Origin: Thermoplasmata archaeon
GTDB lineage: Archaea; Thermoplasmatota; Thermoplasmata; GCA-020350865
Length of the DNA stretch: 64,000 nt
Reading direction: 5' to 3'
Assembly (NCBI GenBank): GCA_020348445.1
Contig: CP070751.1
Span: 4,717,060 to 4,781,059 of the forward strand
The notes beneath the pieces were generated by a model. The model searched no databases and had not been told where the DNA came from. It was given only the letters and a program-made list of their open reading frames with translations. Both the position numbers and the translations under genes were made by a program. Positions within the stretch are counted from its first letter, which is position 1. Each line of letters begins with the position of its first letter. Below, piece by piece: positions 1 through 64,000 of the stretch.

Positions 1-4
1 CGCT

Positions 5-3000
5 GTGGCTACGATTCTCATTTTTGGAATGTTCGTTTTGGCTGTAACACCGCCAGGAGAGGAACCAGATACAATTGAAGATTGGCCTTCCGAAAATGAG
101 TGGATTAACTACACATTTAGAGGAGAGAGAATCCGGGATTGGGAAGACAAACCCTATGAGAACGATCCCACCCATGGAATTGCCAATGTGCAGCCCGATG
201 CTGTTGACATCGCATCTGGTGTGGATGCATCTGGTGGAGGAGCCGGCAACAATCCTGGCAACTACACATCGGTTCAATATTTTTACGATGACGTCAATGG
301 AGATAGCGATGGATTCAACAACATAGATGATGACTGGCTGTTTCTAAGAATGAGAGTTGCTGGGGACCCAAGACATTCAGGAAAATATTACTATAAAGCA
401 TATCATTGGGATATCCTTTTAGAGATAGACGGTGACATCTATAGTGAATTTGTTGTGGATATAAATGGAGGAGGGGGCTATTTCCAGTTTGGAACCGTCG
501 GCGTTTACTACAACGATACTGAAGATTACGAATATGATCCAGACAATGATTGGGTGTGGCTACAGGAGGCCAGGAAGGCCAAGAACAATTTCACAAGAGT
601 GCAAGAAATCGGCTACGGAACCGATACCGAAGATGACGACCAATGGTGGATAGAATACAGAATTCCTGTAACCGCGTTTACAGATTATGATGACAACCAG
701 CTGCTGGGTGCAGATACCGATTTTCTATTATTTTTCAGCACATCGGCATCCATGACAAATCCACTTCAGAAGGACTGGATGGGAGAGTACGTTTTCGGCG
801 AGCCAGCCAATATTACAGTTGAAAAGACTGTAGAGGAGGATATTGTTGCAGCTGGCGATATCTTACATTATAAAATCTATTACAATAATACTGGTGAATT
901 CAATGCCAATCATGTATGGATAAACGACACTATTCCAGAATATACCACGTTTGTGGAGTGCTCCCCACCCTATGATTCAGTGGATGGACGAACCTACACC
1001 TGGCATTTTACAGATGTGGAATCTGGGAATCATACAGTCTATCTCAATGTTTCTGTTGATAGCGATGTTCCTGATGGAACTATACTCAGGAATGTGGTTG
1101 TGCTGAACTACACCGATGATCACGATGAAGAGAAACCAGGCTCAGAGGACGAAACTGAGAATGAAGTAGAGGGCCCGTTCATGGACTTTGCAAAGGATGC
1201 AGATCTAACATTCGCTGATCCTGGGGACACCATAAACTACACTCTTACATATGAAAACACGGGAAGTGGTGGGGCATACAATGTGGTGATAACAGACATA
1301 TTACCTGATCATGTGGAATTCGATTATAGTGTCCCAGCACCGACTTCAGTTGACGGAAATACCCTTACCTGGGAGTTTGGTGTTGTATCTGGATTCAGTG
1401 TGAATTACATCTATGTCTATGTAACTGTGGATGCTTACACAGAGAACGGAACCTATCTTGTCAACTTTGCCAACATGAGCTACGAGGATGTCAACGAGAA
1501 TCCATATCCCACCTTGGAGGATTGGGCAAATGTCACTGTTGTTGCTCCCTTGATGACCATCTCAAAGACAGCGGATGTCACAGTGGCCGACCCTGGAGAT
1601 CAGATAATCTACACCATCGATTACGAGAATACTTGGTCGGGTGACGCAACCAATGTGGTAATTGAAGATACCATAGATCCTGACACCACCTATGTCAACG
1701 CATCTTTAGCTCCATCAAACATTGCAGGAGATGTTATCACATGGAATATCGGGACCATATCCGGTGGGGGCTCAGGAAGCATAACTCTGATTGTGAAGGT
1801 AGATGTAAATGTGGAAGATGGGACTACATTGACGAACATAGTGACCCTTAACTATGATGATGCTAACGGCAATCCTCAGGATGAAGAGACAGATAGTGTG
1901 AATGTGAGTGTCACTGCCCCTGATATGACAATATCCAAGTCCGCTGATGTGAGCTATGCAGATCCAGGAGATGAAATCACCTATAACATAACCTATGAGA
2001 ATACCGGCTCAGGTGTTGCGGCACAAGTCTGGATAGTTGACACTATACCCTCATATACAACCTATGTTTCCTCCTCACCTGCGTATACCTCAGTCTCAGG
2101 AGATTCGTATACATGGCATTTCACGAATGTCAGTCAGGGCACTTACTACATAACATTAAAAGTGAAGGTGGATGTGGGAACAGTCCCCGGAACAATTTTG
2201 ATTAACAATGTTACCCTAGACTATACGGACGCAAACGGCAACCAGCCCTACGATACAGAGGACGATTCTGCCACTGTAACTGTCACGGCTCCAGATATTA
2301 CCCTGAGTAAAGAAGCTGATGTGACTACTGCAGATCCTGGTGATATCATCACATACAACATAACCTACTCGAACAACGGAAACGGATTGGCAGCTCATGT
2401 GTGGATAAATGACACCATACCTACAGATACAACATTTGTATCATCATCGGTAAACTACACTGCTAAATCAGGTGATACATACACATGGCACTTTACAGAT
2501 ATTGGTCCTGGCGCCTACTATATAATTCTAAAAGTGAGGGTAGATGTGGGTACAGAACCGGGAACGACATTAACAAACTATGTTACCTTGGAATACACAG
2601 ATGCAAACGGTAACCAACCGTACGATACTGAGCAAGATTCAGCAACTGTTACCGCCACAGCTCCTGCCATGACCATAAGCAAGAATGCAGATGTCACCAC
2701 CGCTGATCCAGGTGACCTCATCATCTACAATATCACATACTCAAACAATGGAAACGGAGTGGCAGCTCATGTCTGGATTAATGATACCATACCTGCAGAT
2801 ACAACATTTGTATCGTCATCGGTAAACTACACTGCTTCCTCCGGTGACACATATACCTGGCACTTTACAGATGTTAATCCAGGCACTTACTATATAATCC
2901 TAAAAGTAAGGGTCGATGTGGGCACAGAACCCGGAAAGACATTAACTAACGATGTTACCTTAGATTACACAGATGCAAACGGTAACCAGCCATACGATAC

Positions 3001-6000
3001 CGAGCACGATTCAGCAGCTGTAACAGCCACTGCTCCTGACATGATCATTAGCAAGAATGCTGATGTTACTACTGCTGATCCTGGCGACATCATCACATAC
3101 ACTATAACATATTCAAACAACGGAAACGGAGTAGCTGCCCATGTATGGGTAAACGATACTATACCTGGGGATACAACATTTGTATCATCATCGCCAAACT
3201 ATACTGCCTCATCTGGTGATACATACACATGGCACTTCACAGATGTTGACCCAGGCATCTTCTATATCATCCTTAAAGTAAGGGTAGATGTGGGCACAGA
3301 ACCCGGAACGATATTAACTAACAATGTTACCTTAGAATACACAGATGCAAACGGTAACCAGCCATACGATACCGAGCAGGATTCAGCAACTGTAACAGCC
3401 ACTGCTCCTGACATGACCATAAGCAAGAATGCTGATGTAAGCACTGCCGATCCAGGAGACATCATCACATACAATATAACATATTCGAGCAACGGAAACG
3501 GTGTCGCAGCCCATGTCTGGGTAAACGATACCATACCTGGGGATACAACATTTGTATCATCATCGCCAAACTTTACAGCCTCATCTGGTGATACATACAC
3601 ATGGCACTTCACAGATGTTGATCCAGGCACTTACTATATAATTCTAAAAGTAAGGGTCGATATCGGTACAGCTCCAAGTACAATCTTACATAACGAAGTT
3701 ACTTTGGATTACACAGATGCAAACGGCAACCAGCCTTATGATACCGAGACAGATTCTGTGAACGTTACAGTCACCGCTCCCGAGATAACAGTTGGTAAAG
3801 ATGCGGATGTCAGCTTTGCCGATCCAGGAGACATAATCACTTATAATATAACATACTCGAACAACGGAAACGGTGTCGCAGCCCATGTCTGGGTGAACGA
3901 TACAATACCTGATCATACAACTTTTGTATCTTCGTCCCCTAACTACACAGCTTTATCTGGAAGCAAATACACCTGGCACTTCACAGATGTCGATCCCGGC
4001 ACCTATTATATAATCCTAAAAATGAGGGTAGATGTGGGTACAGCCCCAAGTACAATATTGCATAACGAGGTTACCTTGGATTATATGGATGCAAACGGGA
4101 ATCAACCGTATGACACACAAACTGATTCTGTGAATGTTACAGTGACTGCCCCTGATATGACAATAAATAAAGATGCTGATGTTACAGTAGCAGACCCAGG
4201 CGACATCATCACATACAATATAACATACTCGAACAACGGAAACGGTGTGGCTGCCCATGTCTGGGTGAACGATACAATACCTGGAGATACAACATTTGTA
4301 TCATCATCTCCGAACTATACAGCCTCATCTGGTGACACCTACATATGGCACTTCACCAATGTCAATCCTGGCACCTATTACATAATTCTTAAAGTAAGTG
4401 TCGATGTGGGCACGGCTCCAAGTACAATATTGCATAACGAGGTTACCTTGGATTATATGGATGCAAATGGAAATCAACCGTATGACACACAAACTGATTC
4501 TGTGAACGTTACAGTGACTGCCCCTGATATGACTATAAGTAAGAATGCTGATGTAACCACGGCTGATCCTGGCGATGTCATCACATACAATATTACATAT
4601 TCGAACAACGGAAACGGTATAGCAGCTCATGTCTGGGTGAATGATACAATACCTGGAGATACAACATTTGTATCATCATCTCCGAACTATACTGCTAAAT
4701 CAGGTGACACTTTCACATGGCACTTTACAGATGTCGGTCCAGGCACATACTATATAATCATAAAAGTAAAGGTCGATGTAGGCACAGAGCCCAGGACTAC
4801 ATTGCTTAATAATGTCACATTAGATTATACTGACGCAAACGGCAACCAGCCATACGATACTGAGAGTGATTTTGCAACTGTCACTGCCACGGCTCCTGAT
4901 ATGACTATCAGTAAAAATGCGGATGTAACCACCGCAGATCCGGGTGACTTTATCATCTACAATATCACCTACTCTAACAATGGAAACGGAGTAGCTGCCC
5001 ATGTCTGGGTAAAAGATACAATACCTGCAGATACTACATTTGTATCATCATCACCAAACTATACTTCTAAATCAGGTGACACTTTCACCTGGCACTTCAC
5101 AAATGTCGATCCAGGAACCTACTATATCATACTAAAAGTAAGGGTCGACGTGGGCACAGATCCAAGAACAACATTGCTTAATAATGTCACATTAGATTAT
5201 ACTGACGCAAACGGCAACCAGCCATATGATACTGAGAGGGACTCTGCAATTGTCACTGCCACTGCTCCAGACATGACCATAAGCAAGAATGCTGATGTTT
5301 CCACCGCAGATCCAGGTGACTTTATCATCTACAATATCACCTACTCAAACAATGGAAACGGTGTGGCAGCTCATGTCTGGGTAAAAGATACAATACCTGC
5401 AGATACAACTTATATTTCCTCATCACCAAACTATACTGCTAAATCAGGTGACACTTTCACCTGGCACTTCACAAATGTCGATCCAGGCACTTACTACATA
5501 ACACTGAAAGTCAAGGTGGATGTGGGTACCGATCCAAGAACAACATTGCTTAATAATGTCACATTAGATTATACTGATGCAAACAGCAACCAGCCATACG
5601 ATACTGAGAGGGACTCTGCAACTGTCACTGCCACTGCTCCAGACATAACCATAAACAAAAATGCTGACGTCAGTATAGCCGATCCCAGTGATATAATCAC
5701 ATACAATATCACATACTCAAACAATGGAAACGGCGTGGCAGCTCATGTCTGGATCAACGATACCATACCTGCAGATACAACATTTGTATCTTCATCACCA
5801 AACTATACTGCTTCCTCCGGTGACACATTCACCTGGCACTTCACAGATGTCGATCCCGGCACATGTTGGATAATACTGAAAGTAAGGGTTGATGTGGACA
5901 CACCCGATGGAACCACGCTTGTAAACGAAGTAACACTTGACTTTACTGATGACAATGGTAACCAGCCTTATCCCACCCAAAATGACACAGCAATTGTTTA

Positions 6001-9000
6001 TGTAACAGCTCCTACTATGATCATTATAAAAACCGCAAATACCAACAAGGCAGATCCAGGTGATACTGTAGTCTATACGATCTACTATGAAAACACAGGA
6101 ACAGGTGATGCAACAAATGTTGTAATAGAGGATACTTTACCTGAAAACGTTACCTTTGAGGATGCTGATCCCTATCCAAATTCCACAACAAGTGGTAAAC
6201 TCATTTGGAATATCGGAACTGTCCCTGGCGATACAGATGGTACGATTACAGTATGGGTTACCGTGAATATCGGTTCACCCGACGGTGAACTCTTGCGTAA
6301 TTTTGTTGTCCTTGAATATGATGATGACAACGAGAATCCGCAACCAGACGAGAACGATTCTGCAGATGTCACAGTCACAGCACCCGTGATGTCATTCTCC
6401 AAGTGTGTATGTCACAGATATGCTGATCCAGGGGATTACATACAGTATAGAATACAATATAGAAATTCGGGAAGTGGAAATGCAACAAATGTCGTTATAA
6501 TAGATACTCTATCCGAAAATATGACCCTTATAAGCTCTAATCCAGCCTATGACAATGTGAGTGGAAATGTATACAAATGGTATATCGGATTGGTGGGACC
6601 CTATACCCACGGATCCATTACCATTTTAGTTCAGGTCAATGTTGGAGTTGAGGATGGCACGGTTCTTCCCAATAAAGCGACACTTGATTATTCAGATGAT
6701 AATGGCAATCCATACGATAGGGAGACTCGATGGGCCAATGTCACTGTTACTGCTCCAATCATGACCATTGAAAAATCCGCAGATGTGATAAAAGCAGATC
6801 CCAGCGATTACATCACATACACAATTGAATATGAGAACACTGGAACAGGTGAGGCAACTGGAATCGTGATTGTTGACACAATCCCGGCCTATACAACATT
6901 CATAAACTCAACTCCAGCCTTTGATTATCAAAGCGGTAATTCCTACTATTGGAACTTCTCATCCGTTGCTGGCGAAACAAATGGAATCATAACCATAGTT
7001 GTTAAGGTGAATGCTTATACAACAGACGGTACCCTTTTGACAAATACCGTAACTCTCGACTACAACGATGCCAATGGAAATCCATATGACCAAGAGAACG
7101 ACACAGCCGAAGTTACAGTCACGGCTCCAGACATGATCATAATTAAGGTTTCAGATGTGGATGACGCTGATCCAGGTGATCCTATTGAATACACTTTGAC
7201 TTACATAAATCGCGGAAGCGGTATAGCAACTGATATTGTAATAACAGATACTATACCTGAACATACAACGTACGTGGACTCCGATCCAACCTATGACCAG
7301 GTCAGTGGTAGGATATACAAGTGGATAAATATCATAAACGTTGGACCGTACTCAAGCGGGAACATCACGATAACTGTGAGAGTGAACGTTGGCACCGCTG
7401 ATGGAATCCTACTGCGTAATAAGGCAACCCTGGATTACGACGATGCCAATGGAAATCCGTACCCGCAAGAGAACGATACAGCCGATGTCACTGTTACGGC
7501 TCCTGACATGATCATCGAGAAATCTGCATACGTGATCACCGCCGATCCCAGCGATTACATCACTTACACAATCGTGTATACGAACCTTGGAACAGGCGAG
7601 GCCACGGATGTTATCATAGTGGATAAGATTCCCGCAGATACAACCTTTAAAAACTCCACTCCAATGTTCGATTCACAAAGCGGTGATTTCTTTACCTGGA
7701 ACTTCAGCTCCATTTTAGGCCTATCAAATGGGACCATAACAATAATTGTCCAGGTTGACGCATACACCCCTGATGGGAGATTGCTTACAAACATTGCAAC
7801 CCTGGATTACAACGACGCCAATGGAAATCCGTACCCACAGGAGAACGATACAGCCCATGTTACAGTAACAGCCCCGGTATTAAGATTCGGTAAATTAGCT
7901 AATGTGGCCAAGGCCGATCCCTCGGACCCAATTGTGTATGCATTGACCTACTCAAATATCGGAACAGGCGTAGCAACTGATATCGTGGTTGCCGATACAA
8001 TACCAGGGGACACAACCTTCGTTTCCTCCAATCCGTCATACAGTTATGTTATCAACGACACTTATTACTGGAATGTCAGCACACTGGCAGGGGGTGCTAA
8101 CGGGTCAATAAAAATCACTGTCACCGTGAACGCAGGAACAGGCGATGGAAAGCTCCTTCATAATTCTGCTACCTTCGATTATGATGATGCCAACGGAAAC
8201 CCATACCCGCAAAAAGAAGCCTCTGCAGATGTCATAGTCACGGCTCCTGTATTAAATATCATAAAGACAGCCGATGTAGCAACTGCTGATCCCGATGATT
8301 TGATCACATATACAATCGTGTTTATCAATTCAGGAACTGGTAACGCAACAGATGTGTGGATAGTGGATACGATTCCTGCCTATACGACCTTCTTGAATGC
8401 TTCTCCATATTATGATTACAATGAAAACGACACCTACAAGTGGTATTTTGCCTTAGTCGAGGGAAGTACAAATATAACTATAACCATTCTTGTAAAAGTG
8501 GATGTGGGAACACCTGATGAGACTCTGCTTCATAATGGCGTAATACTCGAGTATTCCGACGATAACGGCAATCCACTTGATAATGAGACAAGTAGCGACG
8601 ATGTTATAGTTACGGCTCCCATTTTGTCACTTAACAAGACTGCGGATGTTGCCACCGCCGACCCGGATGATACCATCATATACACAATAAAATATGAAAA
8701 CAAAGGAACTGGTTGGGCCTCTCTCGTTGAGATAGTGGATACAATACCAGCAGATACCACCTTTGTTAGTGCATCAACAGGTTATAACGTATCAGGAGAT
8801 GTATATACATGGATCATTGGGAACCTAGCACCAAACGGATCCGGCATCATTACAATAACAGTCAAAGTAGATATTGCTACACCCGATGAGACAACCTTGC
8901 ATAACGAAGTAACACTTGACTGGGCAGATGCAAACGGCAATTACTACACACCACTTAGCGCCTATGCCGATGTTCGTGTTACAGCACCTCAGATGCACTT

Positions 9001-12000
9001 ATGCAAACAGGCAAGTGTAGAGTATGCCGACCCAGATGATACATTTGTATATACGTTGTACGCCCGTAACTATGGAACTGGTTGGGCAACTGGAGTGTTT
9101 GTCAACGATTCATTACCTTCATATCTGACACTGGTGAATGCCACACCCATGTACACCTACACCATTGGGAATCTACTTGTATGGAATGTTGGCACCCTGG
9201 CTCCAAATGGAGGCTTCATAAGAATATATATCACGGTCAGGGTCAATGTGAGTACACCTGATAAGACCAAACTCCATAATGTGAACACCCTCGATTATGC
9301 GGACGCCAACGGCAATTACTACCCGCAAAAGAGCAAATATGCAGATGTTATTGTGACAGCACCTGTTTTATCCTTATCCAAGACCGCGAGCGTAGCTAAA
9401 GCCAATCCTGGTGATATTATCACCTATACAATCAAATACAACAACACTGGGACGGGTTGGGCCTCCCTTGTAAAGATCGTTGATAAGATACCCGCATATA
9501 CAACCTTCTTAAATGCAACTCCTGGATATACCATATCAGGTAATGAATACACCTGGATCATAGGCAATTTCTCACCAAACGGAACAGGAGTTATTGTTAT
9601 TGTAGTTAAGGTTGATATTCCAACTCCAGACGGGATAACACTGCATAATGAGGTAAAACTCGACTGGGCAGATGCAAACGGCAACTACTACCCGCAATTA
9701 TGCGCTTATGCCGATGTTATAGTGACTGCTCCCATCTTGTCCATCACAAAAACAGCAGATAAATCTACTGCCAATCCCGGTGATATAATAACCTATACCA
9801 TCATATACGAGAATTCTGGAACTGGATGGGCAACACTTGTGAAGATAGTAGATACTATACCTTCAGATACCACATTCTTGAACTCCACTCCCATATATAG
9901 TAGCTTTTCTGATAACAAGTACACATGGATCATTGGCAACCTTACACCTGGTGGAAGCGGTAACATTACAATCATAGTCCGTGTAAATGTCCCGACCCCC
10001 GACCAGGCTCTTCTTCACAATAACGCAACATTGGATTGGGCAGATGCAAATGGCAACTACTATCCGCAACTGAGCGACTATGCAAATACATTTGTTACTG
10101 CACCGATTTTGACAATTCGCAAGACGGCCAGCAAAACGACAGCCGATCCAGGAGATACCATCACATATACAATAAAATACAACAACACAGGATCCGGCTG
10201 GGCCTCCCTTGTTAAGATAGTCGATACGATACCAGCAGAAACAACCTTCGTTAGCGCAACAGGTGTTTATAACATGTCTGGAGATAACATCACATGGGTA
10301 ATAGGCAACCTCGCTCCAAACAGCTCATTTATCATTACTATCACAGTCACAGTGGATATTCCCACCCCTGACGAGACTACACTGCACAACGAAGTCACCC
10401 TTGATTGGGCAGATGCAAATGGCAACTACTACCCGCAACTCAGTGACTATGCAGATGTTATTGTGACTGCTCCAATATTATTGTTCTCAAAATCCACATC
10501 TGATATCACTGCCGATCCTGGTGATACCCTTGTTTATACATTAGAATATGAGAATGTTGGTACAGGTTTGGCCACTCTGGTTGTGATCAGGGATAACATA
10601 CCCATAGCACATGTTACATTTGTGGGTGCTTCACCAAATTACACATCTGTTTCCGGTGGAATATTCACATGGAACATAGGTAACATTACGCCAGGTGCAA
10701 AAGGCACGATAAACGTTACCGTGAAAGTGAAGGCCTACACTGCTGACAAGACAATCCTTCACAATAACGCAACCCTTTCCTGGGCAGATGCCAACGGCAA
10801 TTACTACCCACAACTGAATGATTATGCTAATGTCCGAGTAACAGCCCCAGTAATGACACTCAACAAGACTGCAGATGTTGCTTATGCAGATCCAGGGGAT
10901 ACCATAATCTACACAATCAAATATACCAACTCGGGAACTGGTTGGGCCTCCCTTGTAAAGATCGTGGATAAGATCCCAGCAGATACAACCTTCCTAAACG
11001 CAACCCCAGGCTACAACATCTCATCTGTCGATGAATACACATGGACCATAGGCAATGTGGCGCCAAACAGCACAGCAACTATTACAATCATAGTTAAGGT
11101 GGATGTCCCAACACCTGATAAGACCCTTTTGCATAATTACGCAACCTTGGACTGGGCAGATGCAAATGGAAATCCCTATCCACAGCTGTACGATGATGCT
11201 GATGTGTATGTAACGGCTCCGGTTCTTTCAATAACAAAAACTGCAAACGTGACCACCGCATATCCCAATGAACCAATAACATACACAATAGAATATGAGA
11301 ACACAGGATCAGGGTGGGCAAGCCTCATCAAGATCGTTGATACCATATCCAATGACACTACATTAAAGAGCGCAACTCCAATGTATAATTCCTCCTCTGG
11401 CAACAAATACACATGGAATATCGGAAACCTAAAACCCGGTGGCAAAGGAACCATTACCATCGTGGTGGTAGTTAAGGAAGATACTCCCGATGAAACCCAC
11501 CTATCCAATTACGTCACCCTTGACTGGGCAGATGCAAACGGCAACTACTATCCGCAACTTGATGATTATGCCAATGTAACTGTTACAGCACCCATTATGG
11601 TGCTCGACAAGACGGCAGATAAGGAAACAGCAAATCCCGGCGATCTTATAATGTTTACGATAACATATATGAATCTTGGGACAGGCTGGGCAACTGGATT
11701 CTATATCAACGATACAATCCCCTTATTTACAACCTTTGTGGATGCTGATCCATGGTATACATCTGTTCTAAACCGCACCTACCATTGGTTCATAGGCAGT
11801 GTGGCTCCAGGGGCAGTGAAATACATCAATCTGACAGTCAGGGTAGATCCTTTCACGGAGGATCAATATATTATAAGAAATCAGATCGGCAATGTTTCTG
11901 CAGAGGTTCCTGTTACGGCCCCGATAATGGACATAAACAAGACAACAGATAAAACTAAGGCCAATCCTGGTGATGAAATTGTCTATACAATTACGTATAC

Positions 12001-14278
12001 CAATACAGGAACAGGAAATGCCTCGGGGGTTTTAATAAACGATACGATCCCATTACACACAACATATGTGAGTTCAAGTATCAACTACAGCTCAAAGATT
12101 GGGAACAAGTATGTATTCTTCATAGGCCATGTTCCTGCAAACTCCACCTTCACAATAACCATCACCGTTATGGTTGATGTAGGAACCGCAGATAAAACCC
12201 CACTGCACAATGAGGTCACCCTCGATTATGCCGACGTCAACGGCAACTACTACCCACAGGAGAACGCTTATGCAGATGCTGTGGTTACTGCACCTGTTAT
12301 GTCATTATCCAAGGATGCTGATATAGCAAAAGGCACTCCTGGCGATCCAATCACCTATACCATCAAATATGAGAATAATGGAACAGGTGATGCAAGAAGC
12401 GTTGTAATTGTTGATACCCTGCCTTTGGACGTTAAGTTCATTTCGGCCTCCCCTGCACCTGATAACATATCAGGTAACATCCTGATTTGGATTATAGGGG
12501 ACGTCCTTTCCGGCGATTCTGAAAATATCACCGTAAATGTAGAGATCATACCGGGCACCTGGGATGAAACTGTTCTCACAAATATCGTGACTCTTGATTA
12601 CTCTGATGCCAATGATAATTTCATCAAGCAGCTTGAAGATTCCGTTGATGTTATCGTTACCGCGCCTGTCATGACCTTATCCAAGGAAGCAGGCGAAGTC
12701 AGTGAAAGCGCTTATGTAATAACCGATATCAGACTCAGGGTGGCAGGCGAGAAGTGGCATGATGTGGTACTTACTCTCTACTGCAATAATGTCTCAGTGG
12801 CTGTAGCACGTGTCTACAGGGAACCTGGGGATCCAGACGATCAGTCCGTGACCCTCTATAATGTATCAATAAACCTGCTTTGCGACTGCTTTTCTGCTGT
12901 TGTGGTATATACACCATTTGATGATGTGATCAACGGTCAAATTAATGGTGCTGATCCTGCTTGGCTAATCCTCAATACCGAATATGGAAAAGAGATCAGA
13001 ATCCACCACACCTTCAACTATCAACATCCAGAGGGCTGGAACTGGACAATAGATGATTTCCGCCCATATCTAATCAACCTACCCTTGACTTTGAACTATA
13101 CCATAAGCTATGAGATCCACTATGCGAACATTGGAACAGGAGATGCAACAAACGTTTGGATATATGATGTGATCCCACCTGAGACATTCCTTATAAACAG
13201 CACCCCGGCTTTTGATTCCTATATAGGAAACACGTTGGGCTGGAATATTGGCTATGTTCCCTCGGGTGGAAGTGGATGCGTCTGCCTCAATATCAGCTTC
13301 GTCTTTCCGAATGTCATTGTGAAGAACTGGTATCCAATGGGTAAGTTACTACAAAACAATGCTACAATGGACTACCATGACACCAACGGGAACTTAGTTG
13401 AACAGTTGAGCGATTCTGCCGAAGTTATCGTGTACGTTCCGTCTGAACTCAAAAAGCCAAAGAACAAGCACTATTCACCGATTTATCAGGGAGATGGCGG
13501 TGAGATTCCATCCAATATGCTGTCTTATATTGGTTATGGAAGCACATCTATAGGGGATACATATCTAGTCATCTTCTCAGAAACGGGTCAAGGTGACAAC
13601 CTAGAATCCACAGTTGTAGATAGCACAAACGAAGACAATATCGTGCATATTTACCTAAGCCAATATCAGCTAGACACCCCACCACCTGCCGAAGAAGAAA
13701 CCACAATAATTATCGATACAACACATATGATTCAAATAGAGATTCCATCTGATCCTCAGATCCATGAAGTTGTGTTCATCGAAATCGATGAAATGCTAGA
13801 TATACAGGTGATCGAATTCGGTATTGGAGCCTTAGAACCTCCAGAAATAGTGATGATAGAGCCATCAATCACCATACTAGGACCAGTTGACACAGAGGAA
13901 ATATTTACCCTTGAAGGCCAATACGAGTTAACAGTAAAGGAGGTCTCACACAAAGAAAAGGATCTTACCATCACAGTGGATATACAAGAGATATCTGAGC
14001 CCCCAGAGGTTGAATATACTGTTTTAGAGGTGGAATCAAGGGAGGATGACGAGATTTGCTTGGTTGAAAATGAGGAGACAATTGAGATAGCAGCAACAGA
14101 AATCAAGACACCCTCCTCCCTCATTGTTGAGACGCAAAATACAGCGTCCACCGAGAGTGCAGAAAATCCACAAGGGGAAAAGACGGTCTCTTATCTGAGC
14201 ATGGCACCACTTTTATTTGCTGCCATTGCCCTTTTGGCGGGTGTTTTCTGCTGGTTCCAGAGAAGAAAAAGGAGATAA
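5..14278 (+). CDS. Giant DUF11-repeat (Ig-like) cell-surface protein, 5'-truncated by the window edge: head domain, about 33 DUF11 repeats, acidic spacer, C-terminal TM helix and basic tail
   Basis: Frame is open to the window edge, and the paralog at 14624 has about 20 more N-terminal residues. Repeats match K-x-A-D-x-x-x-A-D-P-G-D-x-I-T-Y-x-I-x-Y-x-N-x-G-x-G-x-A-x-x-V-x-I-x-D-T-I-P. Ends in MAPLLFAAIALLAGVFCWF-QRRKRR. Confidence 0.9.
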   Translation: MATILIFGMFVLAVTPPGEEPDTIEDWPSENEWINYTFRGERIRDWEDKPYENDPTHGIANVQPDAVDIASGVDASGGGAGNNPGNYTSVQYFYDDVNGDSDGFNNIDDDWLFLRMRVAGDPRHSGKYYYKAYHWDILLEIDGDIYSEFVVDINGGGGYFQFGTVGVYYNDTEDYEYDPDNDWVWLQEARKAKNNFTRVQEIGYGTDTEDDDQWWIEYRIPVTAFTDYDDNQLLGADTDFLLFFSTSASMTNPLQKDWMGEYVFGEPANITVEKTVEEDIVAAGDILHYKIYYNNTGEFNANHVWINDTIPEYTTFVECSPPYDSVDGRTYTWHFTDVESGNHTVYLNVSVDSDVPDGTILRNVVVLNYTDDHDEEKPGSEDETENEVEGPFMDFAKDADLTFADPGDTINYTLTYENTGSGGAYNVVITDILPDHVEFDYSVPAPTSVDGNTLTWEFGVVSGFSVNYIYVYVTVDAYTENGTYLVNFANMSYEDVNENPYPTLEDWANVTVVAPLMTISKTADVTVADPGDQIIYTIDYENTWSGDATNVVIEDTIDPDTTYVNASLAPSNIAGDVITWNIGTISGGGSGSITLIVKVDVNVEDGTTLTNIVTLNYDDANGNPQDEETDSVNVSVTAPDMTISKSADVSYADPGDEITYNITYENTGSGVAAQVWIVDTIPSYTTYVSSSPAYTSVSGDSYTWHFTNVSQGTYYITLKVKVDVGTVPGTILINNVTLDYTDANGNQPYDTEDDSATVTVTAPDITLSKEADVTTADPGDIITYNITYSNNGNGLAAHVWINDTIPTDTTFVSSSVNYTAKSGDTYTWHFTDIGPGAYYIILKVRVDVGTEPGTTLTNYVTLEYTDANGNQPYDTEQDSATVTATAPAMTISKNADVTTADPGDLIIYNITYSNNGNGVAAHVWINDTIPADTTFVSSSVNYTASSGDTYTWHFTDVNPGTYYIILKVRVDVGTEPGKTLTNDVTLDYTDANGNQPYDTEHDSAAVTATAPDMIISKNADVTTADPGDIITYTITYSNNGNGVAAHVWVNDTIPGDTTFVSSSPNYTASSGDTYTWHFTDVDPGIFYIILKVRVDVGTEPGTILTNNVTLEYTDANGNQPYDTEQDSATVTATAPDMTISKNADVSTADPGDIITYNITYSSNGNGVAAHVWVNDTIPGDTTFVSSSPNFTASSGDTYTWHFTDVDPGTYYIILKVRVDIGTAPSTILHNEVTLDYTDANGNQPYDTETDSVNVTVTAPEITVGKDADVSFADPGDIITYNITYSNNGNGVAAHVWVNDTIPDHTTFVSSSPNYTALSGSKYTWHFTDVDPGTYYIILKMRVDVGTAPSTILHNEVTLDYMDANGNQPYDTQTDSVNVTVTAPDMTINKDADVTVADPGDIITYNITYSNNGNGVAAHVWVNDTIPGDTTFVSSSPNYTASSGDTYIWHFTNVNPGTYYIILKVSVDVGTAPSTILHNEVTLDYMDANGNQPYDTQTDSVNVTVTAPDMTISKNADVTTADPGDVITYNITYSNNGNGIAAHVWVNDTIPGDTTFVSSSPNYTAKSGDTFTWHFTDVGPGTYYIIIKVKVDVGTEPRTTLLNNVTLDYTDANGNQPYDTESDFATVTATAPDMTISKNADVTTADPGDFIIYNITYSNNGNGVAAHVWVKDTIPADTTFVSSSPNYTSKSGDTFTWHFTNVDPGTYYIILKVRVDVGTDPRTTLLNNVTLDYTDANGNQPYDTERDSAIVTATAPDMTISKNADVSTADPGDFIIYNITYSNNGNGVAAHVWVKDTIPADTTYISSSPNYTAKSGDTFTWHFTNVDPGTYYITLKVKVDVGTDPRTTLLNNVTLDYTDANSNQPYDTERDSATVTATAPDITINKNADVSIADPSDIITYNITYSNNGNGVAAHVWINDTIPADTTFVSSSPNYTASSGDTFTWHFTDVDPGTCWIILKVRVDVDTPDGTTLVNEVTLDFTDDNGNQPYPTQNDTAIVYVTAPTMIIIKTANTNKADPGDTVVYTIYYENTGTGDATNVVIEDTLPENVTFEDADPYPNSTTSGKLIWNIGTVPGDTDGTITVWVTVNIGSPDGELLRNFVVLEYDDDNENPQPDENDSADVTVTAPVMSFSKCVCHRYADPGDYIQYRIQYRNSGSGNATNVVIIDTLSENMTLISSNPAYDNVSGNVYKWYIGLVGPYTHGSITILVQVNVGVEDGTVLPNKATLDYSDDNGNPYDRETRWANVTVTAPIMTIEKSADVIKADPSDYITYTIEYENTGTGEATGIVIVDTIPAYTTFINSTPAFDYQSGNSYYWNFSSVAGETNGIITIVVKVNAYTTDGTLLTNTVTLDYNDANGNPYDQENDTAEVTVTAPDMIIIKVSDVDDADPGDPIEYTLTYINRGSGIATDIVITDTIPEHTTYVDSDPTYDQVSGRIYKWINIINVGPYSSGNITITVRVNVGTADGILLRNKATLDYDDANGNPYPQENDTADVTVTAPDMIIEKSAYVITADPSDYITYTIVYTNLGTGEATDVIIVDKIPADTTFKNSTPMFDSQSGDFFTWNFSSILGLSNGTITIIVQVDAYTPDGRLLTNIATLDYNDANGNPYPQENDTAHVTVTAPVLRFGKLANVAKADPSDPIVYALTYSNIGTGVATDIVVADTIPGDTTFVSSNPSYSYVINDTYYWNVSTLAGGANGSIKITVTVNAGTGDGKLLHNSATFDYDDANGNPYPQKEASADVIVTAPVLNIIKTADVATADPDDLITYTIVFINSGTGNATDVWIVDTIPAYTTFLNASPYYDYNENDTYKWYFALVEGSTNITITILVKVDVGTPDETLLHNGVILEYSDDNGNPLDNETSSDDVIVTAPILSLNKTADVATADPDDTIIYTIKYENKGTGWASLVEIVDTIPADTTFVSASTGYNVSGDVYTWIIGNLAPNGSGIITITVKVDIATPDETTLHNEVTLDWADANGNYYTPLSAYADVRVTAPQMHLCKQASVEYADPDDTFVYTLYARNYGTGWATGVFVNDSLPSYLTLVNATPMYTYTIGNLLVWNVGTLAPNGGFIRIYITVRVNVSTPDKTKLHNVNTLDYADANGNYYPQKSKYADVIVTAPVLSLSKTASVAKANPGDIITYTIKYNNTGTGWASLVKIVDKIPAYTTFLNATPGYTISGNEYTWIIGNFSPNGTGVIVIVVKVDIPTPDGITLHNEVKLDWADANGNYYPQLCAYADVIVTAPILSITKTADKSTANPGDIITYTIIYENSGTGWATLVKIVDTIPSDTTFLNSTPIYSSFSDNKYTWIIGNLTPGGSGNITIIVRVNVPTPDQALLHNNATLDWADANGNYYPQLSDYANTFVTAPILTIRKTASKTTADPGDTITYTIKYNNTGSGWASLVKIVDTIPAETTFVSATGVYNMSGDNITWVIGNLAPNSSFIITITVTVDIPTPDETTLHNEVTLDWADANGNYYPQLSDYADVIVTAPILLFSKSTSDITADPGDTLVYTLEYENVGTGLATLVVIRDNIPIAHVTFVGASPNYTSVSGGIFTWNIGNITPGAKGTINVTVKVKAYTADKTILHNNATLSWADANGNYYPQLNDYANVRVTAPVMTLNKTADVAYADPGDTIIYTIKYTNSGTGWASLVKIVDKIPADTTFLNATPGYNISSVDEYTWTIGNVAPNSTATITIIVKVDVPTPDKTLLHNYATLDWADANGNPYPQLYDDADVYVTAPVLSITKTANVTTAYPNEPITYTIEYENTGSGWASLIKIVDTISNDTTLKSATPMYNSSSGNKYTWNIGNLKPGGKGTITIVVVVKEDTPDETHLSNYVTLDWADANGNYYPQLDDYANVTVTAPIMVLDKTADKETANPGDLIMFTITYMNLGTGWATGFYINDTIPLFTTFVDADPWYTSVLNRTYHWFIGSVAPGAVKYINLTVRVDPFTEDQYIIRNQIGNVSAEVPVTAPIMDINKTTDKTKANPGDEIVYTITYTNTGTGNASGVLINDTIPLHTTYVSSSINYSSKIGNKYVFFIGHVPANSTFTITITVMVDVGTADKTPLHNEVTLDYADVNGNYYPQENAYADAVVTAPVMSLSKDADIAKGTPGDPITYTIKYENNGTGDARSVVIVDTLPLDVKFISASPAPDNISGNILIWIIGDVLSGDSENITVNVEIIPGTWDETVLTNIVTLDYSDANDNFIKQLEDSVDVIVTAPVMTLSKEAGEVSESAYVITDIRLRVAGEKWHDVVLTLYCNNVSVAVARVYREPGDPDDQSVTLYNVSINLLCDCFSAVVVYTPFDDVINGQINGADPAWLILNTEYGKEIRIHHTFNYQHPEGWNWTIDDFRPYLINLPLTLNYTISYEIHYANIGTGDATNVWIYDVIPPETFLINSTPAFDSYIGNTLGWNIGYVPSGGSGCVCLNISFVFPNVIVKNWYPMGKLLQNNATMDYHDTNGNLVEQLSDSAEVIVYVPSELKKPKNKHYSPIYQGDGGEIPSNMLSYIGYGSTSIGDTYLVIFSETGQGDNLESTVVDSTNEDNIVHIYLSQYQLDTPPPAEEETTIIIDTTHMIQIEIPSDPQIHEVVFIEIDEMLDIQVIEFGIGALEPPEIVMIEPSITILGPVDTEEIFTLEGQYELTVKEVSHKEKDLTITVDIQEISEPPEVEYTVLEVESREDDEICLVENEETIEIAATEIKTPSSLIVETQNTASTESAENPQGEKTVSYLSMAPLLFAAIALLAGVFCWFQRRKRR
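2291..6010 (+). repeat. Intragenic tandem array of 372-bp (124-aa) DUF11 units, DTYTWHFTDV subtype, about 10 copies
   Basis: The equivalent Pro codon recurs at 2291, 2663, 3035 and 3407 (period 372). Long near-identical nucleotide stretches such as gatgcaaacggtaaccagccatacgatac. Confidence 0.9.
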
Positions 14279-14305
14279 ACTCCTTTCTTTTTTTCATTTT
14301 TTTTA
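14279..14305 (+). terminator. Archaeal oligo-T terminator
   Basis: actcctttctttttttcatttttttt directly after the stop codon. Confidence 0.7.
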
Positions 14306-14612
14306 TATAAATTAACTTGTTTTTAGGGTATATTAGCGATTTTTCATGGATTTTTATTAATAATAATATTTTCTGATTTACACGAAAATTTCTTGGTAAA
14401 AATGAGATACTTTAAGACGGTTAAAGCAAAAGTATATTAACATGTTTGTACATATTCTTAAGGACAGACCTTTAGAAAATAATGGAGAGGGGAGAGTAAA
14501 TTTGTATCTGAGAGGTAGTATAATATCATATAGTGCAGGTAATCTTAGCATATTTGGCTCTTCTTTTTACCTAGGTCTATCTTCTTTTAAAAGATCATCT
14601 AAAGAATTAAAT

Positions 14613-14619
14613 GAGGTGA
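14613..14619 (+). promoter_or_regulatory. Shine-Dalgarno GAGGTGA
   Basis: gaggtga 4 nt upstream of the ATG at 14624. Confidence 0.75.
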
Positions 14620-14623
14620 AAAA

Positions 14624-17600
14624 ATGAGGGGAAAAGGCAAAGGTGTTTTAGCAGTTAAGAAAGCAAATTCCATAGTGGTTATGACACTGCTGGTCATTGG
14701 AACACTTGTTCTGGCGGTAACTCCTCCGGGAGAGGAACCAGACCACATCGAAGACTGGCCCGATGAAAGCGAATGGATAAATTACACATTCAGGGGAGAG
14801 AGAATCAGAGACTGGGAGGACAAACCCTATGAAAACGATCCCACCCATGGGATTGCCAATGTCCAGCCAGATGCCGTGGATATTGCCTCTGGTGTGGATG
14901 CAAGTGGTGGTGGGGCGGAGAACAATCCCGGTAACTTTACTTCTGTCCAGTACGTTTATAAGGATGTTAACGGGGACAGCGTAGGTTGTGAAAATATAGA
15001 GGATGACTGGCTGTTTCTGAGAATGAGGGTTGCAGGGGATCCTAGAGCAACAGGTGGAAAGTACATGTACAAGGCATATCACTGGGACATACTCATTGAA
15101 GTCGATGGTGACCTATGGAGTGAATTTGTTGTGGATTTGAATGGTGGGGACGGATATTTCAAATGGGGTACCGTGGGAGTATACTACAACAATACAGAGG
15201 ACTACGAGTACGATCCAGACAATGATTGGGTTTGGTTGCAGGAGGCCAGTAAGGCAAAAAATAAATTCACAAGACCTGTTTTAATAGATTACGGAACCGA
15301 CACAGAAGATGATGATCAGTGGTGGATCGAATACAGGATTCCTGTAACTGCCTTCACTGATTATGACGACAACCAACTTTTGTGCTCGAATACGGGTTTT
15401 CTTTTGTTCTTCAGCACATCGGCATCACTGACCAATCCTCTTCAGAAGGATTGGATGGGCGAGTACATTTTTGGACAGCCAGCCAATATAACAGTTGAAA
15501 AGACTGTTGAGGAAGGAACTGTGGCACCAGGGGATACACTGCATTATAAAATCTATTACAACAACACCGGAGATTTCAATGCAAATCACGTGTGGGTAAA
15601 TGATACAATTCCTGAATACACCACCTTTTTAGATTGCTCCCCAGCCTACGATTCAGTGGATGATCGCACATACAGATGGTATTTTACAGATGTGGAACCT
15701 GGCAATTATACAATATATCTAAATGTGACAGTTGACGCCGGTGTTCCAGATGGAACTATACTGAGAAACGTAGTTGCACTGAACTACACAGACCATCAGG
15801 ATAACGAACTACCAGGTTCTGAGGATGAGACAGAAAATCCAGTGGAAGGGCCTGATATGACCTTTACGAAGGAGGCGGATTCTTCAACTGCCAATCCTGG
15901 GGATACTTTAACATATACCCTTACATATGAAAATACAGGCAGTGGTGGGGCGTATAATGTTGTGATAACTGACACGCTACCTGATTACGTAGAACTTGAT
16001 TATAGTGATCCAGCACCAACTTCAGAGGTCGGCAATATCCTAACTTGGGAATTTGATGTTGTACCGGGAAACAGTGTAAATTACATCTACATTTATGTTA
16101 TCGTGGATCCTTACACAGAGGACGGCACATATCTTGTCAATTACGCAACGTTGGAATATGAGGATGTTAACGAGAATCTATATCCATCATTGGAGGACTG
16201 GGCAAATGTCACAGTCACGGCTCCCATGATGACAATTTCCAAGACTGCTGATGTCGCAGAGGCCGATCCTGGAGATTATATAACCTACACTATTGAATAT
16301 GAGAACACAGGTTCCGGTGACGCAACTGATGTTGTGATTGTGGATACAATAGATCCTGATACAACTTTTGTAAATGCAACCCCGGCTCAATCCATCAAAG
16401 TTGGAGATGTAATTACCTGGAACATCGGGACCGTTTCCGGCGGTGGCTCGGGAACCATAATCCTGATAGTGAAGGTGGACGCATATGTCGAAGACGGAAT
16501 TATCCTGAGAAATACAGTGACCCTGAATTACAATGATGCCAACGGAAATCCACAGGACGAAGAATCAGATTACGTGGATGTCACAGTCACTGCGCCTGAT
16601 ATGACAATATCCAAGACTGCTGATAAAACAGAAGCAAATCCCGGAGATCAGATAACCTATACCATTGAATACGAGAATACAGGAACCGGTGACGCAACTG
16701 ATGTCGTGATTGTGGATACAATAGATCCCGACACGACCTTTGTCAGTGCAAGTCCATCTCCATCCAGTGTAGTTGGAGATGTTATTACCTGGAACTTTGG
16801 GACAGTTTCCGGTGGTGGCTCGGGAACCATAACCCTGATTGTGGAGGTAGACCCATATGTTGAAGATGGAACAGTTCTGACAAACACAGTGACCCTGAAC
16901 TATGATGACGCCAATGACAATCCACAGGACGAAGAAACAGACAGCGTAGATGTCACAGTAACTGCGCCTGGTATGACAATTACCAAGACTGCCGATGTCT
17001 CAGAGGCCGATCCTGGAGATTATATAACCTACACAATCTCCTACGAGAACACAGGTTCTGGGGATGCAACAGATGTTGTGATTGTGGACACAATAGATCC
17101 AGATACGACTTTTGTAAATGCAACACCGGCTCCATCCAGCGAAGTTGGAGATGTTTTAACCTGGAATATAGGCACTGTTTCCGGAGGGGGCTCTGGAATT
17201 ATTATACTCATTGTGAAGGTGGATGCCTATGTTGAAGATGGGACTATATTGAGAAATACAGTAACCCTGAACTATGATGACGCCAACGGCAATCCACAGG
17301 ACGAGGAATCAGATTACGTGGATGTCACTGTAACTGCACCTGATATGACTATCTCCAAGACCGCTGATGTCTCAGAAGCCGATCCCGGAGATCAGATAAC
17401 CTACACCATTGAATATGAGAATACAGGAACCGGTGACGCAACTGATGTCGTGATTGTTGATACCATCCATCCAGATACAACCTATGTCAGTGCAACTCCG
17501 GCTCCATCCAGTATAGTTGGAGATGTTATTACATGGAACCTCGGAACCGTTTCTGGAGGAGGCTCAGGAAGCATAACCTTGATTGTGGAGGTTGATGCAT

Positions 17601-20600
17601 ATGTTGAAGACGGAACTGTTCTGACAAATTTTGTTACACTTAACTATGACGATGCCAACGGCAATCCACAGGACGAAGAAACAGACAGTGTGGATGTAAC
17701 AGTCACTGCGCCTGTTATGACAATCTCCAAGACTGCAGATGTCTCTGAAGCCGATCCTGGCGATTATATAACCTACACCATCGAATACGAGAATACAGGT
17801 TCCGGTGATGCAACAGATGTGGTAATTGTTGATACCATAGATCCCGATACGACTTTTGTAAATGCAACTCCGGCTCCATCCAGCAAAGTTGGAGACGTAA
17901 TTACCTGGAATATCGGCACTGTTTCCGGTGGAGACTCTGGAATCATTATTCTCATTGTGAAGGTGGATGCATATGTTGAAGATGGAACTATTTTAACAAA
18001 CACTGTGACCCTTAACTACGATGATGCCAACGGTAATCCACAGGACGAGGAGACAGATTGTGTAAAAGTCACTGTTACTGCACCCGATATGACAATTTCC
18101 AAGACAGCTGATGTCTCAGAAGCCGATCCTGGCGATTATATAACCTATACCATCGAATACGAGAACACGGGTTCCGGTGACGCAACTGATGTGGTAATTG
18201 TTGATACCATAGATCCTGATACGACTTATGTAAATGCAACTCCGACTCCATCGAGTATAGTTGGAGATGTAATCACATGGAATATTGGGACTATCGCAGG
18301 AAGGGACGCAGGGAGCTTCTCCCTGATTGTGAAGGTGGATGCATATGTTGAAGATGGAACCATCCTGAGAAATACCGTGACCCTGAATTACGATGATGCT
18401 AACGGAAATCCACAGGACGAAGAGTCAGATTACGTGGATGTAACTGTCACTGCACCTGATATGACAATCTCCAAGACTGCAAATGTCTCAGAGGCCGATC
18501 CTGGCGATTATATAACCTACACCATCGAATACGAGAACACGGGTTCCGGTGACGCAACAGATGTCGTGATTGTTGATACCATAGATCCAGACACGACTTA
18601 TGTGAATGCAACTCCAGCTCCATCGAGCATAGTTGGGGATGTTATAACCTGGAATATCGGTTTGGTGGCCAAAGAAACCGGCGGGAGCATAGAATTGATA
18701 GTAAAAGTGGATATTGGTACACCCGACGGTACATTACTATGCAATTATGTTACTCTCAACTATGATGATGCTAATGGAAATCCACAACCTGAAGAAAGCG
18801 ATTGTGCAGATGTAACTGTTACAGCCCCGAAAATGACCTTCAAAAAATCTGCAGATGTCACACATGCAGATCCTGGGGATCCAATTGTATACACCCTGAC
18901 CTATGAAAACAAGGGAAGCGGAGATGCAACACTTGTTGTTGTTACGGACACCATACCTTCTGATGTGACCTATGTGAGCTCAAATCCAGTCTATGACAGT
19001 GTTAGTGGAAACACCTATACATGGAACATAGGAACTGTTGCAGGATATTCCAGCGGCACCATCACATTAACAGTCAAGGTAAATGTTGGTGTCGCCGATG
19101 GCACAGTGCTTCACAACGAGGCCACATTGGATTATGCAGATGCAAATGGTAACTACTATCCACAGCTTCAAGATGATGCAGACGTTACTGTCACTGCCCC
19201 TGACATGACCATTACCAAAACAGCCAATGTAAGCGAGGTGGATCCAGGGGACACTATTGTATATACCCTATTTTATGAAAACCATGGAAGCGGTGTTGCC
19301 ACAGATGTTGTTGTGACAGATACAATACCTTTGCACACGACTTTTGTAATCTCAGATCCAGTTCATGACAGCGTTAGCGGAAGGACATATACATGGAATA
19401 TCGGAACTGTTGCTGGATATGGCAGCGGGACAATAACAATAAATGTCACAGTGGATGCTGGAACACCTGATCAAACAGTATTACGCAACGACGCTACATT
19501 GGATTACGACGATGCCAATGGTAATCCCTATCCCCAGGAAACAGATTATGCCTGTGTTACAGTTACGGCCCCGGAAATGAGCATCACAAAAACAGCAAAT
19601 GTCGAAACTGCAGACCCTGGTGATCAAATAACATATACAATCGTTTTTGAAAACAGTGGAACTGGAAATGCAACCAATGTCTGGATAAATGATACGATCC
19701 CTGCCGATACAACTTATGGTTCTTCATCGCCAACTTATGATTACAACAATGGCGATACCTACATGTGGTATTATGCTCTCATTGGACCGGGTGCCTCGGT
19801 AACCATTTCCATTGTAGTTAAGGTGGATGTGGGTACTCCTGACAAAACACTTTTGCATAACTCTGTGACCCTGGATTATGCCGACGACAATGGTAATCCA
19901 TTACCACAGGAATCGGATTTTGCTAATGTCAATGTTACAGCACCTGTAATGACCATTATAAAGTCAGCTGATGTTTCTTATGCAGACCCAGGTGATACGA
20001 TTGAATACACAATAGAATATGAAAATACAGGATCCGGGTGGGCCTCACTTGTTGAGATCGTCGATACGATACCTGCTGATACGACCTTTTTAAACTCAAC
20101 GCCCTCACCTACCAGCTCCGCCGGAGATGTATATACCTGGACAATAGGTGATGTAGCACCAGGTGCAAGCGGGACCATAACAATTATAGTGACAGTGGAT
20201 GTGGGAACTGCTGACGAAACACTGCTTCACAATGTTGCCACTCTTGATTATGCAGATGCAAACGGCAATTACTATCCGCAGGAAAGTGATTATGCAGATG
20301 TCATCGTTACAGCGCCTGATCTTTCGATTATGAAGACCGCGAACATGTCATTAGCAAATCCCGGGGATACGATTGAGTACACAATCGAATATGAGAATTC
20401 AGGAACAGGATGGGCTTCACTTGTCGAGATTGTTGATACAATTCCTGCCGATACTACCTTTGTAGGCTCAACACCCTCACCGGATAGTTCTACTGGAGAT
20501 GTATATACCTGGACAATAGGAGACTTAGCACCAGGTGCAAGCGGGACTATAACCATAACCGTTACTGTGGATGTTGGGACACCTGATCGGACCCTTTTAC

Positions 20601-23600
20601 ACAATGTAGTTACCTTGGATTATGCAGATGCAAACGGGAACTACTATCCACAGGAAAGCGATTATGCAGATGTTGTAGTCACCGCCCCTGTCATGCACAT
20701 ATCCAAGACAGGTCCCGATTCTGCAACACCTGCCGAGCCAATCCAATACACCATCACGTATTCAAATACAGGATCCGGTCTTGCCACACTAGTTGAGGTT
20801 GTGGATAACCTGCCTGATTATGTTACCTTTGTTTCTGCCACACCAGCTCCCACATCGGTTTCGGGAAATACCTTGACCTGGGAAATCGGAGATGTGGCAA
20901 GCGGAGGAAGCGGTACGATTGTAGTAAATGTTAAAATCGATTTGGTTGTCCCTGATGGCGAAGAGCTGGTTAATTTTGTGACTCTGTACTACTCTGATGC
21001 AAACGGCAATCCTCTTCCACCAGAGAGGGATTCTGTTACAACCACAATAGAGGCTGGATCAATTGGTGATTTTGTATGGCATGATCAGAACATGAACGCT
21101 CTGTACGATCCTTCAGAGCCAGGTGTAGGAGGAATAACTGTTGTGCTTCAGGGAACCACAACTTACGGAGACGCAGTTTATCTGACAACTACAACAGATT
21201 CCAATGGTAACTATCTATTTGGAGGACTTGGACCCGGTGATTATGAGGTGGACCTGGACCTGAGCTGGGGCTGGGCGGTAACCACTCCGCATCCAATATA
21301 TGTCACCCTTGGCATTGGCATGGACTACCTTGATGCTGACTTCGGAATTGTGAAGGCCGAGATAGAAAAAACAGTTTCTCCAGATGTGGCAAAGATCGGT
21401 AATATCCTCCATGTGCATCTATGGGTAAAGAATCCCTTCGACTCTGGTGAGGTTGTGGATACCTTGCCATGGGAACTTGAATACATTGGAAATGCAATTG
21501 ACGATGACGGTGATGGTTTAATAGACGAAGAAAGGCAGGACGGCCTGGACAACGATGGTGACACTCTAATCGACGAGGATGTGGGCAACTTCCTATTCGA
21601 CGGTAACTATATCACAGGCGGGCTCAGCCTCGATGGTAACAAGGTCATATACCAGCTGCCTGGAAAGGGAATATTTACCATCGATTTCGACATCATTGTC
21701 GTGGTGGACCCAGAGGGCGAGAAGTATGTTACAAACCTTGCAGAGATAATAGTGGATGACGAGGTCATGGCATATGACACATACACGATTTTAATCAGAT
21801 ATTCTGGATTTGACAAGTACTTCCTGCCTATAAACGATCCACAGCCGCCACCTGAACCTGGCGAAATTGTGGTGGATGGATCGACTCCCGGCTACTTCTT
21901 CGACTACGGCGACGGTGATGGCATAATAGAGGTTGGGGAGCTTATATTCTGGGTCGTGGAGTACAACATAACAAACAAGTTCAACTACACCTGGACAAAC
22001 GTCAGAATGGAGGACAGATGGGGAGGAGAATATGGTGTCGGTGGAGATGGAGCAGACAACGATAACGACGGTTTAATCGATGAGGAAGCCTTCAACATGA
22101 TGGATGACGACGGTGATGGGAAGATCGACGAGGATATCGATGTCTTATGGCTATCGCAGGGGAGCGTCTCAATTACCCTGAGGGGAACTCCACCTCATAG
22201 CGACAAGGTTTATATGTATTGGGATGTGGGAACTCTTGCACCTGGTGAGACTGCCTTGCTGCGCCTCCCAGTTTTCACTGACAGAAATCCAGGAGACAAT
22301 GTAAACTTCCCCCAGGGCCATCAGAGCTTCAGTTCACCAGGATACTATATCATGAATTCAGGTGGTGTGGTCAAGTGGCTAGACGAAAGGGGAAAGCAGC
22401 ACAGCGCTCATACACTGAGGCTATATACAAATGCAACAAATGGAGGTGGAGATACAGCAACTGGCGTGTATTCAGAGCCAGCCAGCGTGACGGGATATGA
22501 GCTGCGGTACAATCCCACACTAATGGAGGGAGAGAGCCAGACCTTCCAGGTTGAGCTTTCAAATCCGTCAGAACTTGGAGTGACTGTTTTCTGGTATCTA
22601 GACGGTGAATTTGTTGGCCAGGGACCTACTTTCGAATTCATTGCTCAAGAAGCAGGGACATATATACTGACTGCCAAGACTGCTGGTGAATATCATCTCA
22701 CTGGAGTATCGCTAATTACTGTTGAGGCTGAAGAACATACATGGACAATACAAGTCTTGGAAGATACAGATCCGCAGGCTGTGATTTCCTCACCTCCAGA
22801 TGGCGCAACATTCTACGAGAACGACGAAATAACGTTCGATGGAAGCTCCAGCTACGACCTGGAATCTGCTATTACCTACGAATGGGATCTCGGAGATGGC
22901 TTTACTTCTTCCTTGCCTACACTAACCTATTCTTATGAGAACGAGGGAGATTATATTGTGACCCTGACAGTGACAGATTCCAAGGTACAATCAGGAACTT
23001 CGTACATGACAATTCATATTGTAGCAAGAATGCCCACTGCAATTATCGATAGTCCTACAATGTCCACATTCTACGAAGGTGACACAATTTACTTCAGCGG
23101 CCACGCAACATATCCAGGGGATGAATCCACGCTTACCTACATATGGGACTTCGGACATGGAAACCTCTTCTTTGGCAAGACCATTGATTACACCTTCTCA
23201 GATGATGGTGTGTATACAGTTAGTTTCACAGTAAAAGACTCTGAAGGGCACATGGATACAGTCTTTGTATACCTAACAATCCTGAATGTAGATCCCGAGG
23301 CTACAATTGACGCACCCCTTGAAGCAGAGGTTGAGGAAACAGTTCACTTCAATGCAGAGGCCAGTGATCCCGGTGACGATACCCTGACCTATGAATGGAA
23401 CTTTGGAGATGGAAGCTCCGCATATGGCAAGACTGTTACACACGAATATCTTGCCTCTGGTCAGTACGAAGTAACACTGACTGTCCGTGATGAGGATGGA
23501 GGCCAAAGTGTCATCACAACCATCATTACCATATCAGATAAGCCACCATCCGAACCTCCAATAGAAGAACCGGATGTTCCTGAGGATACCCCAGAATCAG

Positions 23601-23827
23601 GTAACGAGGAACCAACAAAGCCAGAGAAACCATCTTCAGAACCAGAAAAACCACCCCACTCAGGTACCAAACCAAGCGACGATCCAACAAAATCAAATAA
23701 GAACAAGGATAAGAAGCTCGATATTATAGCAGTAATTCCAGTGTATGCAATTCTTGCAGCTATTGTATTTGCAATGAACATATTGACATCTGGGACCTAC
23801 TATCAGATACGAAGAAGGAGATTTTAA
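14624..23827 (+). CDS. Giant DUF11-repeat cell-surface protein, paralog of the upstream gene: signal peptide, shared head, 15 DUF11 repeats, SdrD B-like domain, Asp-rich inserts, 3 PKD domains, Pro-rich linker, TM helix and RRRRF tail
   Basis: Basic then hydrophobic N-terminus. SIGDFVWHDQNMNALYDPSEPGVGGITVVL is SdrD_B-like. PKD motifs TYEWDLGDG, TYIWDFGHG and TYEWNFGDG. C-terminal hydrophobic helix plus Arg cluster. Confidence 0.92.
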   Translation: MRGKGKGVLAVKKANSIVVMTLLVIGTLVLAVTPPGEEPDHIEDWPDESEWINYTFRGERIRDWEDKPYENDPTHGIANVQPDAVDIASGVDASGGGAENNPGNFTSVQYVYKDVNGDSVGCENIEDDWLFLRMRVAGDPRATGGKYMYKAYHWDILIEVDGDLWSEFVVDLNGGDGYFKWGTVGVYYNNTEDYEYDPDNDWVWLQEASKAKNKFTRPVLIDYGTDTEDDDQWWIEYRIPVTAFTDYDDNQLLCSNTGFLLFFSTSASLTNPLQKDWMGEYIFGQPANITVEKTVEEGTVAPGDTLHYKIYYNNTGDFNANHVWVNDTIPEYTTFLDCSPAYDSVDDRTYRWYFTDVEPGNYTIYLNVTVDAGVPDGTILRNVVALNYTDHQDNELPGSEDETENPVEGPDMTFTKEADSSTANPGDTLTYTLTYENTGSGGAYNVVITDTLPDYVELDYSDPAPTSEVGNILTWEFDVVPGNSVNYIYIYVIVDPYTEDGTYLVNYATLEYEDVNENLYPSLEDWANVTVTAPMMTISKTADVAEADPGDYITYTIEYENTGSGDATDVVIVDTIDPDTTFVNATPAQSIKVGDVITWNIGTVSGGGSGTIILIVKVDAYVEDGIILRNTVTLNYNDANGNPQDEESDYVDVTVTAPDMTISKTADKTEANPGDQITYTIEYENTGTGDATDVVIVDTIDPDTTFVSASPSPSSVVGDVITWNFGTVSGGGSGTITLIVEVDPYVEDGTVLTNTVTLNYDDANDNPQDEETDSVDVTVTAPGMTITKTADVSEADPGDYITYTISYENTGSGDATDVVIVDTIDPDTTFVNATPAPSSEVGDVLTWNIGTVSGGGSGIIILIVKVDAYVEDGTILRNTVTLNYDDANGNPQDEESDYVDVTVTAPDMTISKTADVSEADPGDQITYTIEYENTGTGDATDVVIVDTIHPDTTYVSATPAPSSIVGDVITWNLGTVSGGGSGSITLIVEVDAYVEDGTVLTNFVTLNYDDANGNPQDEETDSVDVTVTAPVMTISKTADVSEADPGDYITYTIEYENTGSGDATDVVIVDTIDPDTTFVNATPAPSSKVGDVITWNIGTVSGGDSGIIILIVKVDAYVEDGTILTNTVTLNYDDANGNPQDEETDCVKVTVTAPDMTISKTADVSEADPGDYITYTIEYENTGSGDATDVVIVDTIDPDTTYVNATPTPSSIVGDVITWNIGTIAGRDAGSFSLIVKVDAYVEDGTILRNTVTLNYDDANGNPQDEESDYVDVTVTAPDMTISKTANVSEADPGDYITYTIEYENTGSGDATDVVIVDTIDPDTTYVNATPAPSSIVGDVITWNIGLVAKETGGSIELIVKVDIGTPDGTLLCNYVTLNYDDANGNPQPEESDCADVTVTAPKMTFKKSADVTHADPGDPIVYTLTYENKGSGDATLVVVTDTIPSDVTYVSSNPVYDSVSGNTYTWNIGTVAGYSSGTITLTVKVNVGVADGTVLHNEATLDYADANGNYYPQLQDDADVTVTAPDMTITKTANVSEVDPGDTIVYTLFYENHGSGVATDVVVTDTIPLHTTFVISDPVHDSVSGRTYTWNIGTVAGYGSGTITINVTVDAGTPDQTVLRNDATLDYDDANGNPYPQETDYACVTVTAPEMSITKTANVETADPGDQITYTIVFENSGTGNATNVWINDTIPADTTYGSSSPTYDYNNGDTYMWYYALIGPGASVTISIVVKVDVGTPDKTLLHNSVTLDYADDNGNPLPQESDFANVNVTAPVMTIIKSADVSYADPGDTIEYTIEYENTGSGWASLVEIVDTIPADTTFLNSTPSPTSSAGDVYTWTIGDVAPGASGTITIIVTVDVGTADETLLHNVATLDYADANGNYYPQESDYADVIVTAPDLSIMKTANMSLANPGDTIEYTIEYENSGTGWASLVEIVDTIPADTTFVGSTPSPDSSTGDVYTWTIGDLAPGASGTITITVTVDVGTPDRTLLHNVVTLDYADANGNYYPQESDYADVVVTAPVMHISKTGPDSATPAEPIQYTITYSNTGSGLATLVEVVDNLPDYVTFVSATPAPTSVSGNTLTWEIGDVASGGSGTIVVNVKIDLVVPDGEELVNFVTLYYSDANGNPLPPERDSVTTTIEAGSIGDFVWHDQNMNALYDPSEPGVGGITVVLQGTTTYGDAVYLTTTTDSNGNYLFGGLGPGDYEVDLDLSWGWAVTTPHPIYVTLGIGMDYLDADFGIVKAEIEKTVSPDVAKIGNILHVHLWVKNPFDSGEVVDTLPWELEYIGNAIDDDGDGLIDEERQDGLDNDGDTLIDEDVGNFLFDGNYITGGLSLDGNKVIYQLPGKGIFTIDFDIIVVVDPEGEKYVTNLAEIIVDDEVMAYDTYTILIRYSGFDKYFLPINDPQPPPEPGEIVVDGSTPGYFFDYGDGDGIIEVGELIFWVVEYNITNKFNYTWTNVRMEDRWGGEYGVGGDGADNDNDGLIDEEAFNMMDDDGDGKIDEDIDVLWLSQGSVSITLRGTPPHSDKVYMYWDVGTLAPGETALLRLPVFTDRNPGDNVNFPQGHQSFSSPGYYIMNSGGVVKWLDERGKQHSAHTLRLYTNATNGGGDTATGVYSEPASVTGYELRYNPTLMEGESQTFQVELSNPSELGVTVFWYLDGEFVGQGPTFEFIAQEAGTYILTAKTAGEYHLTGVSLITVEAEEHTWTIQVLEDTDPQAVISSPPDGATFYENDEITFDGSSSYDLESAITYEWDLGDGFTSSLPTLTYSYENEGDYIVTLTVTDSKVQSGTSYMTIHIVARMPTAIIDSPTMSTFYEGDTIYFSGHATYPGDESTLTYIWDFGHGNLFFGKTIDYTFSDDGVYTVSFTVKDSEGHMDTVFVYLTILNVDPEATIDAPLEAEVEETVHFNAEASDPGDDTLTYEWNFGDGSSAYGKTVTHEYLASGQYEVTLTVRDEDGGQSVITTIITISDKPPSEPPIEEPDVPEDTPESGNEEPTKPEKPSSEPEKPPHSGTKPSDDPTKSNKNKDKKLDIIAVIPVYAILAAIVFAMNILTSGTYYQIRRRRF
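16223..18830 (+). repeat. Intragenic tandem array of 372-bp DUF11 units, DVITWNIG subtype, 7 copies
   Basis: Equivalent codon at 16223 and 16595 (period 372). Near-identical units containing aatccacaggacgaaga. Confidence 0.88.
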
Positions 23828-23856
23828 TCTCCTTTATTTTTTTTATTTTTCATTCT
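23828..23856 (+). terminator. Archaeal oligo-T terminator
   Basis: tctcctttatttttttttattttt-type T-rich run directly after the stop codon. Confidence 0.7.
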
Positions 23857-23862
23857 TGTATT

Positions 23863-23876
23863 GAAAAGATTTTAAA
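23863..23876 (+). promoter_or_regulatory. BRE/TATA promoter of the probably leaderless trm5 transcript
   Basis: gaaaagattttaaa ending 18 nt before the ATG at 23894, with no Shine-Dalgarno. Confidence 0.55.
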
Positions 23877-23893
23877 TCCTTTAATCTTATATC

Positions 23894-24934
23894 ATGAGCA
23901 TGAAATCTCCTTGTATTGTAGTGCCTAAGAAGAAAGGGGAAGAAGTGCGCAAGGCTCTTATCGATAAAGGATTATTGAATATAGAGCTGGCCATCAATAG
24001 AGATGAGGAATTCCTTTACCTCCCATTAGTTGGCGGTGAGAGGGGGAAAGAAGTCCTAGGATACGAGGTAATTGAACGGGACTTTCAGGTTTTGGAAAGA
24101 GGAACAAAGAGTTACAAAGAGCTATTGGATCTTTCTGATGAACTCAAATCCAAATTGCCCACCTCCTTTGATGTCGTTGGAAATGTTGCCATAATAAAAC
24201 TGCAAGATGAGGTTCTAGAATACAAAGAGATAATAGGTAAGGCTTTGCTTTCAGCCAACAAGAGCATAGAAACCGTTGCATTGGATCGGGGGGTTGTTGG
24301 TGAGGAAAGGGTAAGAAACCTGGAAGTCGTGGCAGGTCAGGCGAGTACTGAGACTGTTCACAAGGAATACGGCATTGAACTGGAAACTGACCCTGCCAAC
24401 GTTTACTTCTCTCCCCGTCTGGCAACTGAGCACTGGAGGATTGCCCAGATGGTGGAGGATGGTGATGTGGTAATAGACATGTTCTGCGGAATCGGACCTT
24501 TTTCGATTCTCATTGCCAAGAATAGAAAGCCCAAGATGATATATGCCATCGATATTAACGAGAAAGCCATTGGTTATCTTAGAAAGAATATTGAAAGGAA
24601 CAAGGTATCAAATATAGAACCTACACATGGTGATTCGAAAGTTATTGTCCCCAAACTTGAGCATGCAGATAGGATCATCATGAACCTACCCCACTCGGCC
24701 TTTGAATATCTGTCTTCTGCTTTTTCTAACATTAAAGATAAAGGGACCATTCATTACTATGAAATTCTGGGTCATGAAAAGAAGGAGGAAAGGTGGGTTG
24801 AAATAGATAAGGAAGCATCCAATCGAGGCATAAAATTAGAAAAGTTGGGTGAAAGGGAGGTCCATACCTACTCTCCAGAATCAAGCTTGTACTGTTTTGA
24901 TTTTAAGGTCAGTAAGGGGAAAGGCCATGTATGA
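23894..24934 (+). CDS. trm5: tRNA (guanine-37-N1)-methyltransferase, Trm5/Tyw2 family (Trm5b-like)
   Basis: SFDVVGNVAII, VYFSPRLATE, SAM-binding DMFCGIGPF and RIIMNLPH. N-terminal D1-like domain present. Confidence 0.88.
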   Translation: MSMKSPCIVVPKKKGEEVRKALIDKGLLNIELAINRDEEFLYLPLVGGERGKEVLGYEVIERDFQVLERGTKSYKELLDLSDELKSKLPTSFDVVGNVAIIKLQDEVLEYKEIIGKALLSANKSIETVALDRGVVGEERVRNLEVVAGQASTETVHKEYGIELETDPANVYFSPRLATEHWRIAQMVEDGDVVIDMFCGIGPFSILIAKNRKPKMIYAIDINEKAIGYLRKNIERNKVSNIEPTHGDSKVIVPKLEHADRIIMNLPHSAFEYLSSAFSNIKDKGTIHYYEILGHEKKEERWVEIDKEASNRGIKLEKLGEREVHTYSPESSLYCFDFKVSKGKGHV

Positions 24935-25682
24935 CCCAATAAAAAGAACAGAGACCCTGGAAAAATATGCATTTAAAGGAGAAAGCAGGGCCTATTATCG
25001 CTTCCGGCCAGCTAAGTGGTATGGAGGTATAGTCACAGGGGATGTGACCTGCTGTAACCTTCTATGCGCCTTCTGCTGGGCAGGTGATAAAATAAGGCAT
25101 CACCCAGGGCAAGTTGGTAAGTTCTATACTCCTGAAGAGGTCTTCAAGAAGCTGTGCTCAATAGGTGATAAAAAAGGATACAGATTGATGAGGCTCTCGG
25201 GTCAGGAGCCCACAATTGGAAGGGAGCATCTGTTAAAACTCCTTTCGCTCGTTGATAAAACAAAGTACAGGTTCATTCTCGAGACCAACGGAATTCTAAT
25301 CGGCCATGAAAAGGAATATGCTGAAGCCCTTTCCAAATTCAAAAACCTCCATGTCAGAGTCTCGCTGAAAGGCACGAATGAGGAGGAATTTTCTGCCCTA
25401 ACCGACGCAAATCCCGAGGGATTTTCCCTTCAACTCAAAGGACTTGAAAACCTGGTTGCAGCTGGTGTCTCCTGTCACCCTTCAGTTATGGTATCCTTCT
25501 CTGACCCAGGGAATATAAGAAAATTGGGGGAGCGTCTTGCAGCCGTGGCCCCCTTCCTAAAAAAGGAGATGGAAATAGAGGAGCTGATTTTATATCCCCA
25601 TGTTACCAAGCGTCTAAAAGACACGGATTTTAAATATAGAGTTGGACACGATCCCGGGTGTGTTCCAAAAGAATTGATTTGA
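24927..25682 (+). CDS. Radical SAM protein of an uncharacterised archaeal family (COG5014-like)
   Basis: CNLLCAFC (CxxxCxxC), LSGQEP and ETNG. The ATG at 24927 overlaps the trm5 stop by 8 nt and is more plausible than the track start at 24849. Confidence 0.85.
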   Translation: MYDPIKRTETLEKYAFKGESRAYYRFRPAKWYGGIVTGDVTCCNLLCAFCWAGDKIRHHPGQVGKFYTPEEVFKKLCSIGDKKGYRLMRLSGQEPTIGREHLLKLLSLVDKTKYRFILETNGILIGHEKEYAEALSKFKNLHVRVSLKGTNEEEFSALTDANPEGFSLQLKGLENLVAAGVSCHPSVMVSFSDPGNIRKLGERLAAVAPFLKKEMEIEELILYPHVTKRLKDTDFKYRVGHDPGCVPKELI

Positions 25683-25726
25683 CCTTATAGGTAGAATCCT
25701 TTAGAATAGTAATCCCATTGAAATAT

Positions 25727-26449
25727 TCAATCTACCTTTTCAAGGGCATTTCGGCCTTCATGCGATTGAATTTGCCAGATTCCTTGTTGTTCGTAGTACT
25801 CAAAAATCCCAGTGAAAACAACATCGTCGCCATATTGTATCCTCATCTCATCCCTATCCACAAACTGGGTGATGTTGAAAACAATGCAGTTCACAGAGTA
25901 ATATCCATCATCGCTTGTATTTTGAAGGGTGAACGTGAAAGCTTTGATGCTCTCTATTTCTTCGATCTTCCAGACATTGCCCCTGACCACCACCTGTACA
26001 CCCTCAAAAACCTCGGGCCTTTTGAGGATGACATTTAAAGGAATGATGTTGTTAGCTGCAGTTTGAAGAAGCTCGATTCCCTCGGAAGACATAACGTGAA
26101 TAAGAATCTCACCTTTGTAATCCTCCACAAGTCCCGAGACCCTGATCTTAGCCCCCGGAATCAATTTATCCTGATGATCAAGATTTTCCACGGCATCTGA
26201 ATCCACGTTCACTTCCACGGTTTTACCAGATTCGTAATCCACCAATATGAGTGAAAGGTCCCCGTCCTGCCAGGTCTTTACCTCTTTGATATTGCCCTCG
26301 ACCTCCACCATACTTCCAATGTACTTCGGCCCCAAATCGCCGATGGACACTGTCTTTTCCTCTATCATAACGGCATAGGCATAGATCCCGAAGATACCGA
26401 TAAGCGAAATAAGAATCACAAGTAAGATGAGCTTCGGCTTTTCCATCAT
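25727..26449 (-). CDS. Membrane-anchored protein with two OB-fold domains
   Basis: N-terminal hydrophobic helix, then VEVEGNIKEV...GAKIRVSGLVEDYKGEILI and VVVRGNV...GDDVVFTGIFEYY. Confidence 0.7.
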   Translation of the reverse strand: MMEKPKLILLVILISLIGIFGIYAYAVMIEEKTVSIGDLGPKYIGSMVEVEGNIKEVKTWQDGDLSLILVDYESGKTVEVNVDSDAVENLDHQDKLIPGAKIRVSGLVEDYKGEILIHVMSSEGIELLQTAANNIIPLNVILKRPEVFEGVQVVVRGNVWKIEEIESIKAFTFTLQNTSDDGYYSVNCIVFNITQFVDRDEMRIQYGDDVVFTGIFEYYEQQGIWQIQSHEGRNALEKVD

Positions 26450-26549
26450 GTAAAAGGGGGTATGGATGATAAGGGTAATAAAATATACTCTTTTGGGCCC
26501 CTCTCCTACTCTGTATTATATTTGGGGCGTAACTAAGAAAAGTAAAAAA

Positions 26550-26573
26550 AGCCACTGAAGGGATTTTGGAACC
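26550..26573 (-). repeat. Duplicated 3' end of tRNA-Thr (att-like relic)
   Basis: agccactgaagggattttggaacc versus tRNA 26680-26701 agccactgaagggatttgaacc: 17 nt identical, then a short indel. Followed on the minus strand by its own T-run. Confidence 0.8.
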
Positions 26574-26679
26574 TAAAACTTTTTGAGACTCGCCTGCGCT
26601 GGCCAATGCTCACCAAAAAGTTTCAGCCATCCAAAAACCTCGCATTGGCCTGCTCGGCTCGCATTTTGAAAAAAGAAAG

Positions 26680-26751
26680 AGCCACTGAAGGGATTTGAAC
26701 CCCTGATCTGCTGATTACGAATCAGCCGCTCTACCGCTGAGCTACAGTGGC
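26680..26751 (-). tRNA. tRNA-Thr(CGT), intronless, CCA not encoded
   Basis: Minus strand reads GCCACTG TAGCTCAGCGGTAGAGC G GCTGA-TT CGT AA-TCAGC AGATC AGGGG TTCAAAT CCCTT CAGTGGC T, a full cloverleaf. Confidence 0.97.
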
Positions 26752-26908
26752 AAATGATGTCCATACGACGTAGCTTAGCTGGCTAGTGGAGACCGAAGGT
26801 TTCCACGAAAGACCGCTGAGCTACAGTGGCATATGTATTTGATGTGAGTAGCTTAGCCGGTGCAGAGGGGCTCGCAATGGCACCTCCAAACCACTAAGCT
26901 ACAGTGGC
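26752..26908 (-). repeat. Two tandem 79/78-nt units, each: tRNA 5' 18-mer, 30-nt variable segment, 13-nt antisense of the tRNA D-arm, 17-18 nt variable linker
   Basis: The 18-mer at 26813-26830 is identical to tRNA nt 1-18, and the copy at 26891-26908 has two transitions. Anti-repeats CCAGCTAAGCTAC (26770-26782) and CCGGCTAAGCTAC (26848-26860). Confidence 0.9.
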
Positions 26909-26938
26909 ATCGAGCTTACAGCATGAAATACCACTGAG

Positions 26939-26952
26939 CTTAAAAGGGTTTT
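26939..26952 (-). promoter_or_regulatory. Probable BRE/TATA promoter of the tRNA-Thr precursor
   Basis: Minus strand AAAACCC-TTTTAAG, about 30 nt upstream of the distal tRNA 5' copy. No TATA-like sequence at the usual distance from the intact tRNA. Confidence 0.6.
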
Positions 26953-26972
26953 GTGAAAAATATGAGGTGTTT

Positions 26973-27143
26973 TTGGCTTTTATAATCCAATTCAATCGAT
27001 ACCCTGATTTTGCCGACGTGATAAGAGATGAGCATATTAAAGAGATTAGAAAAAATCTGATTTTCATCAATATAACTGCTCTCATCTTTCTTACCATCTT
27101 TATTAGGATTAACCACGCCCTTAATAAAAAGTTGTATCGGTAA
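26973..27143 (+). CDS. Possible small hydrophobic protein (56 aa)
   Basis: TTG start just after a GAGGTG Shine-Dalgarno, hydrophobic segment LIFINITALIFLTIFI, and a stop abutting the convergent gene. No family recognised. Confidence 0.25.
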   Translation: MAFIIQFNRYPDFADVIRDEHIKEIRKNLIFINITALIFLTIFIRINHALNKKLYR

Positions 27144-27144
27144 T

Positions 27145-27732
27145 TTATCCTTCCTTTTCAATATGCTCTTTGATCAGAACATTTACAGAATTTACTAAAG
27201 TGTTGAGGCTATCCACAGCTCTCGTCAATTCTTCCCTTGTCCTTGTTTGCTCTTTATTCATCGAAATCAATGTTTCTGAAACGATCCCGTATTTTTCATC
27301 TAATTTGTTGAAATGCTCATCAGTGTGAACGGTAAGGTTATCAACCTTTTGCCCTACTTCCTCCACTTTTTGACCTACACAATCAATCTTTTGACCTAAC
27401 CGATTGAAGTGCTTTCCGGCTGTGGCATATCCCTGGAACATTTCATATGCTAAATCACCGGTCTTCACTTCAAATCTCTTGAATTCCCCCTTTGGCTTGC
27501 TGAAATTTCGCCTTACAGACTCCACATAAACCATGTCGTTCTTCAGTCTGATTTTTTCAGAGAATTCATCTATGGCTTTTCTTTCGCCTTCGCACACTAT
27601 TCTGACCTCCCCATCTGTGAGGTTCTCGATATATCCGACCAATTTTAACTTTTGAGCAGTTCTCATGATAAATGCTCTATAGCCGGCTTCCTGCACATCG
27701 CCTCTTATCTTTAAAATGGCCCTTGTTTTCAT
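27145..27732 (-). CDS. Acylphosphatase-domain protein with C-terminal coiled coil
   Basis: IRGDVQEAGYRAFI and GYIENLTDGEVRIVCEG retain the catalytic Arg and Asn. About 100 aa heptad tail. Own TATA (GAAACTTATTAA) and GGAGA Shine-Dalgarno. Confidence 0.8.
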   Translation of the reverse strand: MKTRAILKIRGDVQEAGYRAFIMRTAQKLKLVGYIENLTDGEVRIVCEGERKAIDEFSEKIRLKNDMVYVESVRRNFSKPKGEFKRFEVKTGDLAYEMFQGYATAGKHFNRLGQKIDCVGQKVEEVGQKVDNLTVHTDEHFNKLDEKYGIVSETLISMNKEQTRTREELTRAVDSLNTLVNSVNVLIKEHIEKEG

Positions 27733-27809
27733 AATCTCCAGAAGCGCCCTATTGCTTTTTAGAATTAATAAGTTTCGGTCTTAAAAGATATATTACGTCA
27801 GCGTTTATC

Positions 27810-27857
27810 TCAAGATAAATGTTCAACATACAGCTCAATTTCTTTTGGCTCGTACAT
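27810..27857 (-). pseudogene. Probable 5' stub of a lost toxin (nucleotidyltransferase) gene, MYEPKEIELYVEHLS*
   Basis: ATG overlaps the last 23 nt of the antitoxin gene in another frame and stops after 15 codons. Identity is inferred from position only. Confidence 0.35.
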
Positions 27858-28422
27858 ACTTTTTAACCATTATATCATAAGCTTCTTGACAAACCCCGCC
27901 CTCTCTTTTTAGGTCTAACAAGACCTGTGGAGTTGAAGCGACCCACAATCCCTTTATTTTTTGCTTTTTATAGAGAACATGGGGATCGTAAACGAGTAAT
28001 CTGAAATTACCTTTGCCAACTAATCCTTTTTTCACAATTTTATCTTTCCACTTAGGAATATCGTCTTTCACAACATATATATCTGCACTTGACGGGAATA
28101 AATAATGATTGAGTAGGTTTTCAGCAAAGTATGTTGTTAGAGCATAATCCATATCAATTTTTTTTAAGAACTTGGATGGTGAATCCATAAAAAAATCATA
28201 ATGCAATGGCTTTCTTGATATGGATTCCCAGATATCCAATAGACTTTCTATTTTAACAACTTTGGTTTCTTTAACGAGTCTTCTTTTCTGTAGAGTTTGC
28301 AGATATTCGATCGTCCAGCTAGTGGAGGTTTCCGAGAGTTTTGCAACTCGGTATTTAGTGAGGGTACCATTAGGTTCATTGAGAAGAACGCGGAGGATCC
28401 GTTCCCTTTTTTCACCATGCAT
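27835..28422 (-). CDS. Winged-HTH protein with an AbiEi-like C-terminal domain (type IV toxin-antitoxin antitoxin-like)
   Basis: N-terminal HTH (LTKYRVAKLSETSTSWTIEYLQTL), then YALTTYFAENLL...ADIYV and VASTPQVLLDLKREGG, typical of AbiEi-like C-terminal domains. Confidence 0.7.
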   Translation of the reverse strand: MHGEKRERILRVLLNEPNGTLTKYRVAKLSETSTSWTIEYLQTLQKRRLVKETKVVKIESLLDIWESISRKPLHYDFFMDSPSKFLKKIDMDYALTTYFAENLLNHYLFPSSADIYVVKDDIPKWKDKIVKKGLVGKGNFRLLVYDPHVLYKKQKIKGLWVASTPQVLLDLKREGGVCQEAYDIMVKKYVRAKRN

Positions 28423-28423
28423 A

Positions 28424-28503
28424 ATATGTCGGAAAGGTTATACGTTTATAAAGGTTTCCGATATATCGGAGTTAAGAGTTATTTAAATAGGTTTCCGATA
28501 TAT
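28424..28503 (-). promoter_or_regulatory. Promoter and operator of the antitoxin gene
   Basis: TTTATAAA at 28445-28452, perfect palindrome tccgatatatcgga at 28457-28470, direct repeat aggtttccgatatat at 28452-28466 and 28489-28503, and inverted copy atatgtcggaaa at 28424-28435. Confidence 0.75.
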
Positions 28504-28566
28504 TTGTATTAATTATAAGACTCAATTATATAAACGCTTGTATCAATACATCTAAAATTAGTTTCA

Positions 28567-29424
28567 TTATTCTTTTTCCTCGGGAGTTATCTTATCTTCA
28601 GGTTCTCCTTTCGTCTTGGTTGGCTCTTTTGAACCTAACTTTCTTGAGGCCAAGATTATGGCCACCAGAGCTACAATTATGCCTAAGATTCCCGATCCCA
28701 TGGCTGTATAGACAAGATTATTGTCCGGATCCTTCTCAATTATTGTCTCTTTCTCGGTGCTCTCAAGGATTTCTATTTCTTTTGTAAGATTGTTTATCTC
28801 TAACCAAAGCTCTGCATTTTCAGATTCAAGTTGAAGCATCGAATTGTTTAATTCATTTATCCTTTTATCGAGTTGGTTTATTTGCTGTTTAAGGTCATTG
28901 ATTTGAAATTGAAGTTCTTCAAGATTAGAAGCAGTTGGGGTATAGTTTATGATTATATCGTTGAAATAGAAATTATTTGTCCCACTTTCCGAAATGGAAA
29001 GGTGTATATTATCTAACGAACAATTTAAACTCAAGAATATATCGTCATTAATTTCAGCGCCCCAATATATATCATACTCGTACAATTCGATTTCTAGACT
29101 ATAATTTGACCTTCCTCCCCCAAAGCTCGATTTTACTGTGATGTTATTGACAAATATGGGATATGTAAATTGAAGCCAAAAATGATTGGAAAATTCACTG
29201 CTATCTTCATAAATAATACCTGAACTTAAATCACCGTCAAATATTTTTGTTGCATTAGTGGGGTCACCATTTAAATAGACTCCTGAGGTAAAAGGAGTAT
29301 TAATAGCATCTGATTCTACAATTTCACCTATATCGAAAGTCTCAGCATTTGTTCCAGGTAAAACCAAACAGCTGAAAATGCCGATCATCGATAATATTGC
29401 ACAAAGTCTTCCTCTGTTTTTCAT
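28567..29424 (-). CDS. Hypothetical membrane-anchored exported protein: beta-sandwich-like domain, coiled coil, C-terminal TM helix
   Basis: ATG at 29424 preceded by GAGGGA. Signal peptide, KIFDGDLSSG (discoidin-like), heptads LQFQINDLKQQINQLDKRINEL and a TM helix. AT-rich coding sequence. Confidence 0.7.
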   Translation of the reverse strand: MKNRGRLCAILSMIGIFSCLVLPGTNAETFDIGEIVESDAINTPFTSGVYLNGDPTNATKIFDGDLSSGIIYEDSSEFSNHFWLQFTYPIFVNNITVKSSFGGGRSNYSLEIELYEYDIYWGAEINDDIFLSLNCSLDNIHLSISESGTNNFYFNDIIINYTPTASNLEELQFQINDLKQQINQLDKRINELNNSMLQLESENAELWLEINNLTKEIEILESTEKETIIEKDPDNNLVYTAMGSGILGIIVALVAIILASRKLGSKEPTKTKGEPEDKITPEEKE

Positions 29425-29701
29425 GATATCCCTCAATTTGTATATCACAATTGTTGTTAATATAATTTATTAGAAGAGGATTTAGGCGGTAGATAAAAAG
29501 AATAGGGCAAGTGATATTCCATACATTATTTATAGAAGAGGTTTTGATGTTCCGTAACGATGATTAAATAGTACTATTTCCGAAGGGCGCGCCCGTTTAA
29601 TAGTAAAAGCTGGGGATTACATTTAAATTGGGCCAAAAAACATTGCTCGGAGCAAATGTTTATATATGGGATTAATTTAATATTGTTATGAGGTTGGATA
29701 A

Positions 29702-31054
29702 ATGAATAGCGATAGGAAGAAGTTAGTAATTCGTATATTCTCGATTTTGTTGATAATTTTACTCTCGATTAAAGGATTGTTTTTAATCCCTTCTATGATA
29801 GACAACGCAACTTCTGAAGGATCGACAGAAATTAGTGGTTTCATATCATCGGATGCTGTATGGGCTTTGGAAAATAGTCCTTATATAATAATTGAAAACA
29901 CTTTAGTTGAAGAAAATGTCAATTTAACTATCGAACCTGGTGTAATCATTAAATTCAACTCAGATAAATATATACGTATTGATGGAACATTATATGCAGT
30001 AGGAACTGAATCAAATATAATTACTTTTACTTCAAATTCAAAATCACCTGAAAGAGGTGATTGGGGTAAAATACAAATCGAAAAAACCAGTAAAGATTCT
30101 ATTATAAAATATTGCAGAGTTGAATATTCATCAGAGGGAATTGATTGTAGCGCATTAATGATTTCTATAACAGATAGCACCTTTTATACCAATGGAAATG
30201 GGATTGATTTGCATGATTGCGACTCAATTATAATGAATAATGAATTTATCAACAATGAACTTGGAGTTAACGAGGGGAAAAATATAATTAACAATGTATT
30301 TATTAAGAATGGTCGAAGCATTCTCTATGGAGAAAATGTTACTAATAATATTGTTATAAATAATGATAGAGGAATTATAAATTCAAATCTTATACAAAAT
30401 AACTATATCCTTAATAATAATGGGGGTGTCGATATTGGGAGGAAAATTAAAGTCTATAATAACTATATTGTTAATAATAGTGAATATGGTATCAACATTT
30501 TAGGTTCGGCAAATGAAAATATCACGAATAATATTATTACGAATAATGAAATTGGAATAGAAATGGAACAGGGGGCAACTTCTCAAATAATGAATAACAA
30601 AATTGCTAATAATAAAATCGGAATTAATATTTACTTTAGTTCTTCTTCTAATGAAGATACAAATTTTACAATAAGAAATAATAATATCCAAGATAATATT
30701 GAGTATAATTTCCGAAATAGTGTAGAAAAAAAATATTATATGAATTATAACTGGTGGGGAACGACAGATACATCCTTAATAGATATATCTATTTATGATT
30801 ATCAAGATGATTTTGAATTAGGTAAAGTTGAATATTTACCAATCTTAGAATCACCAGTGGATGTTATACTTCAAAATATGCTCCCAATTTCAGAATTAGA
30901 TCTAAGTCAATATGATTTAGATGAACCCAAAGAGGATTCGGATGATGACTTCATAGATTTTCTTGGATCAGAATTCTTCATTGCAATTAGCGTAATTGTC
31001 ATTGTCTTAGGATTAAGTATATTCTTTTATAGAAGAAAAAGAAGAGATGTCTAG
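29702..31054 (+). CDS. Right-handed parallel beta-helix (pectin-lyase-like/NosD) surface protein with C-terminal TM helix and RRKRR
   Basis: SPYIII...LTIEPGVIIKF...GTLYAVGT...ITFTS...GDWGKI, Asn-ladder repeats and MNYNWWG. Very AT-rich. Confidence 0.85.
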   Translation: MNSDRKKLVIRIFSILLIILLSIKGLFLIPSMIDNATSEGSTEISGFISSDAVWALENSPYIIIENTLVEENVNLTIEPGVIIKFNSDKYIRIDGTLYAVGTESNIITFTSNSKSPERGDWGKIQIEKTSKDSIIKYCRVEYSSEGIDCSALMISITDSTFYTNGNGIDLHDCDSIIMNNEFINNELGVNEGKNIINNVFIKNGRSILYGENVTNNIVINNDRGIINSNLIQNNYILNNNGGVDIGRKIKVYNNYIVNNSEYGINILGSANENITNNIITNNEIGIEMEQGATSQIMNNKIANNKIGINIYFSSSSNEDTNFTIRNNNIQDNIEYNFRNSVEKKYYMNYNWWGTTDTSLIDISIYDYQDDFELGKVEYLPILESPVDVILQNMLPISELDLSQYDLDEPKEDSDDDFIDFLGSEFFIAISVIVIVLGLSIFFYRRKRRDV

Positions 31055-31070
31055 GGGACAACCCTATCCA

Positions 31071-32324
31071 TCAGCATCTATAATGCCCTTTTTCGTACAG
31101 CTTTTTCGAATGCTTCAAGGCCTCGATTACAGGCATGCTCTGACCTGCAAGATAAGTTATGCATGCCCCCCCGCCCGTGCTGATATGGTTGACCTTACCT
31201 TCCAAATTCAGGTTCCTTGCGGCAGCTACTGTCTCACCACCGCCAATTACTGAAAAACCCTTGGATTCTGCTATGGCATTGAAGATAATGGTCGTACCCA
31301 CCGCAAATTCCTCTATCTCAAATACACCTGCAGGACCGTTTAATATGATGTTCTTGGCTTCCAAGATTTGATTTCTGTAGTTAACAGCTGTATCCAACCC
31401 TATGTCAAATATCCTCGATTCTGCTGGTAGGTCCCCTAACGATAACCCTTTTCTTTCTCCGTTGTCATTTAGTACTAAGTCAGCGGGCACGTCTATTTTA
31501 CTGCTGTGCTCACTATCCAGGGCTTTTGCCTGCTCCGTGAGCTCCTCGTATTTACCTACCTCCTTTTCGAGGAACGAGATGTTCGGCTCTCCAAGATCAT
31601 GCCCCCTGGCAAGTAAGAAGATATTGGCAACAACACCTGTTGTGAGTACTCGATCAACTACATCATTCTCCAACATGTTTCTCATTACCTCTATGGTGTC
31701 GAAAACCTTTATCCCGCCAAGAACGGCGATACTTGGCCGCTCGTTACTGTGCATAGCCTTCTGAAGCATTGAAATCTCCCTTTCCATGACCTTTCCTGCA
31801 AGGCATGGCAGAACCTCGGTAAATCCAGTAAGCGAAGGTTGAGCCCTGTGCGCAGCAGCAAAGGCATCGTTTATAAAATAATCTCCAAGCTCAGCAAGAT
31901 GGGAAACCATGTGACTTTCTGCCTGGGATGCAAAATCCTTGCCCTTTAACAAATGCTCCTCTGCATAGAACCTCACGTTCTCCAAAAGGATCCTTTCGCC
32001 CTTTTTCATGTTTTGAACCTTGGTGAGGGCCTTGCTTCCAAAGAAATCGTCGATATAAGTGACCTTCTTACCGAGCCTTTTGGTGATTTGCTTTGCATGC
32101 TTTTTCAAGTTAGTAAAATCCCTTTTGCCTGGTCTGCTCTGATGGGCAAGCAAAACGACCTTGGACTCCGAGAGTTCCTTTATGGTCTTTATATGGTTCC
32201 GAATCCTGGTATCGTCTAAAATTTCACCTGTCAAGGGATTTATAGGGGAATTGATATCCACTCTGACTAAAACGGTCTTTCCCTTCAAATCGAAATCGTC
32301 GATTGTCAGTATTTCCTTGGGCAT
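31071..32324 (-). CDS. pgk: Phosphoglycerate kinase
   Basis: VLVRVDINSP, LAHQSRPG, LLENVRF, INDAFAAAHR, NGPAGVFE and HISTGGGA. Confidence 0.97.
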   Translation of the reverse strand: MPKEILTIDDFDLKGKTVLVRVDINSPINPLTGEILDDTRIRNHIKTIKELSESKVVLLAHQSRPGKRDFTNLKKHAKQITKRLGKKVTYIDDFFGSKALTKVQNMKKGERILLENVRFYAEEHLLKGKDFASQAESHMVSHLAELGDYFINDAFAAAHRAQPSLTGFTEVLPCLAGKVMEREISMLQKAMHSNERPSIAVLGGIKVFDTIEVMRNMLENDVVDRVLTTGVVANIFLLARGHDLGEPNISFLEKEVGKYEELTEQAKALDSEHSSKIDVPADLVLNDNGERKGLSLGDLPAESRIFDIGLDTAVNYRNQILEAKNIILNGPAGVFEIEEFAVGTTIIFNAIAESKGFSVIGGGETVAAARNLNLEGKVNHISTGGGACITYLAGQSMPVIEALKHSKKLYEKGHYRC

Positions 32325-32442
32325 GTTTTCGGTGGATTATACATTAGTGGTATATAAAAATGTTTAGGAGTTTATAAAGGTCCTAGCCTTTGACTGGCAT
32401 ATATCAGCAACATTTAAAAGCATCTATTATCATAGACATCCA

Positions 32443-33231
32443 ATGTCCACTTTAATTGATCTGAAAGGCAGTCCCAATCCCAAAATAATTGGCAGGGCTA
32501 TATACAGCTATGAGGTTTTAGGCTCCACGAACATCCAGGCAAAGGATTTGGCAGAATCAGAAGCTGAGGATGGTACCGTTGTCATTGCGAAAATTCAGAG
32601 TGAGGGTAAGGCGAGGCGAAATCGGAATTGGATATCGCCGGAAGGTGGTTTATGGCTTTCAGTGATACTAAGGCCGAATATCCCTCCTCAAAAGGCCACC
32701 TTGGTAACACTTATGGCGGCAAATGCTGTTGATGAAACTCTTTCTGAATATGGTCTTAAGGCCAAAATAAAATGGCCCAATGATGTTCTTATAGACGGCA
32801 AGAAGGTATGCGGGATTCTCACTGAGGCAAAGACTAAAGAAAATGAGATAGAATATCTTGTTCTGGGAATTGGAATCAATGCGAATTTCGATTTAAGTGA
32901 ATTACCTGAGGATATCAGAGGGGCTTCCACTACGATAAAAAATGAATTAAAAAGGGATATCTCCCAGGATGAATTGCTTCAAAGGTTATTAGGACATGTG
33001 AATAAGTATTATGAAGGGCTCCTTGCTTCTGATTTTCAAAAAATTGTAAAAACTTGGAAGGAAAAAAGTGATACACTGGGAAGGCATGTGAAAATCACAA
33101 CTCAGATGGAGAGTATCCAGGGCATAGCTCAGGATATAGACGATACAGGGGCTCTGATATTAAAGAGGGATGACGGTGATATACAGAAATTATTTGCAGG
33201 GGATTGTGTATATTTACGGAATGTTGAATAG
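32443..33231 (+). CDS. birA: Biotin--protein ligase without an HTH domain
   Basis: STN, GKARRNRNWISPEGGLWLS, KWPNDVLIDGKKVCGILTE, LGIGINAN and C-terminal SH3-like GIAQDIDDTGALIL. Confidence 0.92.
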   Translation: MSTLIDLKGSPNPKIIGRAIYSYEVLGSTNIQAKDLAESEAEDGTVVIAKIQSEGKARRNRNWISPEGGLWLSVILRPNIPPQKATLVTLMAANAVDETLSEYGLKAKIKWPNDVLIDGKKVCGILTEAKTKENEIEYLVLGIGINANFDLSELPEDIRGASTTIKNELKRDISQDELLQRLLGHVNKYYEGLLASDFQKIVKTWKEKSDTLGRHVKITTQMESIQGIAQDIDDTGALILKRDDGDIQKLFAGDCVYLRNVE

Positions 33232-33252
33232 AAAAAGAAGTTGGGATATGAC

Positions 33253-34362
33253 ATGGATGTAGTAGAGTTAACAAAAAAGCTCGTTGAAATCCAGAGTGTG
33301 ACAGGTAATGAAACCGAAATTGGAGAGTTCATTACTTCAGAATTAGATGATCCCAATGTAGAAATGCAAAAGGTTGCAGGTTTTGGTCCCAATGTTATTG
33401 CTAAACATATAACAAAGCCCGAAGACCCTATCATCATCCTGAACTGCCACATGGACACAGTGGAGGTCATGCAAGGTTGGGAATCTGATCCCTTCACTCC
33501 AAAAATCGAAGGTAATAAATTGTACGGTCTTGGAGCATGCGATATGAAGGCCGGAGTTGCAATTGCCATTGATGTCTTTAAGAAAGCACAAGAAATGGAC
33601 AAGAATATTGTATTTACTGCAGTCTCGGACGAGGAAGGAAACAGCAAGGGCTCTTATGTCCTTCTACAAAAAATGAAACAGGAAGAACTCAAGGGAGATA
33701 ACTCAAATTTGCTTTGCCTGATACCCGAGGATACCGAGGAACACGTGAAGCTTGGAGCTAGAGGAAGATACGTAATCGATATAGATGTTTTTGGCTGCTC
33801 TGCCCACGGAGCCACTCCTGAATGCGGTACAAATGCAATAGTCAAGTCCACCAAGATTGTAGATGGGCTTAATGATCTACCCTTAGCTGAGCATCCGATC
33901 ATGGGAAAGGGCTCATTTTGTATCTTAAAAATAGAGGGTGGGGGAGATTCCCTATCAGTTCCTGATAGGTGTACCATTAGAGTGGACAGGCATACGGTAC
34001 CTGGAGAGGATAAAAGCAAAATAATAGAAGACTTTGATAATCTACTTAAAAAACTGAATTTAAATTGTGAATACAAACTATCCTTCATAAAGAGGGAAAC
34101 TCCATTCTTAGAGCCTTATATCCTTGACAAAGAAAATCCCTGGGCAGTTAAATTTCTTTCAGCATATAGGGAGTATTGTGAAAAAGAGGCCCCAATTGCC
34201 TATGGAAGATCTGTGGGGGATTTCAATGCCTTTGGATGCCTCATGCCCACCATCGTTTTTGGCCCTATGGGGGAGAATGTCCACGGTTCAAATGAATGTG
34301 TCTTTATAGATTCAATAAAAAGGTGCAGGGATCTTTATCTTAAGTTCTTAGAGGGATTATAA
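33253..34362 (+). CDS. M20 family metallohydrolase (ArgE/DapE-like)
   Basis: NCHMDTV, GLGACDMKAG, DEE, SAHGATPECG and ENVHGSNE. Alternative TTG start at 33241. Confidence 0.9.
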   Translation: MDVVELTKKLVEIQSVTGNETEIGEFITSELDDPNVEMQKVAGFGPNVIAKHITKPEDPIIILNCHMDTVEVMQGWESDPFTPKIEGNKLYGLGACDMKAGVAIAIDVFKKAQEMDKNIVFTAVSDEEGNSKGSYVLLQKMKQEELKGDNSNLLCLIPEDTEEHVKLGARGRYVIDIDVFGCSAHGATPECGTNAIVKSTKIVDGLNDLPLAEHPIMGKGSFCILKIEGGGDSLSVPDRCTIRVDRHTVPGEDKSKIIEDFDNLLKKLNLNCEYKLSFIKRETPFLEPYILDKENPWAVKFLSAYREYCEKEAPIAYGRSVGDFNAFGCLMPTIVFGPMGENVHGSNECVFIDSIKRCRDLYLKFLEGL

Positions 34363-34373
34363 ATTTGAAATAA

Positions 34374-35411
34374 TTATGTAGTGGCTTGACTACTTGAGCA
34401 CTCTTTTTTTCCGTTTGCAAAGATGTCATCATAGTACGGTTTTATTGCAGATAGGAATTCCTTGACCGAGGTAAAGGAGTTAGTTGCATAGTATTGGTAC
34501 CACCCGCAGCGTCTTTCGCAGATTCTCATCTGGTCCCTGTAACGTGCCGCTTCCTCGGATTTGAGGTATTCCATAAGAGAGGTCTTTGTGAGATCGCATG
34601 TCTTCTGCCCAAGGATTCGGCATGGATAGAATATCACGCCATCGCAGTCTATTATGATGGAGGACGTTGAGCAGCCGTGGGGCATGTTGATTCTGTCCAG
34701 GTAACCATATGGAGTTGTAATCGTGTTTTTATAGGTTTTCTTCAGCCTGCTGATTTCCTTTCTAAAATCATCTGTGTTTGGGTAGAAATTCTTTGTTCTG
34801 TCCAGATGAACTGCAGGCATAATCACGGTCCTGGCATTGGCCTTGTAAACCTTCCTAACCTTATCCTCAAGTGCACCCAATTCCTCGTGGGTTACCACGG
34901 TTTGTACACACACTGGTGCATATACCTGGAATTCCTCAAGACGCTCCAGCATATCCAAATTTTTATGGCCCTCGTCTATACTTATGTGCAGATAATCGAT
35001 ATATTTGCCGTACTCCTCCATGGGTGCCTTATCCAGAAGTAGCCCATTGGTTGTGAAAAACAGATAAAAGGGTTTTGTTGCCGCATATCTGAGTATTTCG
35101 CCGAGATCATCTCTTCTGAGGGGTTCGCCTCCCTCCAGGCTCAGTAAGGTGATACTGGAATTTCCCAGATTGTCCAGGACGTTAAACACTTCCTCTGTTG
35201 GAAGAACTGGTGTTTTTTCCATCCAGACATTGCAGAATTTACATCTCATATTGCATTTGTTGGTTATCTTGTACGAAGCGTAGAAGGGGTAAATAGCCTC
35301 TTTTCTGAAATAATTGCTTGCGATATGACCCGCAATCTTCGAGTACTTTGTTATTGGAAGAAGCCTCATATACATCCCACAAAAGCCAACTTTGGGCCTT
35401 TTATTGCCCAT
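34374..35411 (-). CDS. Radical SAM protein with a C-terminal SPASM/twitch-like Cys region (PqqE-like, possibly PTO1314-like)
   Basis: CNMRCKFC, LEGGEP, TTNG and ISIDEG, with C-terminal C...FYPC...CERRC. A TATA 18-25 nt upstream supports a leaderless start. Confidence 0.85.
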   Translation of the reverse strand: MGNKRPKVGFCGMYMRLLPITKYSKIAGHIASNYFRKEAIYPFYASYKITNKCNMRCKFCNVWMEKTPVLPTEEVFNVLDNLGNSSITLLSLEGGEPLRRDDLGEILRYAATKPFYLFFTTNGLLLDKAPMEEYGKYIDYLHISIDEGHKNLDMLERLEEFQVYAPVCVQTVVTHEELGALEDKVRKVYKANARTVIMPAVHLDRTKNFYPNTDDFRKEISRLKKTYKNTITTPYGYLDRINMPHGCSTSSIIIDCDGVIFYPCRILGQKTCDLTKTSLMEYLKSEEAARYRDQMRICERRCGWYQYYATNSFTSVKEFLSAIKPYYDDIFANGKKECSSSQATT

Positions 35412-36363
35412 AATAAGGATTTATGGCATATAATATTTTTGATTATTTATTTAGTGGTAATATTGACGTTGTTTTCCTATATTTATGGCTTTAGATTTTA
35501 ATAATGATCAACAATTAAAACAATTCTCTTTATTTCTCATTATATCTTGTTATAAGGTGGTGGGGATGAGTAAACCCTCAACCCAGGGCGATGGACCAAA
35601 TCTCAGGAGGAATTCACCTCTATCAATGAAGCATCGAATAGGATGCCTTCTTCCTCGTGTACAATCCGTAACAGATATGTCGAATCAATTGATTCCGATT
35701 TGGCAGCCGACACCTTAAGAAGCTTATACAATTCCCTATCAACACGAGGTTGAATGGAACCTGCCTAACATCTTTTAGATGATGACTGTCGAACCGATTT
35801 CAGATCGATTAAACGATCGGCACCGATTTTGGAGACAATCAAGAGGTACGTTTCAACAGAGATTGATTCACACACTTGGTTTGCCCTCAAAGCAGGTTGA
35901 GAATCAAAAAATGAGCATTGATCGCCAGAAGGGAAATCATGCCCCAATGAAGGTGAACCTCCATTTTCGATTCCAAACCAAAGTACCGATTACTATTGCG
36001 GATGCGACGATCTCTTGGGATGGATTGCTCCCTCCCAATCAATCGAATATACACTCGATCAGGTTTTTCAAGTTGGTGAAAGACCAGCTTGTATCGCCTT
36101 GTAAGAGAAAACACTCAGACATCACATATGATGAAAGGGTATCTTCTCAATTGGTAAAAGGGTTCAATACAAACCGCAAAGGTTCGTATTTTTTCAGTAG
36201 CAGTTACGGATCCGGCACGCACCAATTATGCCTTGTTGCGCGCGTAACTAGACATTTGATTGGTGGTGTGAACTTACTACCTACCCTCCCCACCAAAACC
36301 TATATGAGTTTGCGAAGTAATAAATCTTTTGTTACTCCTCTAAAAAAGATCCCAATATCCTTT

Positions 36364-39300
36364 CTACTTCTCCCAACTTACCTGGTTTGCGCCGCCTTCT
36401 GTTTCCTCCTCATCCACAGTTAACGCCTCCACGACCTCTGCCTCCACCACCTCCACATCCGCGTATGCTGTTTGGGGGGAGCTCTCAACCTGAAAATCAA
36501 CTGTTTCTTCCTTGCCCTTTCTTCTTAACAACAGGACCATAATTAGAATTATCACGATAATGATGATGAACAGTAATAGATAGACCAGGTTATTCTCCAG
36601 CATCTCAAATGCTCCACCCTCCTGGGGGCTATCATCCTCATCTACGCCATTACCATCCCCATCACCATCCCCATCACCATCGCCATCGCCATCGATGTCT
36701 TGCCACTTTGTTGGGTCATCTGGGAAGGCATCAGGATTTGTTCCATTGGGATTGTCTCCATAGCCATCTCCATCTCTGTCTGACCATTGAGTGGGATCGT
36801 TTGGGAATGCATCAGAGTTGTCTCCAATCCCGTCATCATCAGAATCCTGCCACTCTGTAGGATCCAATGGAAATGCGTCTTCGTCATCCAAGTAAGTGTC
36901 GTTGTCATCATCAGAATCCATGGAATCAGGGATGAAATCCCCATCAGTGTCAATGGGTACTGAGCTGGAGTTGTACGGATCAGTTCCTTCGGATTCCTCT
37001 ATTGTATCCTCATACCCGTCATTGTCATCGTCCAAATCCGCATTATCTCCTATCCCATCACCATCTGAATCTTCCCATTCTGTTGGGTCTTCTGGGAAGG
37101 TATCATTCTCATCAGGGACACCATCGTCGTCGTAATCGTCATCTATGACTGGTTCATACACGTTCACCCTCAACAATGTGCTAGAAGCGTTGTTGCTGAG
37201 ATTGTCCCTTGCACCGTAAATTATTGTACCTGTGTTCAATGGCAGGGTAAATGGCGAGGTATATACATTATAAGTGGAGCCTCCGTCGATGCTGTACCAT
37301 ATAAAATCTACGCCGACACCCGTGGTGTCATTGGCAATAAAAGTAACTGGTGTTGTGGTATTTACCCAATATCGTTCGTCAGGAGGAGGAGTAACATTCC
37401 CTATGAAAATGGTGGTATTTGGCGGTGTTATATCTATATTGACAGTTATAGAAAAGACAGATTCATTGTTGCCGAGATAGTCCTCTGCTCCGTAGGTGAT
37501 GTTGTGCAGTCCCTCTATATAGCCCGTTAACATGAAATATGAATATTCAAAATATTCGCCGTCGATTGTGTACCAAATAAATGAAACACCGCTTAATTCA
37601 TCTTCTGATGTCAGAGTGAATGGTGTACTTTGAGTCACATTCCAGCAATCAGAGTCATTTAATCGATATTTGGGCTCCCCATAAGAAAGTGATGAGTTTG
37701 GTGGGGTATTATCCAACTGAACAAGGATACTGTCATATGTTTCATTGTGATTCAGATTGTCTATTGCGCCCCAGGTTATATTGTACTCGCCATCTACGTA
37801 GTTCGATAAATTGAATACCTGACCCTCGAAATAGGTTCCATTTATCGTGTACCAAATCGTGTCAATCCCTGAATATGACTCCAGAGAGGCGAGGGTGAAT
37901 TCAGTTAGAAATGTTACATTCCAGTTATGCTCATTAAGTCTGCGATATTTTGGAGAACCAACAAAGATCTCAGTTTGAGGGGAGGTATCATCTAAAACGA
38001 CCACCTTTTCATTTCCTGTTTCGTTGTTACCAATCATATCAACGCTGCCCCAGGTTATTGTGTGAATTCCTTCATTATAACCGCTGAGATTGAAAGATAT
38101 CCCTTCGAAATATTTTCCGTCGATGGTATACCAAGTGTAGTTCACACTAGATCGATTATCGAAAGCTAGCAAATCAAATTGTGTGAAAGAGGTTACATTA
38201 AAATTATCGCTTTGATTCAATCGATACTTTAAACCAAAGAGTGTTATGTTCGTAGTGGGCGCCTGTGTATCGACATACACATAGGTCGTGTTGCCTGTTT
38301 TGTTGTTTCCCACACGATCTCTTGCGCCAAAAGTTATGATATGGATACCATCTGAATAACCATCCAAGTTGAAATCCGAGGCCTCAAAATATATGCCATC
38401 GATGGTGTACCAATTTGTATCGATCCCTGATTGGGTATCATCAGAATTAATGTCAAAGAGTGTGGAAGTTGAAACATTCCAATGATCTTGAGAATCCAGG
38501 TGATACTTTGGCAAACCTATATCCAAAGATACAGAAGGAGGAGTCGTGTCGAGAATTACTGTGATAGTTATTTCTGTTTCATTATGTCCGAGATTATCCT
38601 GGCTCCCATATACTATCGTATGAGAACCGTCATCATATCCTGAAAGGTTGAAGCTAGAGCCCTCGAAATATTCTCCATCAATGATGTACCAACTGAAAGC
38701 AACACCCGAATAACCGTCACTGGCATTGAGTATGAATGTGGTTGTATCTGAGACGATCCACGGATCAAAGTCATGTTCTCGGTATTTTGGATCACCCACC
38801 TCCATTTTGGTATTCGGTGCTAGTTTATCGAGAAAGATGACTATTGAATTGCCTGTTTCGTTTGTTCCGAGATTATCGATACTGCCCCAGGTAATTGCAT
38901 ATGAACCTTCATTTAATCCGAAGTCAGATAGTGTGAAACTTTCCCCCTCGTAATATTTTCCATTGATTGTGAACCAGGTTATCATTACACTTGAATTATG
39001 GTCTGGATGATCCACTGGTGTAAGGTTAAATTGTGTATAGGCGGTAACGTTACATCCATCGAATCCGCCAGTGGGGTATTTATCGCTTCCAAGGGTTAAA
39101 ACCGTTTGGGGCATTGAATCATCCAGCCAGACTGTGATGGTATTTGACTCGTTATTACCCAGGTTGTCACAGCTGCCCCAGGATATGGTACGTGCACCTT
39201 CATCATAACCAGAGAGATTGAATACCAGACCCACATACAAATCAGAATCGATTTTATACCATGTAAAAGCCAAGCTTGAGTTGTGGATTGGTAAATCCTG

Positions 39301-42300
39301 CGGTGTTAAAGTAAAGGGGGTCTCGGAGGTCACATTGGCTTCATCTTCGTATTCCACAGGATGATGCGGAGAGCCTATGGTCAATTCAGTATAGGGTACT
39401 GAATCGTCGAGCCAGACTTTGATAAGATTCCCTGTTTCATTGTTATCGACATTATCTTTGCTGCCCCAGGTTATGTCATGCTCTCCCTCAGAATAGCCTG
39501 ATAAGTTGAAACTTGTACCTTCATAGTAATCCAAATCTATAGTGTACCATGTGACTGCCACACTTGCGTTATGGGAGGGATTGTCTTTTGCTGTTAGGAA
39601 AAAAGTAGTATTTGACGTGACATTGCATCCTTCCTGTGGGGATAACGGATATTTTGGGAGAGCGATTGTAAGTGTTGTCTCAGGCGTGCTGTCATCCACC
39701 CATATGGTGATAGTGCTGGCCGAGCCGTTGTTACCGAGGTTGTCCTCACTGCCCCAGGTTATTGTGTGGGCACCTTCACCATAACCCAACATTGTAAATT
39801 GCGAGTCTTCATAGTAATCAGTACCTATGAAATACCAATGAAATGCAATGCCTGATCCATGAGAGGGATTGTCTAGTCCAATGAGAGTAAGCTGTGTATT
39901 CGAGGTCACGTTGCATTCGTCATTTGGCGAATCAGGATGTTTTGGTTCGTCAATAGAAAGTATGGTGGAAGGTCCACTTTCATCTATCCAGACTGTTATA
40001 TTTATGGTTCCGTTGTTGCCGCTAAAATCCTCACTTCCATATGAAATGTTATGCGGTCCTTCACTGTAACCTGAGAGTGTGAAGGGCGTTCCATCAAATT
40101 CAAAATAAACTCCATCGATGATGTACCATGTGAAATTCACGCCCGAGTATTTGTCCCATGCCGATAGGTTAAAGGAAGAGGTTTGTGTTATGTTCCAGTC
40201 GTCACCAACATTGGCCCGATATTTCGGATCTTCTATGGTAAGGGTTGTAATTGGTGGAGTGCCGTCCCACACCGTGATATTGCAGGTATCGTTGTCCCAG
40301 TTACCCCATGCATCGCTCACGTTCAATGTAACTGTAAAAACACCTATGGTCGAGTATGAATGCACCACACTCGAATCATAAGGACCCATCTTGTTGGAAT
40401 AGTTACCGTCGCCAAAACTCCAGTTGTACCATGCGATGTATCCCGAGTCATCCCATGAACCTGAACCATCTATCACTATGGGTTGATCTGTTCCTGTTGA
40501 GTTGTCTGGACCTGCGTCCGCTATGGGAGTTACATTATCCTTCCCAAATATCTGCATCGTTGGATCACCTAAAAGGTTCCACTCATAAACGACCCATCTG
40601 TAGGTGTTGTGTGTCAAGGCATCCGAGGCGAACTCCACCTTTGTTTGTTGGAGGGTTTTACCGATTCTAATCTCGTAGTTGTTAAAAAGCTGATTGTAGA
40701 ACTCGTTATCAAGTTCACCGCTGTATTTGGAAACGTCGAAGCTGATGAACCATCCAAACCTGCTGTTTAAAATGCAGGCCACAAAACCGCCGTCCGGATT
40801 GATTATATACTCTTCTGCCATACTATCCCTATCGCCCACATAGCCACCATCGCTTCTTCTTCCATCAAATGAACCACTGTAGCATGCTATTGAAAGGTGT
40901 ATGGGATAGTAAGTGTTGACAACATCATCAGCATCTGTATCAGAATAAAATGTACCTTCCTTGATCTCATAGCTTTGGACGGAGCCATGACCGCCATGGT
41001 TGACGAAAAGGGTGTTGTTGGCGATTTCTTGTTCCCAAATTGCAACTGATATCTCGTGCCCGTCTTTCTCGTACAATCGGGTTATATTGTAAACAGAAGG
41101 GATGTAACTCTCGACACCGTCGACTGAAACTCCTCCATCTCCGTTTTTTATATAATCAAGATAATAGGGACCACTTGAATCGGTCTCCCCGTGTAATGTG
41201 ACATGCCTGGGTCTTGGATTTGCCTCGAAGTATGTGACCTTATCAACGAAGGTCTGAGCCTCGGTAACAGAACCTACAGGAGCCCTCCCCACGAAAACCT
41301 CGGCCAAAATGTCCGATTCCTCCCCAGCATCCCCACCTCCTCCATTGGCAGAGTCCTTCTCACCGTATATGGAATCTCCATCATTGTCCCAGTTTCCGTC
41401 CAAACCTCCAAAATATAGGTCAGTGGGGATGTCATCATCCTCTTCTGGACCTCCTGTAGCGAAAACGTAACCATAACAGCCCCTGTGAGGCATTATTTCG
41501 TCATCTCCTCCCAGCATTACAAAACTCGTGCTCCAATTGATGTATGCATCCTTGATGAAATTACGGATTTCTTCCTGGGTATCGTTACCGTTATAATCGG
41601 GATCGGCTGTGATGGCCTCTTTGGTAACCACTATAGTTGGTATCCCGGAGCTGTTCTTATTATTTGCCATTGTTTGAAAAGTGGAGGCCAGTGCATTGCT
41701 TGTAATTATCACATAGTTATAAGTTTCAGATGAATTTGTCAGGGAAAGCGGTGTGATACCCCCCGAGGATTCCTGTTCACTGGAAGTTTCATAGGAATCC
41801 AGCATTAAGGGATTATCCACAAATCCCTTTACTAATTCCTTGTCTTGGTCTAAACCACGGTACAAAGGAGATATGTCCCTAATATCAAGGGTGGTTACCG
41901 TGACATCCATGTTCGTGAAGTAAAGTACTTTTCCAGAAGAAGGTAAATAATGCATTGGGTACAAGTTTAAAAATAGGATTTTATAACCCCTTAACGTTTG
42001 CACAGAAACAAATGAAAATTCAATCTCTGGATATCTATTTTCTGAGTCATATATTGACCAATCTAATGTCTCAGTCGACAGACTTGTATCCTCTGAACCC
42101 ATGATCATGGATTCCTCGCCTGGCTTGATATAATATGTTCCATCAATGACTACCTCGTCTTTTCCAGTTACTTTGATATTTCCCAGGACATTGCCTTGTG
42201 GAAGGAGAACATTTATACTCTTTACAGGAATTATTGGCATGCCCGGTTTTATCTCGTTGCGTAGAGGCTCCATCCGTGGAATATCATATTCCCCTATTTT

Positions 42301-42603
42301 TTCCATCTCAGGTTCTGAAAAACTGTAACTTATTGAAAATGTATTTTCCTTGACAACATCGATTATGTCTGGGTCCACTGATTTCAAATCCTGATAAAAC
42401 GAAACCTCGGTGGTGCTTAAATCTGAGTCTGCATCCGACACTTTTATGTCAGCAGAAATTGGTGCGCCCACGCTATCTTTCACATCCAAGTGATCTTCTG
42501 GGATTTCTTTTCCCAAATCCCCTAAAACACCTGGGATGCCCATTGTAAACAATAAGAGCAAAACCAGAAAGAGTGCGGTTTTTGTGGATTTTTGTTTTGC
42601 CAT
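36364..42603 (-). CDS. Membrane-anchored gingipain-family (C25) cysteine protease: propeptide, catalytic domain, PKD, 11 Ig-like stalk repeats, TSP3-like repeats, TM helix, cytoplasmic tail
   Basis: YVIITSNAL, FVMLGGDDEIMP, TDLYFGGLDG and VFVGRAPV. Catalytic NHGGHG and IACYSGSFD, WNLLGDP, and DSDGDGIGDN repeats. GGTGA Shine-Dalgarno. Confidence 0.92.
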   Translation of the reverse strand: MAKQKSTKTALFLVLLLLFTMGIPGVLGDLGKEIPEDHLDVKDSVGAPISADIKVSDADSDLSTTEVSFYQDLKSVDPDIIDVVKENTFSISYSFSEPEMEKIGEYDIPRMEPLRNEIKPGMPIIPVKSINVLLPQGNVLGNIKVTGKDEVVIDGTYYIKPGEESMIMGSEDTSLSTETLDWSIYDSENRYPEIEFSFVSVQTLRGYKILFLNLYPMHYLPSSGKVLYFTNMDVTVTTLDIRDISPLYRGLDQDKELVKGFVDNPLMLDSYETSSEQESSGGITPLSLTNSSETYNYVIITSNALASTFQTMANNKNSSGIPTIVVTKEAITADPDYNGNDTQEEIRNFIKDAYINWSTSFVMLGGDDEIMPHRGCYGYVFATGGPEEDDDIPTDLYFGGLDGNWDNDGDSIYGEKDSANGGGGDAGEESDILAEVFVGRAPVGSVTEAQTFVDKVTYFEANPRPRHVTLHGETDSSGPYYLDYIKNGDGGVSVDGVESYIPSVYNITRLYEKDGHEISVAIWEQEIANNTLFVNHGGHGSVQSYEIKEGTFYSDTDADDVVNTYYPIHLSIACYSGSFDGRRSDGGYVGDRDSMAEEYIINPDGGFVACILNSRFGWFISFDVSKYSGELDNEFYNQLFNNYEIRIGKTLQQTKVEFASDALTHNTYRWVVYEWNLLGDPTMQIFGKDNVTPIADAGPDNSTGTDQPIVIDGSGSWDDSGYIAWYNWSFGDGNYSNKMGPYDSSVVHSYSTIGVFTVTLNVSDAWGNWDNDTCNITVWDGTPPITTLTIEDPKYRANVGDDWNITQTSSFNLSAWDKYSGVNFTWYIIDGVYFEFDGTPFTLSGYSEGPHNISYGSEDFSGNNGTINITVWIDESGPSTILSIDEPKHPDSPNDECNVTSNTQLTLIGLDNPSHGSGIAFHWYFIGTDYYEDSQFTMLGYGEGAHTITWGSEDNLGNNGSASTITIWVDDSTPETTLTIALPKYPLSPQEGCNVTSNTTFFLTAKDNPSHNASVAVTWYTIDLDYYEGTSFNLSGYSEGEHDITWGSKDNVDNNETGNLIKVWLDDSVPYTELTIGSPHHPVEYEDEANVTSETPFTLTPQDLPIHNSSLAFTWYKIDSDLYVGLVFNLSGYDEGARTISWGSCDNLGNNESNTITVWLDDSMPQTVLTLGSDKYPTGGFDGCNVTAYTQFNLTPVDHPDHNSSVMITWFTINGKYYEGESFTLSDFGLNEGSYAITWGSIDNLGTNETGNSIVIFLDKLAPNTKMEVGDPKYREHDFDPWIVSDTTTFILNASDGYSGVAFSWYIIDGEYFEGSSFNLSGYDDGSHTIVYGSQDNLGHNETEITITVILDTTPPSVSLDIGLPKYHLDSQDHWNVSTSTLFDINSDDTQSGIDTNWYTIDGIYFEASDFNLDGYSDGIHIITFGARDRVGNNKTGNTTYVYVDTQAPTTNITLFGLKYRLNQSDNFNVTSFTQFDLLAFDNRSSVNYTWYTIDGKYFEGISFNLSGYNEGIHTITWGSVDMIGNNETGNEKVVVLDDTSPQTEIFVGSPKYRRLNEHNWNVTFLTEFTLASLESYSGIDTIWYTINGTYFEGQVFNLSNYVDGEYNITWGAIDNLNHNETYDSILVQLDNTPPNSSLSYGEPKYRLNDSDCWNVTQSTPFTLTSEDELSGVSFIWYTIDGEYFEYSYFMLTGYIEGLHNITYGAEDYLGNNESVFSITVNIDITPPNTTIFIGNVTPPPDERYWVNTTTPVTFIANDTTGVGVDFIWYSIDGGSTYNVYTSPFTLPLNTGTIIYGARDNLSNNASSTLLRVNVYEPVIDDDYDDDGVPDENDTFPEDPTEWEDSDGDGIGDNADLDDDNDGYEDTIEESEGTDPYNSSSVPIDTDGDFIPDSMDSDDDNDTYLDDEDAFPLDPTEWQDSDDDGIGDNSDAFPNDPTQWSDRDGDGYGDNPNGTNPDAFPDDPTKWQDIDGDGDGDGDGDGDGNGVDEDDSPQEGGAFEMLENNLVYLLLFIIIIVIILIMVLLLRRKGKEETVDFQVESSPQTAYADVEVVEAEVVEALTVDEEETEGGANQVSWEK
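37160..40262 (-). repeat. Stalk of 11 ~97-aa Ig-like repeats in the C25 protease
   Basis: Recurrent P-x-T...P-K-Y...NVT...W-Y-x-I-D-G...G-x-H-x-I-T-W-G-S-x-D-N-L-G-N-N-E. Confidence 0.8.
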
Positions 42604-42725
42604 TAGATCACCGATACTTGTAACTCATATTATTCTTTTGGTTAAATTTCAAGGTCTTTTCTGTCCCGTGTTTTTTGGGTAGCCAGACGGTCCTGGGTTT
42701 CAATATGCAAATTTCAGTATTTATA

Positions 42726-45700
42726 TTATTTGTTGGGAGATTTGGGTCTTTCCTTTTGGTTAATCCTATTGCCAGGACTGCTTGTATCTTCCCATGTTAC
42801 GTTTTGATAAGTGGTCTCTTCCCCCACAGAATTTACGGGAGGCTCAGGTTGTTCTTGAACGACGATCTGTTGCTGGGCAGGCTCGGGCTCCTTCTTCCAA
42901 GAGGCGCTCGCCCTCCATCTCTTATATCCTTTGTACATCAATATCAAAATGATCAACAAGATTATTCCTATTATCAAAAAGTTGATGCAAAATGATTGCT
43001 CAAACTGGCCAATGAATGGGAGCTTTTCCCAATCTGTGGGTTCCCGCCATCTATCCTTATCTGTGGGATATTTATCCTCTGCATCACCTACGCCATCACC
43101 GTCCGTATCTGGATTCAAGGGATCTGTTTCATCTTCATCAACGATTCCATTTTGGTTTTTATCCTCGTCGATATCCAGTAGCCCGTCATTGTCGTCATCA
43201 GTGTCTCTTATATCCTCAACCCCATCTCCGTCCGTGTCTATGATGTCCACGATCACCTGGAGTGTGGATTTATCGGCCTCATTGTCCAAGGCATCGATAC
43301 CATAATAGATTATGGAGGTTGTCGAATTTGGAACCTTAAAGGGCGATTCATATATTGTATAACTCGTGCCTCCATCGATGCTGTAAAGTATAGTGGTGCC
43401 GTCCGCACCAGAGTCAAAGGAATCCAGAGTGATGGGAGTGGATGTGGCAATATGGAGTTCATCATTGATGGTGCCATTGGGCTGCCCTACTTTTATTGAG
43501 ATTTTCGGGGGTGTGTTGTCGATATAGACCCTCTGGGTGTTTCCAGTTTCGTTGTTCTCTAGATTATCCATGGAGCCCCAGGTGATGGTATGGAAGCCAT
43601 CGGATTTTCCATCGAGATTGAAGATGGTCCCCACAAAGTATTTACCATCCAATGTATACCATGTATGGGCAACACCAGAATACATATCAAATGGCGTTAA
43701 TGTGAAAGTCGTTTGGGAGGTGATGTACCAATTGTCGTTATCAGCCATGGGGGATTTTGGTGAGCCAATATCCATATCTGTATCAGGATGTTTCGTGTCA
43801 AGGTATATGAGTTGAGTTTTTTCGGTTTCATTGTTACCCAGGTTGTCATAACTACCGTATTTGATGGTATGAAAACCATCTAAAATCCCGGTCAGATAGA
43901 AATTTGAACCCTCATGATACACTCCATCTATGGTGTACCATGTATCAGCGACACCAGAACGTTGGTCAGTTGACGTCATTGAAAACATTGAGGCGTCCGT
44001 TACATTCCAATAATCATATTGGCTGTCACGATATTTTGGCGAGGTAAAATCGATATCAGTTACAGGACGGGTATTATCCAAAATCACGATTTTTGATTTT
44101 GCTGTTTCATTGTTGCCTAGGTTATCTATGCTGCCATAGGTGATGGTATGAACACCATCATTTAAATCGGAAAGATAGAAAGTAGAGCCTTCGAAATACT
44201 CGCCATCAATTGTGTACCACGAAGTATACACCCCGGATTTCGAATCAGAGGAAGATAATGAGAACTCAGTATCGGACGAGACATTCCACGTGTCGATTCC
44301 CGCTGCCCTGAATTTCGGTTGGTCGAAACTCAGTGAGGTTGAAGGGAAACCAGCATCTAAAATCACATTCAAGGTATTGCCTGGCTCCGAGTTCCCAAGG
44401 TTATCCACGCTACCCCAAATTATGGTATGCAACCCCTGTCCTAAGCCAGACAAATTGAAGCTCGTTCCCACATAATAGTTGCTATCAATGAAGAACCATG
44501 TGTAATTCACTCCTGAATATTTGTCTGAGGGTATTAGGGTAAATATTGTTGCATGCGTGACGTTCCAGTAATCATCCAAATTGTCGCGATGCTTTGGCTC
44601 GCTTATATCATACGGGGTGTTTGGTGGGGAATCATCGAGAATGACATCCATGAAATTGTACGATTCGTTGTACCCCAGAGTATCCCTGCTTCCCCACGTT
44701 AGGGTGTGCAGTCCTTCATCAAGACCTGAGAGGGTGAAGGGATTGCCATCGTATTCATGGTATTCACCATCTATTGTGTACCAGGTAAAATCAGCATCAT
44801 TGGAGATGATCAACACAGTCAATTTAAAATCAGTTTGGGAAGTTACATTCCAAAGATCGGTGGTGGATTCTCGATACTTTGGTACACCTATGTCCAGTAT
44901 TGTAACAAGGGATGTGAAGTTGAGATTCACGATCTCTGGCGGATTTGTTTCGTTCCAACCGAGGTTATCCTGGCTTCCCCAAGTGATGGTGTGCAATCCC
45001 TCAGAATAACCAGATAGGTTAAAGAAATTACCCTCAAAGTAATTACCGTCGATTGTATACCATGTGAAGTCCACACCAGAGTATAGATCGGATGAGTATA
45101 TCGTAAAGATCGAAAGGATTGTCACGTTCCAGTTATCCTCATCATCCTTGCGGTATTTTGGATCGCTTATTGATAGAAGCGATGAGGGGGGTGAATCATC
45201 CAACCATATGGTGATGAAATTGTCAGTCTCGTTGTTTTCTATTCTATCGTAACTTCCCCAGGTGATGGTATGGGAGCCCTCCACCAAGCCAGATAAAGTA
45301 AATGATGTTCCTGTGTAAAATTCACCGTCTATCGTATACCATGTCAAATCGATACCGGCATTATGAAGAGTAGGTTCGTCCGCCCTAGAAAGAGTAAACT
45401 GGGTAGAGGAAGTAACATTGCACCCATCGTAAGGTGATAGGGGATGTCTTGGCGTTTCGATGGTCAAGTCGGTAACAGGAGGCGAATCGTCCACCCATAC
45501 TGTTATCGAGTTGCTCGTTTCGTTGCTACCAAGGTTGTCCATTGAACCCCAAGCTATGGTATGCGATCCTTCGCTGTAACCTGTTAGATCAAATGTAAAG
45601 CCCAGATGATATTCACCGTCGATGAGATACCAGGTGTAATCGATTCCGGAATTGTGAATATCAGGCTTGTCAGAGCCTGATAATGTAAACTGGGTTGAGG

Positions 45701-48700
45701 ATGTTACATTACAACCTTCGTAAGGTGATAGTGGATACCTCGGCGTTCCAATATATAAATTGGTTACAGGGCGCGAATCGTCCACCCATACAACAATTGT
45801 ATTTCCTGATTCATTGTGACCAAGATTATCTTTACTACCCCATGTTATGGTGTGCATGCCCTCACCGTAGGCTGATAAATCAAATGCTGAGCCTGTAAAG
45901 TAATCACCGTCTATCGTATACCATGTAAAATCGATTCCAGCATTATGGATATCGGGCTTATCAGCTGCTGATAAGGAGAACAGGGTTTCTGACGTCACAT
46001 TACAACCATCGTAAGGTGATAGCGGATATCTCGGTGTTTCAATGGACAAATCGGTTTCAGGTGGTAAATCGTCCAACCAGACAACTATTGTATTTCCTGT
46101 TTCATTGTGACCAATATAATCGGTGCTACCCCACGAGATCGTATGGGCACCTGCCCCGTAACCTGCAAGGTCGAACAGCGATCCAGCATAGTAATCGCCG
46201 TCTATTTTGTACCAGGTGAAATTTATGTCAGAGTTATGGCCAACTGGTTTATCATTTCCTGATAGCGTAAACTGGGTGCTGGATGTTATGTTACAACTTT
46301 CGTATGGTGTTAATGGATATCTCGGTGTTCCCATGTCTAGATCTGTTTGTGGAGGCGAATCATCAACCCAGACTTTTATTGAATTTCCTGTTTCGTTGTT
46401 GCCAAGATTATCTTCGCTGCCCCACAAAATGGTGTGTCCCCCCTCACCGTAGATGGATAAATCAAAAATGGATCCAGTATAATAATCACCGTCTATTACA
46501 TACCACGTGGAACTGATACCAGTGCTGTGAGTTATAGGCTCGTCAGCTCGCGTCAGCATAAACTGGGTGGTTGATGTCACGTTGGAGCCATCATTTGGAG
46601 TCAAGGGATATCTTGGCAGGCCAATGGTCAATTGAGTTTGCGGGGGCGAGTCGTCAACCCAGATCGTTATTGAATTTGCTGTCTCGTTGTGTCCCAAATT
46701 GTCCATGCTTCCCCATGTGATCGTATGCTGGCCCTCTCCATAGAAAGACATATCAAATGCAGAACCAGTATAATAATCGCCGTTGATGGTATACCAGGTA
46801 AAATTGATACCAGAGTTGTGAACATCGGGCTTATCTGATGCTGTTAAGGTAATCTGGGTGTCTGATGTCACGTTGATACCTTCATAGGGGAAGGAAGGAT
46901 ATCTCGGCAAGCCCACCGATAATCCTGTTTCTGGGGGTGAACCATCAACCCAGACAAAGAACGAGTTTCCTGTTTCATTGTTACCTAGATTATCGATACT
47001 GCCCCACAAAACCGTATGGGAGCCTTCGCCGTAGGTTGATAAATTGAATGTTGTTCCAATGTATAAATCTCCATCTATGGAATACCATGTGAAGTTCATT
47101 CCTGAGTTGTGAAAACCTGGATAATCTGCACCTGATAATGTAAACTGGGTTTCGTGTGTCACGTTCACATATTCAAATGGAATTTCGGGATATTTTGGAG
47201 AACCTATAAAAAGGTTAGTTGATGGGGGTGAATCATCAAGCCAGACTATGAAAAATTTTCCAGTTTCGTTGTTACCAACATTATCCACACTACCATATGA
47301 GATATTATATTTGCCCTCGATGTAACCTGAGAGGTCGAAGGTGGTACCTTCATAATAATCTGAATCGATGACATACCACGTCTTATTCACCCCTGTTCGT
47401 GAATCTGATGAGGATAACGATATCTGGGTGCTCGACGTGATGTTCCAGGGATTAAATGTTACTAGGCGGTATTTTGGATCTCCAATAGTGTATGTGGTAA
47501 TTGGTGGGGTAATATCAAGATAAACCTGAATTGAATTGGCTGTTTCATTGTTACCCACGTTATCGATGCTTCCGTACATGATCGTGTACAATCCCTCTGC
47601 ATAGCCTGATAGATTGAATTCAAAACCCTCGTAATAATAGGAATCGATGATGTACCAGGAATAATTGGTGCCAGAATATTGGTCAGTGGACTGTAATGTA
47701 AAGGTTGTCATGTAAGAGACATTCAATATGTCGCCAACGGTTGCTCGAAAGTTCGGCTGCCCTATTACAATGTTCGTTTGCGGAGGTACCACATCTACAT
47801 TAACGGTCTGAATATTTCCAGTGGCATTCTGGCCTAGATTGTCCATACCACCCCATGTGAGGGTGTGAACTCCTGGTGTTAGTGTAAAAGGAGCTGAGTA
47901 CTCGTAATACACCCCATCGATTGTATACCACGTGAAATTGATTCCAGAGCCATCACCGTCACCATTGTCAACAAGGGTAAGTAAAGTTGTGGTAGAGATA
48001 TTCCAACTGTCAGTTGGTTGTTGTCGAAATTTTGGTGTGCCAAATGAAATATCGGTAATGGGTGGTGTGCTGTCGAGGTTGACTTTTATACCCCATGTCT
48101 GGAAGTTGCCCACATTATCTTCGCTGTACCATAATAAATTGACCTCACCATCTAGAATTCCAGAAAGATTAAATATCAAGTCGTAGTGGGGACCAGAATC
48201 AGCAAAATACCAGGTGGTACTCATTCCCGAGTACTTGTCATATGGGGATAAAGTGAACAAGGTTTCATCTGTCACATTCCAGGGATGGGAGTCGTGTACC
48301 CGATATTTTGGAGTGCCGATGGCGATGGGTGTGACAGGTGGAGAGTTGTCCAGGCATACAAATATGTTATTGCCTGTCTCGTTGTTACCCACCATATCCT
48401 CGCTACCCCAGGTTATGTTGTGCAGGCCCTCATCATAGCCTACCAAATCGAATGCCATCCCTTCGAAGTATTCTCCATCTATCGTATACCATGTGAAATT
48501 CACACCCTCATAGTTGTCAACAGCAGACAATGTGAACAGAGTAATCGTGAGGTTCGCGGTGACATTCCAATTGTCCCCGATATTCTCCTTGTATTTTGGA
48601 TCTCCGATGGTGAGGGTTGTAACAGGTGGGCCGATATCGGCAACTGTGATATTGACCTCATCAGTATCCCAATTTCCGAAGCTGTCACTGACATTCAAAA

Positions 48701-50888
48701 TCACGGTATAAAACCCGGGCACAGTGAAATTGTGTGTTAATATGGAATCGGTCCCATTGTGATATGTTCCGTCTCCAAATGACCAATTGAACCAAGCGAT
48801 AAAGCCAGAGTTGTCAGTGGAGCCTGAGCCATCCAAAACCACCGCAACGTTTACATCCGATGAATTGTCAGGACCTGCATCTGCCACAGGCGGTATGTCA
48901 GTTGGTACCGCCACGTTATAGACTATTGGTGTATAAAGCAAATGACCCTCCTCGTCCAGGATTTTGACGCGGAAATCCCAGAATCCCTCCTGCAAAGCAG
49001 TGCAGTTGATCACTCCGTTTCCACCTCCGATCCAGCTTAAGTTTACTTGAGGTACTACAGATAAAAATGGATCTGACGTGCCGTTCAACCTGGACTCAAG
49101 AATAAATGAACCGTTGTTGCCATCGTTATCGGCACCTACATCCTCATCAGGAAAGCCTGTATCGTTAAGTATGAAGTCGTACACAGGTTTAATGCTCATG
49201 TCATCTACAGGATCTGATATGAATATTCCAACAGGGCCGGAATAGATCTCGTTAAAGCCAATGGACATGTTGCCGTCCGGGGCTATATCGCTTATGTTCC
49301 AAACCCAAACATGTGTGTCCGAGCCATTGTAGCTGTCACTGTTGGGAACGGTGTCGTTTCTGAAGCCCATGACATCGTTTTTCCAGGGATCTGTCGATTC
49401 GCCCTTGGAGCCTCCAGCAGTAATAAGTTCTTCATTGCCATCTGCTTCCTCTAGGTCAACCCTCAATCGATTGGGATTACGATTTGCAGGGGCAGTTTCA
49501 TTGATATGCCATATTAGAATTCCATCACCTGGCAGGAATGAGTCGAATCCTTCTTTCTGTCTGTTTTCCACCAAAAAATATTCGGTTGTGTCCTGCGAGG
49601 GATCATGAGCCCATATCTTATAGATTACAGTATTATTCCATACAGGTGGAATTTCCAATCTGAAAAGAGAAAGATCAGATGTGACTATTTTGGGCTCAAC
49701 CCATCCCAGTTTTATTTTTGACCATGCACAGAAATGGGCTGGAGAATTTCCTCCTCCATTCCAAGAGCCGCTAGCCATGACACCCCATTTACCTATTCCG
49801 TCAGATTCACCGCCGCTTCCCCCATAATCTGAATCATAAAGGTCAGGTAGGTTTAGTACATGCCCGAATTCATGGGCAAAAACTCCCACCCTTCCGTCTT
49901 CTGGTTCTGTTGAATACGATCCTGCTGTAACACCATCATTTGTTACATAGAATGTACTGCTTTTATGGGACCATATATCAAATTCGTCCCCGCTTTGCTC
50001 CTCTCCTGAGCCTGCATGTATTATAAATAGGGCATCTATCCACCCATCGGAATCCAAATCATAGGGTGAGAAATCAACTGTTGGATCTGATTTGTTCACA
50101 GCCTCTCTTGCCATGTTGGATACAGAGCCATTGGCATTGTCCCTCCCTCCCCCCTCATTGTCACCATAATAAGCCCTCACATAGTCACTTTGAAAGGGGC
50201 CAAAAACATCCACCTCGATATCGAATTGACCGTACGATACCTCCTGATAATAGGTGCGCATCGTATTGCCGGTGGTTCCGTTAAGCAACTGCTCAAAATG
50301 GGCTTTGTCATTTCCCGGATCAAAATCATTATCCTGAAAACTCAGCATGATGGCAACTGCCTTCCATGTGGTGTTTATAGGAGGTGCCCGAGTCCCATGG
50401 GGTTTATCTCTCACTTTTAATCCACTAACATCTGGATGATCATTGGATAAATGTCTTTGTATTCCAGAAATAAATATTGGATCTACCTCACCGACTCTAT
50501 TATTGGTGGGAACCAAAACACCCCTTTCATCTTTTTCTGCGTAGGTCCACCAGCCAGTCTCATCTTCCATAATGGAATATCCATCCATGGTTTCCACGTG
50601 ACCACCAAACTGTTCCCCAACTCTTCTAGCTTCAAATTCAGTGCCATCGGGCTGAATTATAATAAAAGGGGCAGGATCTGGTGGATAGGTCGTGTATCCT
50701 GTATAATATCCCTCATCATCAAGCAAATTTGCATTAATATCTTGGATACTGGGCTCCATTACAGTTGAGAGATTTTCCGAGTTCTCTATATTACTCCCAG
50801 CTATTCCTAACAAACCAGCAATTAAAAGGCAAATAAGTGATAGGAATATCATAGAACTTGGATGATGTTGTTTAGCTTCCTTCTTCAC
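42726..50888 (-). CDS. Membrane-anchored M6 family (immune inhibitor A-like) zinc metalloprotease: prodomain, catalytic domain, PKD, 19 Ig-like stalk repeats, TSP3-like repeats, TM helix, tail
   Basis: QPDGTEF...GDE-like prodomain, YYQEVSYGQ, IIHAGSGEE, GVFAHEFGHVLNLPDLYD (HExxH at 49860-49874), WGVMASGSW, WSKIKLGW and EYFLVENRQ. Confidence 0.93.
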   Translation of the reverse strand: MKKEAKQHHPSSMIFLSLICLLIAGLLGIAGSNIENSENLSTVMEPSIQDINANLLDDEGYYTGYTTYPPDPAPFIIIQPDGTEFEARRVGEQFGGHVETMDGYSIMEDETGWWTYAEKDERGVLVPTNNRVGEVDPIFISGIQRHLSNDHPDVSGLKVRDKPHGTRAPPINTTWKAVAIMLSFQDNDFDPGNDKAHFEQLLNGTTGNTMRTYYQEVSYGQFDIEVDVFGPFQSDYVRAYYGDNEGGGRDNANGSVSNMAREAVNKSDPTVDFSPYDLDSDGWIDALFIIHAGSGEEQSGDEFDIWSHKSSTFYVTNDGVTAGSYSTEPEDGRVGVFAHEFGHVLNLPDLYDSDYGGSGGESDGIGKWGVMASGSWNGGGNSPAHFCAWSKIKLGWVEPKIVTSDLSLFRLEIPPVWNNTVIYKIWAHDPSQDTTEYFLVENRQKEGFDSFLPGDGILIWHINETAPANRNPNRLRVDLEEADGNEELITAGGSKGESTDPWKNDVMGFRNDTVPNSDSYNGSDTHVWVWNISDIAPDGNMSIGFNEIYSGPVGIFISDPVDDMSIKPVYDFILNDTGFPDEDVGADNDGNNGSFILESRLNGTSDPFLSVVPQVNLSWIGGGNGVINCTALQEGFWDFRVKILDEEGHLLYTPIVYNVAVPTDIPPVADAGPDNSSDVNVAVVLDGSGSTDNSGFIAWFNWSFGDGTYHNGTDSILTHNFTVPGFYTVILNVSDSFGNWDTDEVNITVADIGPPVTTLTIGDPKYKENIGDNWNVTANLTITLFTLSAVDNYEGVNFTWYTIDGEYFEGMAFDLVGYDEGLHNITWGSEDMVGNNETGNNIFVCLDNSPPVTPIAIGTPKYRVHDSHPWNVTDETLFTLSPYDKYSGMSTTWYFADSGPHYDLIFNLSGILDGEVNLLWYSEDNVGNFQTWGIKVNLDSTPPITDISFGTPKFRQQPTDSWNISTTTLLTLVDNGDGDGSGINFTWYTIDGVYYEYSAPFTLTPGVHTLTWGGMDNLGQNATGNIQTVNVDVVPPQTNIVIGQPNFRATVGDILNVSYMTTFTLQSTDQYSGTNYSWYIIDSYYYEGFEFNLSGYAEGLYTIMYGSIDNVGNNETANSIQVYLDITPPITTYTIGDPKYRLVTFNPWNITSSTQISLSSSDSRTGVNKTWYVIDSDYYEGTTFDLSGYIEGKYNISYGSVDNVGNNETGKFFIVWLDDSPPSTNLFIGSPKYPEIPFEYVNVTHETQFTLSGADYPGFHNSGMNFTWYSIDGDLYIGTTFNLSTYGEGSHTVLWGSIDNLGNNETGNSFFVWVDGSPPETGLSVGLPRYPSFPYEGINVTSDTQITLTASDKPDVHNSGINFTWYTINGDYYTGSAFDMSFYGEGQHTITWGSMDNLGHNETANSITIWVDDSPPQTQLTIGLPRYPLTPNDGSNVTSTTQFMLTRADEPITHSTGISSTWYVIDGDYYTGSIFDLSIYGEGGHTILWGSEDNLGNNETGNSIKVWVDDSPPQTDLDMGTPRYPLTPYESCNITSSTQFTLSGNDKPVGHNSDINFTWYKIDGDYYAGSLFDLAGYGAGAHTISWGSTDYIGHNETGNTIVVWLDDLPPETDLSIETPRYPLSPYDGCNVTSETLFSLSAADKPDIHNAGIDFTWYTIDGDYFTGSAFDLSAYGEGMHTITWGSKDNLGHNESGNTIVVWVDDSRPVTNLYIGTPRYPLSPYEGCNVTSSTQFTLSGSDKPDIHNSGIDYTWYLIDGEYHLGFTFDLTGYSEGSHTIAWGSMDNLGSNETSNSITVWVDDSPPVTDLTIETPRHPLSPYDGCNVTSSTQFTLSRADEPTLHNAGIDLTWYTIDGEFYTGTSFTLSGLVEGSHTITWGSYDRIENNETDNFITIWLDDSPPSSLLSISDPKYRKDDEDNWNVTILSIFTIYSSDLYSGVDFTWYTIDGNYFEGNFFNLSGYSEGLHTITWGSQDNLGWNETNPPEIVNLNFTSLVTILDIGVPKYRESTTDLWNVTSQTDFKLTVLIISNDADFTWYTIDGEYHEYDGNPFTLSGLDEGLHTLTWGSRDTLGYNESYNFMDVILDDSPPNTPYDISEPKHRDNLDDYWNVTHATIFTLIPSDKYSGVNYTWFFIDSNYYVGTSFNLSGLGQGLHTIIWGSVDNLGNSEPGNTLNVILDAGFPSTSLSFDQPKFRAAGIDTWNVSSDTEFSLSSSDSKSGVYTSWYTIDGEYFEGSTFYLSDLNDGVHTITYGSIDNLGNNETAKSKIVILDNTRPVTDIDFTSPKYRDSQYDYWNVTDASMFSMTSTDQRSGVADTWYTIDGVYHEGSNFYLTGILDGFHTIKYGSYDNLGNNETEKTQLIYLDTKHPDTDMDIGSPKSPMADNDNWYITSQTTFTLTPFDMYSGVAHTWYTLDGKYFVGTIFNLDGKSDGFHTITWGSMDNLENNETGNTQRVYIDNTPPKISIKVGQPNGTINDELHIATSTPITLDSFDSGADGTTILYSIDGGTSYTIYESPFKVPNSTTSIIYYGIDALDNEADKSTLQVIVDIIDTDGDGVEDIRDTDDDNDGLLDIDEDKNQNGIVDEDETDPLNPDTDGDGVGDAEDKYPTDKDRWREPTDWEKLPFIGQFEQSFCINFLIIGIILLIILILMYKGYKRWRASASWKKEPEPAQQQIVVQEQPEPPVNSVGEETTYQNVTWEDTSSPGNRINQKERPKSPNK
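43250..48635 (-). repeat. Stalk of 19 Ig-like repeats in the M6 protease, central copies with a 291-bp period
   Basis: Equivalent nucleotide motif at 45327, 45618 and 45909. A unit counted by hand is 97 aa. Confidence 0.85.
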
Positions 50889-51094
50889 TGTTTCACACTG
50901 CCGATTCCCAGGGGATTTCGGTAAATTCAGTTAACCTTAATATTTCATTGACGCCCACTCGAAATACCCCCCAGTCCATAAATCAATTTTAGTTATAGTA
51001 AGAATAATATATATACTCTTTCATTTTACCCCGCAAAGTGACACTTGAGTCCGTATTTACTAATTATCTGTGGGGATCCCCACTCGGCCATACG

Positions 51095-52693
51095 TCATTT
51101 TTTACCTTCCAAAATCGCCTTTAAAAGACCAACATAGAGTGGAGCCGGCCTTGCAGGTCTGGACTTCAGCTCTGGATGAAACTGGGATGCTACAAAGTAT
51201 GGGTGGTCAGAAAGTTCGGCAATTTCCATTCTGATCTTGTCTGGGGACCTGCCAGTGAATTTCAATCCACTGTCCTCGATCTGCTTTATATAATCTGGAT
51301 TTATTTCGTATCTATGGCGGTGCCTTTCAGATATGGTTGTGGATTCATAAAGCATTTGAGCTTTGGATCCTTCTTGAACTATCACGTCCTGGGCTCCCAG
51401 CCGCATTGTACCTCCCAGATTCTTGACACCCTTTTGCTCAGGCAGAATATCCACCACAGGATGCGGTGTGTTTTTGTTGAACTCTGTGCTGTTGGCACCT
51501 TCTAATCCAAGGACATTTCTGCAAAACTCCACTACAGCCAGCTGAAAACCAAGGCAGATGCCTAAAAATGGGATTTTATTCTCCCTTGCATATCTTGCAG
51601 CCTCGATCTTTCCCAGGGCACCCCGTTTTCCAAATCCTCCCGGAACTACCACACCATCGACACCTTCAAGCTGGATAGCTGTGCCCCCTGGTTTTTCATC
51701 CTCGGCCTCCACCCATCTGATATTTACCTTGGATTTGGTAAAGGCCCCGCAATGATGCAGTGCCTCGAAGTGACTGATATATGAATCTTTAAGATGCGTG
51801 TACTTCCCAACTATTGCGACACTCACCTCACTTTCCGGATTTTCGAGTCTGTCGAGGAAGGCCCTCCATTCTTTTAGATCTTCAGAGGAGGAGGGTACAC
51901 CCAATCTCTCCAAGAGAAAATCGGTGAGGCCCTGTTCCTCGAGAATCAAAGGAACCCTGTAAATGCTCTGGGCATCGGGAGCGCTGATCACAGCAGTTGT
52001 GGGAACATCGCAGAAAAGCGATATCTTCTCCTTAATTGACTTGCTGAGAGGGGACTTTGCCCTGCATACGATGGCATCGGGTCGAATTCCTATTGCCCTC
52101 AGCTCCTTGACTGAGTGTTGTGTAGGTTTTGTCTTTTGCTCCCCCACAACGCTCATAACAGGTACCAATGTGATATGTACGAACATACAGTTCTGATGCC
52201 CAATCTCTATGTGAAGCTGGCGGACCGCCTCTAAAAAGGGCATGGACTCGATATCCCCTACAGTGCCTCCCAGCTCAACAAGTGTTACATCCACACCAGA
52301 TTTTTCAGCGGCCTCTTTGATCATATTTCTTATCTCATCTGTTATGTGCGGGATAATCTGAACTGTCTGGCCGAGGTAGTCTCCTCTTCTTTCCTTCTCA
52401 ATTACTGCCCTGTAGGCCTTGCCGGTTGTGATGTTGTGATCCTTTGTCAGACTCGTATCCAGAAAACGCTCGTAGTTGCCGAGGTCCAAATCCACCTCGC
52501 TTCCGTCATCCAGAACAAAAACCTCGCCGTGCTGATAGGGATTCATGGTGCCAGCATCACAGTTGAGATAGGGATCGATTTTTATGGCAGTTACAGAAAG
52601 CCCCCTGCTCTCCAGGAGTTTACCCATTGAGGATACTGTGATTCCCTTTCCTAGTCCAGATAAAACACCGCCCGTGACGATAATATATTTCAT
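51095..52693 (-). CDS. pyrG: CTP synthase
   Basis: [57 protein letters not shown] and QFHPE. Confidence 0.98.
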
Positions 52694-52908
52694 TAATTTT
52701 ACCTCACGGGAATGGGCAATTGCGTTGGATGTCTATAAAGCTAACGTGGTACTATGTGGCAGGAACGTTGCTTTAATCCCGTTTTTCTTTTTGATTCAAA
52801 TCTTTATGTGTGACGTCGCTTTTAACGATTTTTTGGGTGGGAGATCTATTCATTGTTCTTACAATATAATCATTCATGTATCATATCTTGATAAGGGTAA
52901 AGTTCATA

Positions 52909-53095
52909 GGGTGGGAGGAGGGGGTAATGGATGGGGGGTATTTGATGGGGGGCATTGGATAGGAGGCATAGAATTGGGTGTATTAGAGGTGGTATTAGAT
53001 AGGGGGCATTGAATGGGGGGACATGGGATGGGGGATTGTTTGAAAAATTTATGAGGTTTAAGGGTGAAAGGAGAGGGATTTATAAGGTGGGGAGG
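52909..53095 (+). repeat. G-tract-rich low-complexity intergenic segment
   Basis: About 13 runs of 3-6 G with almost no C, and quasi-repeats such as atggggggcattg. Confidence 0.7.
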
Positions 53096-53157
53096 ATGTC
53101 TTCGTAATCAGCCTACATCTTTTTTTATCATTAATGCAATAGGGTATTGATGATAAC

Positions 53158-54348
53158 ATGGAGGTAGGTGTAGTTGGAAAGCCGAATGTGGGCAAGTCCA
53201 CGTTCTTTTCGGCGGCAACGTTGGCAAAGGCGGAGATCGCAAGCTATCCCTTCACCACAATCGAGGCAAATCGGGGTGTTATGTACGTTCGGGCAAAATG
53301 CCCTCATGTGGATTTCGAGACCCAGTGCAATCCCAGAAATTCCCACTGCGAAAACGGAACGCGCCTTGTGCCTGTGGAGGCCATAGATGTGGCAGGTCTG
53401 GTTCCCGACGCACACAAGGGAAAGGGCCTGGGAAACAAGTTCCTGGACGATTTGAGGCAGGCTGCGGCCCTTGTTCACATAGTGGATGCCAGCGGGTCAA
53501 CAGATTCCGAGGGGAATCCCTGCGAGGTGGGGAGCCACGACCCCATGGAGGATGTTGAATTTCTGGAAAGGGAGATAAACCAATGGATAAAAGGGATACT
53601 CTTCAAGGACTGGCACAAGCTCTCAAAACAGGTGGAGATGAGCGGAACTAAATTGGAGCGCATTTTTGCAGAGAAGCTCACAGGTCTGGGGATAACAGAG
53701 GGAATGATATATGCAGGTCTTCGGGACGCAGATTTAGGAGATAAACCCACTCAATGGAGCGAGGAGGACCTTCTTCTTCTATCCCATCGGATAAGGGCAC
53801 ACGGCAAACCAATGATCATTGCAGCCAATAAATGCGAAATCGCCCCCGAGGATAACCTAAAAAAGCTGAAGGAACTTGAGGATTACATTGTCATTCCCAC
53901 CTGTGCCGAGGTAGAACTTGCACTACGAAGGGCCTCAAAGGGAGATATGATAGATTATGTGCCTGGTTCCGATTCCTTCAAGATTCAAGAGGAAAAGGAC
54001 ATTTCGGAGGCCCATAAGAAGGCCCTGGAAAAGATCCAACATATTCTCGATAAAATCGGAAATACAGGGGTCCAAAAATGCGTTGAGGAGGCTGTTTTCA
54101 AACTTCTTGACCTTATAGTTGTCTATCCTGTGGAAGATGAAACGCATCTGACAGACAAGGATGGCAGAGTACTTCCCGATGCTTATCTTATGAAACGAGG
54201 GGCAACTGCTGTGGATCTGGCGTTCAAGGTTCATACAGATTTGGGTAATAACTTCATAAGGGCAATAGACGCAAGGACAAAGCGTGTGGTAGGGCACGAC
54301 CATGAGCTTAAAGATGGCGATGTAATCAAGATAGTGGCCAACGCTTGA
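53158..54348 (+). CDS. ychF: YchF/Ola1 family Obg-like ATPase with TGS domain
   Basis: [40 protein letters not shown] and C-terminal [12 protein letters not shown]. Confidence 0.95.
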
Positions 54349-54357
54349 GGTTTTGTG

Positions 54358-56754
54358 ATGGAATCCTGGGATGTGAGAATACTTACAGGCTCTTATTCAG
54401 TTGAGGATAACGCCCCAACAATAGAGCTCTTTGGAAAAACAAGGGATAATAAATCCATTACAGTCAGGTACAAGGGATTTTTACCTTACTTTCATGTGCT
54501 TGCCGATAAGAATGATGTAGCTGAAATGCTAGGTGATGATCCCGATGTTCTGAAATTGGAGGATATTACCCTGTTTTACCAGGGAAAGAACAAGGGGGCT
54601 ACAAAAGTAACAGTGAGAATTCCAGCTACTGTACCAAAGTACAGGACAAAGCTCCTGACCGAGTACATTGTTTTGGCAGCGGACATTCCTTTCCAGCATC
54701 GTTTCATGTACGATATGGATCTGGGCTCCTGCACAAGGGTATCAGGCTCAGTTGTTGACAAGGGAAATTACACCTCGGATTTGGTGGTCGAGGCCAAGAA
54801 GTTTGAGGATTGCGAGCCCTTCAAGCCTGATCTGAAAATCCTCAGTTTCGACATTGAAAACAGTTTGAAGGATGGGAGGATATTCACAATCTGCTGTTAC
54901 ATAAAATTCAATGAAGAAATTGCAGAGAAAATGTTGAGAGGGGACGAGAAGTCCATAATCGAGAATTGGGTCGAGGTCATAAAAAAACACGACCCAGACA
55001 TAATTACAGGTTACAACATCGACGGATATGACATTCCGTCAATTATAGACAGGGCATCGAAACTGGGATTGGGAGAGCCCACTTTGGGGAGGAATCTCAG
55101 GCCACCTAAACAGATCTCAGGAAGGTTCTGGAGACTGGACGGCCGAATTATCGCAGATGCATGGTGGAATGCAAAAAAGGAGCTCAAGCCCAAGAAAGAG
55201 ACCCTATCTCACATATCGGAGATACTATTAGGAGAAAAGAAACTGGATGTGGACCCCAAGAGAATAGACGAAGAATGGGAACAAAATCCTGACAAGGTGG
55301 TTGAGTACTGTCTTCAGGATGCGAAACTGGCATTACAGATCCTAGAGAAAATCAGGATTCTGGGAAAGGCGATGGATCTTGCAACTGTATCGAAATTACC
55401 TCTGGATGATGCCATAAACGGCCGTACTTCCATATTCATTGATTCCATTCTAATTCGCGTGGCCGATAGAGCGAGTGTTGGGGTTCCGCTTTCTGGTGGC
55501 AAAGGCGGAGGGGAAAAGATAGAAGGAGGATACGTTCACTCCATCGATCCCGGCCTGTATAATATGGTCTGTGTGCTTGACTTCAAATCCATGTATCCAA
55601 GTCTCATCATTGCAAACAACATATGCTTTACAACACTTGATAAAAAAGGTACCATAGTGAGTCCTGTGGATGTCCATTTCCTGGGTAAAGAAGAACGTTA
55701 TGGGCTTGTGCCCAAGGTCTTGATAAGGCTAATGGAGGACAGGGACAATTTCAAAGCCAAGATGAAGGAAGCAAAGGATAAAGGTGATCAGGATACATTC
55801 TTGTACTACAATGGGCTCCAGGATGCTGTAAAGATCCTCATGAACTCGATTTATGGAGTCTTTGCATCCTCATTTTACAGGTTCACGAACAGGGATATTG
55901 GAAGCAGCATCACGGCATTTGCCAGGCAGAGCGTAAAGGAGCTGATTTCGAAGTTGGAGGAAGAGAACCTCAAGGTCATTTATTCAGATACCGACAGTGT
56001 GTTCTTTGAGTCTCCAAAAAAGAGCCTGGAGGAAACCATAGAGTTTGGCCAGGAGATAGCAAACCGGTTCAGTGCCCAGGGTGAGATATTGGAATTTGAA
56101 GGGATACTGGATCCACTGTTCTCCCACGGAAAGAAGAAGAGGTATGTGGGGAGGATCATATGGCCTGAGGAGGGTGTGATCGTGAGGGGGTACGAGGTCA
56201 GGAGAACAGATGCCTTTGACCTACAGAGTGAGGCACTAACCGCGGTTTTCGAGGATATCCTCAAAAGGGACCCCGATGGAGCTGTTGCCACTGCCAAGAA
56301 GTTAGTATCCGACATTCTCAATGGCGAGGCCCCCAAGGAGAAACTCGTGATTTCAAGGACCGTGAAATCAGAGCGAAACTATGTGAATCCTGATAAGATG
56401 GTGAATGTAATTGTGGCAAGGAAGTTGAAGGAGATGGGCTATGATTTTGTGCCTGGTATGAAGGTCTCATGGATAGTGACAGACAGCAAGAAGACTCCCC
56501 AGGAGATCGAGCCCTATCTGGACGGTAGGGAATTTACAGCTGAACCTGACTGGGATTACTATGCCAAGAGGGTGGCCATGACAATTGCCCGGGTGACTGA
56601 AGTATTTGGTTGGGATGAAAAAAGCTTGCTTGGGGGAGCCAGACAAAAGACTCTGTTCTCTGATGACTTTCAAGGGAAATCTTCGAAAACTAAGGAGGAA
56701 AAATCAAAGCCCAAAAAGACGGACAAGAAACTCACGCTGGAGGACTTTTTATAA
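54358..56754 (+). CDS. polB: Family B DNA polymerase with 3'-5' exonuclease, no intein
   Basis: FDIE, YNIDGYD, YCLQD, DFKSMYPS, KILMNSIYG, YSDTDS and KKKRY. GAGGT Shine-Dalgarno favours the ATG at 54358. Confidence 0.96.
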   Translation: MESWDVRILTGSYSVEDNAPTIELFGKTRDNKSITVRYKGFLPYFHVLADKNDVAEMLGDDPDVLKLEDITLFYQGKNKGATKVTVRIPATVPKYRTKLLTEYIVLAADIPFQHRFMYDMDLGSCTRVSGSVVDKGNYTSDLVVEAKKFEDCEPFKPDLKILSFDIENSLKDGRIFTICCYIKFNEEIAEKMLRGDEKSIIENWVEVIKKHDPDIITGYNIDGYDIPSIIDRASKLGLGEPTLGRNLRPPKQISGRFWRLDGRIIADAWWNAKKELKPKKETLSHISEILLGEKKLDVDPKRIDEEWEQNPDKVVEYCLQDAKLALQILEKIRILGKAMDLATVSKLPLDDAINGRTSIFIDSILIRVADRASVGVPLSGGKGGGEKIEGGYVHSIDPGLYNMVCVLDFKSMYPSLIIANNICFTTLDKKGTIVSPVDVHFLGKEERYGLVPKVLIRLMEDRDNFKAKMKEAKDKGDQDTFLYYNGLQDAVKILMNSIYGVFASSFYRFTNRDIGSSITAFARQSVKELISKLEEENLKVIYSDTDSVFFESPKKSLEETIEFGQEIANRFSAQGEILEFEGILDPLFSHGKKKRYVGRIIWPEEGVIVRGYEVRRTDAFDLQSEALTAVFEDILKRDPDGAVATAKKLVSDILNGEAPKEKLVISRTVKSERNYVNPDKMVNVIVARKLKEMGYDFVPGMKVSWIVTDSKKTPQEIEPYLDGREFTAEPDWDYYAKRVAMTIARVTEVFGWDEKSLLGGARQKTLFSDDFQGKSSKTKEEKSKPKKTDKKLTLEDFL

Positions 56755-57080
56755 GAATAATATTTAGGAACCTATAATATTTAGATGGAAATCTAGTAGG
56801 GCATTTTCTAATATTTTCACGATTTTTACTCAGGATCACAGAAACCTTATATATACATATATCCTTATTTGAAGAAGGAAGGGAGTTGCGGGAAGGTTCA
56901 ACTCTTCGTATGCGAGGGCGCCATATTAAAAGGTCTAAATGGGAAATGAGGGTAATGACCATGAGTCAGGTTAGATTAGCTGTTATCGCATGTTATGGTG
57001 ATATAAGTAGAATGGGTTACGCCGAGGTGGGGCGCGGGTCAAATACCAATAAACTCTGGAATGGGAGGAGGTGATTAAGA

Positions 57081-57584
57081 ATGAGAAAAGTGAGAACATT
57101 CGGAACAATACTTGGAACACTGTTAATCGTAACGATTCTTTTAAGCGACTCAGCAGTCGCAGATTGGACTTGGGTAGGAGATATAACTTATTCTATAGAT
57201 TGTGAGAATCCCGAAAATGCACTTGGTGAATGGGATGGGAATTTTGCCACTGTAGGGACAAATAGCCCCGAACCCGGACCCGGAGACCTAATGCTCGATT
57301 TTGGGTGGGGCGGAATATCAGACTTCACATATGTTTGGGTGATCGGGACAAATCTTTGGGGTATGGAAGAGAACTATACAATAAATATCTTCGCAAGTGA
57401 TGGAGAGACATATTGTGGACCTTGGAACGGAAATAATGATACATACAACCATAGCTTTTTAACGGATGATTCTGGCGATGATGTTTGGCAATATGTTCAA
57501 ATTCTAGGTACGACTGGTCAGACTGATGGTACAGATACAATCTACGGACCAGAGATTGATGCAGTAGGCTATGAGATTCCATAG
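57081..57584 (+). CDS. Small secreted acidic protein, probably a single beta-sandwich
   Basis: GGAGGTGA Shine-Dalgarno, signal peptide ending AVA-D, NALGEWDG and C-terminal GPEIDAV. No TM anchor. Confidence 0.75.
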   Translation: MRKVRTFGTILGTLLIVTILLSDSAVADWTWVGDITYSIDCENPENALGEWDGNFATVGTNSPEPGPGDLMLDFGWGGISDFTYVWVIGTNLWGMEENYTINIFASDGETYCGPWNGNNDTYNHSFLTDDSGDDVWQYVQILGTTGQTDGTDTIYGPEIDAVGYEIP

Positions 57585-57618
57585 AGACAAGGTAAATATC
57601 CTATAGAACCAAGCTTGT

Positions 57619-57665
57619 AGATGCTGGGAGTTAAACAAGCTCCTTGGCATCTTCTTATTTTTTTT
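57619..57665 (+). terminator. Hairpin plus U-tract terminator
   Basis: agatgc...ggag...ctcc...gcatct followed by tcttatttttttt. Confidence 0.65.
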
Positions 57666-57724
57666 AAGCTCAGAACCTTTATAAACTTTCAAAACTATGA
57701 GAAATATGTATATAAATAAATAAT

Positions 57725-60625
57725 ATGCAGAATAAGGAGGGGTGTGTACATACGAATAATAATCCCTGGCGAGGAGATAAGAGGATTAAAGCGTTAAAAT
57801 GCTTTCCTGTCATAATCAGTGTGCTTTTTATCATATCGATTACGATATTGATTGTTCCTGACAGAAATCTGATACCAACCTCAAGTGGTGCTACAATATA
57901 TGTTCCTAACGATTATCCTACAATACAGGATGCGATAAATGCGGCTAAGGATGGAGATACGGTCTATGTTTTTAACGGGATATATAACGAAGATGTAGTG
58001 GTTAATAAGACCATAAATTTGACTGGGGAGAATAGGGATAGCACGAAAGTTACCGGTAGTGGTGGAACTAATGTAGTTCGGATTTCAGCTGATTATGTGA
58101 ATGTCTCAGGATTCACAATCAAAAGTGGATCTACTACTATTACAGGGCTGGTGATAGATTCTGATTTTAATACAATTGCAACCAACAACTTCTCTTACAA
58201 TTGGGTTGGTATCTATCTCCGATACTCCAGTGGGAATAATATAACAGGCAATATTATGTTTGGAGATGGAATTTGTATTATCGGGGATCAACTTGAGCAT
58301 TGGAACACGCACAATATCGACATTTCAAATACAGTCAATGACAAACCAGTGTTCTACTGGAAGGACCAAACTGAGGGTGTAATCCCAGTAGATGCGGGAC
58401 AAGTTATACTTGCTAACTGTACAAACGTGATTGTAGAGGCCCAAGCAATTACTGGTGTTTCTGTTGGTATTTCACTTGGATTTTCTTCCAATAACGAGAT
58501 TATAGGTAATGTCATTTCCTCATGCATATTCTGGTATGGTATCGGCCTTTATCATTCCAACAGGAATAATATCATAGGCAATTTTGTCGATAACGGCCGA
58601 AATTATGGCCTCTATATCCAGCATTCTAGCGGAAACAACATCTTAGGCAACACCCTTTCCTCCAATGGAGACTCCCCTGGAGATTACGTTATTTATCTTG
58701 ATTACTCAGAGGGTAATAATATTACAACCAACACCTTTTCTAACAGTTTGTATAGGGGGATCGGACTCTATTATTCCAATGGAAACACCATCATAGGCAA
58801 TGATTTCCAGAACAACCAACATGATTGCCTCTACCTCGATTTTTCTAGCAGAAACAACATCTCAGTCAACACGTTTTCGAATGCCACGGCCGGCGATGGC
58901 ATCCGGCTCATTAATTCCCATGGGAATTACATCATTGATAACACACTTACTTCAAATGCAGGGCGTGGCATATGGTTCGAATATTCCGATAGGAACTACA
59001 TCAAAGGCAACAACGCTTCGCGCAATTTTATAGGCATCCGGTTACAATATTCATCGAGCAATACTATAGAGAACAACACCTGCCACAGGAACGGTCTTCA
59101 AGGCATTTTAATTGAATATAGCCCCGTGAGGAATACTGTCAAAAACAACACATGTCACAGGAACGGCGGAAGCAATATTTATATCCGCTTTTCCAATGAG
59201 ACTAATATCGTAGGTAACAATATTACGCACAGTGGTTACTATGGTATTCGTATTGTAGAATCCAGTGGGAACAACATCATAGGTAATACCATCTTCTCGA
59301 ATGCCAAACATGGCATCTTTATCGTTGGGTCCTATGGGAACAGCCTCATTCGCAACAACATATCCTTTAACGACGAGTCCGGCATTAAGCTCGAATATTC
59401 TGAGAGGCATACCCTCCGTGATAACAACATTACGAATAATAAGCATGGATTGTATCTTTACAGACTTTCACACAACAACATTATAACAGGCAATACAATA
59501 TCATCGAACAACAATGACGGTATCCTTCTCGAATTGTCATCGAACAACAAAATAACAGATAACTATATTTCCGACAATTTAAGAGGCATAAATCTTTCCT
59601 TTTTTTCCTTTCCCTCAAGCAACAATGTTATATCAGGCAACAATATTTCGAACAACACTCACGGCATCAGGCTTTCTTCAGCATTGAACAATGCTATAAT
59701 GGGTAACAATATTACTTTGAACAATTTGGATGGCATCCGCTTATTCTTTTCTTCTGATTGGAATGGCATTATAGGCAATACTGTCCTCTCGAACGGCAAC
59801 TATGGTTTCTATTTAAACAACTCAACAAATAACAGCATTTACCACAACAACATCATAAACAATACAAATCAAGCTTACGATAATACAAATAATGCAAACC
59901 AATGGGACGATGGCTATCCATCAGGAGGGAATTACTGGTCAGATTTTGATGAATCAAGTGAAGGTGCGTATGATGAGTACAATGGAGAAGGTCAAAATAT
60001 ATTGGGAAGCGACGGCATAGTCGATAACGGGACGATTGGAGGAGGGGGGAAGAATCCATATGTGATTGACTCGGATTCCCAGGATAATTACCCCCTCATC
60101 GAGCCTAACAAGAATTTTATGATTTTAAAACAGGGCTGGAACCTTATTTCTTTACCTCTGATCCAGAAAGAACAAAACCTTACAAAAGTGCTTAAATCCA
60201 TCGATGGCTTGTATGATGCGGTCCAATGGTATGATATCACAGATGCAAGAGATCCCTGGAAGCATTACAAAGTAGGCAAGCCCTATGGAAACGATTTATT
60301 TGAGCTAAATGAAAAAATGGGCATTTGGATTCATATTACTCAACCTGGAGATACGATATTCTTCTACAACGGTACTCGGCTAACCGAAAATCAGAAAATA
60401 GCACTTCATCCAGGTTGGAACATGGTTGGCTACCCATCATTGAATAATAGGGACAGGACCTCGGCTTTGAACAACATCGACTTCCCATCTGATGTCGATG
60501 CGATCTGGACCTATGATTCCATGACTCAAAGATGGGAGAAGATGGGTCCGTCTGATTATTTCGAGGTCGGAAGAGGATACTACATTCACTCCAAAGTCAC
60601 AAAGGATTGGGATGTTCCTCTATAA
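57725..60625 (+). CDS. NosD/CASH-type parallel beta-helix protein with a duplicated GWN(L/M)xxxP C-terminal domain
   Basis: IYVPNDYPTIQDAINAAKDGDTVYV, many GI-x-L-x-x-S-x-x-N-x-I-x-G-N repeats, GGNYWSD, LKQGWNLISLP and LHPGWNMVGYP. Confidence 0.9.
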   Translation: MQNKEGCVHTNNNPWRGDKRIKALKCFPVIISVLFIISITILIVPDRNLIPTSSGATIYVPNDYPTIQDAINAAKDGDTVYVFNGIYNEDVVVNKTINLTGENRDSTKVTGSGGTNVVRISADYVNVSGFTIKSGSTTITGLVIDSDFNTIATNNFSYNWVGIYLRYSSGNNITGNIMFGDGICIIGDQLEHWNTHNIDISNTVNDKPVFYWKDQTEGVIPVDAGQVILANCTNVIVEAQAITGVSVGISLGFSSNNEIIGNVISSCIFWYGIGLYHSNRNNIIGNFVDNGRNYGLYIQHSSGNNILGNTLSSNGDSPGDYVIYLDYSEGNNITTNTFSNSLYRGIGLYYSNGNTIIGNDFQNNQHDCLYLDFSSRNNISVNTFSNATAGDGIRLINSHGNYIIDNTLTSNAGRGIWFEYSDRNYIKGNNASRNFIGIRLQYSSSNTIENNTCHRNGLQGILIEYSPVRNTVKNNTCHRNGGSNIYIRFSNETNIVGNNITHSGYYGIRIVESSGNNIIGNTIFSNAKHGIFIVGSYGNSLIRNNISFNDESGIKLEYSERHTLRDNNITNNKHGLYLYRLSHNNIITGNTISSNNNDGILLELSSNNKITDNYISDNLRGINLSFFSFPSSNNVISGNNISNNTHGIRLSSALNNAIMGNNITLNNLDGIRLFFSSDWNGIIGNTVLSNGNYGFYLNNSTNNSIYHNNIINNTNQAYDNTNNANQWDDGYPSGGNYWSDFDESSEGAYDEYNGEGQNILGSDGIVDNGTIGGGGKNPYVIDSDSQDNYPLIEPNKNFMILKQGWNLISLPLIQKEQNLTKVLKSIDGLYDAVQWYDITDARDPWKHYKVGKPYGNDLFELNEKMGIWIHITQPGDTIFFYNGTRLTENQKIALHPGWNMVGYPSLNNRDRTSALNNIDFPSDVDAIWTYDSMTQRWEKMGPSDYFEVGRGYYIHSKVTKDWDVPL

Positions 60626-60683
60626 AATTTTATAGAAGAGGGGAAAAAGAGGACTTTTGAAAGGTGAAGGAAAACAACTTTAT

Positions 60684-61961
60684 TTATTTACTCTCTCCCA
60701 CATCGATCTTCCCATCCTTCACTACAGTCTCCACAAGATTCCCACCAAAACGATAAGGTATATGCATGTGATTTGGGCAATCGAGTATGATGATATCTGC
60801 CTCTTTTCCCACTTCTAGGCTCCCAATCTCTTGAGCCCTATTTATTGCATGCGCGGCGTTGATAGTGGATGCAACTATGGCTTCAGAAGGCAGCATCCCC
60901 ATGTTGTAACAAGCCAAGGCAATCATGAACTGCATGGATTCTGTCCAGCAATTGGGATTGAAATCTGTGGCAAGGGCAACAGGGACTCCAGAATCGATCA
61001 TGAATCTTGCTCTTGGATATTCCTTCTGCATAAGGGCAAAGGGAGTTCCAGGAACCAAAACTCCAATAACCTCTTTTTCGGCCATACTTTTGATTCCCTC
61101 ATCTGATGACTTCACAAGATGACTTGCCGAAATTGCCTCAACCTCGGCTGCCAGCTCTGTTCCCCCGAGCTGTACTATTTCGTCTGCATGGATTTTTGGC
61201 CGAAAGCCATGTTCCTTTCCTTTCATGAGAATCTTTCTCGATTGCTCAACTGAAAAAACACCCTTTTCGCAGAAGACATCACAGAATTCTGCAAGTTTTT
61301 TTTCTGCAACCTCAGGAAGTGTTTCTTCAACTACAAGATTAACATAACCATCTACATCCTCCTTATACTCAGGAGGTATTGCATGTGCACCGAGAAAGGT
61401 GGGGATAAGATCCATTACATGATTTTCATTAAGATATTTTATCACCTCAAGGCATTTTATTTCTGTTTCAGTTTCCAAACCATAACCTGATTTTGCTTCC
61501 ACTGTTGTCGTACCATAACATAACATTCGGGCTAGGGTCCTTTCTGCATTAGAAAGAAGTTCTTCCTTGCTAGCTTTCCTGGTTTCCCTCACAGTTCTGA
61601 GTATTCCCCCGCCCATGTTCAGTATATCCAGATAGGTCTTACCTTCCAATTTTAACTTCAACTCATCTTCCCTAAAGCCCGCAAAAATAAGATGCGTATG
61701 CGGGTCCACAAAACCAGGCATCACAGTTTTTCCCTGAGCATCGATTATTCTTGTATCGGATGTGATATTTACTTTTTGCTCAACATTCTCAGTTTTTCCA
61801 ACCGCGACAATCCCTCCACCAGAAACAGCTACAGATCCTCCTTTAATAACTCCTAACTCAGTCATATGTTCCTTTACTCTGGGTTTACTGTTATCACCCG
61901 CAAGTGTCACAAGTTCAGATGCATTCTTAATTAGAAGATCCGCGCCCTCCTGCATTTTCAT
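60684..61961 (-). CDS. hutI: Imidazolonepropionase
   Basis: PGFVDPHTHLIFAG, GGGILRTV, GTTTVEAKSGYGL, FLGAHA, DVFCE, HADE, LATDFNP and GSLEVGKEAD. Confidence 0.95.
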   Translation of the reverse strand: MKMQEGADLLIKNASELVTLAGDNSKPRVKEHMTELGVIKGGSVAVSGGGIVAVGKTENVEQKVNITSDTRIIDAQGKTVMPGFVDPHTHLIFAGFREDELKLKLEGKTYLDILNMGGGILRTVRETRKASKEELLSNAERTLARMLCYGTTTVEAKSGYGLETETEIKCLEVIKYLNENHVMDLIPTFLGAHAIPPEYKEDVDGYVNLVVEETLPEVAEKKLAEFCDVFCEKGVFSVEQSRKILMKGKEHGFRPKIHADEIVQLGGTELAAEVEAISASHLVKSSDEGIKSMAEKEVIGVLVPGTPFALMQKEYPRARFMIDSGVPVALATDFNPNCWTESMQFMIALACYNMGMLPSEAIVASTINAAHAINRAQEIGSLEVGKEADIIILDCPNHMHIPYRFGGNLVETVVKDGKIDVGESK

Positions 61962-61984
61962 TACCTCTTCTTATAAACTAAGAA

Positions 61985-63337
61985 CTAGATTCTTTGTATA
62001 TCAGTTTTATGACCATCAAATAAAACGGGTTGTTTGAGATTTCGGTAAACAACATTCGATCTGTATAAGTTTTTAATAAGGCTCGTAATCCCTGAATAAC
62101 CATATGTTTTCACTGTTCCCAATATAATTTTATCCAGTCTTCTAAATACGCTTCTTCTTGGATTTGCCATATCAAATCCATAGTGCAGGAGCTTTTGCAT
62201 CTCTTCAGGTGAAATTGTTGGATGATTCCATACAAGATGCTTTGCATTGTACTTTCTATAATCCTTTTCAAATATCCCGTATTTATGCTCTATCTCGTCC
62301 CATAAGGGAGTTTCAGGTAAAGGAGTTATTATACATATCTGGGTTGCATCCAGTTTTAGTTCCCTCACCTTCTCCAAATCCCTTTTAATGGACTCTGGAG
62401 TTTCGATGTCAAATCCTATCATATAGTAACCTATTATACCAATTCCCCGGCTGTGAAGGTCTTTTACAATTTCTATGACCTCTTCTGCCTCTGCTTTTTT
62501 GTTGATCTTCTCTAAAACGGCCTGATTGAAGCTCTCAAGGCCCAATCCCAGGCCGCCAAGACCAAGATGACCGTCATCCCAGCTGTCGAGCTTCTTGTAA
62601 ATGAGATCTGCTCTGGTCATTGTCCACCAGAAGTGTCGATATTTCTTTATAAGCTCCACAACCTGGCCTGCATGCTTTGTATTCATTCCAAAGAACTCAT
62701 CAAGAATAACCACGCCGCCTACTCCAATCTTCCTATAATAGGCAAGAACCCTTTCGATGCTCTCTATTGGAACCTTGGTCACTTTATTAGCAAAACTTGG
62801 GCTCTGACAGAACCTGCAGCTGTATGCACAGCCTCTTGTTGTAAAAAGCACACCCATCCAATTGATATGAAGATTCGGAAGTCCAGCTGGAACAATTAGA
62901 GGTGGATGAAATATCTCCTTTATCTCATAATCCAAGGCCCTAGCAATCTCATGCTCGGCATATCCTGTGAATATCCTGTCAAAATAAGGCTGTACCTCCT
63001 TTGTTAAAATACCGTAGTTGCCCCCCCATATCTCGTTTACACCATTTTTTCGGGCAGTCTCGATCATCTTTATGACCTCGGCAACCTCGTTCAAATAAAA
63101 TGAGAAGCCCACTATATCCCAGCCTTCCTTCAGCTTACTCATGTACTGTTCCCATGTCGGGTATTCAAGTATTTCAATTTGGGGTATGTTCTGCTTTATG
63201 AATCTGAGGCCCGGTGAGATGGTCCTGTCTGCATGAAGTTTTGAATTCCAAGTTACATTGGTCTGCATCCAGTTATAGATATCGTTTTTGTCTCTTATGT
63301 ATGAGGTTGTGAACAGTACCCTTTTTTCGGTTGGCAA
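61985..63337 (-). CDS. Cobalamin (B12)-binding radical SAM protein, class B-like
   Basis: N-terminal Rossmann-like DIVGFSF...WGGNYG, TTRGCAYSCRFC, LDEFF, LGLESFNQ, YMIGFDIET and TPLPETPLW. TTG start. Confidence 0.85.
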   Translation of the reverse strand: MPTEKRVLFTTSYIRDKNDIYNWMQTNVTWNSKLHADRTISPGLRFIKQNIPQIEILEYPTWEQYMSKLKEGWDIVGFSFYLNEVAEVIKMIETARKNGVNEIWGGNYGILTKEVQPYFDRIFTGYAEHEIARALDYEIKEIFHPPLIVPAGLPNLHINWMGVLFTTRGCAYSCRFCQSPSFANKVTKVPIESIERVLAYYRKIGVGGVVILDEFFGMNTKHAGQVVELIKKYRHFWWTMTRADLIYKKLDSWDDGHLGLGGLGLGLESFNQAVLEKINKKAEAEEVIEIVKDLHSRGIGIIGYYMIGFDIETPESIKRDLEKVRELKLDATQICIITPLPETPLWDEIEHKYGIFEKDYRKYNAKHLVWNHPTISPEEMQKLLHYGFDMANPRRSVFRRLDKIILGTVKTYGYSGITSLIKNLYRSNVVYRNLKQPVLFDGHKTDIQRI

Positions 63338-63482
63338 AATTTCCCCTATACTGCGAACTCCAAATGATTATATAAACATTTTGCAGAATGGAGGTTAAAA
63401 GAGGGGGTAAGGCCTTATAATGGAGATAGTAAAGCAGGTGTCCCAATATATTTAAATAACCAAAGCCGCATCATATCAAAAG

Positions 63483-64000
63483 GTGGTTTTACTGGATATC
63501 TGGTTTCACATCATAATGGATATCATTTTGATTGCTGGTCTTTTTGGATTGGGTGTTGGATATTACCTAAAAGATAAAAGATGCCACAAGTTCCGTTTGA
63601 TGGGCTTCGTGCTATTTGGGACATTCTGGGTACTTCAGATACCGCATTTTTTAGAAATCAGAGATGCTTTCAACGCAATCATCTGTGTCCTTGCCCTTCC
63701 ATTTTATGGCTTTCTCGGTTACAATGAATACTTGTCATATATCTGGGAAGAGGAAAAAGATTGTCTGAAGTGGATTGCTGGGGCCTCTTTTTTTGCAGGA
63801 GGATTGTACTTCTTTGTTGACAAAATTCCGATTCTATCTGCTTATATAATATATGGTGTTGCTATTCAGACTGTATGGCTAGTTAACGGAATGGGATTCA
63901 ACTACGGTGTAGGAGAAATCAATTATGCAGGAAATCCCCTGTTTTACAGGACCAATTTCAATGAAATCTCTGTGCCAATAGAGGGATCCCGTGTTGCCAT
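63483..64000 (+). CDS. artA: Archaeosortase (ArtA-like), 3'-truncated by the window end and absent from the ORF track
   Basis: Stop-free frame from GTG 63483, about 25-30 nt after tatttaaat. Multi-TM sequence ...GTFWVLQIP...DAFNAIICVLALP...GGLYFFVDKIPIL...VAIQTVWL...GSRVAI. The catalytic Cys (usually in IILACT) would fall just past the window end. Confidence 0.78.
   Translation, partial: MVLLDIWFHIIMDIILIAGLFGLGVGYYLKDKRCHKFRLMGFVLFGTFWVLQIPHFLEIRDAFNAIICVLALPFYGFLGYNEYLSYIWEEEKDCLKWIAGASFFAGGLYFFVDKIPILSAYIIYGVAIQTVWLVNGMGFNYGVGEINYAGNPLFYRTNFNEISVPIEGSRVA

Follow-up and report, generated by a model that had tools for sequence, protein, structure and literature searches.

The tRNA-Thr(CGT) gene of the uncultured Thermoplasmata archaeon studied here is preceded by two tandem, non-coding units that are built in large part from the sequence of the tRNA itself. 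Each is characterized by a copy of the first 18 nucleotides of the tRNA (A), a 30-nt insert, an inverted copy of the 5' side of the D-arm (A') and a short tail, with no gene cassettes in between. These units are members of a family found in this genome within the leaders of 10 tRNA genes and restricted to a single genus among the genomes of the class that were searched. The interpretation that we favor, and hold with evenly balanced confidence, is that they are DNA-level fold-back repeats linked to tRNA genes, which were added with a duplication of the first 18 bases of the tRNA and are passively transcribed as part of a long leader. In what follows, the window refers to the whole stretch of 64,000 nucleotides that was analyzed, and positions are those of the window unless another contig is named. 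Read along the minus strand, the locus comprises a TATA-like box, a native leader, the two units and the intact tRNA (Table 1), and this order, along with the coordinates of its components, is as had been laid out in an earlier sequence-only reading.

Table 1. Features of the tRNA-Thr(CGT) locus, with positions in the window
Feature	Position	Strand	Basis or remarks
BRE/TATA-like promoter box (CAAAAC CCTTTTAAG)	26939..26953	minus	the sole such box upstream of the tRNA; promoter role probable from position and conservation
TATA-like box CTTTTAAG	26946-26939	minus	31-38 nt before distal A
Native 5' leader, apparently pushed upstream by the units	26909..26938	minus	alignment with congener leaders
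Unit 1 (distal), whole	26831..26908	minus	GAGG/CCTC core; 78 nt
Unit 1, parts	A 26908-26891; insert 26890-26861 (30 nt); A' 26860-26848; tail 26847-26831 (17 nt)	minus	
Unit 2 (proximal), whole	26752..26830	minus	C-GTGG...CCAC-T core; 79 nt; 48 bits, E 3.6e-8 with covariance model R1
Unit 2, parts	A 26830-26813; insert 26812-26783 (30 nt); A' 26782-26770; tail 26769-26752 (18 nt)	minus	
tRNA-Thr(CGT), intact, intron-free	26751..26679	minus	ARAGORN; Rfam tRNA model, 73.4 bits
T-rich stretch (CTTTCTTTTTTC) immediately 3' of the tRNA	26667..26678	minus	likely archaeal terminator, judging from its sequence
94-nt structured element, multi-copy family (model R2)	26571..26664	minus	112.8 bits with R2
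Partial copy of the tRNA-Thr 3' end (damaged T loop + CCCTTCAGTGGCT), then T-run	26544..26573	minus	direct repeat D3, 86% over 28 nt

The repeated segment A, which had been recognized as nucleotides 1-18 of the tRNA, occurs as an 18-mer three times in the window against an expectation of 0.05 (100 shuffles), and the repeats upstream of the tRNA are spaced 79 and 78 nt from start to start. Its counterpart A' had been described as antisense to a segment of the D-arm. This holds, with the refinement that A' complements the form of the D-arm with T at position 13 and has one additional base; in unit 2 this leaves a C13/A mismatch against the local A. The inserts are equal in length, as was claimed, but the further claim that they are unrelated in sequence has to be given up: they conform to one and the same pattern, Y-GNGG-(mismatch)-short stem-loop-CCNC-T, with GTGG/CCAC in unit 2 and GAGG/CCTC in unit 1. 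Each unit is also predicted, much as had been anticipated, to fold into a hairpin of ~55 nt that leaves nucleotides 1-6 of the tRNA copy unpaired (unit 1: -27.0 kcal/mol, z -2.9; unit 2: -23.5 kcal/mol, z -4.2). When the 237-nt leader and tRNA are folded as a whole the z-score is -5.3. On the other side of the gene, the locus continues with a downstream module placed beyond the T-run behind the tRNA, namely a structured element of 94 nt and, after it, a copy of the last 17 nt of the tRNA. The neighboring genes are of a housekeeping nature and code for Trm5/TYW2, a radical SAM protein, an OB-fold protein, an acylphosphatase and phosphoglycerate kinase (PGK).

The history of the site is best seen by aligning the same tRNA-Thr(CGT) locus from five congeners: this genome (G000) and G001, G002, G003 and G004, of which G001 (CP070739.1, labelled as a Methanomassiliicoccales archaeon MAG) is an independent complete assembly. 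The gene has no unit in G002, G003 and G004, one in G001 and two in this genome, with unit 2 missing from all of the other four. The box CAAAA..CTTTTA is invariant in all five and lies ~31-38 nt ahead of the first GCCACTG in each, which bears out the earlier observation that the only TATA-like box is spaced for the distal copy. In G002, G003 and G004 the PGK gene ends ~70 nt before the conserved box (CAAAAYCCTTTTAA) and the tRNA starts ~31-38 nt past it, and the leaders of these three, which directly abut the tRNA, align with the native leader of this genome. The layout in G001 is box, leader, one unit and a tRNA with an intron. At every filled site compared, the promoter and the native leader are distal to the units. 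Given that the native leader is always on the far side, the difference between an empty and a filled site comes down to the insert, A', the tail and one extra copy of A. From a TATA center near 26943 and the usual archaeal spacing, we infer that transcription would start at ~26917, giving a leader of ~165-166 nt; the comparison of promoters supports the ~165-nt leader that had been proposed. The AGCTCAGTGG piece at 26940-26931, which we had entertained as part of a third, degenerate unit (26940-26922), was rejected as such, as it belongs to the native leader and is homologous to the leaders of the unit-free congeners.

Unit 1 is identical between this genome and G001 at 71 of 78 positions (91%), with 17/18 in A, 26/30 in the insert, 11/13 in A' and 17/17 in the tail. 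The native leader beside it retains 17 of 32 (53%; Fisher p 2e-5 for the comparison with unit 1). In the A' of G001, two of the pairing bases have been lost. The relatives differ in the number of units (0/1/2), as had been thought worth examining, but they display no turnover of spacers. An assembly artefact is unlikely, since unit 1 recurs in the independent complete assembly of G001 and family members are present in five metagenome contigs.

Two further differences were noticed at this locus. Between the PGK gene and the tRNA-Thr promoter this genome has four ORFs (window 27145-31054), at a place where the PGK genes of G002-G004 end ~70 nt before the promoter. These code for an acylphosphatase fusion, a beta-helix/NosD-like protein and two proteins without a clear family match, one of which has weak coiled-coil-type Pfam matches only. 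Moreover, the tRNA-Thr(CGT) gene is interrupted at the canonical position by an intron of ~120-140 nt in G001 (L012:1650-1795, ~140 nt) and G003 (L036:638-760), which is absent in this genome, G002 and G004. The introns of G001 and G003 resemble those of tRNA-Thr(TGT) and contain small hairpins of their own.

The units at tRNA-Thr(CGT) are part of a wider family. A tRNA scan of the 5.16-Mb genome with ARAGORN revealed that ~10 tRNA genes are preceded by copies of the first 16 nt of the tRNA and that ~14 are followed by copies of its last 16 nt. The short upstream units have a common plan: nucleotides 1 to ~12-21 of the tRNA, an invariant C-GTGG...CCAC-T hairpin, an inverted 5' part of the tRNA and a tail of 15-25 nt. 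The C and T that flank the GTGG/CCAC helix are unable to pair with each other. Unit 2 possesses this core, unit 1 has GAGG/CCTC as a covarying form, and GATG/CATC is found at Leu and Pro genes. The C-GTGG..CCAC-T hairpin is found too in the modules behind tRNA genes. We built a covariance model (R1) from 17 units and searched it against this 5.16-Mb genome, all five genomes of the genus and a further 56 from the class. In this genome it yields 19 matches, each lying no more than 250 nt ahead of one of 10 tRNA genes and sharing its strand, with none elsewhere in the 5.16 Mb. It has matches in all five genus genomes (18, 6, 4, 4 and 2) and none in the 56 other class genomes. Thus, among the class genomes searched, the units constitute a family restricted to this genus. 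Their number at a given gene differs between species (Ala(TGC) 3/2/2/1, Lys 2/1/3, Thr(TGT) 2/1), and arrays have 3 units at most. An exact-pattern scan with the Thr unit recovered G001 only among genome contigs and nothing in metagenomes; the same kind of scan with the Ala unit recovered 25 contigs, of which 5 pass the model, these being the five metagenome contigs with Ala-type units. As an aside, a tight cluster of ~25 tRNA genes in this genome, which lies outside the window (G000:C1:4640570-4643566), is devoid of fold-back units on either side, 5' or 3', in which it differs from the dispersed tRNA genes; this cluster may be foreign in origin.

Certain features of the units are informative regarding their origin and spread. 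In unit 2, A has the C13 that is found in the local tRNA gene, and A' complements T13, which is the state in G001-G003. This suggests that A was copied from, or converted by, the local gene, and that A' came with the insert. The A' and tail of unit 1 match the proximal tRNA-Thr(TGT) unit of the same genome at 81%, versus 72% for the adjacent unit 2, and the nearest relatives of the core of unit 2 are likewise the Thr(TGT) units. The units at Ala genes resemble one another, as do those at genes with the 5' end GCTGAGG or GCCGAGG, which we read as serine isoacceptors (ARAGORN labels two of them Pro and Ala). In light of this likeness within the Thr, Ala and GCTGAGG/GCCGAGG groups, the spread of the units seems to track similarity of the tRNA 5' ends. 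We also considered a polar mode of growth, in which the newest unit is the tRNA-proximal one. This fits Thr(CGT), but at tRNA-Ala(TGC) the tail types occur in both orders; as their order differs between species there, growth is not simply polar. Gain of a unit and its precise loss at a site are indistinguishable without a rooted species tree.

If the units are indeed DNA-level repeats, a single unit would represent ~60 nt of inserted DNA along with a second copy of nucleotides 1-18 of the tRNA gene. The inserted DNA would comprise the G-N-G-G/C-C-N-C hairpin, a ready-made inverted copy of the 5' side of the D-arm and a short tail. With its first 18 nt duplicated, the tRNA gene would stay intact and its old promoter and leader would be pushed upstream. 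The repeated A segment might allow units to be gained, or lost with precision, and they could spread among tRNA genes with like 5' ends, the partner in this case being the other tRNA-Thr gene. Such units would carry no guides, and any activity they have would be exerted by the DNA itself, in the form of folded or palindromic sites; their transcription in the ~165-nt leader, which RNase P would then have to remove, would be passive. The analysis establishes the anatomy of the units, their place in a family, the confinement of that family to the genus, the empty and filled sites and the lack of an RNA-strand bias; the mechanism of insertion and its enzyme, the start of transcription and the removal of the leader by RNase P are the parts of this scheme that we infer.

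The main competing explanation is that the units have a function as RNA within the pre-tRNA leader. Under it, the hairpins or the antisense A' would steer the folding, processing or stability of tRNA-Thr, or else the units would be released as small RNAs, like the rtT RNA of the tyrT operon of Escherichia coli. We regard this as less likely than the DNA-level reading. The units are always located between the promoter and the tRNA, in the orientation of the latter, and so must be co-transcribed with it. Orthologous units keep their stems through compensatory changes, e.g. CAG/CTG to AGG/CCT, the C/T mismatch flanking the GTGG/CCAC helix is invariant, and the loops of several units are UUCG on the sense strand. 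The greater conservation of unit 1 relative to the adjoining leader, extending to its entire tail, along with the compensatory changes, makes it likely that the fold is under some constraint or that the units have a source that is recent and shared. Both count against the DNA-level reading: the compensatory changes fit selection on the fold, and the conservation of unit 1 fits functional constraint, though also a more recent common source. There is in addition the E. coli parallel, in which repeats with inverted and direct copies of a tRNA end sit in the small-RNA gene rttR.

Against a functional leader RNA, however, the units have no sense-strand bias in folding. When 18 units were folded on both strands, the antisense strand was as good or better in 13 and the sense strand better in 5; the G-U pairs over these 18 units amount to 25 on the sense and 20 on the antisense strand, and unit 2 itself reaches -33.2 kcal/mol as antisense against -23.5 as sense. 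The 94-nt element served as a control: its sense strand is the more stable one in all 13 copies, with a mean difference of 8.8 kcal/mol, these copies being paralogues and hence not independent. The lack of strand bias, the behavior of this control, the occurrence of the C-GTGG..CCAC-T hairpin in modules behind tRNA genes and the position of the downstream module of the window past a T-run together favor a DNA-level feature. The three congeners without any unit at tRNA-Thr(CGT) indicate that the units are dispensable. At least one specific form of the RNA-based explanation, the folding switch put forward in the sequence-only reading, in which the proximal A' pairs with the D-arm of the tRNA, finds little support, given the absent sense-strand advantage, the degraded A' of G001 and the unit-free congeners; moreover, the proximal A' is already paired with its own A.

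The units could also be decayed attachment-site scars, left at the 5' end of the tRNA by serial integration and loss of elements with an integrase. Partial tRNA copies beside an intact gene, stacked by repeated events, are the usual mark of integrative elements (PMC9897764; 10.1101/2020.12.28.424599). The 3' partial copy downstream of tRNA-Thr(CGT) would agree with this, as would two integrase C-terminal fragments that adjoin tRNA-Leu(TAA) and tRNA-Met. Yet these fragments are all that was recovered of integrases: no full-length tyrosine recombinase or Phage_integrase protein was detected in the genome, 35 kb of which was masked, and there are no integrase or other element genes near the locus. 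Just ~60 nt of non-coding DNA lies between the copies of A, a fixed plan is common to 19 units at 10 tRNA genes, and the units include an inverted target copy, which integrase scars do not have. We therefore consider such scars improbable. Nevertheless, among the roles offered in the sequence-only reading, traces of insertion come nearest to what we observe, in that the empty and filled sites make both the inserted DNA and the 18-nt duplication legible; the units are, however, small and patterned family members rather than what is left of large integrated elements after decay. The remaining suggestion, a guide or spacer array that borrows the promoter and processing of the tRNA in the manner of CRISPR or TIGR arrays, is in our view hardly tenable. 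Repeats do alternate with inserts of equal length, and the congener comparison points to transcription from one promoter, but the inserts are conserved hairpins rather than variable guides and the arrays are short. Searches of the leader gave nothing meaningful among 50,697 phage records or 72,556 plasmids, and both insert cores are absent from IMG/VR; the spacer matches in viral or plasmid sequences that this idea calls for were thus not obtained. No Cas1 (PF01867) turned up in the single-contig genome of 5.16 Mb (35 kb masked), no cas-like or effector-like genes are present near the locus, and none of nine neighboring ORFs has a Nop domain. With no spacer turnover, neither targets nor Cas1 found, and housekeeping neighbors, the idea of a guide array falls.

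The search for an enzyme that might mobilize the units has a bearing on the DNA-level reading as well, and counts against it, for neither RVT_1, nor Cas1, nor a full-length tyrosine recombinase was found in the genome with its ~35 kb of masked sequence. Five genes for Y1 HUH transposases (Y1_Tnp) are present, along with two or three IS110-type genes. A link to IS200/IS605 was set aside, as the end hairpins of the one IS200-type copy that was examined are unlike the unit core, which is a further point against the DNA-level reading; so is the variation between species in the order of unit types, which speaks against a simple polarity of growth. Two other routes were considered and dropped: reverse transcription, as the 3' copies are without CCA and RVT_1 was not found, and insertion by Cas1 or a casposase, as Cas1 was not found. 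We also set aside, as unlikely from the sequence, the splicing of the distal A onto the body of the tRNA. The sequences before the two would-be splice sites are identical rather than complementary, and no BHB is seen in the predicted folds, which are continuous hairpins with 1-nt mismatches and have no 3-nt bulges around a 4-bp helix; the tRNA, moreover, is complete without the units. Separately, it is odd that even a XerA-type recombinase is apparently absent from this genome, 35 kb of which was masked.

Among described systems, the 178-bp repeats of the E. coli tyrT operon are the closest. These are located in the tyrT operon region and overlap the small-RNA gene rttR, with an unclear role, and the rtT RNA has a part in how the tyrT transcript is processed (10.1101/2024.07.17.603846). 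In the K-12 tyrT/tyrV locus (L127:505-1063) we observed that three such repeats behind tyrV overlap rttR, and that each has a direct copy of the tRNA-Tyr 3' end along with a 22-nt stretch that is 86% complementary to the T arm. As with the archaeal units, these are tandem units at a tRNA gene, each with a partial copy of the end of the adjacent tRNA, and the order of inverted copy followed by direct copy is shared with the archaeal downstream modules. The resemblance is one of kind only: the E. coli repeats are on the 3' side, 178 bp in length and confined to one operon, whereas the archaeal units are on the 5' side, 78-79 nt in length, have the C-GTGG..CCAC-T hairpin and occur at ~10 tRNA genes. 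The E. coli repeats encode rtT RNA, whose Rfam family is RtT (RF00391), included in Rfam 15. There is no sequence likeness, and RtT has no Rfam 15 match over 25500-28000 of the window at E up to 10.

Other known systems share one or another aspect of the units. The attachment-site copies of the SSV/pNOB8 type and tycheposons similarly have a direct partial tRNA copy beside an intact gene, but the units are without integrase or cargo, have ~60 nt between copies and possess an inverted target copy with a conserved hairpin. In the literature that we searched, partial tRNA copies are described only as scars of large elements, and no hairpin units of this kind were found. Casposon insertion produces a 14-15-bp duplication at the end of a tRNA-Pro gene in Aciduliprofundum. 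Duplication of the CRISPR repeat and of the casposon target site both result from Cas1-type integration (PMC5137440). The likeness to the units is that a defined border segment of a conserved element, 12-21 bp long, is duplicated to give a repeat-insert-repeat array; the differences are that no Cas1 was found here, that the inserts are not captured foreign DNA, and that no terminal inverted repeats were noticed on reading through the units. Both CRISPR and TIGR-Tas arrays differ from the units in their inserts, which in the units are conserved rather than variable and follow one hairpin plan, with no foreign matches and, as regards CRISPR, no cas1 found. Folded single-strand recombination sites are known from the attC sites of integrons and the attP site of the CTX phage, and REP/BIME are palindromes associated with RAYT. 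Like the units, these are non-coding, imperfect hairpins with conserved mismatches and dynamic copy number, and the stem of a folded site can mimic a target duplex. However, this genome yielded neither an IntI-type nor a full tyrosine recombinase, and it is the inner hairpin of the units that is conserved, not the outer arms. In place of the attC architecture (R''-L''...L'-R', GTTRRRY), the units have the motif C-GTGG..CCAC-T, with no cassettes between them. Unlike REP/BIME, they are not dispersed, all 19 copies being at tRNA genes, and the IS200-type ends of one copy differ from them.

tRNA genes are classic landing sites of mobile DNA, but small, gene-less repeats derived from a tRNA's own ends have barely been described, with the unexplained tyrT repeats of E. 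coli as the main earlier example. In the present case such repeats are archaeal, lie on the 5' side, have a strictly conserved hairpin and vary in number between sister species. In effect, they would force the tRNA to be synthesized with a leader of roughly 90-250 nt. The origin of the units could reveal a new route of insertion or recombination at tRNA genes, or a new layer in the control of tRNA maturation. More specifically, and with a low degree of confidence, they might be the footprint of an undescribed insertion of small fold-back DNA exactly at tRNA ends, in which an insert with an inverted target copy duplicates 12-21 bp without Cas1, reverse transcriptase or a known integrase, or might represent a new class of leader RNA controlling tRNA maturation. 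Their recognition also matters for annotation, as such pieces of a tRNA can be taken for split tRNAs or for the scars of integration.

The 94-nt element downstream of the tRNA belongs to a multi-copy family, which was found in 17 of 61 class genomes (8 genera), with as many as 19 copies in a single genome. Of the 24 predicted pairs of the element, 9 show compensatory changes. Pairing is possible between its 3' tail and an internal stretch, and the two sides co-vary in other genera; hence, it is possible that it adopts a pseudoknot. It has no Rfam match. A role as a riboswitch is not obvious, because the genes downstream of its copies are unrelated to each other. The orphan copy of the tRNA-Thr 3' end with its own T-run, found behind the 94-nt element, is present in G003 and absent in G004, where the element continues directly into the ribosome-binding site of the next gene.
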